Shown here piece by piece: positions 1 through 64,000 of a stretch of 64,000 nucleotides of DNA (position 1 is its first letter; every line of letters starts with the position of its first letter). A program made the position numbers and the translations under genes. Below the pieces are notes generated by a model. That model did not search any database. It was not told the origin of the DNA and saw only the letters and a program-made list of their open reading frames with translations. The stretch spans positions 2,016,001-2,080,000 of the forward strand of contig CAXXGO010000001.1 of the NCBI GenBank assembly GCA_963666835.2. The letters run 5' to 3'. This DNA is from Phycisphaerae bacterium. Its GTDB lineage: Bacteria; Planctomycetota; Phycisphaerae; UBA1845.

Positions 1-92
1 CCGGTTCGTCCCACCCAATGGAGCACGTGCCCGATACGGCGCGGTGTTCCTCTCGAAGAGTTGACGGTCATTTGGAAAGGGAAGACGACGTG

Positions 93-3000
93 ATGCACAA
101 CATTGTAAAGCACGGGGCGATCCTCGCCGTGGTGTTGGCGACCGGAAGCGTGGCTTGGGCGGAGAGCCACCTGATGCGCTACGCGGATGTTCACGAGGAC
201 CGGGTCGTGTTCACTTATGAGGGCGATCTGTGGTTGGCGTCCACCGAGGGGGGGGAGGCTCGCAGAATCACCAGCGACGCCGGCGATGAACTGTGGGCTA
301 AGTTCTCTCCGGACGGCAAGCGCATCGCCTTCTCGGCGGAGTATGACGGGGGGTATGACGTTTACGTCATGGATGCCCGCGGCGGCGTGCCGCAGAGATT
401 GACCTATCATCCGAGCCCGGACCTTGTCTTAGGGTGGTTCCCCGATGGCAAGAGCGTGCTGTTTCGTTCGCGTCGTGAGTTCTCGCCACGCGCCGAGAGG
501 ATCTACCGGGTGAGCGCAGATGGCGGAATGCCGGTCAAGCTGCCGGTGGATCGGGCCGGGCTGACGGCGCTGTCCCCCGACGGGAGCAAGATCGCCTACA
601 ACCGCATCTCGCGGGAAGCGGCGACATGGAAAAGGCACAAAGGCGGTACCGCCCAGGATATCTGGATGGGGAGCCTGGAGAAGGGCGACTTCGCCAGGAT
701 TACTGACTGGGAGGGTACCGACAACTTCCCGATGTGGCGTGGTGATGTCATCTACTTCAACTCCGACCGGGCTTACGGAACTCTGAATATCCACAAGTAC
801 GAGGTGAAAACCGGTAAGGTCACCGCACTGACCCACAACAAGGATTATGACGTCAAGAACCCGTCCATCGGGCCGAACCACATTGTCTATCAGTATGGCG
901 AGTCGCTGTACCTGCTCGACCTCAAGACGGAGAAGTCCCGGCGGATTCCCATCGAGATTGTCAGCGATCGAGTGCGGATGCGGCCGGAGTTCGTGGAAGT
1001 GGATCCCTCGATCGGTTCGTTCGGGCTGTCGCCGTCCGGCAAGCGGATGTTGCTGGAGGCCCGCGGGGAGATTCTGAACCTCCCCGTTGAGGACGGGGAG
1101 CCGGTCAACCTGACCGCGACTACGGCTACTCGTGAGAAGAACGCGGCGTGGTCGCCGGACGGGCGATGGGTCGCGTTCATCTCCGATAAGACCGGCGAGG
1201 AAGAGATCTACCTGGTGGATCAGAAGGCGGAAGAGCCGTGGCGCCAACTGACTACCGGAGGTTTCGGCTATCGCATGCAGTTGAGCTGGTCGCCGGACAG
1301 CAAGTGGCTGCTCTTCGCCGACAAGTTCCTGCGTCTGAACTTGGTCGATGCCGAGAGCGGCGAGATCACCGTTATCGACCAGGGCGAGTACGACGACGGC
1401 TGGGAGCGCTGGGGCATTCAGGACTACGTTTGGTCGCCCGACAGCAAATGGGTCGCGTACACGAAACTCGAACGCAGTATCAACGAGGCGATCTTCCTCT
1501 ACTCGCTTGCCGACCGAAAGGTACACCGGATAACCGACGAACTGACCGAGGATTTCAGCCCGTCCTTCGACCCTGAAGGACGCTATCTCTACTTCCTCTC
1601 GCATCGCGAGTTCTCGCCGGTTATGGGGTTCGTAGATCAGAACCACGTTTTCCTCGACATGTGCAAGCCGTACATCGTGCTATTAAAGGCCGGCGAGCCT
1701 TCACCGTTTTTGCCCGAAGACTCGGAAGAAGAGGTCAAAGCCGAAGAAGAGGATTCGCCGGCGGACGAGAAGGGCGATGACGCGAAGGCCGAAGAAGACG
1801 AGGACAAGAACGAGGATATTCAGATCGACCTTGATGGTATTGAGCGGCGGATTGTCGCCGCCAAGGGGGTCCCGGCCGGCAACTACTTCCGGTTGGAGGC
1901 CACGGCCAAGGGCTTCGTCTATCTCAAGAAGGACAAACACGAGTTCGAGAAGTACCAGAACGTCAACGATCACACTGGCGGGGCGTTGGACCTCTATAGC
2001 TATGATGTGAAGGAAGCTGAGACGAAGAAGGTCCTGGGCGGAATCGCGAACTATCACTTGTCCGCCGATGGGAAGAAGCTGGTGTATCGGTCCGGGAGCA
2101 GCTACGGGGTCGTCGACGCCGGCGCATCTGCCTCCGTGGGTGACGGGGAGGTGTCTCTGGCGGATGCGCGGATTCTGGTTGACCGCAACCTCGAGTACCT
2201 GCAGATCTTCAACGAAGCGTGGCGCGTGCAAAGGGACTGGTTCTACGATCCGAACATGCACGGTCTGGACTGGGAAGCCATCGGGGCGAAGTATCGCAAG
2301 TTCGTTCCGTATTGCGGCAACCGAAGCGATTTGAACTACCTGATCGGGGAGATGATCGGGGAACTCAACATCGGGCATACTTACGTCTGGGGTGGTGATG
2401 AGGCCGAAGACGGCAAGTACGTTCCGGTCGGATTACTCGGCGCCGAGTTTGAGGCCGTGTCGGGCGCGGGCTTCTACCGTATCGCCCACATCATTCCCGG
2501 TACGCCTTGGGATCCGCAGGAAAGGTCTCCGCTGGCCGAGCCGGGTTGTCCCATTACCGAGGGCGATTACCTGATTGCCATCGACGGGGCACAGGTTACG
2601 ACGTCTGACAACGTCTACGACTTCCTCCAGAACAAGGCCAACGCCGTGGTGACGGTGACGTACAACGAGCAGCCGTCAGCCGAGGGAGCCAAGCGGCATC
2701 GGGTCCGGACCATCGGTAACGAGTGGGCTATTAGGTATCGGGAGTGGGTCGAGAGTAACCGGGCTCGGGTCGAAAAAGCCAGCGCCGGGTTGATTGGTTA
2801 CCTGCACATTCCCGATATGGGGCGAGACGGCGTTATTGAATTCGCCCGGGCCTACTTCCCGCATCACTACAAGAGAGGTTTCATCATCGACGAACGGTAT
2901 AACGGCGGCGGGTTCACGTCGCACATGATCGTCGATCGCCTGGAAAGGGCGGTGTGGGGACTCACGCAGCCTCGCGAGGGCAAGGCCGTGCACGAGCCGG

Positions 3001-3392
3001 AGCGTACGTTCCACGGCCCGTGGGTTGTGCTGGTGAACGAAGACACCGCCTCATCAGGTGAGTGGTTCTGCGTTGAGATTCAGTCGCGCAAACTGGCTCC
3101 GATCATCGGAATGCGGACGTGGGGCGGGGTGATCGGCATCGAACCGCACCAGAGCCTGATAGACGGCGGGATGACCACGCCACCGCAGTTTGCGCCGTAT
3201 GGCTTGAACGGTGACTGGGTCGTGGAAGGGCACGGGATCGACCCGGACATCGAAGTGCAGAACACGCCGGGCGATGTGATCCGCGGCAAAGACGCGCAAC
3301 TCGAGCGGGGAGTCCAGTACATCCTCGATAGTCTCGCGCGGGATCCAATGGAGTTGCCCGGCACTCCGGCCTATCCCGACAAGAGTAAGTAG
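93..3392 (+). CDS. Tricorn protease homolog (S41 peptidase with PD40/beta-propellers and PDZ), signal peptide
   Basis: Repeated WSPDG/FSPDG propeller motifs, IIDERYNGGG, TASSGE, GMRTWGG and VEGHGIDPDIEV S41 motifs. Start moved from 18 to ATG 93 (MHNIVK), which precedes a hydrophobic signal peptide. Confidence 0.92.
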   Translation: MHNIVKHGAILAVVLATGSVAWAESHLMRYADVHEDRVVFTYEGDLWLASTEGGEARRITSDAGDELWAKFSPDGKRIAFSAEYDGGYDVYVMDARGGVPQRLTYHPSPDLVLGWFPDGKSVLFRSRREFSPRAERIYRVSADGGMPVKLPVDRAGLTALSPDGSKIAYNRISREAATWKRHKGGTAQDIWMGSLEKGDFARITDWEGTDNFPMWRGDVIYFNSDRAYGTLNIHKYEVKTGKVTALTHNKDYDVKNPSIGPNHIVYQYGESLYLLDLKTEKSRRIPIEIVSDRVRMRPEFVEVDPSIGSFGLSPSGKRMLLEARGEILNLPVEDGEPVNLTATTATREKNAAWSPDGRWVAFISDKTGEEEIYLVDQKAEEPWRQLTTGGFGYRMQLSWSPDSKWLLFADKFLRLNLVDAESGEITVIDQGEYDDGWERWGIQDYVWSPDSKWVAYTKLERSINEAIFLYSLADRKVHRITDELTEDFSPSFDPEGRYLYFLSHREFSPVMGFVDQNHVFLDMCKPYIVLLKAGEPSPFLPEDSEEEVKAEEEDSPADEKGDDAKAEEDEDKNEDIQIDLDGIERRIVAAKGVPAGNYFRLEATAKGFVYLKKDKHEFEKYQNVNDHTGGALDLYSYDVKEAETKKVLGGIANYHLSADGKKLVYRSGSSYGVVDAGASASVGDGEVSLADARILVDRNLEYLQIFNEAWRVQRDWFYDPNMHGLDWEAIGAKYRKFVPYCGNRSDLNYLIGEMIGELNIGHTYVWGGDEAEDGKYVPVGLLGAEFEAVSGAGFYRIAHIIPGTPWDPQERSPLAEPGCPITEGDYLIAIDGAQVTTSDNVYDFLQNKANAVVTVTYNEQPSAEGAKRHRVRTIGNEWAIRYREWVESNRARVEKASAGLIGYLHIPDMGRDGVIEFARAYFPHHYKRGFIIDERYNGGGFTSHMIVDRLERAVWGLTQPREGKAVHEPERTFHGPWVVLVNEDTASSGEWFCVEIQSRKLAPIIGMRTWGGVIGIEPHQSLIDGGMTTPPQFAPYGLNGDWVVEGHGIDPDIEVQNTPGDVIRGKDAQLERGVQYILDSLARDPMELPGTPAYPDKSK

Positions 3393-3406
3393 CGGACCAC
3401 GCGACC

Positions 3407-3447
3407 GCCGCCGAGCCGGCTTCGCGCCGGCTCGTCGGCTTCTTCTT
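3407..3447 (+). terminator. Intrinsic terminator after the tricorn gene
   Basis: Stem GCCGCCGAGCCGGC / GCCGGCTCGTCGGC with a 5-nt loop, followed by TTCTTCTT. Confidence 0.65.
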
Positions 3448-3548
3448 CAGGCTGAAAGCCTGCAATACAGTAGACGGGGGCAAGGCCGCGCAGCGGCCGC
3501 CGCCCCCGGGCGGGGGCCCGACAATCCCAATCACCCTGACAGGGTGAA
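3448..3548. repeat. Cluster of short palindromes (REP-like)
   Basis: CAGGCTGAAAGCCTG, GGGGGC...GGCCGC GCA GCGGCC...GCCCCC and CACCCTGACAGGGTG hairpins between convergent genes. Confidence 0.4.
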
Positions 3549-3659
3549 AGAAACGGCGTGGATGAACCACGCGCTTGTTTCGGTAGCCCGGCCTCTTTCA
3601 GAATGAAATGATGTAGTAGAACAACGAGAAACTGCCCTCCTGGTGTCGGCCGTTTGTCG

Positions 3660-5204
3660 TTATACGTTCATGTCCTTCCAGCGTTTTGCCAACTGGCCGT
3701 AGATCGCCAGAGCGATTGCGGCGAGAACGCCGATCACCGCAAACGGGATCCATACTCTTAGATTGGGATGGTAAGTATCCCAAAGCAACTGCGTACAGTA
3801 GACCCCATCTTGGCCGACGACCTCCTGGAGCTTGGCGAAAGCCTCGGTCCGTGGAATACCGACAAGCTCCTCCAGCGTTGAGATGGAACCGTCCCAGGGT
3901 CTCCGGTCGCCGAGGGCGGTCTTCTCTGCAAGGTACTTAAGCGCCAGCGTGGCCTTCTCGCCGTAGTGTCCATAGAGGAACCCGCCGACCCACGAACCGA
4001 CTCCGACCCCGAGGCCGATGGGGATATTGACATATCCCAAATACAGCCCCTTCTTGCCCGGTGGAGCGATCAACGCCAGGTACTCGTTCTTCTTAGGTCC
4101 GGTCAGCATTTCCCCCAGGGAGAAGAACACGATACCCAGCAGCAGGAACCAGGCGTTGCCGGTCATGCCCGCTACGACCACTCCGGTCGTCGCGATCATC
4201 ATCCCAAAGAACATCGCCGACAGAGTACGAAGTCCGGACGCCAACCAGGATACCGGGACCATGAACAAGACGATCAGCAGGGCATTGAGAGAGACCAACA
4301 CCTGCTGAGGGACCCGCACGCGCCCGGTGTCCCCAATCTCAGTCCAGGATTCAAAGGGCACGTGGGCGGCCACCATCGAGCTGTCCACCCAGTCTTCGAT
4401 GAAGTTGGGTTGCAGATCCCAAAGCTGATACATCATCAGCCAGAAACACGACATAATCAGTAGCCAGGTCGCCAATCGTGGTTCGACTACGTGTTTGAGA
4501 GCCCTTCCAAAAACCTGCAGAGGATTCTCCGATTTCGCATCTCCGGAAGGAACATCCTGGTATGTGAGCAACATAAAGTAATTCAGGGCGGTAAAACCCG
4601 CGCAACAGAGAAACAGGTTCTGCCACGTCGCTTCGCTGTGCGTTTTGGTGAGGATCAGCGGTGATATGTAGTGGCCAATCAACGAGCCGACGTTGACGAT
4701 CCAGTAGAAAACGCCCCAGCCGAGTGACGAGTTCTTCTTCGTAAGCTGGTGGCCCAGCGTTGCCTGCAACGCGGGCTTGAAGAAGGCGGTTCCCGTTGCG
4801 AGCATCAGAATACCCGCGAAGAAACCGTAGTAACTGTGCGTGTACGCCATCACCAGGTAGCCGGCGATGTTCATCGTAATGGAAAAGAAGAGAGTCCTCT
4901 TGTAACCGTAGCGGTCGGCGTACGCCCCGGTTACCATCGGCAGGAACGACTGGAACACCGCCCACCAGGCGTAGATCCAGCCCTTGTGGGCGGCCGTAAG
5001 GTGCAAACCTCCCGGCTCGGTGGCCTGCATGATGTAAATCGGGGCAACAACGCGCAGCGTGTAATACGCCAACCTCTCCCACATTTCGATCGTGTTGCAG
5101 AGCCAATAGGTCCCGTTCAGCCCCTTCGGCCGGTCCGGTGTGGTAGGGGGTGCGTCTGCGGTCGACGTGTCATTCATCTCGTCGGCGTTGTTCTGGGTAC
5201 TCAT
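3660..5204 (-). CDS. MFS transporter, POT/PTR-like peptide transporter
   Basis: EMWERLAYY matches the POT ExxERFxYY signature; GAYADRYG MFS motif; many TM helices. Confidence 0.85.
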   Translation of the reverse strand: MSTQNNADEMNDTSTADAPPTTPDRPKGLNGTYWLCNTIEMWERLAYYTLRVVAPIYIMQATEPGGLHLTAAHKGWIYAWWAVFQSFLPMVTGAYADRYGYKRTLFFSITMNIAGYLVMAYTHSYYGFFAGILMLATGTAFFKPALQATLGHQLTKKNSSLGWGVFYWIVNVGSLIGHYISPLILTKTHSEATWQNLFLCCAGFTALNYFMLLTYQDVPSGDAKSENPLQVFGRALKHVVEPRLATWLLIMSCFWLMMYQLWDLQPNFIEDWVDSSMVAAHVPFESWTEIGDTGRVRVPQQVLVSLNALLIVLFMVPVSWLASGLRTLSAMFFGMMIATTGVVVAGMTGNAWFLLLGIVFFSLGEMLTGPKKNEYLALIAPPGKKGLYLGYVNIPIGLGVGVGSWVGGFLYGHYGEKATLALKYLAEKTALGDRRPWDGSISTLEELVGIPRTEAFAKLQEVVGQDGVYCTQLLWDTYHPNLRVWIPFAVIGVLAAIALAIYGQLAKRWKDMNV

Positions 5205-5631
5205 GTTGTCTCCGGCGTTAGCGCGACCCTCGAAACGGATCTGGCACCCGCTCTCGAGCGCCGAAGGTGCGTTGTTTCATCCTCGGCTGTCGTGCCCCTA
5301 AAGAACAAGAGCCTTCCATCTTTATCCGCGGCCCCGCAGGACGAGACAGCGATTCCATGGGCGGAGGCTCCCGCATCCATGCGCCTCTTCGTCGATACGC
5401 GCAGTCTCGCGAAGGATGCGATGCCCGTCAACTCGACGGGACCATAGCCGCCCCCGATACGCGAAACGCGAAGTGGGTCTTGTGGCACGCGGTAAGTTGT
5501 CGTTGCAGCGGTGGGGGGCGGCAAAGGGCGAATTCCGTCGGTCTGCTGATTCCGCCGAGGCCGGAAGACCGATACGAAGACGGAGCGGCGGAATAGAAGA
5601 GAAGATCAGACGTCTATTCGGAGGACGTATC

Positions 5632-6741
5632 GTGCGCAGAACGGCTCAATACGCAGCAGTAGGTTCGGTGGGGCTGACGATTCTCGCGGGTTGCGTGGCT
5701 CCGCCGACGGTGGACGGAGCCGGTGATGACGGCGGGGACTACGTCGCTCGGAATCAGCCCGGGCTGCTCTACGTCTTGCAGCCGGAGGAGGTCTCCACGG
5801 ACGAACTGGTTGACGCCGCGTTCGGTTGGCTGGTTCTGGAACCGAGCCGCTCGGGTGATGCGGCCGGGGAGCTCACAGCGGCGGAGGTTGAGGCTCTGCG
5901 CACGACAGGACCGTGCGATGGTAAGACCGTGTTGGCGTACCTGAGCATCGGGGAGGCCGAGGGCTACCGCGATTACTGGGATCCTGCCTGGACGGAGGAG
6001 GGTGGCGAACCTGCCGCCGGGGCAGCCCCTTCCTGGCTCGGACCGGCGAATCCGGATTTCGGTGGTAACTACAAGGTCCGATACTGGGATTCTCAGTGGC
6101 AATCTACGATCCTGGGATCGCCGGACGGGATCACCGCGACGCCGCTCGATCGGATTATTGATGCCGGGTACGACGGGGTGTACCTCGATATCATTGATGC
6201 GTATGAGTTCTGGAGCAGTGCTGAAGGCGGAAACGAATTGACTCGCGCTGAGGCTCGCGAGGAGATGATCCGCTGGGTAGAGCGGATTGCGGAGTATGCC
6301 CGGACCGATCGCGGTGCTGCCGATTTTCTCGTCTTTCCGCAGAACGGCAGCGACATCATTCGCAACGACGCCGACGAGCTTGATACGCTCAGTGAATCGT
6401 ACTTCGATGCCATCGACGGCATCGGGATCGAGGACCTTTTCTACGACGAGACCGAGGCCCAGCTTCCGGAAGACACGGAGTATCGGCTCGAGCAGCTTGC
6501 GGAATACCGGGCTCGGGGCAAGACCGTACTCGTTACAGACTATGTACTGTCCGAGACCTGTGACCCGGACGACGACGGCGATCGAGTGGCGGATTTCTAC
6601 GAGAGAACCTTGGAGGCGGGATTCGTGCCTTATGCGGCTGTGGATGATCGCGATCTGGACGAGATTGTCGTTCTGTCGGGGACGGTCTGGCCGGTCAGCC
6701 AGCCACCCGTCGACTGCGTCGAATCGGCTCAGACCCGGTAA
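5632..6741 (+). CDS. Lipoprotein, GH114/PelA-like endo-alpha-1,4-polygalactosaminidase (TM1410/MJ1477 family)
   Basis: AYLSIGEAEGYRDYW and GYDGVYLDIIDAY motifs; lipobox LAGC; GGAGG at 5620 upstream of GTG 5632. Confidence 0.8.
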   Translation: MRRTAQYAAVGSVGLTILAGCVAPPTVDGAGDDGGDYVARNQPGLLYVLQPEEVSTDELVDAAFGWLVLEPSRSGDAAGELTAAEVEALRTTGPCDGKTVLAYLSIGEAEGYRDYWDPAWTEEGGEPAAGAAPSWLGPANPDFGGNYKVRYWDSQWQSTILGSPDGITATPLDRIIDAGYDGVYLDIIDAYEFWSSAEGGNELTRAEAREEMIRWVERIAEYARTDRGAADFLVFPQNGSDIIRNDADELDTLSESYFDAIDGIGIEDLFYDETEAQLPEDTEYRLEQLAEYRARGKTVLVTDYVLSETCDPDDDGDRVADFYERTLEAGFVPYAAVDDRDLDEIVVLSGTVWPVSQPPVDCVESAQTR

Positions 6742-6872
6742 TCGTAGTTCTCCGTCCGACCTATAACCGTTGCTGGTCAATGGTTGTCAGGACCGCTACT
6801 ATTGGCGTGACGAGGGGGCTATCCCCGCGACCTGGCAGGTACGAACACCGGGCATTATGGAACGGGAGTGCC

Positions 6873-7529
6873 ATGTCCCTGGGACATCGACTACGGTTTC
6901 TGAAAGGCTACTTGGGCGACCCGACGACGGTGGGGGCGGTCGCACCGAGTTCACCCGGGCTGGCCGGCGCTCTGTGCGAGCCGTTTAGCCGGCGGACAAA
7001 GCCTGCGCGCGTTTTGGAAGTGGGTGCGGGAACCGGGCCGATCACCCGCCGGCTCGGCAAGCTGATCGGCGACAAGGATGAGTTGGACGTTTGCGAGATC
7101 CAACCGGAGTTCGCCGAGATCCTGGACCGAGAGGTTCTGGGCGGTCCCGATTTCGCCGCCGCGGTGGCGGAGGGTCGTGTCCGACTGCTGTGCTGCCCGG
7201 TGCAGGAGATAGCGGCCGAGGAGCCGTACGATTTCATCATCTCCGGTCTGCCGTTGACGGCTTTCGAACTCCCGGACGTGAAAGATGTCTTTGCGGCCTT
7301 CCGCCGATGTCTCAAGCCGGACGGAGTGCTAAGTTACTTTGAGTACGTCGGCCTGCGGCGGCTTTCGTGTTCTCTTGGTGTCGGGGAACGCCGGGCTCGG
7401 GTACGGTCGGTTTCCGCGTTCTTGACTGATCAGATTCGCCGTCACCAGTTCGACCGGCGGAACGTGCTGATTAATATCCCACCGGCCCACGCTCGCCACT
7501 TTCGGTTCACGGAATCTGCATCCGTGTGA
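6873..7529 (+). CDS. SAM-dependent lipid N-methyltransferase (PmtA/OlsG-like)
   Basis: PTTVGAVAPSS, VLEVGAGTG, IISGLP and NIPPA motifs typical of this family. Confidence 0.75.
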   Translation: MSLGHRLRFLKGYLGDPTTVGAVAPSSPGLAGALCEPFSRRTKPARVLEVGAGTGPITRRLGKLIGDKDELDVCEIQPEFAEILDREVLGGPDFAAAVAEGRVRLLCCPVQEIAAEEPYDFIISGLPLTAFELPDVKDVFAAFRRCLKPDGVLSYFEYVGLRRLSCSLGVGERRARVRSVSAFLTDQIRRHQFDRRNVLINIPPAHARHFRFTESASV

Positions 7530-7722
7530 TTTCCTGAAGGGCATTGCCGTTTTGTGAAGTTTCCGTGTGTCCGCTTGAGCAACGCAGTCCTGTGGCTAAG
7601 GTCTGCGCCGGGGCTATACTGATACGCTCGCGGGCTCGGAAGGCGGCTGCGTTTGGCGGTTCGGGTCTTCGTTGATAGTCAGTCCCGCGGGTTCCGGGGA
7701 CAAACTGCGGGAGCTGATACTC

Positions 7723-8202
7723 TTGAGCGAAACACCCGACGTTATCATCTATACCGATGGAGCGTGCAGCGGGAACCCCGGGCCTGGGGGGTGGGCGGCT
7801 CTGCTGAAACACCCGGCCACCGAGACGATTAAGACCCTCAGCGGTGGCGAGCCCAACACGACCAACAACCGCATGGAGTTGATAGCCGTGATCCGTGGCT
7901 TCCAGGAACTGAAGTCCTCGAAACGCTGGCGCGTTCATGTGGTTAGTGATAGCACCTACGTCATCAACGGGTTGACCCAGTGGATTAGGGGCTGGATCGC
8001 TAACAACTGGCGGCGCGGTAAGAAGCCGGATTCACCGCCGGTCAAAAACGTCGACTTGTGGCAAGAGCTGCACGCTCTGGTCCAAAAGCACGATGCGACG
8101 TTTGAACACGTCCGGGGGCACTCGGGGCACCCGGAGAACGAAGAGTGTGATCGGCTGGCTACTGCTGCTATCAAACAGCTTCGCCAGTACGACAATAACT
8201 GA
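7723..8202 (+). CDS. rnhA: Ribonuclease HI
   Basis: IYTDGACSGNPGPGGWA, TTNNRMEL, SDSTYV, VKNVDLW and HVRGHSGHPENEECD motifs. Confidence 0.95.
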   Translation: MSETPDVIIYTDGACSGNPGPGGWAALLKHPATETIKTLSGGEPNTTNNRMELIAVIRGFQELKSSKRWRVHVVSDSTYVINGLTQWIRGWIANNWRRGKKPDSPPVKNVDLWQELHALVQKHDATFEHVRGHSGHPENEECDRLATAAIKQLRQYDNN

Positions 8203-8218
8203 CACGAAAGGGACACCA

Positions 8219-9781
8219 GTGAGTGTGCGCAGATTGATCATTACCGGAGTGCTGGTTGCGGTCGTTGGGACCTCCGCAGTGGGCGCGGAGAGCCCGCAGC
8301 AGTGGTTTCGAGAGGGCAAGGCCGCGGTCAACACGGCCAAGCTGCTCAGCCCGATCAACCATAAGGCCAAGAATGTCATCCTGTTTATCGGCGACGGGAT
8401 GGGTGTTTCCACGGTGACGGCGTCGCGAATCCTCGAAGGTCAACAACGTGGAATGTCCGGCGAAGAGAATCGGCTCAGCTTCGAGACGTTTCCCTATACG
8501 GCGTTGATCAAGACGTATGAAACGAATCTCCAGACGCCGGACTCGGCCGGCACCATGACGGCCATGATGACGGGCGTGAAGACCCAGGCCGGGGTGCTTT
8601 CTGTGAGTCAGAATGCAAAGCACGGCGATTATGCCTCGGCCGAAGACACGCGGTTGACGACGATTCTGGAGCTGGCGGAGCGCGCCGGACTCTCGACGGG
8701 CGTGATCAGTACTACTCGAGTAACTCACGCGACCCCCGCGGCGTGCTATGCCCACTCGCCGCATCGTGATTGGGAGAATGACGCGCTGTTGTCTTCCGAA
8801 GCCAGGAAGGCCGGTTTCCCCGACATCGCTCGACAGCTTGTCGAGTTCTCGATTGGGGACGGACTCGAAGTCGCTCTCGGCGGTGGAAGGCTGCACTTCC
8901 TCCCCTCGTCCGCGGCGGACCCGGAGGACTCCGGTCGCACCGGGGGACGCTCGGATGGCCGCGATCTCACTGCGGAATGGCTTAAGAAGCCGAATGCAGC
9001 GTACGTGTGGAATAAGAAGCAGTTTGATGCGGTCGACGCGAGCAAGACGGATCACCTGCTCGGGTTGTTTGACGTATCGCACATGGAGTTCGAGCACGAT
9101 CGCGCCGGCGACAGCGGCGGCGAGCCCTCGCTCAGCGCGATGACCGCCAAAGCGATCGACGTCCTCGCCCGCAACGAGAAGGGCTTCTTCCTGATGGTCG
9201 AGGGGGGGCGAATCGACCACGCCCACCATTTTGGGAATGCCTACCGGGCGCTTACCGACACGATTGAGCTCGCCCGGGCGGTGTCGATCGCAACACAGAA
9301 GACCAGCCGCGAAGAGACGTTGATTGTGGTAACGGCCGATCACAGCCACGTCTTCACGATGGCCGGCTATCCGCGGCGGGGGAACCCGATTCTCGGTAAG
9401 GTCAACAGTGTCTCCAAACCGCAGAACCTGGATCAGGACTTCACGTTTGACGCTCTTGATCTTCCCTATACGACACTCGGCTACGCAAATGGACCGGGGT
9501 ACACCGGAGCAGCCGCCGGACAGCCAGAAGGCCCCAAGCAGTTCCTCAATCGTGGAACCGGCTATCGCGGAATCACGAAGGGACGTCCGGATCTCAGTGA
9601 CGTCGATACTGAGGATCCGGACTACCTGCAGGAGTCGACCGTTCCCATGGCGCAGGATACGCACGGCGGAGAGGACGTACCGCTGTACGCCGACGGCCCC
9701 ATGGCCCATCTGTTCCACGGGGTCCTCGAGCAGAACGTGATCTTCCACGTCATGGGCGAGGCGCTCGGTCTGGCTGAGTGA
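8219..9781 (+). CDS. Alkaline phosphatase (secreted)
   Basis: KNVILFIGDGMG, PDSAGT (catalytic Ser), THATPA, EGGRIDHAHH, VTADHSH and THGGEDV motifs. Confidence 0.93.
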   Translation: MSVRRLIITGVLVAVVGTSAVGAESPQQWFREGKAAVNTAKLLSPINHKAKNVILFIGDGMGVSTVTASRILEGQQRGMSGEENRLSFETFPYTALIKTYETNLQTPDSAGTMTAMMTGVKTQAGVLSVSQNAKHGDYASAEDTRLTTILELAERAGLSTGVISTTRVTHATPAACYAHSPHRDWENDALLSSEARKAGFPDIARQLVEFSIGDGLEVALGGGRLHFLPSSAADPEDSGRTGGRSDGRDLTAEWLKKPNAAYVWNKKQFDAVDASKTDHLLGLFDVSHMEFEHDRAGDSGGEPSLSAMTAKAIDVLARNEKGFFLMVEGGRIDHAHHFGNAYRALTDTIELARAVSIATQKTSREETLIVVTADHSHVFTMAGYPRRGNPILGKVNSVSKPQNLDQDFTFDALDLPYTTLGYANGPGYTGAAAGQPEGPKQFLNRGTGYRGITKGRPDLSDVDTEDPDYLQESTVPMAQDTHGGEDVPLYADGPMAHLFHGVLEQNVIFHVMGEALGLAE

Positions 9782-9793
9782 CGAGGTCGGCGT

Positions 9794-11503
9794 CTATGCC
9801 GTAACCACGCTTGCTGCCTGCTCCAGATGGAATTCGCGGATGGCCATCTCGCGGATCTTGAACTTCTGGATCTTGCCGGTGACGGTCATGGGATACTCGT
9901 CGACGACCATCCAGTACCGCGGGACCTTGAAGTGGGCGATCTTGCCCTTGCACATCGCCCGGAGTTCTTCCGGGGTCGGCGTGCCTTGGGCCTTGTCCTT
10001 GTGGATCTTGACGCAGGCGAGCAGCTCTTCACCAAACTTCTCGTCCGGTACGCCGACCACATGGGCGTCGGCGATGACGTCCAGGGTGTGGAGGAACTCC
10101 TCGATTTCGCGGGGGTAGAGGTTCTCACCGCCGCGGATGACCATCTCCTTGATGCGCCCCGTGATCTTGACGTAGCCCTCCTCGTCCATTGTCCCCAGGT
10201 CGCCGGAGTGGAGCCAGTCACGCTGGTCGATGGTCTCCGATGTCGCGTCCGGGTTGTTGTCGTACCCGGACATCACCTGATAGCCGCGGAAACAGAGCTC
10301 CCCCGGAGTTCCGCGGGGGACGGTGCGGCCGGTGTGGGCATCGACGACCTTAATCTCCTGGTGGGGCATTACGCGGCCAACCGTGCTGACTCGACGCTCG
10401 ATCGGGTCGTCGGGGCGGGTGATCGTGGTGACGGGAGATGCCTCGGTCTGCCCGTAGCCGATCAGCACCTCTTTCATGTGCATCTCGTCCACGACCCGGC
10501 GCATCAGTTCGATTGGACAGGGAGCCCCCGCCATGATTCCGGTACGCAGAGTCGACAAGTCGAACGATTTGAATTCCGGGTGGTCCAGCTCTGCGATGAA
10601 CATCGTGGGAACGCCGTGCAGGACGGTGCAGCGTTCGTCCTGGACCGCCTTCAAAGTCAGCATCGGATCGAACGCCGGCGACGGAATGATGATCGTCGAC
10701 CCGTGCGTAATTGCTCCCAGATTACTGATCACCATCCCAAAACAATGATAGAACGGTACAGGAACGCATACGCGGTCAGCGGGCGTCAGCCCCATGACCT
10801 CCCCGATGAAGTAAGCGTTGTTCAGGATGTTGTTGTGTGTCAGCATCACGCCTTTGGGAAATCCAGTGGTGCCGGACGTGTACTGGATGTTGATGATGTC
10901 GTCGATGTCGAACTCCGCCTCGCGGGCGGTTAGCGTGGCGTCGTCCATCTCATCGCCCAGCTCGGCGAACGAGCGGCGGGTGAACATCCCCGGGTGCTTC
11001 TCCCGGCCGATGAAGACCACGCTTTTGAGGTGGGGGAACCGCCAGGAGTCGATCGCCCCGGCCTGGCAGGTTTTCGCCTCGGGGCAGACCTCGTAGAACA
11101 TGTCCAGATAGTTCGAGCTCTTGAACGCCTCAATCAGCAGAAGAACCCGAGCCCGGGACTCCTTCAGCACATACTCCAGCTCGTGCGTTCGGTACGCCGG
11201 GTTGATGTTGACCAGAACCGCCCCGATCTTGGCGGTGGCAAATTGGGCTACGACCCACTCGTAGTTGTTGATCGACCAGATGGCCACCCGATCGCCCCGA
11301 GTGATTCCCAGGCGCAGGAAGGCCTTCGCCGCCCGGTTCACTACCTGGATGAACTCGCGGTACGTGAATCGCTGATTCCGCGCGAGGGAAACCAGGGCAT
11401 CGTTGTCGGGATTGGCGGCGGCGACCCGATCCAGGCATTGACCAATCGTCTCGCCGAGGAGCGGCGTTTCAGAACCACAATGAGCATAGCTAGGCCGAGG
11501 CAT
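9794..11503 (-). CDS. AMP-binding acyl-CoA synthetase
   Basis: [22 protein letters not shown] and [13 protein letters not shown] adenylate-forming motifs. Confidence 0.93.
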
Positions 11504-11910
11504 TGGGAATCTCCCAGTCTGGTATCCTTGTCATCTCGAACAACTACAGTACTCGGCCTCACAAGCATGCGCCGTACCAGACCGGGACCAGTCGCGAAAT
11601 GCCCCGCGAGAACACCCCGTGCGGCCTAACCGGCAAGCAGCGCGCCCTGGGATGGGTCGCCCCGTGCGGGCTCCAGGGTGAGCGGTTCCCTGTGGCGCCA
11701 GGGCTGGGCCGGGCGCAGAGCCGGGGAGGGGGACCGGCGCTGCGGCACCTCCCGCATACAGCACCGAGAAACGCCTTCGGCGAGCGGTCTGTACCGTCTT
11801 CCTGTAGACTGTTAGACTAATGTCGCGCGACTGCCTCGGGCGGGCGGCGGAGTCGGCTTTCGGGGCCGGCGCGCGAGTCCTATCAGATATGAAGAAAGGG
11901 AAGGATCCTG

Positions 11911-12449
11911 ATGACCAAACGAATGACGAACTTGGCCGTGGCGGCGGCGGCTTTGACTTTGATCGCCGGATGTAGTCTGTTCAACGGGTATTTCAATGCC
12001 GATTCGAGCAAGGGCTCGCAGGCGAGCTCCCAGCAGGAGTACTATGTTCGGGTTTGGATGGACAACCACGAGTGCGAGCGCGGGGCCTCGTTTTGTGAGA
12101 TATCCTCGCGGTGAGCACCCGCCCGAAGGTCAAATACGAGATCACCGAGGCGGACAAGATGGGACGGCTCAATTCGGTCATTATCAACATCTTCCGAGAG
12201 TTCGATGGTGGGTGGGCCAGCAAGGCTGATTTCATCGTCACGGCGAAGAATGCGAGCGATCCCGAAGGCCAGATGAAGACGGGCAAGGTCTACAGCCTGG
12301 GAGCGAAGTCGGACGCACTCAACTTCATGGACGGAAACGGTAACGTCCTGGACGAGATCAAACTCGAGCCGGGCATGAAGTACCTGATGAACTTCGTGGT
12401 CAGCGCCGACCGTAGCGAGAGCGTAGGGGTCGTCTTCAACGCACGCTGA
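11911..12449 (+). pseudogene. Hypothetical lipoprotein, split into 11911-12114 and 12111-12449 (frameshift, or two coupled genes)
   Basis: First ORF has an SD and lipobox IAGC but is only 67 aa. The second starts at a GTGA overlap with no SD and no signal peptide. Confidence 0.45.
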
Positions 12450-12591
12450 TCCGTCTTATTCGATCAGCTTACTGCAAGTCGCTGCGCTGCCGCAGCAGCC
12501 TCATCGCGCCACGTGAGCCGAGCCCTCAGGGTGCGTTAACGATTGGGGTGCGCGATGAGCGGGGACGGGTCCATTGCTCTGAGGTACTGCC

Positions 12592-13365
12592 ATGAAGGAA
12601 TACGACGCGGTTGGAGCACCGGCCTACGATTCGTACGCGCAGGGCGTGGAGGGCGATGTCGGTTTCTACGTGGATTGGGCTCGCAGAGTCGATGGCGATG
12701 TCCTGGAGCTAGGCTGTGGGACCGGACGGGTTCTGGTCCCCACGGCCGAGGCCGGGGCGAGGATCGTGGGCCTGGACTGTGCGCCCGCCATGCTCGACGT
12801 GGCCCGCAAGCGGCTTAGCCAGTGTCCCGATGCGGTGGGTAAGCGCGTAGAACTGGTCGAGGGCGATATGCGCGGCTTCTCCCTCGGGCGCAAGTTCGAC
12901 TTGATCACAATACCGTTCCGCTCGTTCCTGCATCTGCTCACAACAGAAGAACAGCAGGCGGCTCTGCGATGTGTACGTGACCATCTGGCGGATGACGGGA
13001 AGTTCGTGTTCAACGTATTCGACCCGAATCTGGAGCTGATCGTCGGCAGCGCCGGCGGAAAAGTCGCCCGGCAGACGGAGTTCAACGACCCGGCGAACGG
13101 CCACCGGGTGATCATGTCGGTCAGCCGCCGCTACGATCTCGCCGAGCAGACCATCGACGAGTATTTCATCTTCGAAGAGCTGGACGACGATGGGCGGATG
13201 GTCTCCAAACGGTACAGCCACATGACGCTTCGGTACGTCTTCCGCTACGAAATGCAGCACCTTCTCGAACTAAGCGGTTTCTCCATCGAGGCTCTGCACG
13301 GCGGTTTTCGCGGCGAGCCCTTTACCCACGGGGGCGAGCAGGTCTGGATAACACGCCAGGCGTGA
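12592..13365 (+). CDS. Class I SAM-dependent methyltransferase
   Basis: VLELGCGTGRV, GLDCAPAML, EGDMRGF and FRSFLHL motifs. Confidence 0.9.
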   Translation: MKEYDAVGAPAYDSYAQGVEGDVGFYVDWARRVDGDVLELGCGTGRVLVPTAEAGARIVGLDCAPAMLDVARKRLSQCPDAVGKRVELVEGDMRGFSLGRKFDLITIPFRSFLHLLTTEEQQAALRCVRDHLADDGKFVFNVFDPNLELIVGSAGGKVARQTEFNDPANGHRVIMSVSRRYDLAEQTIDEYFIFEELDDDGRMVSKRYSHMTLRYVFRYEMQHLLELSGFSIEALHGGFRGEPFTHGGEQVWITRQA

Positions 13366-13459
13366 AAGCGCCGTCCCTCGGCCGCCGGATTAACAACCGA
13401 CCGGTTCTGCCGTCTGAGAGAAGTAGTTGGGGAACTCAGGCGAGCAAAGGGTTGGTGCT

Positions 13460-15994
13460 ATGCGAGAGTCAGATACCGCGTTTTCGTTCTTGGGGGTATT
13501 GGTTGTTGGGGTAGTCGGGTGGGTAGCGTTTCTCGGTGCTTCGATCCGCGCCGACTCGGCTGGTTGGCGGTATGACTGTCCGGATTCTGCGGACACCATG
13601 CTGCGGCTGGCTCGATCGGATGACGGTCTGAGTTTTAAGGACTCCGGGGAAGTGTTCGCGGTCGGAGCCGCGGCTCCCGATCTGTTTCGTCTGCCGGATG
13701 GGGGGCTGATCGCCCTGTTTGACCGATCCGTCGGCGAAGAGGGCGCCACCGCAATCGTTATGGCGGTCTCGGCTGATCACGGCCGGACCTGGTCGCCGTT
13801 GCACGCTGTAACTCTGCTCGATAAGCACGACCGGACGATTCCGGCGCGGCATGGGGACCTGGAACGAATGCCCGACGGCAGTCTGCGGCTTTTTTTCGCC
13901 ATGCCGCTACGGCTTGGTGGTGAATCCGAGAAGCTGACGGTCATTCGGTCGGCGGTCACGGGCGATGGTCTGACGTACCGGCTTGATCACTCAGGGAGTG
14001 TCAGGCTTCGGGCTTCGGGTGATTTACATCCGACGGTTGGAAGAGTCGGCGGCGCAGTTCACCTTTACGCCGATGATACGACGGGGCTGAACACCGGAGG
14101 GCGGTTCGATGGAACGGCGGCTCGGCATGTAGTGTCACTCGATGGGCATCAGTTTGCGCGACAGGCTCCGGTGCGAGTGCCACGGGCGACATTCGTTGGG
14201 AGCGTCGTACGCGAACGGGAAACGGTCCGTGCTTATGTCACGAGCGATCGCGGCGTGACATCTCTGACTACGAAAGACGGGCGCGACTGGCGGCCCGAAC
14301 CGGGGGTGCGAATGTCCGATGGATGGGATCCGGCCGTGGTTCGGCTGGAGGACGGCTCGTACCTAATGCTGTACTGTACCGTCGCCCCGAAAGAAGAGAT
14401 TATGATGACGCCGCTGGTGCCCGACGAGTGGGTGCGTCCCGGCGAGCCGGTCCCGGGGTTGGCGAATGCCGACCGGGCCGGCTACGCGGTGTCCACAGAC
14501 GCCGGGGATAGTGGTTCGGTATCCTCGCACGCCGCCGGAGCAGGTTACGGTGCCGGGGAGACGATGCCCGGAACGGATGATGACCGATCTGAGGACCGGA
14601 TCGTTGGTGGCAAGGAAGACGCGAAGGTCTGGGACGACTCGCACCGTGAGTTAGTGGAGGACCACGCGCTGGGTTTCGCTCCACCTCCGAACTTCACAGA
14701 GAGGGTAGACTACATTCGGTGGTACCAGGAGTACATGCTTACTTATCCAATGGACAATGCGTATTACGTTTACGCTAAGTTCATGCCGGGACCGGGAAGC
14801 GATGGGGGCAACGAATACGTGTGGCCCGAACTTACAAACATGTTCACGAATCGCGATAGCAGGTTAGCGCCGGGGCCGTGGCGTCCGGAAGATCATCCGA
14901 GTTGGGAAGCTTCGAATCTCGCCGCGGAGGATCTGCTGGAGAGGTTTCGCGAAGCGACTACCCATACCGGGTACTGCACTCCTGTCGTTCTGGGGGCGGA
15001 CGGCCCGCCGCCGGAGGACGAATTGCTGGCCAATATCATGTTACCGCAGTTGAGCCGGCATCGGGCGGCGGCGCGCGCCACACTGGCAGATGCGTGGCGG
15101 GTGCGGGGTGACAGTGTGTCGTCAACGCGCATGCTCGATGCCCTGGAGACCTGTCTTCGCGGTGCCGACCATCTGGACCAGGGCGCCACCCTCATTGAGG
15201 ACTTGGTCGCAATGGCCGAACGGAGCGAAGTGCAAAGGAGTGCCCGCTGGGCGTTGGCGCGCGGCGTATTCTCCGGTGACGAGCTGGAGCCGGTCATGGA
15301 TACTCTGCGGACTCTCGACCAGGATCGCGACGAGAATCCCCTTCGTTACATCCGTGGTGACCACGCCGTCGCGATGGATCTTGTGCAGAGCCTTTTCTCC
15401 CATCCTGACCCGAACGACGAGCGCGGGCGTCTCGGGGGGGCTCGGGAACTGTTCGACGAAGAGTCCGCGCGGAGATTAGAGGAGAACCTGGCGGGGCTCG
15501 GGCCGGAGGATGCCGGACCGACCATCGATGCCATCGAGGCCTTCAGCCGCACCGCGGCCGAACTGATGAGCGTTGGATATCCGGAGGTTCGCGCCGCCGA
15601 TGTGCGCGAGGCGACGAGCGAGCACTGCTGGGCCACGCCCATTGTGGCGGAGTTGATCCCGAGTTTGAGCAGCTACTATCAGCGCGGCGCGCGGGAGGAA
15701 GCATCGCGCCGAGCCACTCAAGTTGCGTACGCCGCCCATATTCACAGGGCGGAGACGGGACGTTGGCCCGAGTCGTTGGACGAACTGAGCGGCGAGTACG
15801 GTGTGCGGATGTGCGAGGATCCTTTCTCGGGGCGACAGTTCGGCTACCGTGTCACCGCCGACGGTCCGCTCCTGTACAGCGCTGGAGAGAACGGGCTGGA
15901 TGACGGCGGCGTTCACAATCCCCGTTGGGGCGACGCCGCCGAGGACCTCGGCAGCTCCGACGATTATGTATTCTGGCCTCCCCAGCCGCAGTAG
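13460..15994 (+). CDS. Exported hypothetical protein: Asp-box beta-propeller fused to a helical domain
   Basis: N-terminal TM/signal; Asp-box-like SDDGLSF, SADHGRTW, TGDGLTY, SLDGHQF and TKDGRDW; C-terminal DPFSG...LYSAGENGLDDGG. Confidence 0.7.
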   Translation: MRESDTAFSFLGVLVVGVVGWVAFLGASIRADSAGWRYDCPDSADTMLRLARSDDGLSFKDSGEVFAVGAAAPDLFRLPDGGLIALFDRSVGEEGATAIVMAVSADHGRTWSPLHAVTLLDKHDRTIPARHGDLERMPDGSLRLFFAMPLRLGGESEKLTVIRSAVTGDGLTYRLDHSGSVRLRASGDLHPTVGRVGGAVHLYADDTTGLNTGGRFDGTAARHVVSLDGHQFARQAPVRVPRATFVGSVVRERETVRAYVTSDRGVTSLTTKDGRDWRPEPGVRMSDGWDPAVVRLEDGSYLMLYCTVAPKEEIMMTPLVPDEWVRPGEPVPGLANADRAGYAVSTDAGDSGSVSSHAAGAGYGAGETMPGTDDDRSEDRIVGGKEDAKVWDDSHRELVEDHALGFAPPPNFTERVDYIRWYQEYMLTYPMDNAYYVYAKFMPGPGSDGGNEYVWPELTNMFTNRDSRLAPGPWRPEDHPSWEASNLAAEDLLERFREATTHTGYCTPVVLGADGPPPEDELLANIMLPQLSRHRAAARATLADAWRVRGDSVSSTRMLDALETCLRGADHLDQGATLIEDLVAMAERSEVQRSARWALARGVFSGDELEPVMDTLRTLDQDRDENPLRYIRGDHAVAMDLVQSLFSHPDPNDERGRLGGARELFDEESARRLEENLAGLGPEDAGPTIDAIEAFSRTAAELMSVGYPEVRAADVREATSEHCWATPIVAELIPSLSSYYQRGAREEASRRATQVAYAAHIHRAETGRWPESLDELSGEYGVRMCEDPFSGRQFGYRVTADGPLLYSAGENGLDDGGVHNPRWGDAAEDLGSSDDYVFWPPQPQ

Positions 15995-16034
15995 CCACCC
16001 GTTATGAGCGGCGCCGACGAGGCGACACAGCCAG

Positions 16035-17570
16035 TTATTCCCGAGCGGCCAACAGACGGCGGATCTCGTGTTGGATGGGCTGTGCTCCGTGATCGTGGTT
16101 TGACATCACTGCGGCCGTGTATCCGGAATCGAGGAACATATCCAGATTCGAGTTGATCCCGGAGAATCCGCCGGAGTGTCCGACGATCCGCTCATCGCCC
16201 TCGCGGTCTACGGAGAAGCCGAAACCGTAGTCCGGGGAGCTGATCTCGGGCTTCGCCGACCAGACCATCTCCGTATACTCCGGATTGAGGAGTTTGTGGT
16301 CGCGAAGGGCTTGGTCGAACCTGAGCAGATCCTCAACCGTAGAGAACCCTCCGCCGGCCGGGCCGCCGCGAATCACGTGCTTGAATATGTTGTTGATCCA
16401 GCCGTTCTCGTCTTTTGAGTATCCCATCGCCAGGTTGGGTACGGGTCTGTCCATGTCGTAGCAGTCGCTGTTGATCATGCCGGCCGGCTCATAGATGTTC
16501 CGGCGGACGTAATCGAAGTAGCTTTGCCCGGTGACCTTCTCGATCACCACGCCGAGCAGGAATATCCCCGTGTTGCTATAGCGCCAGCTCGTGCCCGGTT
16601 CGAATGCGAGGGTCTCGTCGGTGATCAGCGGGCGGTAGTCGTCCAGATCTCTGAACATGGCGCGCGATGACTCCATGAACGTCGCGTTGAAGTAGCTGCC
16701 CAGGCCGGACGTGTGCGTCAGGAGGTGCATGATCTTGATCCGGTCGGTAATCTCACGCGGAAGCCAATCGGTGGAGAGGTACTTGCTCAGGGGATCGTCC
16801 AGCGAGAGCTTGCCGCGTTGGGCGAGTTGGGCGATGGCGACACCCGTGAACATCTTGTTCATCGAACCGAGATTGAACTTCGTGTCGATCTTGTTCGGGA
16901 CGTCATATTGCTTGCTGGCCAGCCCAAATGCGGCTTGGTAGAGGACCGTGCCGTCCTTGGCCAACAGGACCGTACCGGAGAACACTCCGGCGTCAGCCAT
17001 GCGGCTTACGTACTCCTTCAGCTTCTTTACGATCTGTTGGTCGGACATGCTCTGCGCCGGTTTCGCTTCCTTCGGGGCACGGGCCGGCGAGAACCGCAGA
17101 CCAGCGATTCGGTAGGGCGGTGTCGCCTCAATGTCCACGCTGACCTGGGCCCAACCCTGCGTAAGCCGGTTGCGCAGGATCACGACGTGCCTCGTCGAGA
17201 ATTCCGGGGACTCGTACATACGGATGCCAAAGAAGTCGTAACCTTGGCTTCGCTCATAAACACTGGCGAAGACACTCAAATGGCGGTCCATCGGCGCGAA
17301 GTCGCGGAAACGCTCGTTAAACGTCTCGTTGATGAAGGTGCGTACTCTCTCGCGGTCGTTCGAGTTGATCACGTCGATCAGCTCTTCAATCCGCTCGCCC
17401 ACCGGTCCGTCGGGCAACTCGCGTACGTCAGTAAACAGGCCGCGGTCCGGTTGAGCCCACGCCTGTTGCCCGCCGGGCAGTCCGAATGCGCAGAGTATGA
17501 CGGCACACAACGTCAGCTTCGCCGGATTCCGTTTTCCAGTCCCTTCTCTGTGGGATTTCAGCAGAATCAT
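16035..17570 (-). CDS. Serine hydrolase, beta-lactamase class C/S12 family
   Basis: SMNK (SxxK), LLTHTSGL, YSN and HSG motifs; N-terminal signal-like segment. Confidence 0.9.
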   Translation of the reverse strand: MILLKSHREGTGKRNPAKLTLCAVILCAFGLPGGQQAWAQPDRGLFTDVRELPDGPVGERIEELIDVINSNDRERVRTFINETFNERFRDFAPMDRHLSVFASVYERSQGYDFFGIRMYESPEFSTRHVVILRNRLTQGWAQVSVDIEATPPYRIAGLRFSPARAPKEAKPAQSMSDQQIVKKLKEYVSRMADAGVFSGTVLLAKDGTVLYQAAFGLASKQYDVPNKIDTKFNLGSMNKMFTGVAIAQLAQRGKLSLDDPLSKYLSTDWLPREITDRIKIMHLLTHTSGLGSYFNATFMESSRAMFRDLDDYRPLITDETLAFEPGTSWRYSNTGIFLLGVVIEKVTGQSYFDYVRRNIYEPAGMINSDCYDMDRPVPNLAMGYSKDENGWINNIFKHVIRGGPAGGGFSTVEDLLRFDQALRDHKLLNPEYTEMVWSAKPEISSPDYGFGFSVDREGDERIVGHSGGFSGINSNLDMFLDSGYTAAVMSNHDHGAQPIQHEIRRLLAARE

Positions 17571-17724
17571 CTAATCGCCTTTCCTGATGAGAGAGATGTC
17601 GTCTGTATCAAACCTGCCGTTTCGCCAGGGCGATTAGGGGGAGAAAACTACCTCCGCCGTTTCTTTCCCGGAATCAGAGCGGACCGTTGCAGGCCCGCCG
17701 AACCTGCTCCGAGAGACTCCGAGG

Positions 17725-18954
17725 CTATGCGCCGACCTTTGTTCGCTGCGGCGTAACGGGTACCTCCAGCGTCCTTCCGTCACGATCCACTTTCAGCGTT
17801 ACCGGTGTGGGAGAGCCGAAGAGCCTGCCCAGCTCATCTCGTGCGATTGCGCCGATCGGTTTGCCGTTGACCATGGTAACGACATCGCCGGGTTTGATAC
17901 CGGATTTCTCGGCGGCGCTGCCGGGGGTCACTGCGGAGACTTTCCAGCCGGTTGAGCCCGGCGCAAAAGCCACTCCGATTCGGAACGGGCTGTCACTTCC
18001 TTGGTGTGGCTTGCGGGTTGTCCGTGCGGTGCCTGATCCACTGCGGCGCAGGCGGATACGGCGGTTCTGCTGATCGATCGTCATTGCGAAGTCTTTGAGC
18101 ATCCCGGAACCAATGTTCGCGCAATCGAACTCCACCATCGGACCGAGATCCGCAAAGTCGACGCTCGGATCGTGAAACTCGTGGTCTCCGACCCGGATCA
18201 CGCCGTTGAGTTTGGCCGCGCTGATCTCAGTCGCTCCGGAGGGTGTCTGGGCTCGACCGACGACCCGGGGCTTGCCGGCCAGAGGGATCTTGTCCTGCCA
18301 CTTGGTTAGCATTGTCAGAAAGCCGGGCGAGCCGGTGTCGACGTGCGTCTTCATTGGAGTACCCGCGACAATCGCCTCGATAGTAACGCCGTAATCTCGG
18401 TCCGGGTCCGGAGAATACGCTATGACATCTCCGCCCGGCGGCGGGAGTTCACCCATCTCGAAGATGAACCTCTGATTCGGGTAATCGAAGGTGAACAGGC
18501 AGTCTTCGAACAACGGGAGACCGAGAATCCCCACCGGAGCGTCGGGCGTAGCCGGCATAAACGAATCAAAATCAGCCACCATGACATGGACTTTGGAGAA
18601 TACCACGTCTCCGATCGTAATCGAGTTGACTTCAACCGGATCGGACTCCTCTACGGCCCCTAGCCCGGGAACCGTTTGGGGAACCGGCAGGCCCAGCTCC
18701 TTTGCCACGCTATCGTCAATCAATGCCGTCATGGTCGTGCCCGTGTCCACATCGAGCCGAAACGGGCCTTTCCCGTTGATTCTGGCCATCACGGCCGGCC
18801 TGGTGCCCCATTCTTCCATTGGCGCAGACACGACCGGGGCGCTCAGTCTCGTGGATTTTGGGGGCTTCATATCGGGCGGAAGAGTCTCCGCCTGGGCGAA
18901 CGAACACATGCTCGAAGCTGAGGTGATCGCGGCAACGGCAATCAGGTGGCACAT
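17725..18954 (-). CDS. Aspartyl protease (two DTG lobes) with C-terminal PDZ domain
   Basis: VDTGT and VDTGS motifs, GILGL, and PDZ segment VTPGSAAEKSGIKPGDVV. Confidence 0.85.
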   Translation of the reverse strand: MCHLIAVAAITSASSMCSFAQAETLPPDMKPPKSTRLSAPVVSAPMEEWGTRPAVMARINGKGPFRLDVDTGTTMTALIDDSVAKELGLPVPQTVPGLGAVEESDPVEVNSITIGDVVFSKVHVMVADFDSFMPATPDAPVGILGLPLFEDCLFTFDYPNQRFIFEMGELPPPGGDVIAYSPDPDRDYGVTIEAIVAGTPMKTHVDTGSPGFLTMLTKWQDKIPLAGKPRVVGRAQTPSGATEISAAKLNGVIRVGDHEFHDPSVDFADLGPMVEFDCANIGSGMLKDFAMTIDQQNRRIRLRRSGSGTARTTRKPHQGSDSPFRIGVAFAPGSTGWKVSAVTPGSAAEKSGIKPGDVVTMVNGKPIGAIARDELGRLFGSPTPVTLKVDRDGRTLEVPVTPQRTKVGA

Positions 18955-19021
18955 GGTAACGGTCCTTTCTTCGGTGTTTGCGGTTCCGAGGGTCGCGAGA
19001 CCCCGACGCAAGTTTGTTCAG

Positions 19022-19038
19022 TAGTACGATTCGTACTA
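19022..19038. promoter_or_regulatory. Perfect palindrome TAGTACGA-T-TCGTACTA, candidate PadR operator
   Basis: 8-1-8 inverted repeat lying between the divergent protease and PadR genes. Confidence 0.6.
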
Positions 19039-19122
19039 TCATGAGACGGGCTTGGGGAGGCGGTCCTGTCAGGAATCGGCGAGGAGTTTCGTCGGTAACG
19101 ATGGGCACCGGCTTTCCTTGGA

Positions 19123-19668
19123 GTGAGAATTGTGCAGAGCGAGCTGGAGAACGTGGTTCTGGGTATGGTATGGGCCGACCAGCCTTGTACCGCCTACACC
19201 GTGCGTAAAGTCTTCCAGAATTCGCCCTCTTCCCATTGGAGCGGCAGCGCCGGGGCGATCTACCCCCTGATGCGCCGCCTGGAAGGGCGGGGTCTGCTGT
19301 GCTCGACCGCACGCCGCGGCGACCGGAGGGCGACCAAGCTCTATCGGCTGACCCAGCGCGGGCGGCGCGACCTCGAGGCTTGGCTTAGCCCGCCGCTGCC
19401 GCCCGCCTCGGCGCTCATGAACGTGGATCCGCTGCGGATTCGAGTGTGGTTTCTTAAGGTGCTGCCGGAGGAGCAGCGGCTGGCCGTGATTGATGAAGCG
19501 TTGGCGAAGATGCACGAGCAGCTTGAGCGAGTGCGGGAAGAGGCTCGGCGCAGTTGGGCGCTGCGGAATGCCTCCAAGTACCTCGTGGATCGCGGCGCCG
19601 TCCTGAGCATTCGAGCCCAGGCAGCCTGGCTACGCGAAGTACGGCGATCGTTGGATAGTCTGCGCTGA
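19123..19668 (+). CDS. PadR family transcriptional regulator
   Basis: WSGSAGAIYPLMRRLEGRGLL and KLYRLTQRGR winged-helix motifs. Confidence 0.9.
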   Translation: MRIVQSELENVVLGMVWADQPCTAYTVRKVFQNSPSSHWSGSAGAIYPLMRRLEGRGLLCSTARRGDRRATKLYRLTQRGRRDLEAWLSPPLPPASALMNVDPLRIRVWFLKVLPEEQRLAVIDEALAKMHEQLERVREEARRSWALRNASKYLVDRGAVLSIRAQAAWLREVRRSLDSLR

Positions 19669-19688
19669 GGAACGCTCGCTACGAGGGC

Positions 19689-20000
19689 TCACGGCCTTCG
19701 TCGTGACCATGAATGCTCGTTGGGCCGGCCGTTGGGTACCGATTCTCGGAGGCGGTCAACGCGTTCGCGAACCGCCGGGATGAGGTACATAGAGTCTGAA
19801 TCAGGTATTGCGGCCAGCGCGACGATGGTGCGTTCCAGGCGGGTGGCCGGGTCGGCGTCCGAGTCGATGAACAGCACTTGCTCGCCGCGGACTCGACAAA
19901 GTCCGCCGCCGGTTCCGCCCAGATGTTCCCAACGCACCGCGATTCCGAGGCGGTCGAACACCTCAACTACCGTGTCGAGTTGGGCTGAGTCTGTGCCCAT
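19689..20000 (-). CDS. Conserved-looking small hypothetical protein
   Basis: MGTDSAQL...LGIAVRWEHLGGTGGGLCRVRGEQVLFID...YLIPAVRE. The longer upstream ORF portion is antisense to the kinase. Confidence 0.7.
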   Translation of the reverse strand: MGTDSAQLDTVVEVFDRLGIAVRWEHLGGTGGGLCRVRGEQVLFIDSDADPATRLERTIVALAAIPDSDSMYLIPAVRERVDRLRESVPNGRPNEHSWSRRRP

Positions 20001-20090
20001 TCCGGCCAACCCTTCAAGAAATCCGCCCGATCGAGCCGATATCCATGATCCAGTGCCCTCTGAAGATAGCACAGGAGAGGACCGCATCCA

Positions 20091-20972
20091 ATGGTGAGAA
20101 ACCCGCCTGCCAGAGCCCGTACCATCGACAGCCCCACGTACGCGGAGCCGCCTGCGTCCGGCGTGGCGCGCGCAGAGTCGGCCCCTCCCGCGACGGACGG
20201 TGATGCTGCAATCGTCGAACGAGAGCTCGAGAAGCTGCAAGGGCAGTTGACTCAACTGAAAGCACAAGTTCGCCAGGCCCAGCAGCTTGCCGGTCTCGGT
20301 ACCGCGGCCGCTATGATCGCTCACGAGGTGAACAACCTCCTCACGCCGGTTAAATCGTATGCCCAGGCGGCTCTGTCTAACGATGACATTGAACTGCAGC
20401 GAAAAGCCCTGACGGTAACGGTCAAGAACGTGGAACTGCTCGTGGCAATGTCGGAGCGGGTGCTCAATATCAGTGCGGCCAAGCCTCCGGTTCGCGAGCC
20501 GGTCTCGCTGCGCCGAGCCGCGGACGACGCGGTGGCCAGCCTCTGCCGCGATCTGAGCAAGGACGGTATCAGTCTGGTCCTCAGAATGGACGAGTCGCTT
20601 ACGGTCTGGGCCGACGCTCTGCAACTCCAGCAAGTTCTGTTTAACTTGCTGCTCAACGCCTCCAACGCCATGCGTTCCTCACACGGCGGTCGGATCACGG
20701 TTGCTGGTGCAATCGAAGCGGGCAAGGGCGTTATTGAGGTTAAGGACAATGGTCCGGGAATCCCCGCGGAGATGCTGCCGCGGATCTTCGATCCCCTGCA
20801 GACTTCCAAGCCGATGGACCCCAAAGGGCAGCAGCGGTGTGCCGGGTTGGGACTTGCGCTATGCCGGGATCTGGTCATGGAGAACGGCGGCACAATCACC
20901 GTGGCCAGCGAGCCGGGCGTCGGAACGACTTTCACAATCACCCTTCCCGCCAACGAGCCCGCCGCGCAGTGA
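20091..20972 (+). CDS. Histidine kinase (HisKA + HATPase only, no sensor domain)
   Basis: H box AHEVNNLL, N box QVLFNLLLNA, G1 DNGPGI, G2 GLGLALC. Confidence 0.9.
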   Translation: MVRNPPARARTIDSPTYAEPPASGVARAESAPPATDGDAAIVERELEKLQGQLTQLKAQVRQAQQLAGLGTAAAMIAHEVNNLLTPVKSYAQAALSNDDIELQRKALTVTVKNVELLVAMSERVLNISAAKPPVREPVSLRRAADDAVASLCRDLSKDGISLVLRMDESLTVWADALQLQQVLFNLLLNASNAMRSSHGGRITVAGAIEAGKGVIEVKDNGPGIPAEMLPRIFDPLQTSKPMDPKGQQRCAGLGLALCRDLVMENGGTITVASEPGVGTTFTITLPANEPAAQ

Positions 20973-21006
20973 CTGCAAGCACGTGTGAAAGCGATCAGGG
21001 GGTCGG

Positions 21007-24000
21007 CTACTGACCGCCCCGCAACTTCGGCCGATCGAGGTTCGGGCGGCGTAGCCATCGCGGTCCCGCATCGAACAGAAAGTCGGTCATGGCTTCGATA
21101 GCCCCCTGGCCGTCGTCCAACAGTTCGGGGTCACGAAGCCGTGCGGCCAACGGAGCCCGATCGGCAGGTGACCAACCGACGAACGGGCTGCTTACATCAT
21201 CTCCAAAGAGGTCGGGCATGTAGGTGTACTCCACTATATGCCCGGGGCGCTCCAGCCATTTGTAGACCCACTCACGCCGCAGGCGGCGGTACAACGGCTG
21301 CAAGTCGGGGGCCATACGATGCACGGTCTCAGCCGGGATTTCCGGATCCACAAACGCGTGGCAAGCCGTGCATGCCAGGGATGCGAAGAGTATCTCACCA
21401 TCCCGTATTCTGTCTGCGGTCGTTCCGGGCGAGGGCACGTCCATGGCCGGAAAACTCACGTCGTACAGCCGTCGAAGACCTTCGGCCTTAGCAACAAGGC
21501 GCCGATCGTCTGAGGTGAGTGACTTTGTATTGTCAGCCGGATCGATCAGGAGGTTGGCCGTCGCATAATCCCGAATCTCACTCAGTGCCGCCGCGAACGA
21601 CCCCATGTCCCGCCCGATGTTTGTGTCCGCGCGGTCTCCTTCCTCTATCACCTTCAGACGGTCCGCCAGCCAGCGAGATTCATCCTGCCCCAAGCCGACG
21701 AAGAACCGCATCAATCGCAGCCGGTCTTCTCTTTCGAGGTGAAAATTCGGCATTCGGGCGGATAGCCAGGGTCTGATAGTAACGGCCTCGTCCAGGAAAC
21801 CGTACAGCCACGAACTCTGCAGCTTGGCTCCCACACCGCGAAGTGACGGGGGTACGTCATCGAACTCGCGCAGATCGTTCGGCGCGACAGGAGAATACTG
21901 GCGAATCACCGCGACGTTACCGTCGATCTCGTGGCAGCCGACGCAGTTCAGCTTGCGGACCATGTCGCGGCCGTCGGCGAGCATGCCGGCGCAGGTGCCG
22001 TCATAGTCGATTAGCAGCTTACGGCTGACCCGCGGCGTGCGCCGAGATAGCAGGTACGTCACCAAAGCGTCCACGTCCGGCGAAGCCAAGTACAGATTCG
22101 GCATCTTGGTCTTTTCGTACGGGGCCTTGGCCATCATCCGGTCCCAAATGCGCGGGTTGAGCAACTTGTGACGGGCGAACGACGCCCGGTCACGCGATAC
22201 TTTCGCCGGCGGGTTTGTTCCGCCCGCTCGGGGGATCAACCGATCCGCGTCCTTCGGGTAGACGTTTTCGAAGGTGCCCGGGTGGGCACGCCGCACGGGG
22301 TCGTGTCCGGGTTCGAAGTACCCGAAGAACAGGCGCGAGATCGACTTTTCACCCCAGTCGTTCAAATCGGGCCCGGGACGCGGCGTGTCTTCGAAACCGG
22401 GAATGCGGTGGCAGGCAGAGCAGCCGTAGTGCCCGATGAGCTTACTGCCCAGCAACACCCGGCCGCGCTGCTCGGCTGACAGCCGTGTTGCCATACTCCT
22501 AACACGGTCCTCTCCCAAAGATGCTCCCAGCCGAACGACCAGCGCTTCCGTGAGCTGCGGGGCGCCGGCTGCGGAGTCTCCCGGGCGGACCCGGCCGCCG
22601 AGCATGTTTGATAGGAGCTCCTCGCTTATTTCCTGTTCGGCGATGGTATTACCGGCATCGTCCGGGGCGGGGCGGTAGTCATCGAGGGAACTCAAATACT
22701 CTGCAACGTGAGCCGCCTCTTCAGGAGAAAGACGCGGGTTTGGCATTCGTGTATCGGGTGCATGTCGATCGGGGGCCGTCAGCCAGGAGAAAAGCCACGC
22801 GCGGGACGCCTTCGAGCCGACCCGGGAGAGTTCGGGGGCGTAGCGCGTGAAGATCCTTATGTCTGCTCGCTTAGTTGGATGCGTCCGCAACGGCGCGGGT
22901 TCGAAAATCGTGTCGGTTTCGTCAGGATACGTCCGCATCGCATCGCGCACGCGGTCTTCGTAGCGCCAGATGTCGTATTCCCTCGCGGCTGATCCTCTGC
23001 CGCCGCCGGAAACGCCTTGGCGCCTGACATACCACTGTCTTCCGAACTCTGCGATACTGCCGTGACAGCCGAGGCATCCGACTGATCGGAACAGGGCCTG
23101 TCCCCAGGATGCTTTGCCGACGACCCCGACCGGCGGCGTACGCATCTCGGCAGGTTCGGATACCGCAAACAGACATTCCACAATGGCCGCGACCTCCGCC
23201 TCCACCCGCATCTTAGGATGAGGATCGAGCGCATCGGCCGACTCCGCCCGGTTGTTCTCCTGATCGAAGAAATGCGGCATTCGTGTCGATGGCCGGAACT
23301 CTTGAGGGGTCAACACCCATGACTTGACGAACTCGGGAGTCGTTTTGGTGGCTAACCTCGTCAGGTCGGGGCCGACCCGGTCAGCTTCGAGCGTATCGTC
23401 CAGCAAGTGGCAGTTTTTGCATCCGAGCCGGGAGGCAAGATGCCGTCCGCGATCCAGGTATACGCCGTGCCCGGTTGCGCCAAACCGGGAGACATCGGAT
23501 ACCCGTGTGTGGCATCCTGCGCAACCGGCTTCCACGTGGCGCAACGGGAGCATCGTCTGATCCCAGCTCCGTGAGACCTGCTCGAACGTGCTTGTCGCGC
23601 TTCCCAGCCGCACCCCACCGTACCTTCCTTGCCATTGCTTCGCCTGTTCCGGGTCGTTCGGCCGATGGGCGGCGAGTATGAAATCCGTCTCCTGAGGATT
23701 CCCGCCGTGGCAGGCGGTGCAGCCCATCGAACTCAGCGGGTGGGCCGAACTTCCGGACACGAATACGCCGAGGTCCGAATGGGCTGTGAACGGCTTGGTA
23801 AACGAAATAGGGTGGCGATCCTCAATGGCCAGATACGTGTTGGCAACGTCGAGTAGTCGTCCGAGGTAAAACGCGCGGGTGCTTTCGTCCAACTCGTACC
23901 AATGCTCCGTAACCTGCCCGATCGGGGGTGCCTCGCCGTCAGGATCCTGGTTTATGGGAGGCGCGGGGTATCCGATCCGTGAGCGACCGGTCCGCTCCAG

Positions 24001-24468
24001 GGCGTTGTTGATCGCCGGAAGCGCATCTTCCAGGAGCCCGGAAAGGCCGGCCGCGGTCAACCGCTGATCTGCAATTGAGACGTGACAGGTCGTGCAGCGC
24101 TCGGTCGTAGGTGCATCGTGCGCGCCGAGCCGTTGCCGCACGTCGGGGAGGATCACCTGCTTGATTTCATGGCGACCCGGGACCCCTCTTGGGGATACGA
24201 AGTCGACTATCGGGAGATTAAGCGCCGAGGAGGGCGAAGCGGGGTCAAGCGAAGGTGCTCCGCCCTCAGTATGCTGTGCACTGGCGAGTTTGCTCAGATG
24301 GGCAAGAGCGGCCTGATTCGCGTGGTTCTGGTTCTGCAGTTCTCGCCAGGGGCGATCAAAGTCTACCCAGACTGCCCAAACCACTGATACAACCAAGGCA
24401 AGCGCACCGGTGACGAACCACCAATGCAGCTTCTGTGGATCAAAGCATCTGTCGCGCGGAATCGCCAT
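21007..24468 (-). CDS. Membrane-anchored multiheme c-type cytochrome (8 CxxCH)
   Basis: CTTCH, CTACH, CAGCH, CKNCH, CLGCH, CSACH, CVGCH and CTACH; repeated GPDL/APEL...MP class I cytochrome motifs; N-terminal TM. Start moved to 24468 because the longer ORF overlaps the tRNA. Confidence 0.88.
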   Translation of the reverse strand: MAIPRDRCFDPQKLHWWFVTGALALVVSVVWAVWVDFDRPWRELQNQNHANQAALAHLSKLASAQHTEGGAPSLDPASPSSALNLPIVDFVSPRGVPGRHEIKQVILPDVRQRLGAHDAPTTERCTTCHVSIADQRLTAAGLSGLLEDALPAINNALERTGRSRIGYPAPPINQDPDGEAPPIGQVTEHWYELDESTRAFYLGRLLDVANTYLAIEDRHPISFTKPFTAHSDLGVFVSGSSAHPLSSMGCTACHGGNPQETDFILAAHRPNDPEQAKQWQGRYGGVRLGSATSTFEQVSRSWDQTMLPLRHVEAGCAGCHTRVSDVSRFGATGHGVYLDRGRHLASRLGCKNCHLLDDTLEADRVGPDLTRLATKTTPEFVKSWVLTPQEFRPSTRMPHFFDQENNRAESADALDPHPKMRVEAEVAAIVECLFAVSEPAEMRTPPVGVVGKASWGQALFRSVGCLGCHGSIAEFGRQWYVRRQGVSGGGRGSAAREYDIWRYEDRVRDAMRTYPDETDTIFEPAPLRTHPTKRADIRIFTRYAPELSRVGSKASRAWLFSWLTAPDRHAPDTRMPNPRLSPEEAAHVAEYLSSLDDYRPAPDDAGNTIAEQEISEELLSNMLGGRVRPGDSAAGAPQLTEALVVRLGASLGEDRVRSMATRLSAEQRGRVLLGSKLIGHYGCSACHRIPGFEDTPRPGPDLNDWGEKSISRLFFGYFEPGHDPVRRAHPGTFENVYPKDADRLIPRAGGTNPPAKVSRDRASFARHKLLNPRIWDRMMAKAPYEKTKMPNLYLASPDVDALVTYLLSRRTPRVSRKLLIDYDGTCAGMLADGRDMVRKLNCVGCHEIDGNVAVIRQYSPVAPNDLREFDDVPPSLRGVGAKLQSSWLYGFLDEAVTIRPWLSARMPNFHLEREDRLRLMRFFVGLGQDESRWLADRLKVIEEGDRADTNIGRDMGSFAAALSEIRDYATANLLIDPADNTKSLTSDDRRLVAKAEGLRRLYDVSFPAMDVPSPGTTADRIRDGEILFASLACTACHAFVDPEIPAETVHRMAPDLQPLYRRLRREWVYKWLERPGHIVEYTYMPDLFGDDVSSPFVGWSPADRAPLAARLRDPELLDDGQGAIEAMTDFLFDAGPRWLRRPNLDRPKLRGGQ

Positions 24469-24478
24469 ATCGTGCGAA

Positions 24479-24565
24479 CGGAGCGGGAGGGATTCGAACC
24501 CTCGGTACAGTTTCCCGTACACCGCATTTCCAGTGCGGTCCCTTCAGCCGCTCGGACACCGCTCC
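24479..24565 (-). tRNA. tRNA-Ser(GGA), CCA not encoded
   Basis: GGAGCGG...CCGCTCC-G acceptor stem, anticodon arm CCGCA-CTGGAAA-TGCGG, long variable arm GTAC-GGGAAACT-GTAC, T loop GTTCGAATC. Confidence 0.96.
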
Positions 24566-24919
24566 TATTGGGCCTCACACCGCCATCGCCGCTGCAAGAC
24601 GCCTTCAGCCTACCGCAAACACCGGCTCCACGCCAGACGTTCGAATGCGAAACCTCCGCAGGCTTTCACTGGGTTCGGACATACGCATGCCTGAGGATGA
24701 TTGGCCCCGCCGGCTGACCAGCCCGGATTGTCCATCTGCAAGGCAATGTAGCGCCAGGGCTTGTCCCCGGCGTGAGAGCTCGCGGTGTTGCAGTGACGCC
24801 ACCCGCTAACAGCGGCGCTGCAGTGGGTTCCGCGCGTTTGTGCGAAAGCCGTGACTAGGTCGGGCTAGGGGGACGAGGCCCGGCGCCAATGGGATGGGCG
24901 GGATACGCGATCGGACGGT

Positions 24920-25294
24920 CTACGCGAACGAAAGAGACTCGCGGACTTCCGCGACGAGCTGGGATGCCGAGAGCGGCTTGGACATCACTGACAACGCTCC
25001 AAGCTCCTTGGCGCGATCAATCGTATCGTTGTCGCAGTAGGCAGTCTGGATGATGATGGCCGTGTTGGCCAGACGCGGGATGAAGCGGATCATCTCCAGG
25101 ATCGCGAAGCCGTTCATGTCCGGCATCATGATATCGAGGAGAACCAAGTCAACGCGATGGCTCATCAGAAGCGACATCGCATCTGGTCCGGAGGCGGCTC
25201 GGATTACCCGGAATTCATCCGAAGGCAGGGCGTCCTCGATCAGATCGAGGTTGTCGTGGTTGTCATCGACTGCTAGAACCAGACTGACCGACAT
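24920..25294 (-). CDS. Single-domain response regulator (CheY-like)
   Basis: AVDD, LLDIMMPDMNG, QTA and SKP receiver motifs. Confidence 0.92.
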   Translation of the reverse strand: MSVSLVLAVDDNHDNLDLIEDALPSDEFRVIRAASGPDAMSLLMSHRVDLVLLDIMMPDMNGFAILEMIRFIPRLANTAIIIQTAYCDNDTIDRAKELGALSVMSKPLSASQLVAEVRESLSFA

Positions 25295-26015
25295 GCGTTA
25301 GCCACTCCCTTCTAGTCCAATCTACAATACGCTTGCCAGAACTCGCCACTGCTCCGGCCGACCGGCCATACAGTTATCTGACCTTGGTGCCGGAGCAGTT
25401 GCCGGTTCCTCGAACGACGCGTGACCGGCACCGGGTAATTCCGACCGGATTCCGTTCCCGCTCCCGGGCAGGTTGCGACGGGCCGAATCCCTGATAGAAG
25501 CTCACGCAATGTCGTCTCACGCCGCAAGTGAATCTATCGTCGTTCTAGCCCCGCGCGGCCACTGCTCGCCGGTGCGGCCAACCATGTCACCAGAAGTACA
25601 CCCCCTTGTGTTTCAGTTGATGCGATGTCTCGGGACCAAGTCTGTGGGAGTGAGCGACGGCCGCCGTTCCGATAAACTGGCGGATGTGGGAACAAGTCGT
25701 CTTCCGACCGGGTTTGCGGCCGATGCGTGCTTTGTCTGACGGGACCTCACCCGCTGCCTCGCGTCTCGGAGCGACAACATCCGACAGGGTCTGGTTTGGG
25801 CTTCACCGCGGCCGGGCCTATCATGAAAAGGCGGGCCGGCAGGAGAGAGCGTCCGTTACCCAGGCGTTCGCCGAGGCTTCGAAGCTCAAGGAGAGGAGAC
25901 TGCGGCGAGACCGTCGGGGATCGGAGTAGCTGGATGGTCGTATCTTCTCGTCGCTCAGGTCCCGGATGCGTGTTCGGTCGCCTGATAAAGCCGGACGGGC
26001 CCGTGTCAGTCGTGA

Positions 26016-26044
26016 TTGCAACGGCGTTTGACATGTATCATAAT
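26016..26044 (+). promoter_or_regulatory. Sigma70-type promoter for the S9 peptidase
   Basis: TTGCAA-N17-CATAAT, about 140 bp upstream of the start. Confidence 0.5.
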
Positions 26045-26182
26045 CGTCGTGGTCCTGAGGCGCATAGGGGTTAATCCCTGTCGTTGGCGTTCCGAAGGAA
26101 CCGATTCGGAAAGCCCGCGGCAATTGCTTGTGGCCGGCCTGTTTCGCATGCTCCTTGAACTTGGGGCGGGAGGTGTTTACGG

Positions 26183-28132
26183 ATGAGGATCACTTTGCTG
26201 CTATGTCTGCTCTCGTCGTGGATTGCGAGCCAACCGGCCGATGCCGGGGCCGATCTACCGCCGCTCATACCCCGCGAGGTGCTCTTCGGTAACCCGGACA
26301 AGGTCAGCCCGGAGGTCTCCCCGGATGGAACGCGGCTGTCCTATCTGGCTCCGGATCACGGCGTGCTCAACGTGTGGGTCCGGACCATCGGGGCGGAGGA
26401 CGATCGTCCGGTTACCGACGATCGAGGCCGGGGCATTCGTGCATACTTCTGGGCCCGGAACAGCAAGCAGATTGTCTATGTCCAGGATACTGATGGCGAT
26501 GAGAACTGGCATGTATTCACAACCAACCTGGACACGGACGAACGGCGAGATCTTACGCCGTTCAAGAACGTGGCCGCGTGGGTAATCGCGGTCGAGCCTG
26601 AGTTCCCGGACGAGATTCTGGTTGCCATCAACAAACGATCTCCGGAATACCACGATGTTTTCCGAGCGAACCTGGTCACGGGAGAACTGACTCTCGAAGT
26701 GCAAAACAGCCGCGGGTTTGTTGATTGGATGGCGGATCGGAATCTCCACGTTCGCGGTGCTGTACGGGTGGGACGCGACGGCGGAGCTGCTCTGATGGTG
26801 CGCGACACGATCGACAGTCCCTGGCGGACCCTGACTACGTGGGATCCGGAGAATGCGCTGGGTTGCGGCCCGCTCGGGTTCACTCCGGACGGCAAGGGAC
26901 TGTATTTGATAAGCAGTACCGGCAGCAACACGGCCGAGTTGCGCGAGATCGACATTGCCACCGGACGGGAGAAGGTGCTGGCCGGTGACAGCAATACGGA
27001 TGTCGCCGGGGTGTTAATGCATCCGCAACTGCGGACGATCCAGGCGGTTGCGTTCGTGAAGGAACGCATGAGCTGGCAGGTGTTGGACCCGTCAATTACC
27101 GACGATTTTTCCGCGATCGGGGGCATCAGGCGAGGCGATTTCGGTCTGATCAACCGCGACTACGCGGACCGGATCTGGCTGGTCTACTTCGTCACGGACG
27201 ACGGCCCGGTCTACTACTATGTTTACGATCGCAAATCAAAGACCGCGAGATTCCTATTCACTCATCGCCAAGCTGTGGAGGAACTTCAACTGGCGCAGAT
27301 GGCTCCGATCAAGTTCGAGAGTCGCGACGGGTTGACGATCCACGGATATCTGACAACGCCTCCCGGGCTTGCGCCGAAGAACCTGCCCTTGGTTCTCAAT
27401 GTTCACGGGGGACCTTGGCACCGCGACACCTGGGGCTGCCATTCGGAAGTGCAATGGCTGGCCAACCGTGGGTACGCGGTGCTCCAGGTCAATTTCCGCG
27501 GCTCGACCGGTTACGGAAAGCGATTTCTAAATGCCGGCAACCGCGAGTGGGGCGGCAAGATGCACGACGATTTGATCGACGGCGTCAACTGGGCCGTTCA
27601 GCAGGGCGTGGCCGACCCGGAACGCATCGCTATCTACGGCGGTTCCTACGGTGGCTACGCCGCCCTGGTTGGTCTGACGTTTACGCCGGAGGTCTTCTGT
27701 TGCGGAGTGGATATCGTCGGCCCCAGCAATCTGGTAACGTGGATGAAGACGGTCCCTCCGTATTGGAAGCCGTTCGAGCCGATGCTCTTTCAAAGGGTCG
27801 GACATCCTCAGGAAGACGCCGAGTTTCTCAGGTCACGTTCGCCGTTGTTCAAAGTCGACCAGATAACCAGTCCGCTGTTGATTGCGCAAGGAGCCAACGA
27901 TCCGCGGATCAGGGCTGCCGAATCGCGCCAAATGGTCGATAAGCTCCGCGAATTGGGCAAGGATGTGGAGTACGTCGAGTACGAGGACGAAGGGCACGGT
28001 TTCGCCCGCCCGGAGAACCGCCTCGACTTCTACGCCCGTGCTGAGAAGTTCCTGGCCAAGCACTTGGGCGGTAGGTTCGAGCCGATCGAGTCGATCCCGC
28101 TCAAGCCGCCTCCACCACCGCGTGTACATTGA
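26183..28132 (+). CDS. S9 family peptidase (dipeptidyl/acylaminoacyl peptidase)
   Basis: VHGGPW, NFRGSTGYG, GGSYGG nucleophile, GANDPR and DEGHGF motifs; signal peptide; GGAGG SD. Confidence 0.95.
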   Translation: MRITLLLCLLSSWIASQPADAGADLPPLIPREVLFGNPDKVSPEVSPDGTRLSYLAPDHGVLNVWVRTIGAEDDRPVTDDRGRGIRAYFWARNSKQIVYVQDTDGDENWHVFTTNLDTDERRDLTPFKNVAAWVIAVEPEFPDEILVAINKRSPEYHDVFRANLVTGELTLEVQNSRGFVDWMADRNLHVRGAVRVGRDGGAALMVRDTIDSPWRTLTTWDPENALGCGPLGFTPDGKGLYLISSTGSNTAELREIDIATGREKVLAGDSNTDVAGVLMHPQLRTIQAVAFVKERMSWQVLDPSITDDFSAIGGIRRGDFGLINRDYADRIWLVYFVTDDGPVYYYVYDRKSKTARFLFTHRQAVEELQLAQMAPIKFESRDGLTIHGYLTTPPGLAPKNLPLVLNVHGGPWHRDTWGCHSEVQWLANRGYAVLQVNFRGSTGYGKRFLNAGNREWGGKMHDDLIDGVNWAVQQGVADPERIAIYGGSYGGYAALVGLTFTPEVFCCGVDIVGPSNLVTWMKTVPPYWKPFEPMLFQRVGHPQEDAEFLRSRSPLFKVDQITSPLLIAQGANDPRIRAAESRQMVDKLRELGKDVEYVEYEDEGHGFARPENRLDFYARAEKFLAKHLGGRFEPIESIPLKPPPPPRVH

Positions 28133-28239
28133 ATGGGCGGCATGCTGCCGTACCGCCGGCCGGTGACCTGCGGATAGGCTGATTGCTTATCGCCGGGCCT
28201 TTCTGGGCGATTGTCGGCCCCTGCGCGAGAGGGTTTAGG

Positions 28240-28923
28240 TCAATCGGTAGATTGTTGATCGGGCATCCCCGTGAGTTGGTATCTGGCGACCCAGTAGTAG
28301 GGCAGTTCGGTGAATTCGAGGTTGCTGCCATAACCGTCGATGGTCTTCGCGAATGTCGCGGCATTCGGGAAGTTCTTGAGCACTTCATGTTCTGATCCGT
28401 CCGACAGCCGCCGCACCTGGTATGTGTTCCCATCGCCGTCGGTCCGGCTGACGCGCGTGTTGCTACCTTTGACATAGCGGTTGTCCAACACGAAGACCGT
28501 TGCTCCGACTGCAAGTTTCCCGTGCAGTACGCGCAGGAACCGTGGCAAATCAATTTGGGCAACGTGGGACCACCAGAACGCCATCAACCCGGCGGAAAAC
28601 TCCCCCGATACTCCCTCAAGCGTGTAGGCATCTGATTTGATGAAATCGGTGGGGCAGCGGCCGAAGTCCCTGCGCCGGGCGATGTCGAGAACCTCGTCGT
28701 TGCAGTCGACGGCAACGATCGATCGCGCGCTTAACGCGGCAATCTGTGTCCAATACCCCGTGCCGCACGCGATTTCGAGAACATCAAGATCCGTGAAACA
28801 CTCCGACAGCATGCTCTCCAATCGGCGCAAGTCGTCCTGTCGCTCGGGCTTCGAGTAGATCCGCTCAAACTCCGTTGCTCGCCTAGCGTAATATTGGACC
28901 ATGTCGTCGCGACGTTCGAACAT
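28240..28923 (-). CDS. Class I SAM-dependent methyltransferase
   Basis: YYARRATE, VLEIACGTGYWT and FWWSHV motifs. Confidence 0.88.
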   Translation of the reverse strand: MFERRDDMVQYYARRATEFERIYSKPERQDDLRRLESMLSECFTDLDVLEIACGTGYWTQIAALSARSIVAVDCNDEVLDIARRRDFGRCPTDFIKSDAYTLEGVSGEFSAGLMAFWWSHVAQIDLPRFLRVLHGKLAVGATVFVLDNRYVKGSNTRVSRTDGDGNTYQVRRLSDGSEHEVLKNFPNAATFAKTIDGYGSNLEFTELPYYWVARYQLTGMPDQQSTD

Positions 28924-29179
28924 GTTACTCCATTTGTTAAATCAGCAGCTCTGACCGGTTCCTACGTCTCCTGGCAACGGCGAACGGCGACGGATCTTCT
29001 GTCAGGGATCGTGTGTGCTTCTCGTTGCTTCGGTAAGCCGACAGTCCCTGACACTATCGTACTCACTGTCGACGGCAAAACGCAATAGACGAGGTTCTGT
29101 CCCCTGTCCCCGTGCCAATGCGTAAAGGTCTCGCCGCCGCATGGGGTCAGCGATCGGTGAGTGATCCGAATTCGGCGCA

Positions 29180-29217
29180 GAAGAAGAAGGGCCGCCCGCG
29201 CGCCGGCGGACGGCCCT
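29180..29217 (-). terminator. Probable intrinsic terminator downstream of the M43 protease
   Basis: AGGGCCG...CGGCCCT stem followed on the minus strand by TTCTTCTTCT. Confidence 0.5.
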
Positions 29218-29266
29218 GAAAAAGCCTTGCGTTTAGACTTCACCCTTAGAACGGATCGCTATCGCC

Positions 29267-32257
29267 TTACGGGCAACTTGCCGGTGCCGTGAAGGGATAG
29301 GCCAAGCCCTTGAACCCGTTTACGGCTTGCTGAATGTCCGTCATGTTGGTCAGGATATTCGGCACTTCGCCGTCGAGGTCGACCCAGGTCAGATGCGGGG
29401 CGGTCGGGGCGCCGGAGAATCGTTGCATAACGGCCTGAAGGTCACTCATGTTGATGACGCCGTTGGGTGGTCCCCAGGTACCGGAAAAACTACCTACACA
29501 GTCGGCCCAGAGCTTCGGCAACGGGGCGGGCGACGTCTCCAGCGTCAACGGGGCCGAGTAGTCGGTCTCGTCTAGCGGGTTGCATCCGCAATGGATTGCC
29601 TGAATCGCGTATTGCTCCCCCGTAGCGATTGCACAGTCGCCTACGTGAATGACGGCCGGGACGGTGTTCCAATCCTGGCAGTACCAGTCGCTGCCGAGGC
29701 GATAGAAGTCGTCAGGCTCTCCGGAAACGTGCTCCCGGACCCACCACTGGCGTCCGCTGCCGACGTGCGTAATCCGGATAGCGAACATCTCACCGCCGAC
29801 GCTGTAAATATCACTGACGTCGATCGAGAGGTACCGATTCTTGGGGACGTAACATCGCCCGCTGATGCAGGTGGCGACTCCCGTGCAGGTTGCGTCGCAA
29901 GGCCCGAATTCCTCCGGCATGGGGGCGTTGAGCGCCGGGCATTCACAGTCATCTGGAATGCCGTTGCTGTCGGTATCGGGCATGCCACCAATATTGATGT
30001 CGCACCAGTCGGGAATACCGTTCGGCTGGCAGTCCGCACAGTCCGGGTCTTCGGCGCCGCAATTCGCTATGTCGCAATCATCCGGAATGCCGTTCGGCTG
30101 GCAATCGGTCTCACATTCATCTGGAATCCCGTTCGTATTACAGTCGGCGCACGCCGGACAGATCGGCGGGACCTCGCACTCGTCCGGAACGACATTCGCG
30201 TTGCAGTCGTCCCCGGCCGGGTTGATCGGCGGGACCTCGCACTCGTCCGGAGTGCCGTTACTGTTGCAGTCCGGACCGGCACCGAGCGGCGGAATATCGC
30301 AATCGTCGGGAATGCTGTTGGAATTACAGTCGTTGGCCGTGCCCAGCTCGATCTCACAAAGGTCCGGAATACCGTTGCTATTGCAATCTCCACCGCCGAT
30401 CGTGGAGAACGACCAGATCGGCCCCTCGGTGTCCAACCCGAGCCGGTGGGAGACAACCTGCCAGTAGTAAGTCTGGTCGCATTCCAGCAGGCCGGGGTCA
30501 CAGTTCGGGTCTTCGACTCCGTGACAGACCACCGTCGTCGGAGGATTAGTCGTATCCATGAACACGTCATAGCCCGAGACACACTGCTCTTCCATCAAAC
30601 TGGTTAAGACGTCTTCACTCCAGCAGTGCATCCGCCCGGTCTGCTGGGGGGTAAACTCGGTGCAGCAGTAATCCGGAGTGTAGCCCATGTAGTTGTGGTA
30701 AGGCGTCGGTGCCCAGAAGTTATACGGGGAACAGGTGTCGTTGCCCGTAGGGTCATTGCAATACCGATGCAGCGGGGTCGCCGCAGTATCGGAGCACCGA
30801 TCACCCTCGTAGTCCTGATCCGCCACGCCGGCCAGTTCATAACACGGGTCTTCGCATCCATCGACCTCGTCAACTCCGTGGAACGGGTGCCAGAGTCCGA
30901 GGCAATGGCCAATCTCATGTACCAGGGTCGTATCTCCCGGTCCGAACATCGTCGAGTGCAGGCATACGCCGCCTTGGTTGCCCAGGCAATCCTCATCCCA
31001 CGGGAACGTGCCGTACGAATACGCATCGAGGTTGTACGTGAGGTAGACGTTTAGCTGCGTATCCGGCGACTCCGCGTATTCCTCCTTCATGTAGTAGAAC
31101 TCATAGTCCGGCTCCCCGGGGTTGATCGTCTGGTACTGCGTGCTGTTGTGAAAGACCGTCTCGTGAACAAACTGGATGTTGTACGGCTCGTAGCGCAGAT
31201 TGGTGAACGCCATGTGGTCATCAACCTCGGCCTCGGTGGCGAAGCACCCGGTGCCGGCATCGCTGCAGAACACGTGGAAGAGAACGCGGAATACCTTCGT
31301 CAGCGTGTACTCGTCCGGAATGAAGGCGTCACGCATGATCGGTGTATCGCAGATGCCGTCGATCGTACAGGCGTGCCGGGAGGCCAACGCATCTTTCTCG
31401 CCGGCGCCTACGTGGGCCAGCTTGGCATCGTATATCTCCTGGGTGGCGCAGCGGTCTTCGGTGGAGCGTGCCGCGCGGACGTCGTCGAACACACTGCTAA
31501 CCGCTTCCTTACTCCAGGTACGCTCACTCTGTGAGGCAATCGCTGCCGTGCGGATCGCGCCGCCGTCCCACGACAAATCGTCGTTAAGGCTGACATTGCC
31601 GGTGCCGTCGCCTGGGATCGGGTTGGCCGGTGTCGGAGGGCCGCCATCACCCTCGCAGTAGATCTGTGCATAGAACGCTGCGTAGTATGGCGCTATTGAG
31701 CAGTTGCAGCCCGCCCCCATCGTATAGTAGGCATCCGCGGAAAAACCGGTTTCGGCGGGTTCCCCCAACAGAATCCCGGCCGTTGAAGCCCCGGAGAACT
31801 GCAGGCGCAGCCAAGTAACCCGGGGAACCTGAACCGGCGCCGCGGATAGATCGACCGTCAGCACTTGCAGACCGGCCGTATCATCCAATCCGGAAAAAGA
31901 CCCGCTGGTTCCCGCGATCTCGCTGCCGCCGTCTTCCGGGCAAGCGTCCCACAGCGAGGCGGTTACATTGAACGTGCTGGAGCCGGTGCCGCCCCCGTCC
32001 ACTCCAAACGAATACGACGTAACGGAACACCCGCACGGCTGGGTGGTCCACAGGTCGTCCGCAATCGGGAAGAAGCTGGGGGGATAAAGGAAGGTCCCGC
32101 CGGTAGCGCTATACACCAGCGTGCTATCGGCCCGGGCCGATTTCAGCCCCTGAAACGAGTCCCCAAACAGCCCAGACTGCATCAGGGCGCCGTCGGCCCC
32201 GAATATCACCGCCAGCGCAATGACGATGGGCCACGTGGTTGTCTTCAAAGAACGCAT
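29267..32257 (-). CDS. Secreted M43 (pappalysin/ulilysin-like) zinc metalloprotease with Cys/Asp repeats and a dockerin-like C-terminus
   Basis: HEIGHCLGLWH metzincin motif, NYMGY Met-turn, FTPQQ; 8 DCNxNGxPDxC-type repeats; C-terminal PPNGVINMSD...NMTDIQQAV. Confidence 0.88.
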   Translation of the reverse strand: MRSLKTTTWPIVIALAVIFGADGALMQSGLFGDSFQGLKSARADSTLVYSATGGTFLYPPSFFPIADDLWTTQPCGCSVTSYSFGVDGGGTGSSTFNVTASLWDACPEDGGSEIAGTSGSFSGLDDTAGLQVLTVDLSAAPVQVPRVTWLRLQFSGASTAGILLGEPAETGFSADAYYTMGAGCNCSIAPYYAAFYAQIYCEGDGGPPTPANPIPGDGTGNVSLNDDLSWDGGAIRTAAIASQSERTWSKEAVSSVFDDVRAARSTEDRCATQEIYDAKLAHVGAGEKDALASRHACTIDGICDTPIMRDAFIPDEYTLTKVFRVLFHVFCSDAGTGCFATEAEVDDHMAFTNLRYEPYNIQFVHETVFHNSTQYQTINPGEPDYEFYYMKEEYAESPDTQLNVYLTYNLDAYSYGTFPWDEDCLGNQGGVCLHSTMFGPGDTTLVHEIGHCLGLWHPFHGVDEVDGCEDPCYELAGVADQDYEGDRCSDTAATPLHRYCNDPTGNDTCSPYNFWAPTPYHNYMGYTPDYCCTEFTPQQTGRMHCWSEDVLTSLMEEQCVSGYDVFMDTTNPPTTVVCHGVEDPNCDPGLLECDQTYYWQVVSHRLGLDTEGPIWSFSTIGGGDCNSNGIPDLCEIELGTANDCNSNSIPDDCDIPPLGAGPDCNSNGTPDECEVPPINPAGDDCNANVVPDECEVPPICPACADCNTNGIPDECETDCQPNGIPDDCDIANCGAEDPDCADCQPNGIPDWCDINIGGMPDTDSNGIPDDCECPALNAPMPEEFGPCDATCTGVATCISGRCYVPKNRYLSIDVSDIYSVGGEMFAIRITHVGSGRQWWVREHVSGEPDDFYRLGSDWYCQDWNTVPAVIHVGDCAIATGEQYAIQAIHCGCNPLDETDYSAPLTLETSPAPLPKLWADCVGSFSGTWGPPNGVINMSDLQAVMQRFSGAPTAPHLTWVDLDGEVPNILTNMTDIQQAVNGFKGLAYPFTAPASCP

Positions 32258-32502
32258 GAGTCTCCGCCTTTCTACGCTTTCCCTCGCATTGGATGCCGGA
32301 GTAACCACCACCAGGTCATTGCCCCGGACTGCGTTTTAGGTTGTCCATCTAGGGATGCTCTGAATGTCGGGATCCCGTGCCGCTGAGATCCCGGCGCACA
32401 ACCAAACCGATTACCCCCACTCAGGGATAAGACAAGCGCATTGCGCGCCACACCTTCCGAATGGCTCTCTCCCAAATCCTCCAGCCCTCTGAGCCGCCTC
32501 TG

Positions 32503-32531
32503 ATACTACTACTATCGGGGCGTAAATGCAA
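32503..32531 (-). promoter_or_regulatory. Sigma70-type promoter for the M43 gene
   Basis: TTGCAT-N17-TAGTAT on the minus strand; implies a leader of about 240 nt. Confidence 0.4.
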
Positions 32532-32586
32532 GCGGTACGTGTTGAGATGATGCGCGCATGTAATAGTCAGGCGAAGAATTCCACTG

Positions 32587-33219
32587 CTACTGCGTGCTCC
32601 GGCCGGGGATCCGGTAGAGCGATCGTGCCTCGATGAACTCTCGAACGCACTCCGGGACGAGGTAGCGGATTGACCGTCCATTGCCGACTCGCCGGCGGAT
32701 ATCGGTCGAGGATATCTCGATCAGTGGGGTGTCCACAATACCGGACTCAAGACGCTCGATCTGCGCGACAGTGAAAACGTCGCGCAACCGCGTACGGTCG
32801 AGCCGACCCCAGCCGGGACGAGCGGCCGTGATGATGCGACAGCACTCCACCAGGTCCGCGCCTCGATGCCATGAGGGAAGATCCGGCAGGGAGTCGGCTC
32901 CAATCAGCCAGGAGATCTCGACATCGCGGCCGAGTTCGCCCTGAAAGTGCTCAATAGTGTCAATAGTATAGCTCGGACCCGTGCGTGACAGATCAAAGTC
33001 ACTAACATCGAAGAGTGGATCCCCCGCAACCGCCAGGCGGACCATTTGAGCCCGCGTAGCGGCATCGGTGAGATCCTCCGGGCTCTTATGAGGAGGGTGG
33101 GCTGACGGCAAGAAGATCACACGATCCAGAGCCAGCCGCTCAGCTACCGCCCGGGCTACAACGAGGTGCCCGTGGTGGATTGGGTCGAAACTCCCGCCGT
33201 ACAGGCAAACTTCCGGCAT
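32587..33219 (-). CDS. nadD: Nicotinate-nucleotide adenylyltransferase
   Basis: GGSFDPIHHGH, PPHK, SYTIDT, LIGADS and ISSTDIR motifs. Confidence 0.95.
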   Translation of the reverse strand: MPEVCLYGGSFDPIHHGHLVVARAVAERLALDRVIFLPSAHPPHKSPEDLTDAATRAQMVRLAVAGDPLFDVSDFDLSRTGPSYTIDTIEHFQGELGRDVEISWLIGADSLPDLPSWHRGADLVECCRIITAARPGWGRLDRTRLRDVFTVAQIERLESGIVDTPLIEISSTDIRRRVGNGRSIRYLVPECVREFIEARSLYRIPGRSTQ

Positions 33220-33428
33220 GATATCGTCTGCGAGATCCTGGCGCCTCAGGTTAGCTCTGACAATCCGAGCGTCCGACGATCGTCCCAAGCGTCTCGTGGT
33301 TCGGGACTCCCCCGTACCCACCTGAGGCGGATCGTAACTCGGACATTTTTCAGCGTCAACGTTGGTGCAAACTCTCCCATTGCAGCATTCCGTGGAGGGC
33401 GCGGGTGTTCGGACCGATAATATAAGCG

Positions 33429-34709
33429 GTGGAGGTGCGCGTTATGCCAATCCGGTCGTCACCGGAAGTCAGCTTCATTCTGGCAACCCATAACCGACGT
33501 GAGGTTGTGCAGGACACTCTTGCGCGGCTGGATCGTTGCGGTTTGGACCGCGCCGACTTCGAAGTGATCGTAGTCGACAACGCATCTTCGGACGGTACGC
33601 CCGATGCTATCGCCCCGCGCGTAGACATCCTCATGCGATTGCACACGAATCGCGGGAGTTGCGCGAAGGCACTGGGGATTCCTGAAGCCGCCGGCCGTTT
33701 CGTAGTGTTCCTGGATGATGATTCGAGTCCGCGCCCGGGAAGTGTTCGGCGGATGATCACCCGGTTTGATGAAGATCCCGACTTAGGGGCGGCCGGCTTT
33801 TCCGTGCACCTGCCGAACGGCGAAAAGGAGGGGGCGGCGCTTCCCGATGTCTTTGTCGGCTGCGGGGTGGGCTTTCGGACGCACGCGCTGCGCGAGGTCG
33901 GCGGGCTCGACCGGTCATTTTTCATGCAGGCCGAGGAATATGATCTGAGTTTCCGGCTGGCCGGGGCGGGATGGAAGGTCCGAGTGGTCGCGGATCTTGC
34001 CGTTGACCACCTCAAGACGCCGCGAGCCCGCAGGAGCGACCGGACCGCCTTCTGTGACACGAGGAACAACCTGCGCGTTGCGGCGCGTTACCTGCCCCGG
34101 CCCTACTACCAGGTCTACGCCGCCGACTGGCTGCAGCGTTACGCCTGGTTCGCCGAGCAAGACGGCACCGTGGCTTCCTTCAAACGTGGAGCTCGTGCAG
34201 GGAGATACCGCGGTTTGCTGGAGCGTTGGACCCATCGCCGACGGCGCCTTGGTCCCGACCTTCTCGAGCGGTTCTTCTGCTGGGGGACGATCCACCGGAA
34301 CATGGCCGCACTGGTTGACTCGGGGGTGCGGCGGATCGTGTTGGCTGATCTCGGCAAGAACGTCTACCCGTTTGTTCGGGCGGCACGTTCGTTGGGGCTG
34401 CAGATCTCAGCCATCGGGGACGATCGGTTCGGGGGATGTCAGTATCAATATCGCGGGATTCCGGTGGATTCACTAGCCGACGTTCTGCAAAGCGAGCCGC
34501 AGGCCGTGGTCGTGGCCAATACCGGTCCGGTGCATGCCGCGCGGATCCGAAACCTGGTGCGCGACCGGTGCGGATTGCCGGTGTATGCGTGGCTGGCAGA
34601 GGATGCGCCGGTTGAGCCGACGCGACGAGCAGAAATCGAAACGGACGGGACCGGCCCGAATGCCGATGAAGACGCAGGTATGCGTTTGCGCGTGCCGGCA
34701 ATGACGTAG
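33429..34709 (+). CDS. Glycosyltransferase family 2 with extra C-terminal Rossmann-like domain
   Basis: VIVVDNASSDGT, FLDDD, VGGLD and EEYDL motifs. Confidence 0.88.
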   Translation: MEVRVMPIRSSPEVSFILATHNRREVVQDTLARLDRCGLDRADFEVIVVDNASSDGTPDAIAPRVDILMRLHTNRGSCAKALGIPEAAGRFVVFLDDDSSPRPGSVRRMITRFDEDPDLGAAGFSVHLPNGEKEGAALPDVFVGCGVGFRTHALREVGGLDRSFFMQAEEYDLSFRLAGAGWKVRVVADLAVDHLKTPRARRSDRTAFCDTRNNLRVAARYLPRPYYQVYAADWLQRYAWFAEQDGTVASFKRGARAGRYRGLLERWTHRRRRLGPDLLERFFCWGTIHRNMAALVDSGVRRIVLADLGKNVYPFVRAARSLGLQISAIGDDRFGGCQYQYRGIPVDSLADVLQSEPQAVVVANTGPVHAARIRNLVRDRCGLPVYAWLAEDAPVEPTRRAEIETDGTGPNADEDAGMRLRVPAMT

Positions 34710-34742
34710 GAAGGCAACACCGCGCACAAGGAGTGCAAAACA

Positions 34743-35771
34743 GTGGGAAAGGTCGCCTTGATAACCGGGGTCACGGGGCAGGACGGCTCGTATCTCGCCG
34801 AGTTTCTCATGGGCAAGGGATACGAAGTTCATGGGATAATGCGCCGGGCGAGCGTCTTTACGACGGAGCGGGTGGAACATCTCTATCAGGATCGCCACGA
34901 CACGGATGTGCGGTTCCGCCTGCACTATGGCGATCTGCTTGACCCCTTGAGTGTCCGGCGGATCATCAGCGAAACGGGCCCCGACGAGGTCTACAATCTC
35001 GGGGCGCAATCCCATGTTCGCACGAGCTTCGATCAACCGGTATACACGGCGGACGTGGTGGCCATCGGAGCATTACACCTTCTGGAGGCGATTCGCGACT
35101 ACCAGGCCTCCTCCGGGCGGCAGGTGCGTTTCTATCAAGCCTCCAGCAGCGAGATGTTCGGCAAGGTAGCCGAGGTCCCGCAGAACGAGCAAACCCCGTT
35201 CTACCCCAGGAGTCCCTATGCCTGTGCCAAGGTCCACGCATATTGGCAAACCGTCAACTACCGCGAGGCCTACGGGTTGTTTGCCTGCAATGGGATCCTC
35301 TTCAACCATGAGTCTCCGCGCCGCGGCGAGACGTTCGTCACTCGAAAGATAACCCGGGCGGCGACGCGGATAAAGCTGGGGCTGCAGGATACGCTCTTCC
35401 TCGGGAACCTCGATGCCAAGCGAGACTGGGGGTACGCCGGCGATTTCGTCGAGGCGATGTGGCTGATGCTGCAGCAGGAGGACCCCGACGACTTCGTAAT
35501 CGCCACCGGGGAAACGCACAGCATTCGCGAGTTTCTAGATCGAGCGTTTGGCTACCTCGACCTTGACTGGCGCGAGTATGTCAAGTTCGACTCGCGCTAC
35601 CTTCGCCCGACCGAGGTCAGTTTGTTACTCGGGGACGCGGCCAAGGCACGCGATCTGCTCGGTTGGCGGCCAAGCGTGGATTGGGAGGAGCTCGTCCACA
35701 TGATGGTCGACGCCGATATGGTCATCGCCGAAAAAGAACGCGCCCTCGTTGACGCCGGCCATTTGGTCTAA
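34743..35771 (+). CDS. gmd: GDP-mannose 4,6-dehydratase
   Basis: [33 protein letters not shown] and [17 protein letters not shown] motifs. Confidence 0.97.
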
Positions 35772-35815
35772 CCCGGCTTGTCCATGACCTTCGCATGAAA
35801 GCGCGTAACTTAACT

Positions 35816-36146
35816 GTAGCGCCACCGCTCGTCGGTGGCGTCATGGTAACAGGTAGGGTCCGCTCCTCGGACCAATTCGCTCGTTCATTATAAGTATGGT
35901 TACGGAGTTGTAGGGCATGGTCGAGGTACGAGACCTGCCGTGGTCCTCGCGCGACGTGCGGCGTCTGTGGCAGGTCTCGTACCTCGACCGTGCCCTACGA
36001 GGCCCTCGCGCGACGTGCGCCGGCGCGGCAGGTCTCGTGCTTCGACCATGCTCTACGGGTGGTGCCAATCTGGTGGCATGGGTCAACTTGTTGAGCCGTG
36101 GGGCGTGACGCGACGGAGGCGGGCAGGCCGCTTACGCTCGCCGTAC
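35816..36146. repeat. Cluster of GTAG-footed REP-like hairpins
   Basis: GTAG-CGCCACCG..CGGTGGCG at 35816; GTAG-GGTCCG..CGGACC at 35853; family-A REP inverted at 35910-35939 and direct at 35969-35998 and 36027-36056 (58-bp spacing); CGCTTACGCTCGCCGTAC near 36129. Confidence 0.8.
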
Positions 36147-36224
36147 CGACTGCGCGGACCTTCTTGCAGAGCGTTGTCGGCTGTATGCCTACTTTCCTTT
36201 GGGACGGGTTAGCGCGTGGCCGCG

Positions 36225-38546
36225 TCAACTGCCGGGGGTGTTTGTGACGCGCTCAAGACCGTCGCGGGCGGCGGTGTTAGCCGGTTGTCGGCGAAGGGCC
36301 TCCTGAAAAGCGTTCGCCGCTTCCGTGCGTTTGCCCTGTTCTTCCAACGCTACCCCCAGATTGACATACGCGTTGACGTACGCGGGGTTGATCCGCAGAG
36401 CGGCGCGATAGGCCTGTTCGGCCTCTTGGGTTCTGCCGGCTCTTAACAAGGTATTCGCCAGATTGTACCGGGCGCCGAAGTGGCTCGGTTCGAGGGCGAT
36501 TACGTCCTGGTATGCTGACAGGGCCTCGTCAAACAACCCCTGGGCGGCCAGGGCAATTGCGAGGTTGTAATGGCCGTCGATGTGACGCTGGTCGAGCCGG
36601 ACTGCCTCACGATACTCCGCAATGGCATCCTCCGCCTCCCCGACCTGAGCCAGAACAACGCCGAGATTGAAATGCGTCACGGCATCGTCGGGTTCGATTG
36701 CCAACGCCCGGCGGTACTCGGTTACCGCCTCCCCGGGGCGGCCTGCGGTACTCAAAGCGCCGGCCAGTCCGCACCGGGCATGGGCGGAATCCGGATGGGC
36801 GTCGGCCCACTCGGACCATTGTGCCAGAGCTTCGTCAGTCTGCCCGGCTTTGCCCAGAGCCCGAACGAGGTTGTCGTGCCCGCCGACGAAGTCGGGGGCG
36901 ATACGCCGGACTTCGCGGTAGTGGGCAAGCGACTCCTCGACTCGGCGCTGCTCCAGCAGAATGTGCCCCATCTGGGTGTGCGCCTCCAGGAAGTCGGGGT
37001 TGAGGCGGAGCGCCTCTTGATAGTGCGGAAGGACTTGCTCCGGCGGGGCGGACCGCTTTCGATAATACTCACCCAGGCTCATGTGCATGTCGGCCTCGCT
37101 TGTCACGGTCTCCATGCGAAAGGGGCCTGCCCAGCTACAGGCCAGGGCAACACCGAGAGCGATGCTGGCCGCGGGCAAGACGCGTCGCCAACCTCCGGCT
37201 CGGGCGCGTTCCAGCGCTGCAAGGCCTCCGGCTGCCGCCACGACTGCGGCAACGGGAATAATCGGAATGCGATACCGCCCCGTAACATGAGCCAGGATTA
37301 CCGATGCGGGGTACAAAACCAGGAACAGCATCATCGGGAACGGGATCCGCCGCCAGGTGAAGACCAAGCCGACGACGGCCGCGGGTAGAAGAACACCGAA
37401 CGGGAATCCGAACTTGCCGATCCGCCATGCCAGAATAGTAAGGACCCCGGACCACCGACGCTGCAAGTAGATGTCTTCGTAGCTCGGTATCTCGCGGGTC
37501 GTAAGGAACTGAATGGTCTTGCGAACCACACCGCCGGCGAAGTGCAGGGGGTGGTGCAGAACATAGCTCATCGTCTCGCGATAGAAGTACTGCGAGCCGT
37601 CGTACTGATCGTCGCCGATGCCGTGCTGATTCGGCAGATCGCGCAGTTCTTCATACTCCCGCCAGGGGCGGGTGGCCTCGGTGCGGGCGGAATCCAGGTT
37701 GTTCCCCATGTAGACATTGATGCCGCCGTTGGCCGGCATGATGCCGAAGTGGCCGGTGTGCGACCAGTTCTGCAGAGCCACCGGCAGAGTGACAACTACA
37801 TAGCCCCCAACGATTGCCCCGAGCCTCGGCAGCAACTTCCTGCCGGTCAAACCACCCCGGCGCAAGGTGAGCCCCAACCAAACGCAGCCGATTACCCCGA
37901 ACGGCAGAAACGTGGGCCGGGTCAATACCGCCAGAGCCCCGCAAACGCCCAGAGCAGCGCACCAACCGAGGCTTCTGCTGTTGGCTGCTCTTAGGAACAA
38001 GAGAATCGTCGCCACGGACCAGAACGTCGCCCAGCCGGTAGCCAGCAGTTCTGCCTCATAGAATATGAGCGGTCCGTAAACCGCCGTGATCAGCCCGGCC
38101 ACGATTCCGGTTTTCCGATCGAAGACGTGTCGCCCCAGGAAGTAGGTCAGCACGCAGGTCACCGAGCCGAGCAAGATCCCGAGGGCCTTGGCGGCGACGA
38201 TTGTCTTTGCGAACAACGTGTACACCACGGTCAGAAAACACGGAAAGAACACCGGCTGCCAGAAGAAGTCACTGGTTAGAGCCTTGTTCTCGATCAGTTG
38301 CCGGACCATCAGTTCGTAGTTCTGAGCATCTGCGATCGGCGCGCTGAAGGTTGGATTGTCACAGCTTTCCAGAAGGTAGATCAGCCGTATGACCAGCGCG
38401 ACGGCGAACACCAAGATCGGGGTCTTGACATCTCTGCAGGGGGGATCGCCGATGCCGGATCGATTCACCGAGGTCGGTCCGTCATTATTCCGGCGTTCTT
38501 GCCGGGCGGAGTCGCGAGGTCTGCGGTTCTTTCGTGATGCAGCCAT
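36225..38546 (-). CDS. GT-C (ArnT/PMT-like) membrane glycosyltransferase with C-terminal TPR repeats
   Basis: Multi-TM N-terminus with ADAQNY, LTRP and NGGINVYMGNN; TPRs such as HFNLGVVL, HYNLAIAL, RYNLANTL and YVNLGVAL. Confidence 0.85.
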   Translation of the reverse strand: MAASRKNRRPRDSARQERRNNDGPTSVNRSGIGDPPCRDVKTPILVFAVALVIRLIYLLESCDNPTFSAPIADAQNYELMVRQLIENKALTSDFFWQPVFFPCFLTVVYTLFAKTIVAAKALGILLGSVTCVLTYFLGRHVFDRKTGIVAGLITAVYGPLIFYEAELLATGWATFWSVATILLFLRAANSRSLGWCAALGVCGALAVLTRPTFLPFGVIGCVWLGLTLRRGGLTGRKLLPRLGAIVGGYVVVTLPVALQNWSHTGHFGIMPANGGINVYMGNNLDSARTEATRPWREYEELRDLPNQHGIGDDQYDGSQYFYRETMSYVLHHPLHFAGGVVRKTIQFLTTREIPSYEDIYLQRRWSGVLTILAWRIGKFGFPFGVLLPAAVVGLVFTWRRIPFPMMLFLVLYPASVILAHVTGRYRIPIIPVAAVVAAAGGLAALERARAGGWRRVLPAASIALGVALACSWAGPFRMETVTSEADMHMSLGEYYRKRSAPPEQVLPHYQEALRLNPDFLEAHTQMGHILLEQRRVEESLAHYREVRRIAPDFVGGHDNLVRALGKAGQTDEALAQWSEWADAHPDSAHARCGLAGALSTAGRPGEAVTEYRRALAIEPDDAVTHFNLGVVLAQVGEAEDAIAEYREAVRLDQRHIDGHYNLAIALAAQGLFDEALSAYQDVIALEPSHFGARYNLANTLLRAGRTQEAEQAYRAALRINPAYVNAYVNLGVALEEQGKRTEAANAFQEALRRQPANTAARDGLERVTNTPGS

Positions 38547-38725
38547 TAACTGTCGCCGGGGGCCGGTGGTTCGCGGATGCCGCATTGAAGGCGGCGCTCC
38601 TGTACCGAATCGGGTTCCAGCCCGGCATGATACCCTGCGGAGCCGTTATCGCCCACCGGCGCGAACGGTGAGACCGCCTTCGCGCCGGCGTCTTCGTCGG
38701 GTTCGGTACGGTCCGGCGGCGCGCG

Positions 38726-41700
38726 TTACGCTTTTGCCTTGACGGTATCGGCGGCGGCCAGACTCTCCGGGGTCTCGCCTTCGGGTATCGGGCAACTGAA
38801 CTTGCACTTCGGGTACTTGCTACAGCCGAGGAACTTGCCACTTCTCCCCGTTCGGATCACCATCGGCTCACCGCACTCTTCGCAGGGCACCATGGTCGGG
38901 ATCGGCTTGGGCCGGGCGGCGCCGGGAACCTCGATCTCGGCCTGTTTCTTCGCCTGCCCGCGCATGTTCGCGATAAACGAACATTTCGGATAGGCCGTGC
39001 AACCGAAGTAGGGTCCGAACCGCCCGGTCTTGATGGCGATCTCGCTTCCGCAATCCGGGCAGGTCAGCGGCTCCTCGGGCCAGGTCTCCACAACCGGTCG
39101 CCCGGTACGAGTCCAGGCGAACCCAGGCGGAGGCGGACCTAGCGCGGCGATATCCACTTTGCCGGACTTGTCGCGGGGGAGCTTAGCCGCGGCGGCTTTG
39201 CTCTTCTTGTTGTCGCTGCCCGGCGGCGGGGGATCGGGGATCTGCCCGGCTTCGAGCATCGCCCGCAGATCGTCCAGCTTGTCCATGGGCAGAGCATTGC
39301 GGCATCGCGGGAACCCGGAGCAACTCAGGAATGGGCCGCGCCGCCCTTGCCGGATAACGATCGGTCGCCCGCATTTGTCGCAGCGGACACCGGCCTCGGC
39401 CGGCTTGGGCTTCTCGACGTACAGACCCTCGGGAATCGACTTGGTGGCCTTGCATTTCGGATAAGCGGAGCAGCCGAGGAACGACCGCCCGCGGGCGAAC
39501 TTGACCACCATGTCGGAGTCGCACTCGGGGCACTTCTCTTTGATGTCCTCGGGTTTGACCTTCCTGAGCGCATTGCCGTGTTCATCGCTGGGGAGCGTGT
39601 GGTCGCAGTCAGGATAACCGGAGCAACCGAGGAACGGCCCCATCCGACTTCTACGGAGGATCATCGGCTTTCCGCACTTCTCACAGGGCTCCGCTGCTAC
39701 GACCGCCTCGACGGGTTTGCCGTCGGAGTCGATATTCATGGAGACCTTGCATTCCGGATAGGCCGAGCAGGAGAGGAACCGACCGTTTCTTCCAAACCGA
39801 TATACCAACTTCTTCCCGCATTCCGGACAGTCGTAGTCGCTCGGTTCGGCGAGCGCCCGCGTCATCTCAACCCGAGCCGCGTCCAGGGCGGACTTGAAAG
39901 GCTGATAGAACTCACCGAGCACGTGGACCCAGTCCAGATGGGCCTCCTCGATCTTGTCAAGCTCCTCCTCCATGTACGACGTGAACTTCACGTCCATCAC
40001 CTTGGGGAAATGCTCGACAAGCTTTTCGGTAACAACCTCGCCACGAGCCGTCGGGTGCAGCTTTTTGTCGATCAACTCGACATATTGGCGGTCCTGAATC
40101 GTTTGGATCACGGCCGCGTAGGTGCTGGGGCGGCCGATGCCCTCCGCTTCCATCTTCTTGACCAAAGCAGCTTCCGAAAACCGCGGCGGCGGCGAGGTGT
40201 GCAACTGTTGCGGGTTGAAGTCGACCGGAGCCGTTTCTTGGCCGGTTTCGATTTCAGGCAATTCGACCTGATCGCCGTTCGTCTGACCCATCACCCGCAG
40301 GTATCCGTCAAAGACCAGGCGGCGTCCGCTGGTTCGGAACACGGCCTCTCCCAACGAGGTTTCCCCCGCGATGAGTATTGTCGTGTTATCCCACTGCGCC
40401 GGTGACATCTGACAGGCAACGAAACGCCGCCAGATAAGACCGTAAAGCCGGTATTGCTCGGGGGTCAGGCTCTGGCGCAGGGCTTCCGGTCGATGCGTCG
40501 TTTGCGTCGGACGGATTGCCTCGTGAGCCTCTTGAGCGCGCTTGGCCTTGGCGAACACGTTGGGTTTGCCCGGCACATACTGGTCGCCATGCTCCTGGCT
40601 GATGAAGGCCCGCACCGCCGCCACGGACTCTGCGCTGAGGTTCGTGGAGTCCGTTCGCATGTAAGTAATCAGACCGACCGGCCCGTCCTTGTCTCCCAGA
40701 TCCACGCCCTCGTACAGTTGCTGCGCGACCCGCATGGTGCGCGAAGGGGCGAAACCCAGCTCGCTGGAGGCCGCCTGCTGGAGCGTGGCCGTGGTGAACG
40801 GGGGGTTGGGTTTGGTCGTAGTGCGTCGCTTCTGAATGTCCTTGATAGAGAACGGAGGGCACGCGTTCGGATCGGTTCGGCCCTTCAGGGTAATTCTCTT
40901 GAGACCTTTGTCGGCGTAGGCCTCCCACTCGCGCTCCTGGACCTCCTCCGTGACGAAGCCGCATGCTTCCACGGCCTTCTGCGCCTCGGTGACCTCCGTC
41001 GGACGGAAGTCCGCCCCGCCTAGCTTAATCAAGTCTGCGTAGAGGCAGCGATGCTCGGACAGCCAGGCGTTTCGCTCTTTTACGGTCGGGCCGGATTCGG
41101 CTTCGCCGCTTCCGGCTTGGAACTTTGCCCACGCTTCGCGGAGGCTCGGTGCCGCAGCTGGCTCAACCGCGAAGCACCCGGAGATCCGCCAGGATTCCTC
41201 AGGGATAAAGGACCGGATCTCCCTCTCCCGCTCCACGATCAGTCTGACCGCGACCGATTGGACCCGACCGGCCGAGAGCCCTTTGCCCAGCTTATCCTGC
41301 AGGAGCGGGCTAAGCTGGTACCCGACGATCCGATCGAGGAGCCGGCGGGCCTGCTGGGCGTTCACTTTGTCCATATCAAGGTGGTGAGGGTTCGCAAACG
41401 CGGCCTGGATGGCGGTTTTGGTGATTTCGTTGAAAACGACCCGGCTGGTGCTCTTGTCTTCCAGTTCCAGGGCGTGGACCAGGTGCCAGGCGATGGCCTC
41501 GCCCTCGCGGTCAAGGTCGGTCGCCAGAAACACGGAATCGGCCTTGCTTGCCGCCTTCCTGAGCGCTGTCACGATCTTCTTCTTAGCGGCGAGCAGCTCG
41601 TAGGCCGGCTCGAAGCTGTTTTCGATGTCGATCCCGAAATCCTTGGGCGGGAGATCTCGGACGTGGCCCATACTGGCCATAACTTCGAATCCGGAGCCCA

Positions 41701-41782
41701 GGTATCGGTTAATCGTTTTGGCTTTCGCTGGAGATTCGACGATAACCAATGATTTTGCATGATGTTGCGATTTCTTCGCCAT
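38726..41782 (-). CDS. topA: DNA topoisomerase I with six C-terminal zinc ribbons
   Basis: LVIVESPAKAKTI, ATDLDREGEAIAWH, SAGRVQS, GLITYMRTDS and GIGRPSTYA motifs. Confidence 0.97.
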   Translation of the reverse strand: MAKKSQHHAKSLVIVESPAKAKTINRYLGSGFEVMASMGHVRDLPPKDFGIDIENSFEPAYELLAAKKKIVTALRKAASKADSVFLATDLDREGEAIAWHLVHALELEDKSTSRVVFNEITKTAIQAAFANPHHLDMDKVNAQQARRLLDRIVGYQLSPLLQDKLGKGLSAGRVQSVAVRLIVEREREIRSFIPEESWRISGCFAVEPAAAPSLREAWAKFQAGSGEAESGPTVKERNAWLSEHRCLYADLIKLGGADFRPTEVTEAQKAVEACGFVTEEVQEREWEAYADKGLKRITLKGRTDPNACPPFSIKDIQKRRTTTKPNPPFTTATLQQAASSELGFAPSRTMRVAQQLYEGVDLGDKDGPVGLITYMRTDSTNLSAESVAAVRAFISQEHGDQYVPGKPNVFAKAKRAQEAHEAIRPTQTTHRPEALRQSLTPEQYRLYGLIWRRFVACQMSPAQWDNTTILIAGETSLGEAVFRTSGRRLVFDGYLRVMGQTNGDQVELPEIETGQETAPVDFNPQQLHTSPPPRFSEAALVKKMEAEGIGRPSTYAAVIQTIQDRQYVELIDKKLHPTARGEVVTEKLVEHFPKVMDVKFTSYMEEELDKIEEAHLDWVHVLGEFYQPFKSALDAARVEMTRALAEPSDYDCPECGKKLVYRFGRNGRFLSCSAYPECKVSMNIDSDGKPVEAVVAAEPCEKCGKPMILRRSRMGPFLGCSGYPDCDHTLPSDEHGNALRKVKPEDIKEKCPECDSDMVVKFARGRSFLGCSAYPKCKATKSIPEGLYVEKPKPAEAGVRCDKCGRPIVIRQGRRGPFLSCSGFPRCRNALPMDKLDDLRAMLEAGQIPDPPPPGSDNKKSKAAAAKLPRDKSGKVDIAALGPPPPGFAWTRTGRPVVETWPEEPLTCPDCGSEIAIKTGRFGPYFGCTAYPKCSFIANMRGQAKKQAEIEVPGAARPKPIPTMVPCEECGEPMVIRTGRSGKFLGCSKYPKCKFSCPIPEGETPESLAAADTVKAKA

Positions 41783-42051
41783 GCCGAAGCACCTTCACGA
41801 GGATAGACCGACCCAGCTTTTCGCCGGGTAACGGTCCTTAATATCGGCGCCAAGGCGTGGATACTCCACCCGGTGTTAATTGGGGCCACCCCAGCGTTGG
41901 TTCGGGGCGATTTAGCAGGACCGAGCGGGGCTGTCAAACCGATGTTGCGCTGTTAAGCTGTAGCCGCTTGATTTCGGCGTACAACCAACTATATTGGTAC
42001 GCCTCGACTCGAAGATTGGTAACATCCTACAGAATAAGGATTTACGTCGCC

Positions 42052-43926
42052 ATGATGAAGTTCTTTCGCAAGTACAACAAGGCACTCCTAGCCGTATTTA
42101 TGGCCTTGCTGATGATCGTTTTCGTCGGCGGACAGGCTCTGGAGAGCCTTTTGGCCCCCCAGAGAGACCCGGTCATTGCGGAAAGCGCCCTGGGACCGAT
42201 CAAGGTCTCCGATCGGCGCGTCGCTGATGCGACTACCAAAATGATTGCTGCGAGCAGCTTCAACTGGAAGACCCCGTTTGGGGGCGAGCCAATCGACATC
42301 ATTGATTGGATCCTCCTTACGCGCGAGGCGGAGCGCTATCAGACGGCGGTGAGCCCGGCGGCGGCTCGCGTCATTTTGGGGGGAGAAGAAGGGGCCAGGC
42401 GGTTCCGCCAGTTAGCTCGGCAGTTGCGGGTTAAATATGAACACGTGATGGCGGCGGTGAGCGAGTACCTCTCGGTGCGGGGGACCGCGTCGTTGGTGCT
42501 CAGTGCGGCCGTGCCTAGTGAGGCGGAGGTGCGGTACGCGGCGCGGATGGTGCTGGACAAGGTGAAGGTCGGCGCCGTGGTGCTGCCAGCGGAGGCGTTC
42601 AAGGAGGACGGTTACGAGCCGACGGACGCTGAGATTGAGGCTCAATGGTCCGAGTACAAAGACGACGAGCGTGGGTACGGTCTGAACTTCGGCTACTTCG
42701 TGCCGGTCCGCGTGGCGGTGCAGTACATTAAGGTAGACCGGGACGCGATTAGCGAGTCCATCGGTGTCGCCAACATAGAAAAGAAGGCGAAACACTACTT
42801 CGACGAGCACCGAAGCTCCGATCCGGAGTTCTTGCGGATTGGTGGCGGAGAAGAGGATTCGGCCTATCTGGATTGGGAGGAAGCGAAGGACGCAGCGATT
42901 CGTATCGTCCGCCGCGAACAGGCCGACGATGCGGCGGCTAACATCGCGAACTGGCTGCTGCAATACGATGCCGAGAAGTGGGTCGGCGCAGAGTTCGTCG
43001 AACTCGAAAAGGGTGAATATACCGGGTATCGCCAGCCCCCGGAGAAAGTGGCTGAGTTGGGCTATTACGAGGGGATCTTGGAGAACATGCCCAAGACCAT
43101 TGCGTATCGGGACGCGGTCACGGTGGTTAAGACCGACTTCTTCGGGCAGGACGAGGCGTCGAAGGTTCCGGAGATCGGGCGGGCAACGTATCGGCCGCAG
43201 AGCGGGTATTCGTGGCGCACGCTCCGGGATCTGGCGTTCCGGAGCGAGGCGGTAGTCGACAGAATCCCGCGGGATGCCGAGGTGGATCGGGCCGAGTATA
43301 CCTCGCTGTTCCAGACCTCGCCGTACGTGTTGAAAGACTCGACCGGAAACCTCTATGTTTTCCGGGTCGTCGATTCGAAACCGAAGCACATTGCGGAATC
43401 GGTTGCGGAGGTTCGCGAGCAGGTGGTCGAAGACCTCAAGCTGGCGAAAGGCATGGCGATCGCGCTAGCGCGGGCGGAAGGGCTCCGAAGCTGCAGCCCG
43501 GATGTCAGTTTGCAGGAGGCCTTCGAAAGCGACGCTGAGCTGATGGGGATGGAAGGCTCCGGGGTCGGCTTCGCCGAGTCGTCGCCGGTGGCGCGGTATA
43601 CCACTTCCGAGATTACCTCCGGGCAAAGGAACCCGACGAAATATGTCGGAATCGGGATCGGAGCGGTTCCGTCCGAAATCGTCGATAAGTGGTTCCAGCT
43701 CGAGGGCGGGTGGGAGCGAACGGCGGTTTATGAACTGAAGGACCGGGCGGCTGTTATGGTTGTGGAGTGGACGGAAAGCCAGCCGGCGAGGATCGATCAG
43801 TTCGAACAGCAACGCGAGCAGCTCGCCACGCAGATGAAGACCGCCCGCCAGGCTCAGGCGATAAGTGACTGGTTCAAACCGGACAACATCCGAGCTCGTA
43901 ACCAGTTCAAGGTCGTGGAACAGTAG
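42052..43926 (+). CDS. Membrane-anchored periplasmic chaperone-like protein (PpiD/SurA-N-like)
   Basis: MMKFFRKYNK + TM anchor, and PTDAEIEAQW...VPVRVAVQYI resembling PpiD; no clear PPIase motif. Confidence 0.65.
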   Translation: MMKFFRKYNKALLAVFMALLMIVFVGGQALESLLAPQRDPVIAESALGPIKVSDRRVADATTKMIAASSFNWKTPFGGEPIDIIDWILLTREAERYQTAVSPAAARVILGGEEGARRFRQLARQLRVKYEHVMAAVSEYLSVRGTASLVLSAAVPSEAEVRYAARMVLDKVKVGAVVLPAEAFKEDGYEPTDAEIEAQWSEYKDDERGYGLNFGYFVPVRVAVQYIKVDRDAISESIGVANIEKKAKHYFDEHRSSDPEFLRIGGGEEDSAYLDWEEAKDAAIRIVRREQADDAAANIANWLLQYDAEKWVGAEFVELEKGEYTGYRQPPEKVAELGYYEGILENMPKTIAYRDAVTVVKTDFFGQDEASKVPEIGRATYRPQSGYSWRTLRDLAFRSEAVVDRIPRDAEVDRAEYTSLFQTSPYVLKDSTGNLYVFRVVDSKPKHIAESVAEVREQVVEDLKLAKGMAIALARAEGLRSCSPDVSLQEAFESDAELMGMEGSGVGFAESSPVARYTTSEITSGQRNPTKYVGIGIGAVPSEIVDKWFQLEGGWERTAVYELKDRAAVMVVEWTESQPARIDQFEQQREQLATQMKTARQAQAISDWFKPDNIRARNQFKVVEQ

Positions 43927-44005
43927 GTGGGACGGTTGCAGGGTCCGTGCCCGACACCGCTGAAAGGCTGATCGCGGAACGGGGCGACCATGTTGCCCCG
44001 GCGGA

Positions 44006-44485
44006 TCAGGTGTCTTCGGCCTCTCCGCCGTAGATGCCGCGCTCGCAGGCGATGGTGAAGGTCTCGACGGTCCCCTTGAATAGTTCCCAGGCAGCGCGGA
44101 TGCGATCGGCTTCCGCCGGTTCGATCTTTCCGTCGTCCTCAATCGACTTAGTGACGGTCAGCAGCAACTGGCTGAATTCCTTGACCATTCGCTGGGTGTT
44201 GACCAGCAGCTCCGTACTGGCGTCCGGGGGCGCTTCCTTGGGGTTGGTGACGAAAAAGCCCCCGGCCTCGTGACACAGCCAGTTCACGACGTTGGGGTCG
44301 TTGGTCTGTCGAACGATGTCTGCCAGACGATCGAGAGGGTTACGGGCTCCGCTGGCGTCCGGGTCGTTGGGGTCGCACTCCTGGCACCATTTGTAGATCA
44401 AGGCGGGCGATAGCCGCAACGACGCGGCCAGGGCTTTCACCCCGATACTGTCGGCGGCACGTCTGAGCACCTCGTGAGACCGCAT
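44006..44485 (-). CDS. Hypothetical HTH protein (phage CII regulatory-like)
   Basis: GVKALAASLRLSPALIYKW, NPLDRL and DGKIEPAEADRI pattern. Confidence 0.65.
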   Translation of the reverse strand: MRSHEVLRRAADSIGVKALAASLRLSPALIYKWCQECDPNDPDASGARNPLDRLADIVRQTNDPNVVNWLCHEAGGFFVTNPKEAPPDASTELLVNTQRMVKEFSQLLLTVTKSIEDDGKIEPAEADRIRAAWELFKGTVETFTIACERGIYGGEAEDT

Positions 44486-44609
44486 GGGAAACTCCTTTGT
44501 CTTCCTGTGAACCGGCCGGTTGATCGGGCCGGGTGCTACGAATCCGTCGGCCGGTATACTATCCGCTGTGGTGCCCGGTATCCACGGTTGAATACAAGGC
44601 GTAAGAGCT

Positions 44610-45500
44610 GTGTCCGTCGAACACGTTCAGACCAAGCACGAGATCGAGCAGCTCCTAACCGGCGCGGGGTCGCACCCCCGCAAGCGGTTCGGACAGCACT
44701 TTCTGATCGACGGCAACCTGATGCGCCGGCTGGTGGAGAGTGCCGAGATTGAGCCGGGTGATGTCGTCCTTGAGGTAGGCGGCGGGACCGGCGGTCTGAC
44801 CGATCTGCTGGTCGGCCGGGCGGCGCGGGTGGTGTGCGTGGAGATCGATCGCGACTTGCAGTCTCTATTGATGCACCGGTTTGCTTCCGTCGGTGGCTTC
44901 ACCCTGATCTGCGATGACGTCCTCGAAACCAAGCACCGGATTCGCGCCGAGGTGGCGGAGGCTATCGGCAGACGCGGCGACGATGCGACGGGGGTGGTCA
45001 AGCTCGTGGCCAACCTGCCGTATCAGGTGGCTACGCCGCTGGTTATGAACCTGCTGATCGGGTTCCCCCAGGTACGACGCCTTTGTTTTACCGTGCAGGC
45101 GGAAGTGGGGGATAGGGTCGCGGCCTGTGCCGGCGGCAGGGACTATGGTCCGTTGAGCATCATCACGCGGTTGCTTTGTGATGTAGATGTGGTCGCCCGG
45201 ATCCCCCCGCAAGCGTTTTGGCCTCGCCCGGCCGTGCAGTCGGTGATGGTACGTTTGGTTGTCAAGGATTCGCCGGTGCTCCGGGGCGAGGAGTTGGTCG
45301 AGTTCTCGCAGTTGCTCCGGGCGGTTTTCGATCATCGGCGCAAGACCCTTCGGGCGGCGCTGGCGTACGCCGTCGACAAAGATATGCGCGAAAGGCTATG
45401 CCAGGCATGTGACGCTACGCGAAGGCCGGAGTCTTTCGAAGTGGAAGAGTGGCTATCGCTGTTTCGGCTGGTTCGAGGCGGAGGAGAGGGGGGAGCGTGA
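44610..45500 (+). CDS. rsmA: 16S rRNA m6,2A1518/1519 dimethyltransferase
   Basis: KRFGQHFLID, VLEVGGGTG, VANLPY, FWPRPAVQS and HRRKTLR motifs. Confidence 0.95.
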   Translation: MSVEHVQTKHEIEQLLTGAGSHPRKRFGQHFLIDGNLMRRLVESAEIEPGDVVLEVGGGTGGLTDLLVGRAARVVCVEIDRDLQSLLMHRFASVGGFTLICDDVLETKHRIRAEVAEAIGRRGDDATGVVKLVANLPYQVATPLVMNLLIGFPQVRRLCFTVQAEVGDRVAACAGGRDYGPLSIITRLLCDVDVVARIPPQAFWPRPAVQSVMVRLVVKDSPVLRGEELVEFSQLLRAVFDHRRKTLRAALAYAVDKDMRERLCQACDATRRPESFEVEEWLSLFRLVRGGGEGGA

Positions 45501-46507
45501 GCGAGGCGATTGAGCCGGCGGTGGATTCGGTTCTGGTGATTGCGGTCCGCCGAAGACGGAAGCGGACGAGCTTTCTGATCGGAATGTTGGAGTGGGCGAC
45601 GATTATCGTCGGCGTGCTCACTCTTGCGGCGTGTTGCGGGCGACTCTGGTGGATATTGGAGCTGACGTGCCACTTCCGGGTCCAGTATCTGGCGTTTCTG
45701 GCAGTGGGTGCCGCCGTGTTTCTGTTGGTGGGGCGGTGGCGGGCGGCAGCGGCGGCGGTGTTTTTGGCAGCGCTGAATCTGGTTCCGATCCTCCCGTTGT
45801 ACATCGGCGGATCAACCGTCCGTGCCGAAGGCGAAGCGGTTCGGGCGCTGCTGTGGAACGTGAACACGGCCAATACGTCCCATGCTGACGTTATAGAGTA
45901 CATTCGCGAGTCTGCTCCGGACTTTGTGGTGCTCTTGGAGCTTGATGGGGAGTGGATCGGGGTACTGGATCGCGGGTTGAGTGACTATCCGCATAGGTGC
46001 AGTCGGGGGCGTAGCGACAATTTCGGGCTGGGGTTGTATAGCCGATATCCGATCGAATCCGGCGGGATTGTGAGCATAGGGGTGGCCGAAGTGCCGTCGG
46101 TTGAGGTTCGTATCGATATCGATGGGCAGTTGCTCACGGTGATCGGGACGCACCCGCCGCCTCCGAAGAATCCGGAGTACGTGCACGGTCGCGATAGCCA
46201 ACTTGCGGAGCTGGCCCGGCTAACCGCCGGTATGGAAGGACCGCGCGTCGTTCTTGGTGACTTGAACGCGACACCATGGTGTCCGGTGTTCATGGATCTG
46301 TTGCGTGATTCGGGTTTGCGTGACGCCCGCCGTGGTTTCGGGCTCCATCCCACCTGGCCGGCGATTATGCCGCTATTGGGGATTCCCATCGATCATGTTC
46401 TGGTGTCTGATGGGGTTGAAGTGCGCGATTTCTCCGTCGGACCGAGTCACGGATCGGACCACCACGCCGTCGTGGTCGACTTGGTTCTACCCGCCGCGGA
46501 TGACTGA
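45497..46507 (+). CDS. Membrane-anchored endonuclease/exonuclease/phosphatase (EEP) family protein
   Basis: ELTCHFRVQY, WNV, GDLNATPW, PIDHVLVS and GSDHHAV motifs; GTGA overlap with rsmA. Confidence 0.88.
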   Translation: MSEAIEPAVDSVLVIAVRRRRKRTSFLIGMLEWATIIVGVLTLAACCGRLWWILELTCHFRVQYLAFLAVGAAVFLLVGRWRAAAAAVFLAALNLVPILPLYIGGSTVRAEGEAVRALLWNVNTANTSHADVIEYIRESAPDFVVLLELDGEWIGVLDRGLSDYPHRCSRGRSDNFGLGLYSRYPIESGGIVSIGVAEVPSVEVRIDIDGQLLTVIGTHPPPPKNPEYVHGRDSQLAELARLTAGMEGPRVVLGDLNATPWCPVFMDLLRDSGLRDARRGFGLHPTWPAIMPLLGIPIDHVLVSDGVEVRDFSVGPSHGSDHHAVVVDLVLPAADD

Positions 46508-46563
46508 CGCGGCGGCATACTTGCGGGTCACGGTTACCGGCAATGTCAAGAGTGTGCCACCGC

Positions 46564-46680
46564 TCAGTACCGCGACCGTGGGGGAGTGGCGCTGCTGTGT
46601 CAACGAGTCGTGGCGTGTCGGTCAAGGGCGGGTCGCTTACGCTCGCCGTACTGATTGCGGCGGGTCGCTCACGCTCGCGA
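46564..46680. repeat. Inverted pair of a second palindromic repeat family
   Basis: TCAGTACCGCGACCGT at 46564 versus CGCTTACGCTCGCCGTACTGA at 46634-46654, plus GGTCGCTCACGCTCGCG; the same motif occurs near 36129. Confidence 0.55.
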
Positions 46681-46699
46681 TAGAGCACCGCAGGCGGGT

Positions 46700-47698
46700 G
46701 TAGGGCAGCGTCGAGGCACGAGACCTGCCGTGGTGTTCGCGCAATGCGCGCCGTTGTGGCAGGTCTCGTACCTCGACCGTGCCCTACAGGGTCCTTGCGC
46801 GTCGCGCGTCGTTGTGGCAGGTCTCGTGCCTCGACCGTGCCCTACAGGGTCCTTGCGCGGCGTGCGCCGTTGCGGCAGGTCTCGTACCTCGACCGTGCCC
46901 TACAAGGCCTTCGCGTGGCGCGCGCCGTTGTGGCAGGTCTCGTACCTCGACCGTGCCCTACAGGGTCCTTGCGCGGCGTGCGCCGTTGTGGCAGGTCTCG
47001 TACCTCGACCGTGCCCTACAAGGTCTTCGCGCGATGCACGCCGTCGTGGCAGGTCTCGTGCCTCGACCGTGCCCTACAGGGTCCTTGCGCGGCGCGCGCC
47101 GTTGTGGCAGGTCTCGTGCCTCGACCGTGCCCTACAAGGCCTTCGCGCGACGTGCGCCGTCGTGGCAGGTCTCGTACCTCGACCGTGCCCTACAAGGCCT
47201 TCGCGCGATGCGCGGCGTTGTGGCAGGTCTCGGGCCTCGGCAGTGTCGTAAGCGAAGCCCCTCGGGGCGACAGGTTCTTTAGCCCCACGGCGTAAGCCTG
47301 GGGGAACCGTGCGGTCGCTTCGCGCTAAGCCCCCTCGGGGGCGGCAGAGGGTATGACGCTTGGAACAAACACCGGTGATTATACATCATAAGGGGAGCAC
47401 GTTGGCGACGGCCGGGAGCGCTTCGATCATCGAAGTGCCGCCCCTGGGGGCTTGGGTTGATGTGCGACGCGATCCCGCGGCTTACGCCGCGGGCTGCGCA
47501 GAGCTGCCGCCCTGACGGGCTGGTCCCGCGAGACACACAGGTGGCACATATTCGTGCAACTCACACCACTGCGGCCGTGATGGCAGGTCTCGCGCGGCGC
47601 GCGACGTTGTGGCAGGTCTCGTGCCTCGACCGTGCCCTACAAGGTCTTCGCGCGGCGCGCGACGTTGTGGCAGGTCTCGTACCTCGACCGTGCCCTAC
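46700..47698. repeat. 58-bp-period tandem array of a 30-bp GTAG-type REP hairpin
   Basis: GGCAGGTCTCGTRCCTCGACCGTGCCCTAC at 46758, 46816, 46874, 46932, 46990, 47048, 47106, 47164, partial at 47222 and 47582, full at 47611 and 47669; inverted copy at 46700-46729; the 28-bp linkers are homologous to one another. Confidence 0.92.
47256..47521. repeat. About 266-bp composite inverted-repeat element interrupting the array
   Basis: Left arm AGCCCCTCGGGGCGACAG..AGCCCCACGGCGTAAGCCTGGGGA mirrors right arm TCCCGCGGCTTACGCCGCGGGCT..CTGCCGCCCTGACGGGCT; inner pair near 47327 and 47435. Confidence 0.7.
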
Positions 47699-47843
47699 AG
47701 GGTTTTCCAGATTCCCGGGTCAACCGAGAACGGTACGTGTCGGTGGTGATCGCGCGTCGCGGAAACAGAGGTCGGGCCAGGGATTGCGTCGGACGAGGCT
47801 CCGCGGGAACTTGTCAAGGGTTGCGTCCGTCAGAGAATTAGGG

Positions 47844-48401
47844 AGTCCGGTAGGTCGGGCTCAGCCCGACATACGCCTGCAAAGGCGAGCATTACCGGGA
47901 CGCCGGGCGTAGGACGACCCACTTGTTGGTACTGTGGCAAGAGTGTTTCTGGGGCTCGTAACCCGAGATCCGCGGCCGGTCTTCTTTTTCGATGGACTTG
48001 TGCTAAGAAAACGGTGCGTCATACGTATTGATCTGTGGAAAGCGAAGTCGAGACGGGCAGGGGCTTATGGCTGACGCTGATATTCCGACGAAGGTTGCGT
48101 GGGTACGAACCGCGCTGGATCAGTCCGGTAGGTCGGGCTCAGCCCGACATACGCCTGCAAAGGCGAGCATTACCGGGACGCCGGGGGAGGACGACCTGCT
48201 TGTTGGTACTGTGGCGAAGGTGTTTCTGGGTTTCGTAACCCGAGATCCGCGGCCGGTCTTCTTTTTCGATGGACTTGTGCTAAGAAAACGGTGCGTCATA
48301 CGTATTGATCTGTGGAAAGCGAAGTCGAGACGGGCAGGGGCTTATGGCTGACGCTGATATTCCGACGAAGGTTGCGTGGGTACGAACCGCGCTGGATCAG
48401 T
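47844..48401 (+). repeat. Tandem duplication (278 + 277 bp) of the ECF sigma promoter and first 19 codons
   Basis: AGTCCGGTAGGTCGGGCTC... starts at both 47844 and 48122, and both copies end ...GCGCTGGATCAGT. Confidence 0.95.
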
Positions 48402-48871
48402 ATGAGGCCCCGCTTGTGCGCTACGCCGCCCGGATTACCGGAGACGTCGATCGGGCGCGCGACGTAGTGCAGGAGACGTTCCTCAGGCTTTGTACTGAGC
48501 CGCGTGCGAAGGTCGATGGGCATTTGCGCGAGTGGCTGTTCGCCGTTTGCCGTAACCAGGCCGTGGACGTTCTGAGGAAGGAGGGCCGGATGAGATCGCT
48601 GAGCGATGCCGCCGTCGAGACCCACGCCAGTCGGGCCGAATCGCCCCCGGCCGTGGCCGAGGGACGCGAAGCGGCGAGTGACGTGGTTCGCGTGCTCTCG
48701 GGGCTTCCGGACAACCAGCAGGAGGTAATCCGCCTGCGGTTCCAGAACGGTTTGAGCTATCGCGAGATAAGCGCGGTAACGGAGCTGACGGTGAGTAACG
48801 TCGGCTATCTGATTCACATGGCCATCAAGGCGATTCGCGAGAAGCTCAGCGACCGGGAGGCGGAGAAGTGA
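48344..48871 (+). CDS. ECF sigma-70 factor
   Basis: ARDVVQETFLRL, WLFAVCRNQAVD and LPDNQQEVIRLRFQNGLSYREIS motifs. Confidence 0.93.
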   Translation: MADADIPTKVAWVRTALDQYEAPLVRYAARITGDVDRARDVVQETFLRLCTEPRAKVDGHLREWLFAVCRNQAVDVLRKEGRMRSLSDAAVETHASRAESPPAVAEGREAASDVVRVLSGLPDNQQEVIRLRFQNGLSYREISAVTELTVSNVGYLIHMAIKAIREKLSDREAEK

Positions 48872-49007
48872 GATTAGGCTCTGACAAGGTTGGCGTGGGG
48901 CCCGGTGAGGGTGGTATGGGCAAACTTGTTTGCCCGTGGAGAGCTCGGGGAGACGTTGGGTCGGGCTCTGTCCGACACACGCCTGATCAAAGTAGGCCGA
49001 GGAGAGG

Positions 49008-51323
49008 ATGATGAACATCAATCCTGACGATCCGCGATTGACTGCGTATGCGTTGAACGAGCTGGACGAGGCCGAGCGGGCCGAGGTTGCCGCATTGGTC
49101 GAGCAATCTGAAGATGCCCGCCGGATCGTCGAGGAGATTCGGGCCACCGCCGAACTGCTGACGACCGAGCTTCAGAACGAGCCGGTAGCAGGGGGGCAAG
49201 ACGAAACGGCGGCTCGACTGTCAGAGAGCCAGCGCGCCGCCGTCGAGGCCAAGGCGGCCGGGACCAACGGTAGCGCGTCCAAGGCCGACAATGCGGTGAT
49301 CGCCATCCGTCGCTGGCGCGGCGCCACGCTGGCGTCGGCCGCATCGGTATTGATTGTCGCGGGGACGTGGATCGTCGTGAGGTCCTGGAACGAAATGCGG
49401 CAGACGCTTAGCCCGGCCGGAGTGGGTTCGAGAGTCGTGGCCCAGAATGGTCTGGTGGGTGATGAGGCGTCCATTCTCGATAGCGAAGCTGCCGGAATAC
49501 GGACCGGGCGCGCTTCCGGAGCATTTGCAGGCGACGAGGACGGCGAGAGCGTAAGGAATGGCCCAGTTGGCCTTACGGATCCGTTGTTCACATTCGACAC
49601 CTCTGCGGGCGGCGTAGCCCTCTACTCCATGGATAAACTGATGGTCGATACCCCCGCCCAGGGCGCACCCGCCCGTAAGCGGCGATCGAGTGGTCGAGAC
49701 CAGGAGGAGAACTGGAAACCGAAAGTCTACTTCGGGCCCGCTCCAAATTCCTTCGCCTTCGCCGCGGGAGGCGTTGCGCGGGGCGATGAGGCGTTCAACG
49801 CCTACGTTGAATTCGAGCAGGACGTCAGCGCGTACGGTAACATCTCCTACTGCTACGAGGTTCCGTACTCCGACTTCCCGCCGCGCGAATCCGGTTCGGA
49901 GACCTACGACTCTGTCACGGACAACCCGTTCAATCTGGTATCACGCAATCCCTTGTCGACCTTCTCCATCGACGTGGACACGGCCTCTTATGCGAACGTC
50001 CGCCGTTTTCTCAAATCTGGGCAGATGCCGCGAAAAGGCGCCGTGCGGATCGAGGAGATGGTCAACTACTTCCACTACGACTATCCGCAACCCACCGGGG
50101 ACGATCCGTTCTCCGTTAACGTTGACGTGGCCGAGTGCCCGTGGGAGCCGGATCATCTTTTGGCCCGTATCGGGCTGAAGGGCTGGGAGGTTGCCGAGGA
50201 AGATCGCCCGCCGGCCAACCTCGTTTTTCTGATCGACGTTTCCGGTTCGATGGACGAGCCCAACAAGCTGCCGCTGGTGGTCTCGTCGATGCGAATGCTG
50301 GTCGAAGAGCTCTCCGCTGATGACCGGGTGGCGATGGTGGTTTACGCTGGGGAGTCCGGTTTGGTGCTGCCGTCGACGTCATGCGACAGCAAGAGTGACA
50401 TTTTAGAGGCACTACAGCGTTTGCAGTCCGGCGGGAGCACCAACGGAGGGGCGGGGATCCAGCTCGCCTATGACGTAGCTGAAGAGAACTTCATAGAAGG
50501 CGGGATCAACCGGGTCATCCTGGCCACCGACGGTGATTTCAACGTCGGGACGACCGACCGCGGCTCGCTTACCGAGCTGATCGAAGAGAAAGCGGCCGGG
50601 GGCGTGTTCCTCAGCGTGCTGGGCTTCGGAATGGGCAACTACAACGATGCCACGCTCGAGACTCTGGCCGACAAAGGCAACGGGAACTATGCCTACATCG
50701 ATACGGCGGCCGAGGCGGAGAAGGTGCTGATCGAGCAGATGGGCGGTGCGCTAATCACCATTGCCAAGGATGTGAAGATCCAGGTCGAGTTCAACCCGTT
50801 GGAGGTGCTGGGGTATCGCCTGATCGGGTATGAGAATCGCGTGCTGGCCGCCCAGGACTTCAACGACGATACGAAGGACGCTGGCGAGATCGGGGCGGGG
50901 CACACCGTGACGGCCTTCTACGAACTCTACCCGGCCGATGCGGAAGGCGTGCTTCCCGACATCGACCCGCTCAAGTATCAGACGGAACCGAATCCGTCCC
51001 CGGCGGCCGAGTGCGGCGAACTAATGACCGTCAAACTGCGTTACAAGGAGCCCGATGGCGATACCAGTAAGCTGATCGAGTTTCCCGTTACTGACGACGG
51101 CTTGACCCTGGCGGACATGTCCGACGATTTCGTCTTCGCGGCGTCGGTGGCGTCGTTCGGGATGATCCTGCGCGATTCTCGATACATGGGCGATTCGACG
51201 CTCGCGGCCGTGGCGGAGATGGCCGGGGCGGCGCTGGGCGACGATGAATACGGCTATCGTGCCGAGTTTTTGGAACTGGTCGAACTCGCGGCACAGATCA
51301 AAGCCGCGTCCGAGACCCCCTGA
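49008..51323 (+). CDS. YfbK-like vWA/DUF3520 protein with anti-sigma-like N-terminus and TM
   Basis: LTAYALNEL anti-sigma-like start, TM, STFSIDVDTASY, MIDAS DVSGS, ILATDGDFNVG and GEIGAGH motifs. Confidence 0.9.
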   Translation: MMNINPDDPRLTAYALNELDEAERAEVAALVEQSEDARRIVEEIRATAELLTTELQNEPVAGGQDETAARLSESQRAAVEAKAAGTNGSASKADNAVIAIRRWRGATLASAASVLIVAGTWIVVRSWNEMRQTLSPAGVGSRVVAQNGLVGDEASILDSEAAGIRTGRASGAFAGDEDGESVRNGPVGLTDPLFTFDTSAGGVALYSMDKLMVDTPAQGAPARKRRSSGRDQEENWKPKVYFGPAPNSFAFAAGGVARGDEAFNAYVEFEQDVSAYGNISYCYEVPYSDFPPRESGSETYDSVTDNPFNLVSRNPLSTFSIDVDTASYANVRRFLKSGQMPRKGAVRIEEMVNYFHYDYPQPTGDDPFSVNVDVAECPWEPDHLLARIGLKGWEVAEEDRPPANLVFLIDVSGSMDEPNKLPLVVSSMRMLVEELSADDRVAMVVYAGESGLVLPSTSCDSKSDILEALQRLQSGGSTNGGAGIQLAYDVAEENFIEGGINRVILATDGDFNVGTTDRGSLTELIEEKAAGGVFLSVLGFGMGNYNDATLETLADKGNGNYAYIDTAAEAEKVLIEQMGGALITIAKDVKIQVEFNPLEVLGYRLIGYENRVLAAQDFNDDTKDAGEIGAGHTVTAFYELYPADAEGVLPDIDPLKYQTEPNPSPAAECGELMTVKLRYKEPDGDTSKLIEFPVTDDGLTLADMSDDFVFAASVASFGMILRDSRYMGDSTLAAVAEMAGAALGDDEYGYRAEFLELVELAAQIKAASETP

Positions 51324-51696
51324 CCGACCGGCACGTCAATCCTGAATGGGCTTCACCAGCCCTGAATCGAGGCGGAACCCGGCCAGTATAGGCGAATAGC
51401 AACCTGACGCACACAACGAACTGACCGGACCCGGTGGGAAGTCGCGTGCGCCGGGAAATGTTCGCTTGTGCCCGCGCCAGCGAGGCGATACCCTGCGAGT
51501 TATCGGACAAGGCCTGTTCCGGGTAGGAGGTGGCGCTCCCTATTCCGTACGGTCTGCTGGGTGAGCGGCGAAGGCCGACCGATCTTACTGAAGATGGTGG
51601 CCGGGTCGGATTGCCGGTCGAGTTGCGAACCAGTTGACGACGAGTGCCCCCACGTCTTGGGCGATTCCCAAACGTGGCTTGAGAGGAGGTTGTGTG

Positions 51697-53520
51697 ATGA
51701 CTGATAGGCCGAGCGACCCGCATGATGTCGAAATCCGGGATTCCGTTCCCAGCGGTCTGGCGGTGTCCTCCGACCAGCCCTATCGCATTCTCGTTGTCGC
51801 CGATCTGGCGGGCTCGGCATCCGGGTCGGTCTCCGGGCCGGTTCACGACGGCGTTGTCGGTTTGAGTGCCGATAGCTTTGACGATGTGATGGCCGCGGCA
51901 CAGCCTTCCGTGACTCTCAAGATGACCGATCCGCTCAGTTCCGCCGGGGCGATGGTCGAAGTCAGTCTTCGTTTCGATTCGCTCAAGGGGTTTAATCCGT
52001 CTGCGGTAGCCGAGCAGATCCCGTCCGTGCAGGCTTTGACCAAGGCCCGGGCGATGATTGTGGAGCGTATGCGGGGTAAGACGTCTTCGCAGGCTCTGGC
52101 GGAGGGCATTGCCGCCGTGGTGGCGGCTGATGCCGAACTGACGTGGCTGACCGAATCGCTCCATTGGTCGCCGAGCGCGCCGGCGCCGACTTCCGACGCG
52201 GCGGAGGATCTGCTGGGCCAGATCGATTTCGGAGATGGGGACGCGGAGGAATCTGCTGCTCCGCCGAAGTCTCCGATCGGGGCGGCAGTGGCTGCCGCCG
52301 CCGGTGGGGCGGGGAGCATCTCGGCCAACGAGGCGTCGGCGATGCGCCGCACGTTGGGGGAGATAGACCGGCGGGTGTCCACCTGGCTGACGGCGGTGTT
52401 GCACGCGCCCGAGGTGCAGGGGATTGAGCGATCGTGGCGGTCTCTGGCGTTTTTGGTTTCGCATGTCGACTTCCGCCGCGGGATTCGCCTGTCCGTGATG
52501 CACGCCCCGGCAACTGCGCTGCTCGAGCGGTTCACCTCGTTGCTGATTGATCCGGTTTTCGATGAAGGGGCGGATGCTCCCAATCTGATTGTAGTGGATT
52601 CTCAGTTCGGAAACTCCGCGCCGGATCTCGAGGCCCTTGACGAGTTGGCCCAACACGGTGCCAGTCTTCCGGCTCTGGTCCTGGCCGGAGTCTCAGCGCC
52701 GTTCTTCGGTGTCAAACACGTGTGGCAGATGACGACGTTGCCCGCGGTCCCGAACCTGATGGATCAGTGGCAGTTCGCCAAGTACAAGACTCTGCGCGGT
52801 CAGCCGTATGCCACGGCGTTGTCAGTAGTGTTCGGACGCGGCCTGTTGCGGTCGTTGCACGGGCGGGACAAAGTCGCGGATCTCGAGTTCGCCTTCCGGG
52901 AGGCATGCACTACCGAGCGTGATCTGGTGTGGGCGGGTGGGCCGATCGTGGCCGCCTGTGCAATTGCCGATAGTGTGGCAAGGACTGGTTGGCCGACGAC
53001 CTTCTCGGGTATGGTGCACGGGCGAGTCGAGGGTTTCAAGACCGCCGAGGGCGGGAAGAAGGGCGACAAGAAGTTCGGTCCAAGTGACACCACGTTGGCG
53101 CAGGCGAAGATCGAAGAACTGGGCATGGCGGGCATCAATGCGGCCGTGGGGGTCGCGGACCACGAAGATGTCCTGGTCTGGAACGGAATGACCGTTGCCC
53201 GGGCTCGGCGCAACGATCCGGCGGCGCTGTTCGAGGTGAGCATGCCGTATCAGCTCTTCGCCGGCCGGTTGTCGGCGTTGCTATTCGCCTTGAAGCCAAG
53301 CCTCTCGGGTAAGGGCGGCGAAGAGGTCACCGCACTGGTGACAAAACACATGCGCGACTGGGTGCCATTCGAAGAAGAGCCCAGCGCGGAACAGCTTTCC
53401 GTGCAGACCCAACCCTCGGCAGACCATCCGGAGGTCCTCGATCTGGCCGTCACCGTTGTTCCGCCCTCCTCGCTGCTGCCCGGTGGCGTGCCGGTGGTGA
53501 TGGGATACCGTCTGGGCTGA
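51697..53520 (+). CDS. Fused TssB(VipA)-TssC(VipB)-like contractile sheath protein
   Basis: TssB-like PYRILVVADLAG..SFDDVM..LRFDSLKGFNPSAVAEQIP, then TssC-like EIDRRVSTWLTAVLHAPEVQGIERSWRSLAFLV; GAGGAGG SD. Confidence 0.8.
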   Translation: MTDRPSDPHDVEIRDSVPSGLAVSSDQPYRILVVADLAGSASGSVSGPVHDGVVGLSADSFDDVMAAAQPSVTLKMTDPLSSAGAMVEVSLRFDSLKGFNPSAVAEQIPSVQALTKARAMIVERMRGKTSSQALAEGIAAVVAADAELTWLTESLHWSPSAPAPTSDAAEDLLGQIDFGDGDAEESAAPPKSPIGAAVAAAAGGAGSISANEASAMRRTLGEIDRRVSTWLTAVLHAPEVQGIERSWRSLAFLVSHVDFRRGIRLSVMHAPATALLERFTSLLIDPVFDEGADAPNLIVVDSQFGNSAPDLEALDELAQHGASLPALVLAGVSAPFFGVKHVWQMTTLPAVPNLMDQWQFAKYKTLRGQPYATALSVVFGRGLLRSLHGRDKVADLEFAFREACTTERDLVWAGGPIVAACAIADSVARTGWPTTFSGMVHGRVEGFKTAEGGKKGDKKFGPSDTTLAQAKIEELGMAGINAAVGVADHEDVLVWNGMTVARARRNDPAALFEVSMPYQLFAGRLSALLFALKPSLSGKGGEEVTALVTKHMRDWVPFEEEPSAEQLSVQTQPSADHPEVLDLAVTVVPPSSLLPGGVPVVMGYRLG

Positions 53521-53710
53521 TCCACCGTGGCCTGGTGACTTCGTCCTGTCTCCGAACAGGCGCCACTGCGCGCCGACGCGACACGTCTTTGTCCGGTTGA
53601 GTTGCGCCGACGGCTTGCATTCGGTTGTTCAAGCGATTGGGTTTGACGTCCGGGCGAGCGGAGGCGACACTTCCTATATACGAATCTCTGAGCCCATTTG
53701 GAGATGAATC

Positions 53711-54277
53711 ATGTCACTCACGACAGGGCTGCACAAGGGGATGGTAATCCGCCACGAGGGTCAGCTCTTCTCGGTGCTGGATTTCCGGGTAATCCAGACC
53801 GGCAAGCAGAGACCCACCGTGCACGTGAAACTCCGGTCGGCGTCTACCGGGCACACCGGGGAGCGCACTCTCGACGAGTTGGGCAAGCTCGAAGAGGTGG
53901 CTACGGAGGTCCGGCAGATGCAGTATCTATACCCGGATCGATCCGACCGGGTCTTCATGGACACGGGGACTTTCGAGCAGTACTCCCTGGGCGAGGACGT
54001 TCTCGGCGAGAGTCTGCCGTTTCTGGTCGAGCAAGAGACCTACTCGATCCTGACGATTGAGGAGCAGCCGGTATCTCTGCAGATCCCCGCGGTCGTGGTA
54101 ATGGAGGTGGTCGACACGGCCCCGCCGCAGCACGGCGGCGGAGGCAGCACCGTGCAGAAGGAGGCCACGCTCAATAGCGGGTTGGCCATCCAAGTGCCGC
54201 TGTTTATCAAAAATGGCGACAAGATCCGCGTCAAGGTCGAAAACCGCGAGTATCAGGGCAAGGAGCACGATTCTTGA
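53711..54277 (+). CDS. efp: Elongation factor P (divergent)
   Basis: RQMQYLY, FMDTGTFEQ, KEATLNSGLAIQVPLFIKNGDKIRV and EY motifs; tip loop TGKQ instead of PGKG. Confidence 0.85.
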   Translation: MSLTTGLHKGMVIRHEGQLFSVLDFRVIQTGKQRPTVHVKLRSASTGHTGERTLDELGKLEEVATEVRQMQYLYPDRSDRVFMDTGTFEQYSLGEDVLGESLPFLVEQETYSILTIEEQPVSLQIPAVVVMEVVDTAPPQHGGGGSTVQKEATLNSGLAIQVPLFIKNGDKIRVKVENREYQGKEHDS

Positions 54278-54602
54278 CCGCTGGCAAACTGTGAGCGCCC
54301 CCTCTTCAACGGTTGCGCCCCCTCTTGCGGGGAAGATTCGCTGAGCCGAGAGCGGTGGGGGAAAGGCCCGGTTCGTCGCAAAAGGGGGGCAGAGTGCCCC
54401 AGAATCGCCCCCTGCTGGCCGTTCTCATCGGATGTGAGCAGATAGACCCTGGAAGTGCTCAGAGGGCCTTATATCGATTCGCTGACGTGCATGGCACCGC
54501 AGCCGGCGGCCGATGGAAGAGGACACCGACTCACCGGCGCGGTTTCGCCATGTTCGTTCGCTGAGAACCCCGGTATCGAGCCGATTTCAGCCAACTCCGA
54601 AG

Positions 54603-54788
54603 CTACCATGAGCCCCGTTTCGACAGTTCCCCGGGTTCGAGGTCGTCTTCGTCCTCTTCACGGAGTCGCTGATTGACGTGACCGCGAACCGTCTGCAGGG
54701 TGGGCCCATCTCGCTGTTCGTACTCGCGTAAAGCGTCCTTCACGATCTGGTCGCGGTGGTCAGCCTTCTCTTGATCGCGCCCGTTCAT
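54603..54788 (-). CDS. Small hypothetical protein (61 aa)
   Basis: ATGA-coupled to the upstream ORF; charged helical composition. Confidence 0.55.
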   Translation of the reverse strand: MNGRDQEKADHRDQIVKDALREYEQRDGPTLQTVRGHVNQRLREEDEDDLEPGELSKRGSW

Positions 54789-54973
54789 TTGCTGATGATC
54801 TTGTGCCAGATCTCAGCATCCAGAACCTCTTGATCGTCCAGCTCTACCAACCCCTTACTGGCGAGTTCTCGATCTATGTACCCGGCCAACGACCCATCGG
54901 CCCGATGCTCACGTGGATCGTACGCCCTGACGCACTTTCCGATGATCTCGCGTCGTTTATCATTACCGCTCAT
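54785..54973 (-). CDS. Small hypothetical protein (62 aa)
   Basis: ATGA overlaps on both sides; weak similarity to the 61-aa neighbour. Confidence 0.6.
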   Translation of the reverse strand: MSGNDKRREIIGKCVRAYDPREHRADGSLAGYIDRELASKGLVELDDQEVLDAEIWHKIISK

Positions 54974-55230
54974 ACCGTGCCCCCAATCATCATTAGCCCT
55001 ACATCATGCATCGCCCACTGATCGCCCGGACCCAATCTCGGCAGACCAGCTAACCCGAGCACAACGTTGACAACACCTCGACCCGTGCCCTGCTCTTGCT
55101 TCGGTAAAGCGCAATACCCGCTGAACGCTGCCCGAATAAGTCGACCCCGTACAGGCAGGCCATCGCAAGCATGAACTGCCAAGCATCGAGCACAATCGCA
55201 CTGTTCGGGTTCCTTCCGATGTGCAGGCAT
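54970..55230 (-). CDS. Small Cys-rich hypothetical protein (86 aa)
   Basis: Fits the operon tiling (3-bp gap upstream, ATGA overlap downstream); CDCARC..C..C. Confidence 0.45.
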   Translation of the reverse strand: MPAHRKEPEQCDCARCLAVHACDGLPVRGRLIRAAFSGYCALPKQEQGTGRGVVNVVLGLAGLPRLGPGDQWAMHDVGLMMIGGTV

Positions 55231-55233
55231 TCT

Positions 55234-55566
55234 CTACAGCCCTCGCAATGCCCGTGCAGCCTTGTCGATGTCCGCCACGAAGTTGACATCTGCGATGAGT
55301 CGTCGCCGCACCAACAAGGCAACAAAGCTCGCTAGTGCCTGTTCTGGGTTCGGTGCATCTCTGAACACAGGGTGCCTCGATGCCTCACTGATGAAGTCCG
55401 CCGTCTCGCGTTCGTCCATCGGTCTTGCGGGCATGAATCCGATCGGGCTCGCGTCGTCTTCGATAAGCTCAAGTCGATCGACTGTTGCCGACGGTGGATT
55501 CTCAACAGGTGCGCCGGCCTTCATGACAGATCGGCGCGGGTCTACTCTCTTGCGCGTCGCTCGCAT
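55234..55566 (-). CDS. Hypothetical protein (110 aa)
   Basis: GAGGGTGAG SD before MRATRKR; 4-bp gap from the upstream gene. Confidence 0.6.
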   Translation of the reverse strand: MRATRKRVDPRRSVMKAGAPVENPPSATVDRLELIEDDASPIGFMPARPMDERETADFISEASRHPVFRDAPNPEQALASFVALLVRRRLIADVNFVADIDKAARALRGL

Positions 55567-55570
55567 ATTC

Positions 55571-55945
55571 TCACCCTCTTTTCTTCGTGGTCGACTCTGG
55601 TAACGTCGAAACAGGTTTCCAGTCCTTGGGCGGCGGTTGCTCAAATAGGATGATGTTAACTTGTTTGACGGCTACCTCCGGCCCAACGTCTTTCGGTAAT
55701 ACCGATGCCACTAACTTGGCGTACGTCGTGGGCGCTGTCTTAGCGATCTCCTTGAGTACCTTATCACCGTTGACCGTGTTCCAGGACCGTAAGATCCGTT
55801 CTCGGAGTGCTGCTACATCGAAGTCTCCATCGTCCTCCGGCTTCTTACGTTTTCGACCCTTTTGAACCTTCGCACCCTTGCCGAATTGGCCTTTAGAGTT
55901 TCGCTTTGCGGCCAGCTCATCGAATGGGACGTCACTTTTGGCCAT
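55571..55945 (-). CDS. Terminase small subunit-like / phage DNA-packaging protein
   Basis: RNSKGQFGKG...KGRK N-terminus and PTTYAKLVASVLPKDV, patterns seen in small phage packaging proteins. Confidence 0.55.
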   Translation of the reverse strand: MAKSDVPFDELAAKRNSKGQFGKGAKVQKGRKRKKPEDDGDFDVAALRERILRSWNTVNGDKVLKEIAKTAPTTYAKLVASVLPKDVGPEVAVKQVNIILFEQPPPKDWKPVSTLPESTTKKRG

Positions 55946-56762
55946 CGTCCTTGCCCTTCAAGGGTGTCGTCTCCGTGGCATCGAAAGCAGGGTAAAGCTC
56001 TCTGACGATATCGCGCCATGTCACGATGGTCGATGGCTTCGGCGTCTTCACCAGCTCCACCGCCGCGTTCCACCGCTCGACTGAATTAGTAATCTCGGGG
56101 TTCGGTGGATCACCCTTCAAGACCTTGCGTGCCATGTGCCACTCGTGATAACGCTCTTCCGCCTCGCGTTCCCTCGGCATCCGTAGTTCGATGCGCCGTT
56201 CGATCTGCGCGTCGAAAACGTCCTTAGGCACCTCGACGAAGGGGGCATCAGGATCAGTTTCGGCGATAACAGCCCCTCGACACGTCAGCGTGTGCTTGTC
56301 TAGGTCCGCTTGCGTCAGCACGTTGGCATCGAGTAGCTCCGGGTGCTCAGCTTCGAGCAGTTGTAGAGCCGCTCTCGCCTTGATCGCATCATCCCGAGCA
56401 ACACTCGCCCCGTGGCTCTCCATTTTCAACCGATACGCCTCTTGCTGTCGTTGCTCGATAATTGCATCGGTCTCCGCGTCAAAGTCGATCCGATCGCGAG
56501 CAGCTATTAAAGCCGCTTCCTGTAGTTCCGGTATCCGCGCAGCCTCGACCCGCAATTGCTCTGCACGTCGGACGATGCCGACCCACGTATCGAACTCCTG
56601 CGAAGTGACATTGCCCTTGCACGAGCATTCTGCGAACGCTGCCACGTCAGCATCAGTCATCTTCCGCCCGGCTGCCTCTTTCCTTGCCAGGTTAATCAGC
56701 TTCTTGTGAGCGCCCTTCGCTGAATCCGCCAGTCTCGTCTCTGCCTTCGCCGTCAAACTCAT
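55932..56762 (-). CDS. Helical/coiled-coil hypothetical protein (276 aa)
   Basis: GAGGAG SD before MSLTAK; A/E/R/Q-rich central region. Confidence 0.75.
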   Translation of the reverse strand: MSLTAKAETRLADSAKGAHKKLINLARKEAAGRKMTDADVAAFAECSCKGNVTSQEFDTWVGIVRRAEQLRVEAARIPELQEAALIAARDRIDFDAETDAIIEQRQQEAYRLKMESHGASVARDDAIKARAALQLLEAEHPELLDANVLTQADLDKHTLTCRGAVIAETDPDAPFVEVPKDVFDAQIERRIELRMPREREAEERYHEWHMARKVLKGDPPNPEITNSVERWNAAVELVKTPKPSTIVTWRDIVRELYPAFDATETTPLKGKDDGQK

Positions 56763-57354
56763 CGTCTGTACTCTCCTCTTCAAGTGATACGCCCCCAGCA
56801 AAGGGGACACCGTGTTTCCGTAGTAACCAGTGAACTTGGTCACCGCTCAGTTCTTCATTTTCCATTAGAGCGCCCGCAACCGCCTTGATCGCTGGCCAAT
56901 GCTCTTGAAGTACCTGTCTGGCGTTTGCCCGGGCTCGTTCGTGCTCTTTTGCTTGTCGCTCTGGATCGTCTGGCCAAGCCGCTTCGGCAACGTCATTAGC
57001 CGACCGCCAATCGCCCGATGAACGCTTCTGCTCCTCTAGCAGGAGTTGTTCTGCAACCTCGCCCGCATGAAGAAACATCAACTCGGCACCTGGCTCAACC
57101 TCGTAACCTCTGGACCAGATAGCACCCCACCGTTGTGCGTCCTTATCCTGCTTGATGTTGAGTCGCGTGACGGTCACACCACTCAGGTGTTGGCAGATCG
57201 CGTGCCCCGCTTCGTGGTGTGCTGATCTTGGCATCGCAAACGCCCAGGCAAGCTTCTGCGTCATTGCGTCCAATCGATTCGCCTCGCGCTCTTCCGGGGT
57301 GGGCTCAGAGAGAATAGTGACCTTCGTGGCTGGGATCTTGATAACGTCACTCAT
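56692..57354 (-). CDS. Stand-alone FtsH/M41-like zinc peptidase domain
   Basis: SAHHEAGHAI, AGEVAEQLL, SSGDW and HWPAIKAVAGALMENEELSG motifs; no AAA or TM domain. Confidence 0.8.
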   Translation of the reverse strand: MSDVIKIPATKVTILSEPTPEEREANRLDAMTQKLAWAFAMPRSAHHEAGHAICQHLSGVTVTRLNIKQDKDAQRWGAIWSRGYEVEPGAELMFLHAGEVAEQLLLEEQKRSSGDWRSANDVAEAAWPDDPERQAKEHERARANARQVLQEHWPAIKAVAGALMENEELSGDQVHWLLRKHGVPFAGGVSLEEESTDDEFDGEGRDETGGFSEGRSQEAD

Positions 57355-57899
57355 CCCCCCCGATGCCTCCGCACTGTTGCCACTACATCGGCACCAGTAA
57401 TCCGCTCTCGCGCAAGAAGCTGCTCAGCAAGGTCAACGATGACCGGCCAGTGTTTGCAGACCAGATCCCACGCCACATCGTAGTATGTCTCCAATTGCCG
57501 CACACTTCGATAAACGGTATCGCTCTCGGAGCAACATAAACCCCAAGCAGTATGAAAGTCCTCACAGTATTTCCGCTCACATGGCGGTTTATGTCCTACG
57601 AGTTTTCCCGCTGCCAGCTCGCCCGCAAGGTTGATCAGCACTTCGTCTCGCACCGGTACGTTGGCCGGTCGCATCCAACCACAAGAACCCGTGCACGCAG
57701 GAACGCCGTTAGACTTGGGGCTCGGTCGAATCGTCGCAAAGTCAACACCGTAACCCAGGACATTGGCAATAACCGCATGCCCCGACTCGTGAACCGCAGT
57801 CCGTGAACGCTTGTTCGTACCGAGGCTCTGTCGCCGGACAGGGCGAGACACTAGCCGTATGCGCGGGGCAGGTAAGCGTATCGCTTCACAGCTTGGCAT
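57351..57899 (-). CDS. Stand-alone FtsH/M41-like zinc peptidase domain (paralog)
   Basis: TAVHESGHAV, LAGELA and HWPVIVDLAEQLLARERITG motifs. Confidence 0.78.
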   Translation of the reverse strand: MPSCEAIRLPAPRIRLVSRPVRRQSLGTNKRSRTAVHESGHAVIANVLGYGVDFATIRPSPKSNGVPACTGSCGWMRPANVPVRDEVLINLAGELAAGKLVGHKPPCERKYCEDFHTAWGLCCSESDTVYRSVRQLETYYDVAWDLVCKHWPVIVDLAEQLLARERITGADVVATVRRHRGG

Positions 57900-58107
57900 C
57901 GGTGGTCCCATGGATGAGTCTCAGCCCGAGCGCCCCGAGCAATCGATCTAACGCCGTCAGTGCTAAGCCGCGTTGCCCTCGCAGGAACCTCGATAAGCTG
58001 GTTTCGCTGATTCCCGAACGCTCGCAAACCTCGCGCTGAGATAATCCGGACCGTTGAATACGGCGTTGAACCTGGAGCGCAATCGGTTCGCCCATTTGGC
58101 TTGGCAT
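57886..58107 (-). CDS. XRE/Cro-like HTH regulator
   Basis: GLSQREVCERSGISETSLSRFLRGQRGL...DRLLGALGL. Confidence 0.88.
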   Translation of the reverse strand: MPSQMGEPIALQVQRRIQRSGLSQREVCERSGISETSLSRFLRGQRGLALTALDRLLGALGLRLIHGTTDAKL

Positions 58108-58151
58108 TTGAACACCCCTGTTCAAAACATCACTCTACAACCCCGCGCGGC

Positions 58152-58179
58152 ATTGTACCGAATATGGCATGCCTGTCAA
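58152..58179 (-). promoter_or_regulatory. Near-consensus sigma70 promoter of the HTH-M41-M41-TerS operon
   Basis: TTGACA-N16-TACAAT on the minus strand, with a GGCATGCC palindrome in the spacer. Confidence 0.6.
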
Positions 58180-58467
58180 GCAACCTAAGGAAAAAGTGCC
58201 GAGAATTTGTCAGGACCAGATACCTAACACCGCGTATCATCGGTAGGGCACCTCCCGGAAGAACAAGATCTCGACCGCGGCGCAAAAAACGAGCCCAGTG
58301 CATCGTTCACCAGGCCCGCCCCCATCGTACGCTCGCACGACGGTAACCGAATGCCAAAGGTGCTGACCGGCAAGGAGAGCCAAACCCCACCGGCCAGCAA
58401 GACAAGCCGAACAATGGAACCCGGCTCGCCTAAGCCGCGCGCCCCCAGCGCGACAGGATCGAATCTC

Positions 58468-59385
58468 TTACGGGATCGCCGGGTAGATGAATCCAGACTT
58501 CGTAACCGCACCAGTGTGATAGTTCTCACACAGCGTCATCCCCGTACCGACAAACGGAGTCCCGTCTTCGTCAAGATCTCCGCTCAAGTTCCGTGCAATG
58601 ATGCCCGTGTTGGTCGCGCCTGCAAACTCGATGACATGCACGCTATCGTTCGCGTCGTTGTCGATCAGGTTATCCGTCACCGCGAGGTTCTGGAAAAGCT
58701 CCGTTCCCGGACTTCCGATGATCGCGCTGTCCGCAACATAATCACCTTGGATCTGATTACCTCGAACCGTGCAATGATCTTGATCCTTTACGAACCAGAT
58801 CGCGTTAGTGTTCGCTGCGTCTGGCTGGTAGATAACGCAATCCTCGATCAGCAGGCCATCACAGTCATTGTCCGCCGTACCGACGTTGATGCCGATCTTG
58901 AAGTTCTCATCGGTCGTGATCTCATTGATGAAAACCTTGCGAATGGTTACACCCTTGGCCTTGACGTCAATTGCCTTAGCGACATCCTCATGACCAGCGT
59001 CAAGCTCGACGTTCTGCAGCAACGTATCCGCACCACTGATGAGGATGTGGGCAGTGGACGCACCATCGATCAAGAAGGTAGGTCGGCGAGACCAACCACC
59101 CAAACCGATGACCCGCAGGCCCACAACATCCAACGTCAAGGACGGGTTACCCGTGAGCGTCTCAGCGTGCCCAGGCAACACATAGATTGTATCACCCGTG
59201 CTCGCCGCAGTCTCAGCGTAAACGAGAGTAGCAAACGGTAGTTCAGGGCTCTCACCGTGCGTTGTTGCGTCTTCTGCGTTGGTTGCAGTTGAACTAACCC
59301 AGAGAAACCGACCTTCGCATTGAACCGCATGATCGGCAAAAAACATCCCACCGCTACCGGATCGCGTACAGAATTTAGTGTCCAT
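58468..59385 (-). CDS. Right-handed beta-helix protein (phage fibre/decoration-like)
   Basis: GESPELPFATL..GDTIYVLPGHAETL..VIGLG..RPTF cap followed by parallel beta-helix repeats; GGAGG SD; no signal peptide. Confidence 0.75.
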   Translation of the reverse strand: MDTKFCTRSGSGGMFFADHAVQCEGRFLWVSSTATNAEDATTHGESPELPFATLVYAETAASTGDTIYVLPGHAETLTGNPSLTLDVVGLRVIGLGGWSRRPTFLIDGASTAHILISGADTLLQNVELDAGHEDVAKAIDVKAKGVTIRKVFINEITTDENFKIGINVGTADNDCDGLLIEDCVIYQPDAANTNAIWFVKDQDHCTVRGNQIQGDYVADSAIIGSPGTELFQNLAVTDNLIDNDANDSVHVIEFAGATNTGIIARNLSGDLDEDGTPFVGTGMTLCENYHTGAVTKSGFIYPAIP

Positions 59386-59752
59386 CGGCTGACACCTCCT
59401 CAAGCTCGTCCGCCGTACACTCGACAACCTGCCGCAAGACGCAACAAGCACCCAGAGCGAAACCTCGAATCCAGTCAACCAGGCCGCGGTTGCCCAGTGC
59501 CGGTTGCATCTCGGACATACAATCGCGAATGGCAATCTCGCGAGTGCGCGGGCACTCACCATCCGAGTTCTCAGCCTCTCGCCTAATGAAGTCCAGGTCC
59601 TGCAGGTTCGCCCGTGTGACCGCCCACTTGCGACCGCAGACCATGCCCGCGCGTTCACGTTGGGCCCGCTGAACCTCTGCGCTACCCTCGAACCCCGGGA
59701 ACCGCTCCCGAAGTTGTGCCAATTCGTTGTCAGTCAATAGCATCGTCGTCAC
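59375..59752 (-). CDS. Hypothetical protein, paralog of the RHH protein at 62146-62625
   Basis: Shared G..G..WA...A...DL, IRD and DWI.GFA.GA blocks. Confidence 0.7.
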   Translation of the reverse strand: MTTMLLTDNELAQLRERFPGFEGSAEVQRAQRERAGMVCGRKWAVTRANLQDLDFIRREAENSDGECPRTREIAIRDCMSEMQPALGNRGLVDWIRGFALGACCVLRQVVECTADELEEVSADGH

Positions 59753-59842
59753 CCCTAATCTTTTTCACTCGTACCCCCAAGGCCCACCGATCCCCATCGG
59801 TCGGTCAGTATTTGCCGGATCGCTACCATAATCATCGGCCGG

Positions 59843-59871
59843 AGTATACCCGAAACGCCAGGGTTCTGCAA
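59843..59871 (-). promoter_or_regulatory. Sigma70-type promoter
   Basis: TTGCAG-N17-TATACT upstream of 59752. Confidence 0.5.
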
Positions 59872-60050
59872 GACACCTATATGGCACTGAGGGGGTAACA
59901 AACACCTAAACTGTGGGTGTGGGTCGTTTGTGTCAGAGGGGGGACATCGGGGAAGGGAGAAGTAAAGGTGGTTGAAAAAGTGCCGAAGTGAAGCGATCCC
60001 CGGCAGACGGGCGCGAGACCGACCCGCCCACCGGGGTCCTCGGTTGTTGG

Positions 60051-61124
60051 CTATTGGAGGATTGGCTTACGCCATCTAAACGCAACCGTCCCAGCCGTCA
60101 GCACGAGCAGGACCATCGCGAGCATGCCCCAGGAAGAGAGCGCGGGGACCGGAAGGGGCTCCACTTTGGCGACACGGAAACCGAAATCGTAGTTCCCGAG
60201 CTCCAACCCCGCGCTGTAGGAACGTGCCACCGATTGCATGTAGTGGGATATGCTGGGCCACGCACCGCCACGAAAACCGCGATATTCAAACGGCAATGAC
60301 TCCGGAAACTTCGATTCGTTCCATTCCATGATGTTCCCGCCCTGGTCAAATGTGCCATAGGGGCTTGTGGCGATCTCGTAACAGCCGACGTCACTCCTCC
60401 GGGGCTCCCCGCACACAAGATCATAATTCGCTGCGTTGGAATCATCCGCGGAACAACAGATGTAAGCAGGCAAGCTGTCGCTGCTCGTCGGGTAGTCCCA
60501 GTAGTCACCCGTGGCACCGTTGTTCTTGTGGTACGCTGCCTTGTACCACTCGTCTTCGGAGGGGATAACCCATGTCGCGTCTCCCTCTCGCCTTTCGATT
60601 GCATACAGCTCTGCGTCAGTCAGCGCACCGTGGAGTGCGTACGAGCCGTCCTCGGTGGAGTTCTGGTCCTGCGGCACCGGTGTGCCGAGGCCCGGCTGGC
60701 CGTTGTGGAGCCAGTTGGCAAAACGGGCCGCGTCACCCCACCCGATGTAGTCCACCGGGAGGTTCTCCCGACCGGCAACCACGGTGTAGGTATATGGGGG
60801 GGATGCGGTACGTTCGATTGATGCCCGCGGCGGGGTCGCCATCCCTTCGTTATACAAGTCGTACGTGTCATCATTGACCGCTACGGCGTTGAGGAACTCG
60901 GCATACTGCCCGACAGTCACCTCGAACTTACCGATCTCGAATACGTAGTCCACAGCCCCGCAGATGCGGTCTGGGCCGGAACCGCCCGGCTGACTCTCGC
61001 CAGACCACTTCCCGGCGTTTCCCGGGTTACCCACAACCACCGTCTCGATGACTACCTCAGCATGAACGGTCGATGCACAGAGCACGATCAGTAACAACGC
61101 CAGAACAATCTTGATTCGTGCCAT
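60051..61124 (-). CDS. SUMF1/FGE-sulfatase-fold surface protein with IPTL-CTERM-like anchor
   Basis: Signal peptide; GKFEVT, AARFANWLHNGQ, PSEDEWYKAAY, DQGGNIMEW, RGGAW and GFRVA motifs; VPALSSWG + TM + basic tail. Confidence 0.9.
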   Translation of the reverse strand: MARIKIVLALLLIVLCASTVHAEVVIETVVVGNPGNAGKWSGESQPGGSGPDRICGAVDYVFEIGKFEVTVGQYAEFLNAVAVNDDTYDLYNEGMATPPRASIERTASPPYTYTVVAGRENLPVDYIGWGDAARFANWLHNGQPGLGTPVPQDQNSTEDGSYALHGALTDAELYAIERREGDATWVIPSEDEWYKAAYHKNNGATGDYWDYPTSSDSLPAYICCSADDSNAANYDLVCGEPRRSDVGCYEIATSPYGTFDQGGNIMEWNESKFPESLPFEYRGFRGGAWPSISHYMQSVARSYSAGLELGNYDFGFRVAKVEPLPVPALSSWGMLAMVLLVLTAGTVAFRWRKPILQ

Positions 61125-61145
61125 CCCTCTATCCTCCGATATCTG

Positions 61146-61694
61146 CTACCCCTGAGCTGCAACCACCCCACGCTTCGACCGCCCAAACACGACACCGCCG
61201 ACAGCCGCGAGACCCACGAGCATTACCACGATGCCGAGATCGGAGATTGCGGGGACAGAGGCGGAAGGTGTGTCCCTGCCGATCTCAGTGAGCCACGTCG
61301 TGAACGTGATTCCACCAAAAGTCACGCCATCATCGCCAGGCTCGATCGGTACCCAATCGCCAGACAGATCTCCGCTGACGTCGATCCAATACTGTGATGG
61401 TGGTGACAAATGCCCGTAGATACCAGGCCGACCGGCAATGGTCACGCGACGATGATTGGTTTCACCATGCGAGGGCATCATTTCGTCACGAACCGCGAAC
61501 GAGTCTTGTCCAGGCGACATCGCGGCCCAGCAGATCCTCGCGGGAGTATCTACCCCAGCAAAACACGAACCCAGGCCCACCAAGGTCGATTGCGATGCAG
61601 TTCCACTCAGTTCAACCACCTGCTCAGCCTTCGCCTCCTCGCAAGCAAGAAACGCGGCGACAATCACCGCAGCAACAGAACCGATACGCAACAT
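61146..61694 (-). CDS. Exported hypothetical protein with IPTL-CTERM-like anchor
   Basis: GGGAGGG SD, signal peptide ending AKA, C-terminal VPAISDLG + TM + RSKR. Confidence 0.75.
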   Translation of the reverse strand: MLRIGSVAAVIVAAFLACEEAKAEQVVELSGTASQSTLVGLGSCFAGVDTPARICWAAMSPGQDSFAVRDEMMPSHGETNHRRVTIAGRPGIYGHLSPPSQYWIDVSGDLSGDWVPIEPGDDGVTFGGITFTTWLTEIGRDTPSASVPAISDLGIVVMLVGLAAVGGVVFGRSKRGVVAAQG

Positions 61695-61913
61695 CGCAGA
61701 CCCTCCCAAACATGAGACCCGCGCAACCGGCAGGACGACGAAGCCCCTCCGAGGCCGCGCGATAGATGAGCACGTCATAATACCGGACGGAGACATCGGG
61801 TTCAAGGGTTATTCAGTACTACTGTAGCTGACTTGGGGTGTGGTTAGAAAGGCAAGCCCCAGAAGGCGGGGGAGTGATCCCGCCCACTGGGGCAAGGCAA
61901 GGTCCCGTGTGTG

Positions 61914-62120
61914 TCATCTACCGACGCATTGCATTCCGTCGGGTATCCACTTCCATTTCGTGGTTCCGCCGTCATCCCGGTTGATCGCCAGGACCTCCCC
62001 ATCACCGTTGGGGTCATCCTCAATCTGGGCAGCCCCCATCTCGATCATCGCGCAGAAGTACGGGCGAAACTTCTTCGGCGTAGTGCGTAGGAACTGGTCG
62101 GCTGGTGGTGTAGTGGCCAT
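61914..62120 (-). CDS. Small hypothetical protein (68 aa)
   Basis: AAGGA SD before MATTPP; followed by a GCCCCAG..CTGGGGC hairpin near 61856-61894. Confidence 0.6.
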   Translation of the reverse strand: MATTPPADQFLRTTPKKFRPYFCAMIEMGAAQIEDDPNGDGEVLAINRDDGGTTKWKWIPDGMQCVGR

Positions 62121-62145
62121 GGATTCCTTTCCGTCCAAGAGGACA

Positions 62146-62625
62146 TCAGTCAGATGACGCCTCGATATCCGGCATCGCCTCGTTGAGCCTGTCAACCGCG
62201 CCATGGGCGAACCCCTCGATCCAGTCATCAAAGAACATGCCCTTCTGGGCCTCCTCATAGCCATCCCACCATCGGTCCTCAATTATGTCGCGGATAGACT
62301 TCCAGTCGTAGCTTCCGCCGGCCCCATCCCCTTCGATGACCTCCTTGAAGATGACCAAGTCATCCCAATCGGCGTTATTGGTCGCCCAGTCAATGCCCTG
62401 CAGTCGCCCCTCTTGCTTAGTCTCCTCACGAGTGTCCTGACTCTGCTCCTGTAACCGCGCAACCATGGTCATCTGTCCATCTCCAGAAAGTGCCTTCTCT
62501 TTCGCACGCAACGCACGAAACAACGCCTCTTGGCAGATGCGGGACACCGTGTCGCTCAAGTGTTCCCGGTACTCCTCCAAGAGCTTCTCTAGGTCCTCAG
62601 GTATCGAAATCGCTAATCTTGGCAT
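62146..62625 (-). CDS. Ribbon-helix-helix (CopG/CcdA-like) regulator with uncharacterised C-terminal domain
   Basis: MPRLAISIPEDLEKLL...VSRICQEAL RHH pattern; GGAG SD. Confidence 0.8.
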   Translation of the reverse strand: MPRLAISIPEDLEKLLEEYREHLSDTVSRICQEALFRALRAKEKALSGDGQMTMVARLQEQSQDTREETKQEGRLQGIDWATNNADWDDLVIFKEVIEGDGAGGSYDWKSIRDIIEDRWWDGYEEAQKGMFFDDWIEGFAHGAVDRLNEAMPDIEASSD

Positions 62626-62650
62626 CTGGCAATCTCCGTTTAAGCCATCT

Positions 62651-62701
62651 ACTACACAACTCTACACCGCCAATGGCCAGTCGTCAAATGGATTGTGTAG
62701 T
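62651..62701 (-). promoter_or_regulatory. Sigma70 promoter bracketed by a 9-bp inverted repeat (candidate RHH operator)
   Basis: TTGACG-N17-TAGAGT (62687 to 62659); ACTACACAA at 62651-62659 and TTGTGTAGT at 62693-62701. Confidence 0.65.
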
Positions 62702-63659
62702 TTTTTCTCGTCGACACGCCCGATGCCCACTTCGTGAGCCGCGTTGCGCATTGGGTATCGGGGTCGGGATATTTTCGGGGATGAGGGGTGCTTGTCGAGC
62801 AAGAGCGGTTTGGTGAAAAGTTGGGGTGGACCCTTACTCCCCCATCTTCATGCTTTAAAAAGTGTAGGGACCCATCGACGCCCCCGGGGTACCTCTGACG
62901 ATCCGCCGACTCGACCCCATCAGCAAACCCTAGCGGGCAAGCACGTAACTGAGGTGCTCTTCAACCCCTTGATGAAACCCTGTTATAGCAGCCTTAAACG
63001 GGGGTACGTCCTATAACGCTGATTCTGTTGCATTCGATCGCCCTCGTGGAGCCGTGAAGGCCGTTAAATAGACTAGTGCTGACATTCGTTACACTTACCC
63101 GCAAGTTTATCGAGGGTATATGGACCCTGCGTGAGCCATCATCGGGTAAGCCGCTAGGCTGGTGTTAAGCTGGGTACTCTCATCGATCTGTGCCAGGTGC
63201 GAACAGCGTAGAGGGTACCTGAGCCCACCCCCAACCGGGATGAGCCCAGACGCCGCAGGCCCAACGAAGAGCCCAACCGGACAGCCTAGGGTAGGTTGAT
63301 TCAGCGTCCGGCACGTAGGTATCATCGACTCCGGGTAGGCTCGGTCTCTACGGTGGTGTTGAGTGCTTGTAGGCCGTAGGGCTCATAAGCGTGAGCATCG
63401 GCCGCCGGAAGGATCGCAGAGCGTCTCGATGGGCGTCTCGAACCGGAGTCGTGGGTGTTAGTGTTATGTTAGGGGGTTTGCGTGTGGCGATATGCGCCCT
63501 CCACCCCCCATCACTGCCTTGAATCACACTTCCCCCCTAATGCCCGACTCTTTCTGTAGGCTATTAGCTCCAAGTCATGTCCGTCAGTTCGCCGATCCGG
63601 CACCGAAGACAGTACCAAGGCTCTATCCCTAGGGTTTACCCTTGCTCCTCCCTCGATTA

Positions 63660-63956
63660 GTGGCGGGAGAGTGGTGGCAGTGGTAGCAGAGTGGTAGCAC
63701 CATCACGGCTGCTGCCACGCATCAAAACATATATATATATGCGCCAAGTCGCATTAGTGGTGGCAGTGGTAGCAGATTTCCCTTACTCAGCGAAGAAGAT
63801 AGAATCGATTTGGGCAAACCGATATCGGTAACGACAGGGAGTTTGCCGGATCTGCTGCCACTGCTGCCACGAATTCACGAAAACACTACTATAGTAGGAC
63901 AAAACGCGTGGTGGCAGATTCGACGCTGCTACCACTTGCCGTCACCTGCCATCACA
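63660..63956. repeat. Iteron-like GTGGYRGCA repeats in both orientations with AT palindromes (candidate replication origin)
   Basis: Forward copies at 63671, 63680, 63691, 63757, 63766 and 63908; reverse copies at 63710, 63853, 63862 and 63927; CATATATATATATG at 63728; CTACTATAGTAG at 63886. Confidence 0.8.
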
Positions 63957-64000
63957 CCTTCCGATGTCTTCCTGTGATTTCCCACGTTTTCCCAAGACTT

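Follow-up and report, generated by a model that had tools for sequence, protein, structure and literature searches.

A 16.4-kb integrative element at a second efp gene of a Phycisphaerae bacterium, likely a PICI-type phage satellite

Analysis of a 64,000-nucleotide stretch of a Phycisphaerae bacterium genome (the window) revealed an integrase-bearing element in a second efp gene that is likely a PICI-type satellite packaged in the heads of a helper phage, a reading to which we assign a probability of about 0.58. The integrated element is 16.4 kb long (54204-70630) and extends 6.6 kb beyond the window, its left 60% being the stretch flagged by the original prediction of a satellite or integrative element. 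The integrative part of that prediction was borne out by integration genes and att sites, while helper packaging is something we infer: since integration and replication genes occur together with a likely packaging gene and a stray head gene and no capsid genes are present, the element likely spreads by phage hijack. It looks chimeric, combining an integrase-replicase core common in the lineage with a packaging arm and host-type cargo (Table 1).

Table 1. Features of the element and its target, in window-relative numbering
Feature	Position	Strand	Remark
efp target	53711..54277	+	second EF-P paralog
Left att copy (element-borne efp 3' end)	54204..54268	+	46-bp identical core 54204-54249
Left arm-type repeats	54295..54326	+	two direct copies, 12 bp; likely integrase arm sites
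Four small ORFs (61, 62, 86, 110 aa)	54603..55566	-	no family match
TerS-like protein, 124 aa, DUF5681-related	55571..55945	-	family profile and synteny
276-aa protein ("coiled coil")	55932..56762	-	homologs in two elements of a relative
Two stand-alone M41-like HExxH zinc-peptidase-like genes (220, 186 aa)	56692..57911	-
Cro/C1-type HTH regulator	57886..58125	-
Predicted sigma70-type promoter	58152..58179	-	near-consensus, 11/12; top-ranked among 11 sites, by match to the consensus alone
Right-handed beta-helix protein, 305 aa	58468..59385	-	homolog of phage head-module gene
125-aa paralog of C-terminal part of RHH-like protein	59375..59752	-
Cargo: FGE-sulfatase-domain protein with IPTL-CTERM-like tail; second secreted-type protein	60051..61805	-
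68-aa ORF; 159-aa RHH-like regulator	61914..62625	-
Bidirectional iteron cluster, AT-rich spacers	63674..63935	.	likely replication origin
339-aa, 113-aa DNA-binding-like and 77-aa ORFs	64185-65914	+
ERCC4 nuclease	65904-66383	+
Primase-helicase, 820 aa	66376-68838	+
TubC-N gene; HTH_17 excisionase-like gene	68835-69499	+
Tyrosine integrase	69423-70430	-
Right arm repeats	70448 and 70500		putative integrase arm sites
Right att copy (displaced native efp end)	70566-70630

The element is inserted at the 3' end of efp, where it rebuilds the tail of the gene and keeps efp whole. A direct repeat of the efp 3' end flanks it on both sides: of the 65 bp, a 46-bp core is identical, and the three mismatches are all synonymous in the efp frame. 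A direct repeat had been expected near 54260-54600 and was found slightly to the left of that guess, bounding the element. The element now provides the final codons, so that the protein ends in GKEHDS where it previously ended in GKEH; in five of six displayed efp orthologs the stop lies in the same position as in the right att copy. A canonical-type efp is located elsewhere in the genome (C6:58259). The 12-bp arm-type repeat has three copies genome-wide, every one beside the att cores; the arm-type sites of the element number four and are intact, as are all 23 of its reading frames. GC content is lower in the element (0.571) than in its two flanks (0.622 and 0.613).

Use of efp as a target was observed in this one instance. 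Among 11 efp-paralog loci, all in genomes of other genera, none shared the flanking genes that would identify an empty site, and the surrounding 1.5 kb never contained an integrase match. No second efp-targeting element emerged when metagenome and viral contigs were scanned with the att pattern, and a literature search, made largely without subscription papers, found no report of efp as an integration site. The stretch is present in three sequencing runs from a single study, in each case as contigs that break at the 46-bp core, and attP/attB can therefore not be distinguished from attL/attR; no RNA dataset containing it is listed. Contig depth, which does not equal copy number, was 6-10 for the element in X1 against 4.6 and 4.3 for the flanks (~2x); in X2 it was 9-16 against 11.9 on the left and 3.1 on the right, an inconsistent picture. 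With no host baseline, these depths are not counted as evidence on excision.

The primase-helicase and the integrase were both found just right of the window, as predicted. The former matched PHROG primase/helicase profiles (E 2e-7 to 2e-6) and PRK07078 (E 2e-11) and has a Walker A motif; a primase-replicase module and an integrase with a specific att site, two criteria for PICIs, are both present. Only two homologs of the integrase were found elsewhere at E<=1e-30 (identity 37-39%), and its nearest relatives use tRNA genes as sites at 4/4 loci. Where an AlpA-like gene had been anticipated in the right flank there is an excisionase-like gene, but no AlpA match. The iteron cluster was confirmed as ten copies of GTGGYAG in both orientations, the densest spot for this motif in the 6-Mb genome (runner-up five copies; expectation 0.07 per 270 bp); the motif was picked post hoc, and in a control with all similar 7-mers 24 of ~44,600 windows had at least nine copies. 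The cluster does not lie next to the primase as proposed but ~2.4 kb upstream of it, at the head of the left arm.

All 15 minus-strand ORFs of the left arm, predicted as about 15 small co-oriented genes, are present and mostly overlap or abut. The TerS-like gene among them is likely a phage DNA-packaging recognition gene. A profile built from 34 of its homologs matches a gene of phage RHph_N3_2 that overlaps terL (46.9 bits) and Xfas53 gp30, directly before terL (22.9 bits). The similarity to TerS claimed for this gene is seen by way of the family profile, as a two-step link to phage genes that are candidate TerS genes by their position before terL. Searched directly, the protein itself matched neither a phage record nor any model in Pfam, PHROG or NCBIfam; fold searches with its model (pTM 0.40) had no hit reaching E<=0.001, the best Z being 4.4, and no family member could be confirmed by peptide patterns among contigs of viral or metagenome origin. 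In the class, 9 of 400 genomes carry homologs, mostly close to integrases or replicases and not adjoining TerL.

Further evidence comes from a relative with two elements of the order integrase-primase-TubC-M41-homolog of the 276-aa gene-P27 TerS, in which the P27-type TerS (Pfam Terminase_4, E 3e-23 and 1e-22) occupies the slot corresponding to the TerS-like gene. This synteny suggests that the DUF5681-related family and P27 TerS are exchangeable in one slot. The 276-aa homologs are flanked in both elements by M41-like and P27 TerS genes; no match to the protein was found in Atlas or viral contigs. Both predicted M41 domains were supported as an HExxH M41-like pair, 24% alike, whose Pfam M41 matches are weak and below cut-off (E 1e-4 and 1e-5); the first had no solved-structure match and no homolog in 100 family genomes at E<=1e-5. 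The HTH gene was also upheld, as Cro/C1 type, and the predicted promoter heads an HTH-M41-M41-unknown-TerS-like operon.

The beta-helix assignment was supported as well. In this family a capsid gene lies <=3.5 kb upstream in 42 of the 49 loci scanned, the beta-helix gene in phages usually coming after the major capsid gene, and in one phage contig of the beta-helix plus capsid type a gene before the Terminase_6-type terL weakly matches the TerS family as well. The focal element carries this head gene without any capsid gene. As to the remaining left-arm genes, the RHH gene at 62146-62625 has a weak RHH_5 match (E 0.015), and its proposed RHH paralog is a paralog but lacks the RHH part, since the alignment covers only residues 66-159 of the RHH-like protein. 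Of two proposed IPTL-CTERM proteins, the FGE-sulfatase one has a weak IPTL-CTERM match and the second no Pfam IPTL match; both have paralogs in the host genome. The 110-aa ORF was absent from 100 other family genomes, and paralogy between the 61-aa and 62-aa ORFs was not detectable. The element had no Rfam match and, generic HTH models aside, no defence-system match.

The gene set had been described as unlike familiar satellite families; it is not wholly new, as the integrase-primase island type is common in the lineage, with at least six in this genome, and this tempers the significance of the element. The replicase is shared with 11 of 100 family genomes. None of the 11 closest replicase loci, several on contigs that end early, has TerS-like, M41, beta-helix or capsid genes, and the closest sibling in the genome, which sits at tRNA-Pro, comprises a compact integrase-primase-ERCC4 unit with no packaging arm; the integrase-replicase core therefore persists without that arm. 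A possible, if fairly improbable, alternative follows these observations, namely a PICMI-like minimal replicon in which the right arm alone is functional, transduction is passive or helper-directed and the left arm, with its TerS-like and beta-helix genes, is accreted cargo or an older remnant. It would fit TerS-like homologs that are frequently solitary near element ends, and iterons that head the left arm, the spot at which the replicase of a different element would have finished, as in a sibling with its iteron cluster at the primase 3' end. Against it, the left-arm frames are intact and tightly coupled behind a near-consensus promoter, the M41-unknown-TerS order recurs in the relative, and a diverged sister copy retains the TerS-like (97%) and 276-aa (78%) genes.

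As noted at the outset, the TerS-like gene is not followed by TerL, portal or capsid genes, and none lies elsewhere in the element; searches of all element proteins against Pfam, PHROGs and NCBIfam gave no match to TerL, portal, capsid, tail or relaxase families, to a capsid-morphogenesis gene (optional in SaPI-type PICIs) or, for the 23 proteins, to P4-like psu-delta-sid, alpA or epsilon. A complete prophage set (TerL, portal, capsid, tail, lysis) is absent between the att sites, and none was found in the flank, where it would have spoken against a satellite. The host genome (92% complete) contained no HK97-type capsid or portal gene, its terminases being Mu-like, and viral contigs searched via replicase, 276-aa protein or att pattern yielded no relative of the element. 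An immobile or decaying phage-derived island, a prophage remnant, is quite unlikely: deletion of a prophage morphogenesis operon could leave behind a single head-module gene and a single TerS-like gene, but the structural genes are missing, both genes are out of phage order, and att copies, arm-type sites and frames are all intact. An integrase and replicase without capsid genes are compatible with mobilisable elements too, but conjugation in trans is very improbable given the lack of a relaxase match in the element and of a match to coupling-protein family PF02534 in the 92% complete genome.

The satellite reading was compared with known systems. With TerS-encoding PICIs and SaPIs the element shares a tyrosine integrase and its specific att site, an excisionase-like gene, a fused primase-replicase, a likely iteron origin, a TerS-like gene, accessory cargo and the lack of TerL, portal and tail genes. 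Its size is within the range reported for them, where the median up to the last core gene is 9.5 kb and a few reach 20-28 kb; one PICI, EcCICFT073, also encodes a head decoration protein (PMC10085698, PMC6092414). Unlike the elements of the relative, it departs from the canonical order integrase-regulator-replicase-ori-terS, having two divergent arms, an origin upstream of the replicase and an integrase convergent at the far end. It further differs in its DUF5681-related TerS-like protein that is not profile-matched, its capsid-free beta-helix gene, ERCC4, TubC-N and M41-like genes and efp-paralog target, and in having no AlpA/MerR/Stl match in Pfam, PHROGs or NCBIfam, the only regulators matched being Cro/C1 HTH, HTH_17 and a weak DNA-binding PHROG. 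The own capsid, portal and TerL of cf-PICIs are absent. The end of a protein-coding gene as site, a minimal integrase-replicase core and the lack of a capsid remodelling gene resemble PICMIs, but PICMI115 is a reduced, fis-specific element of 6.1 kb without terS, compared with 16.4 kb, efp and a TerS-like operon here (PMC10803314). PICI-like tycheposons and VEIMEs share integrase, primase/helicase, excisionase, TerS without capsid genes and modular gene flow; they are marine and seen in particles, and tycheposons are mostly tRNA-targeted, whereas the present element lies at efp and is known from its genes alone (10.1101/2020.12.28.424599, 10.1101/2022.07.26.501625). The term "Planctomyc" is absent from the VEIME text (10.1101/2022.07.26.501625), and the same largely subscription-free search found no report of phage satellites in planctomycetes.

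Under the satellite reading, integrase and excisionase would release a 16,362-bp circle that the primase-helicase would replicate from the iterons. The HTH-headed operon may be active late, its TerS-like protein marking element DNA and recruiting the large terminase of the helper, and the beta-helix protein may decorate the hijacked head. A bolder version is doubtful: an active satellite exploiting tailed phages of planctomycetes, with the efp paralog as dedicated site, that has no capsid gene yet supplies its own TerS and its own beta-helix head spike and so refits helper heads with a possibly polysaccharide-binding surface protein of its choosing, altering the range of cells to which the particles adhere.

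The unusual features are the efp target and the capsid-free head gene, both resting on one element. An integrase whose nearest relatives are tRNA-sited here uses a translation-factor gene and leaves it whole. The satellite reading would extend the PICI-like design to this planctomycete lineage and, if the lone beta-helix gene does serve hijacked heads, it would represent a little-described way in which satellites alter helper particles.

One 65-bp direct repeat, which the original prediction had suggested looking for near efp, was found by self-comparison to bracket a 16.4-kb element that we judge to be real, bounded and apparently intact (Table). The repeat forms the 3' end of a second efp paralog; its two copies agree throughout the leading 46 bp, and each of the 3 mismatches between them is synonymous in the efp frame. 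The genome's canonical-type efp lies on contig C6 (27% identity), and close orthologs of the paralog (47–68% identity) were present in 11 of 40 relatives. Among six ortholog C-termini displayed, three end in GKEH as the right copy does, two end at that position (GKDH, GKET) and one is two residues longer; the paralog itself now ends in GKEHDS. Since the ortholog stops agree with the right copy and host genes come after it, the right copy is most likely the displaced native efp end, for which the element provides a substitute. A 12-bp repeat occurs only three times in 6 Mb, with a 10-bp copy nearby, and repeats placed inside both ends of an element have the look of tyrosine-integrase arm sites. 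GC content is 0.571 within the element as compared to 0.622 and 0.613 in the flanks. The circle formed on excision would be 16,362 bp, and by geometry alone the left-arm operon would in it cross att into the integrase gene. Outside the element, a single ORF with fused T6SS sheath VipA and VipB domains lies directly upstream of the paralog, and the right flank, with a small Cys-rich precursor-like ORF, a VKOR-thioredoxin fusion, PqqD, an HPr-kinase-like gene and further genes, resembles a peptide-modification cluster.

Positions of the features discussed (window-relative unless a contig or region is named; numbers above 64000 lie on the same contig beyond the window, which spans C1:2016001-2080000; region L001 starts at 63001)
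Feature	Position	Strand
Element	54204-70630	
65-bp repeat copies	54204-54268; 70566-70630	
efp paralog	53711-54277	
12-bp repeat copies	54295; 54315; 70500	
10-bp copy	70448	
TerS-like gene	55571-55945	-
276-aa gene	55932-56762	-
Beta-helix gene	58468-59385	-
Iteron cluster	63674-63935	
VipA-VipB ORF	51634-53520	
Right-flank cluster	L001:7806-12000	
Sibling L015	C3:402.5-408k	
Sibling L016	C1:473-482k	
Sibling L017	C6:1787-1794k	
Sibling L018	C5:66-72k	
Sibling L019	C1:430-437k	
Mu-like prophage (L026, L027)	C5:277600-306900	
Mu-like head cluster	C6:199865-205717 (L024:13866-19718)	
Depth-2 contig junction	54397 and 64074 (L048:1897, 11574)	opposite
tRNA-Thr-bounded element of relative G385, contig C2	L035:6462 to L036:2996	

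A primase/helicase and an integrase had been expected just to the right of the window, and both were found there. The right arm reads in order a 339-aa ORF, a 113-aa DNA-binding-like gene, a 77-aa gene, an ERCC4 nuclease, an 820-aa primase-helicase, a TubC-N protein and an HTH_17 excisionase-like gene, and ends in a convergent 335-aa tyrosine integrase. Each of the closest genomic relatives of the integrase (4 loci, from 3 of 400 genomes) adjoins a tRNA-Pro or tRNA-Val/Met gene, and the efp target is for this reason a single observation. PICMIs are a precedent for insertion at the end of a protein-coding gene (PMC10803314), and Planctomycetota are reported to carry extra, transferred EF-P types (PMC11388002, in whose main text the word "integrase" does not occur). 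Literature searches for efp attachment sites and for planctomycete satellites returned nothing relevant; supplementary lists may include such elements.

The integrase-replicase core is common. At least five further such elements reside in the source genome; one contains DUF1580, a domain linked to planctomycetes, L016 has a DUF5681 gene, and L017 adjoins genes that by eye resemble type I restriction and CRISPR-type genes. The replicase was detected in 11 of 100 family genomes at E≤1e-40. Neighbourhoods were fetched for 11 of the 12 non-self matches (the twelfth being region L034), with a tRNA gene in 9 and an integrase match in 7; none of the 11, several on short contigs, matched the TerS-like, P27 TerS, M41, beta-helix, capsid or TerL profiles. 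Between the two arms, roughly 2.4 kb upstream of the primase, GTGGYAG occurs ten times in both orientations. The C5 sibling has a similar cluster, also of 10 copies, where its primase gene ends (3'), which supports the cluster here as a candidate origin.

The TerS-like protein had no direct family match and no direct phage match. An exhaustive search returned 53 homologs; of 49 aligned members, 2 matched DUF5681 and 12 the unannotated phrog_11043, and Atlas placed the protein nearest viral clusters, in one of which DUF5681 is found on 33% of members. The weakest homolog, P0053, matched three distinct phages and homolog P0015 none. The matched gene overlaps annotated terL in both Xfas53 and RHph_N3_2, while in ppBjS10J-1 it is followed by an unannotated 460-aa gene without a Pfam match. 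Built from the 34 closest sequences with P0053 excluded, a profile scored these genes at 22.9, 46.9 and 16.8 bits, respectively, with no decoy scoring; a 12-sequence profile gave 19–21 bits only. The structural model comprises three helices and a poorly ordered N-terminus, and fold searches with it returned no significant match.

The family is found in 9 of 400 class genomes, at most six per genome. By our reading, 12 of 14 fetched regions (18 of 20 genome matches) hold an integrase, recombinase or replicase, and TerL matches in five TerS-like-bearing genomes lie at least 11 kb off or on other contigs. The most telling evidence comes from two elements of relative G423, ordered integrase, regulators, primase, TubC-N, M41-like, 276-aa homolog and P27-family TerS with no TerL seen after it, in which the P27-family gene holds the slot of the TerS-like gene; among 278 other genomes of the order, just 2 were found to contain the 276-aa family. 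Given this shared slot and the terL-adjacent phage homologs, a TerS function is likely. In the G385 element, two TerS-like genes are accompanied by a cassette of SRAP, ImuB-like and DNA polymerase III alpha genes.

The beta-helix protein was modeled as a right-handed beta-helix (pTM 0.82). Homologs were found at 55 loci in viral sequences and at 4 in genomes, but a search of 250 other genomes of the order gave only 1 with a homolog. The two best named records are from Planctomycetota, which, like the DUF1580 of a sibling element, suggests a planctomycete host. Upstream sequence was scanned at 49 of the 59 loci, leaving out 8 weak short matches and 2 with too little sequence, and 42 of these, several being copies of one phage, had a capsid-family match within 3.5 kb. 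The typical order is capsid, a ~160-aa gene and beta-helix, followed in L020 by a gp6-like head-tail connector. Judged from this context, the gene is a head-module gene in an element without a capsid, and its product a candidate head spike.

Searches of the source genome for the PF05065 capsid, PF04860 portal and PF03354 TerL families gave no match. Its phage-type genes include a Mu-like prophage, in which head, connector and tail-type genes are present, and a Mu-like head cluster (TerL, portal, protease, cement-like, capsid). The cluster is surrounded by host genes, no tail genes were seen close to it, and it could be a head-only remnant or gene-transfer-agent-like. Terminase_6 TerL copies also occur in related family genomes, 12 of them in G385. 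External phages with the beta-helix gene are better helper candidates than these Mu-like genes, an example being L089, a 46-kb contig with a weak TerS-family match, Terminase_6 TerL, capsid and beta-helix. A low-depth variant of the element (~90% identity) in the same sample, together with proteins P0001 and P0056, indicates a putative diverged sister element. A depth-2 contig joins two element positions in the way expected if the entire left arm were inverted, and probably stems from the diverged sister or a chimera.

In the left arm, numerous host paralogs share 40–50% identity with the FGE-sulfatase gene, and a near-consensus promoter was matched at the head of the operon of HTH, two M41, 276-aa, TerS-like and four ORF genes. 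The HExxH proteins next to the HTH gene could be repressor-cleaving peptidases, by analogy to ImmA, a peptidase that cleaves a repressor.

PICI cores are described in PMC10085698 as integrase, AlpA/MerR/Stl regulator, primase-replicase, capsid morphogenesis and TerS, elements having three being set aside there as uncertain. Against that description the element clearly has two cores, offers only candidate genes for regulator and TerS, and differs in gene order; it is for these reasons not filed as a PICI. EcCICFT073 offers a precedent for a satellite's head decoration gene, there together with a capsid gene (PMC6092414), whereas the beta-helix gene here stands without one. We put the probability of a satellite-type lifestyle at about 0.58; the element most likely works like a TerS-bearing PICI, and would be a variant of a known satellite type rather than a wholly new kind.
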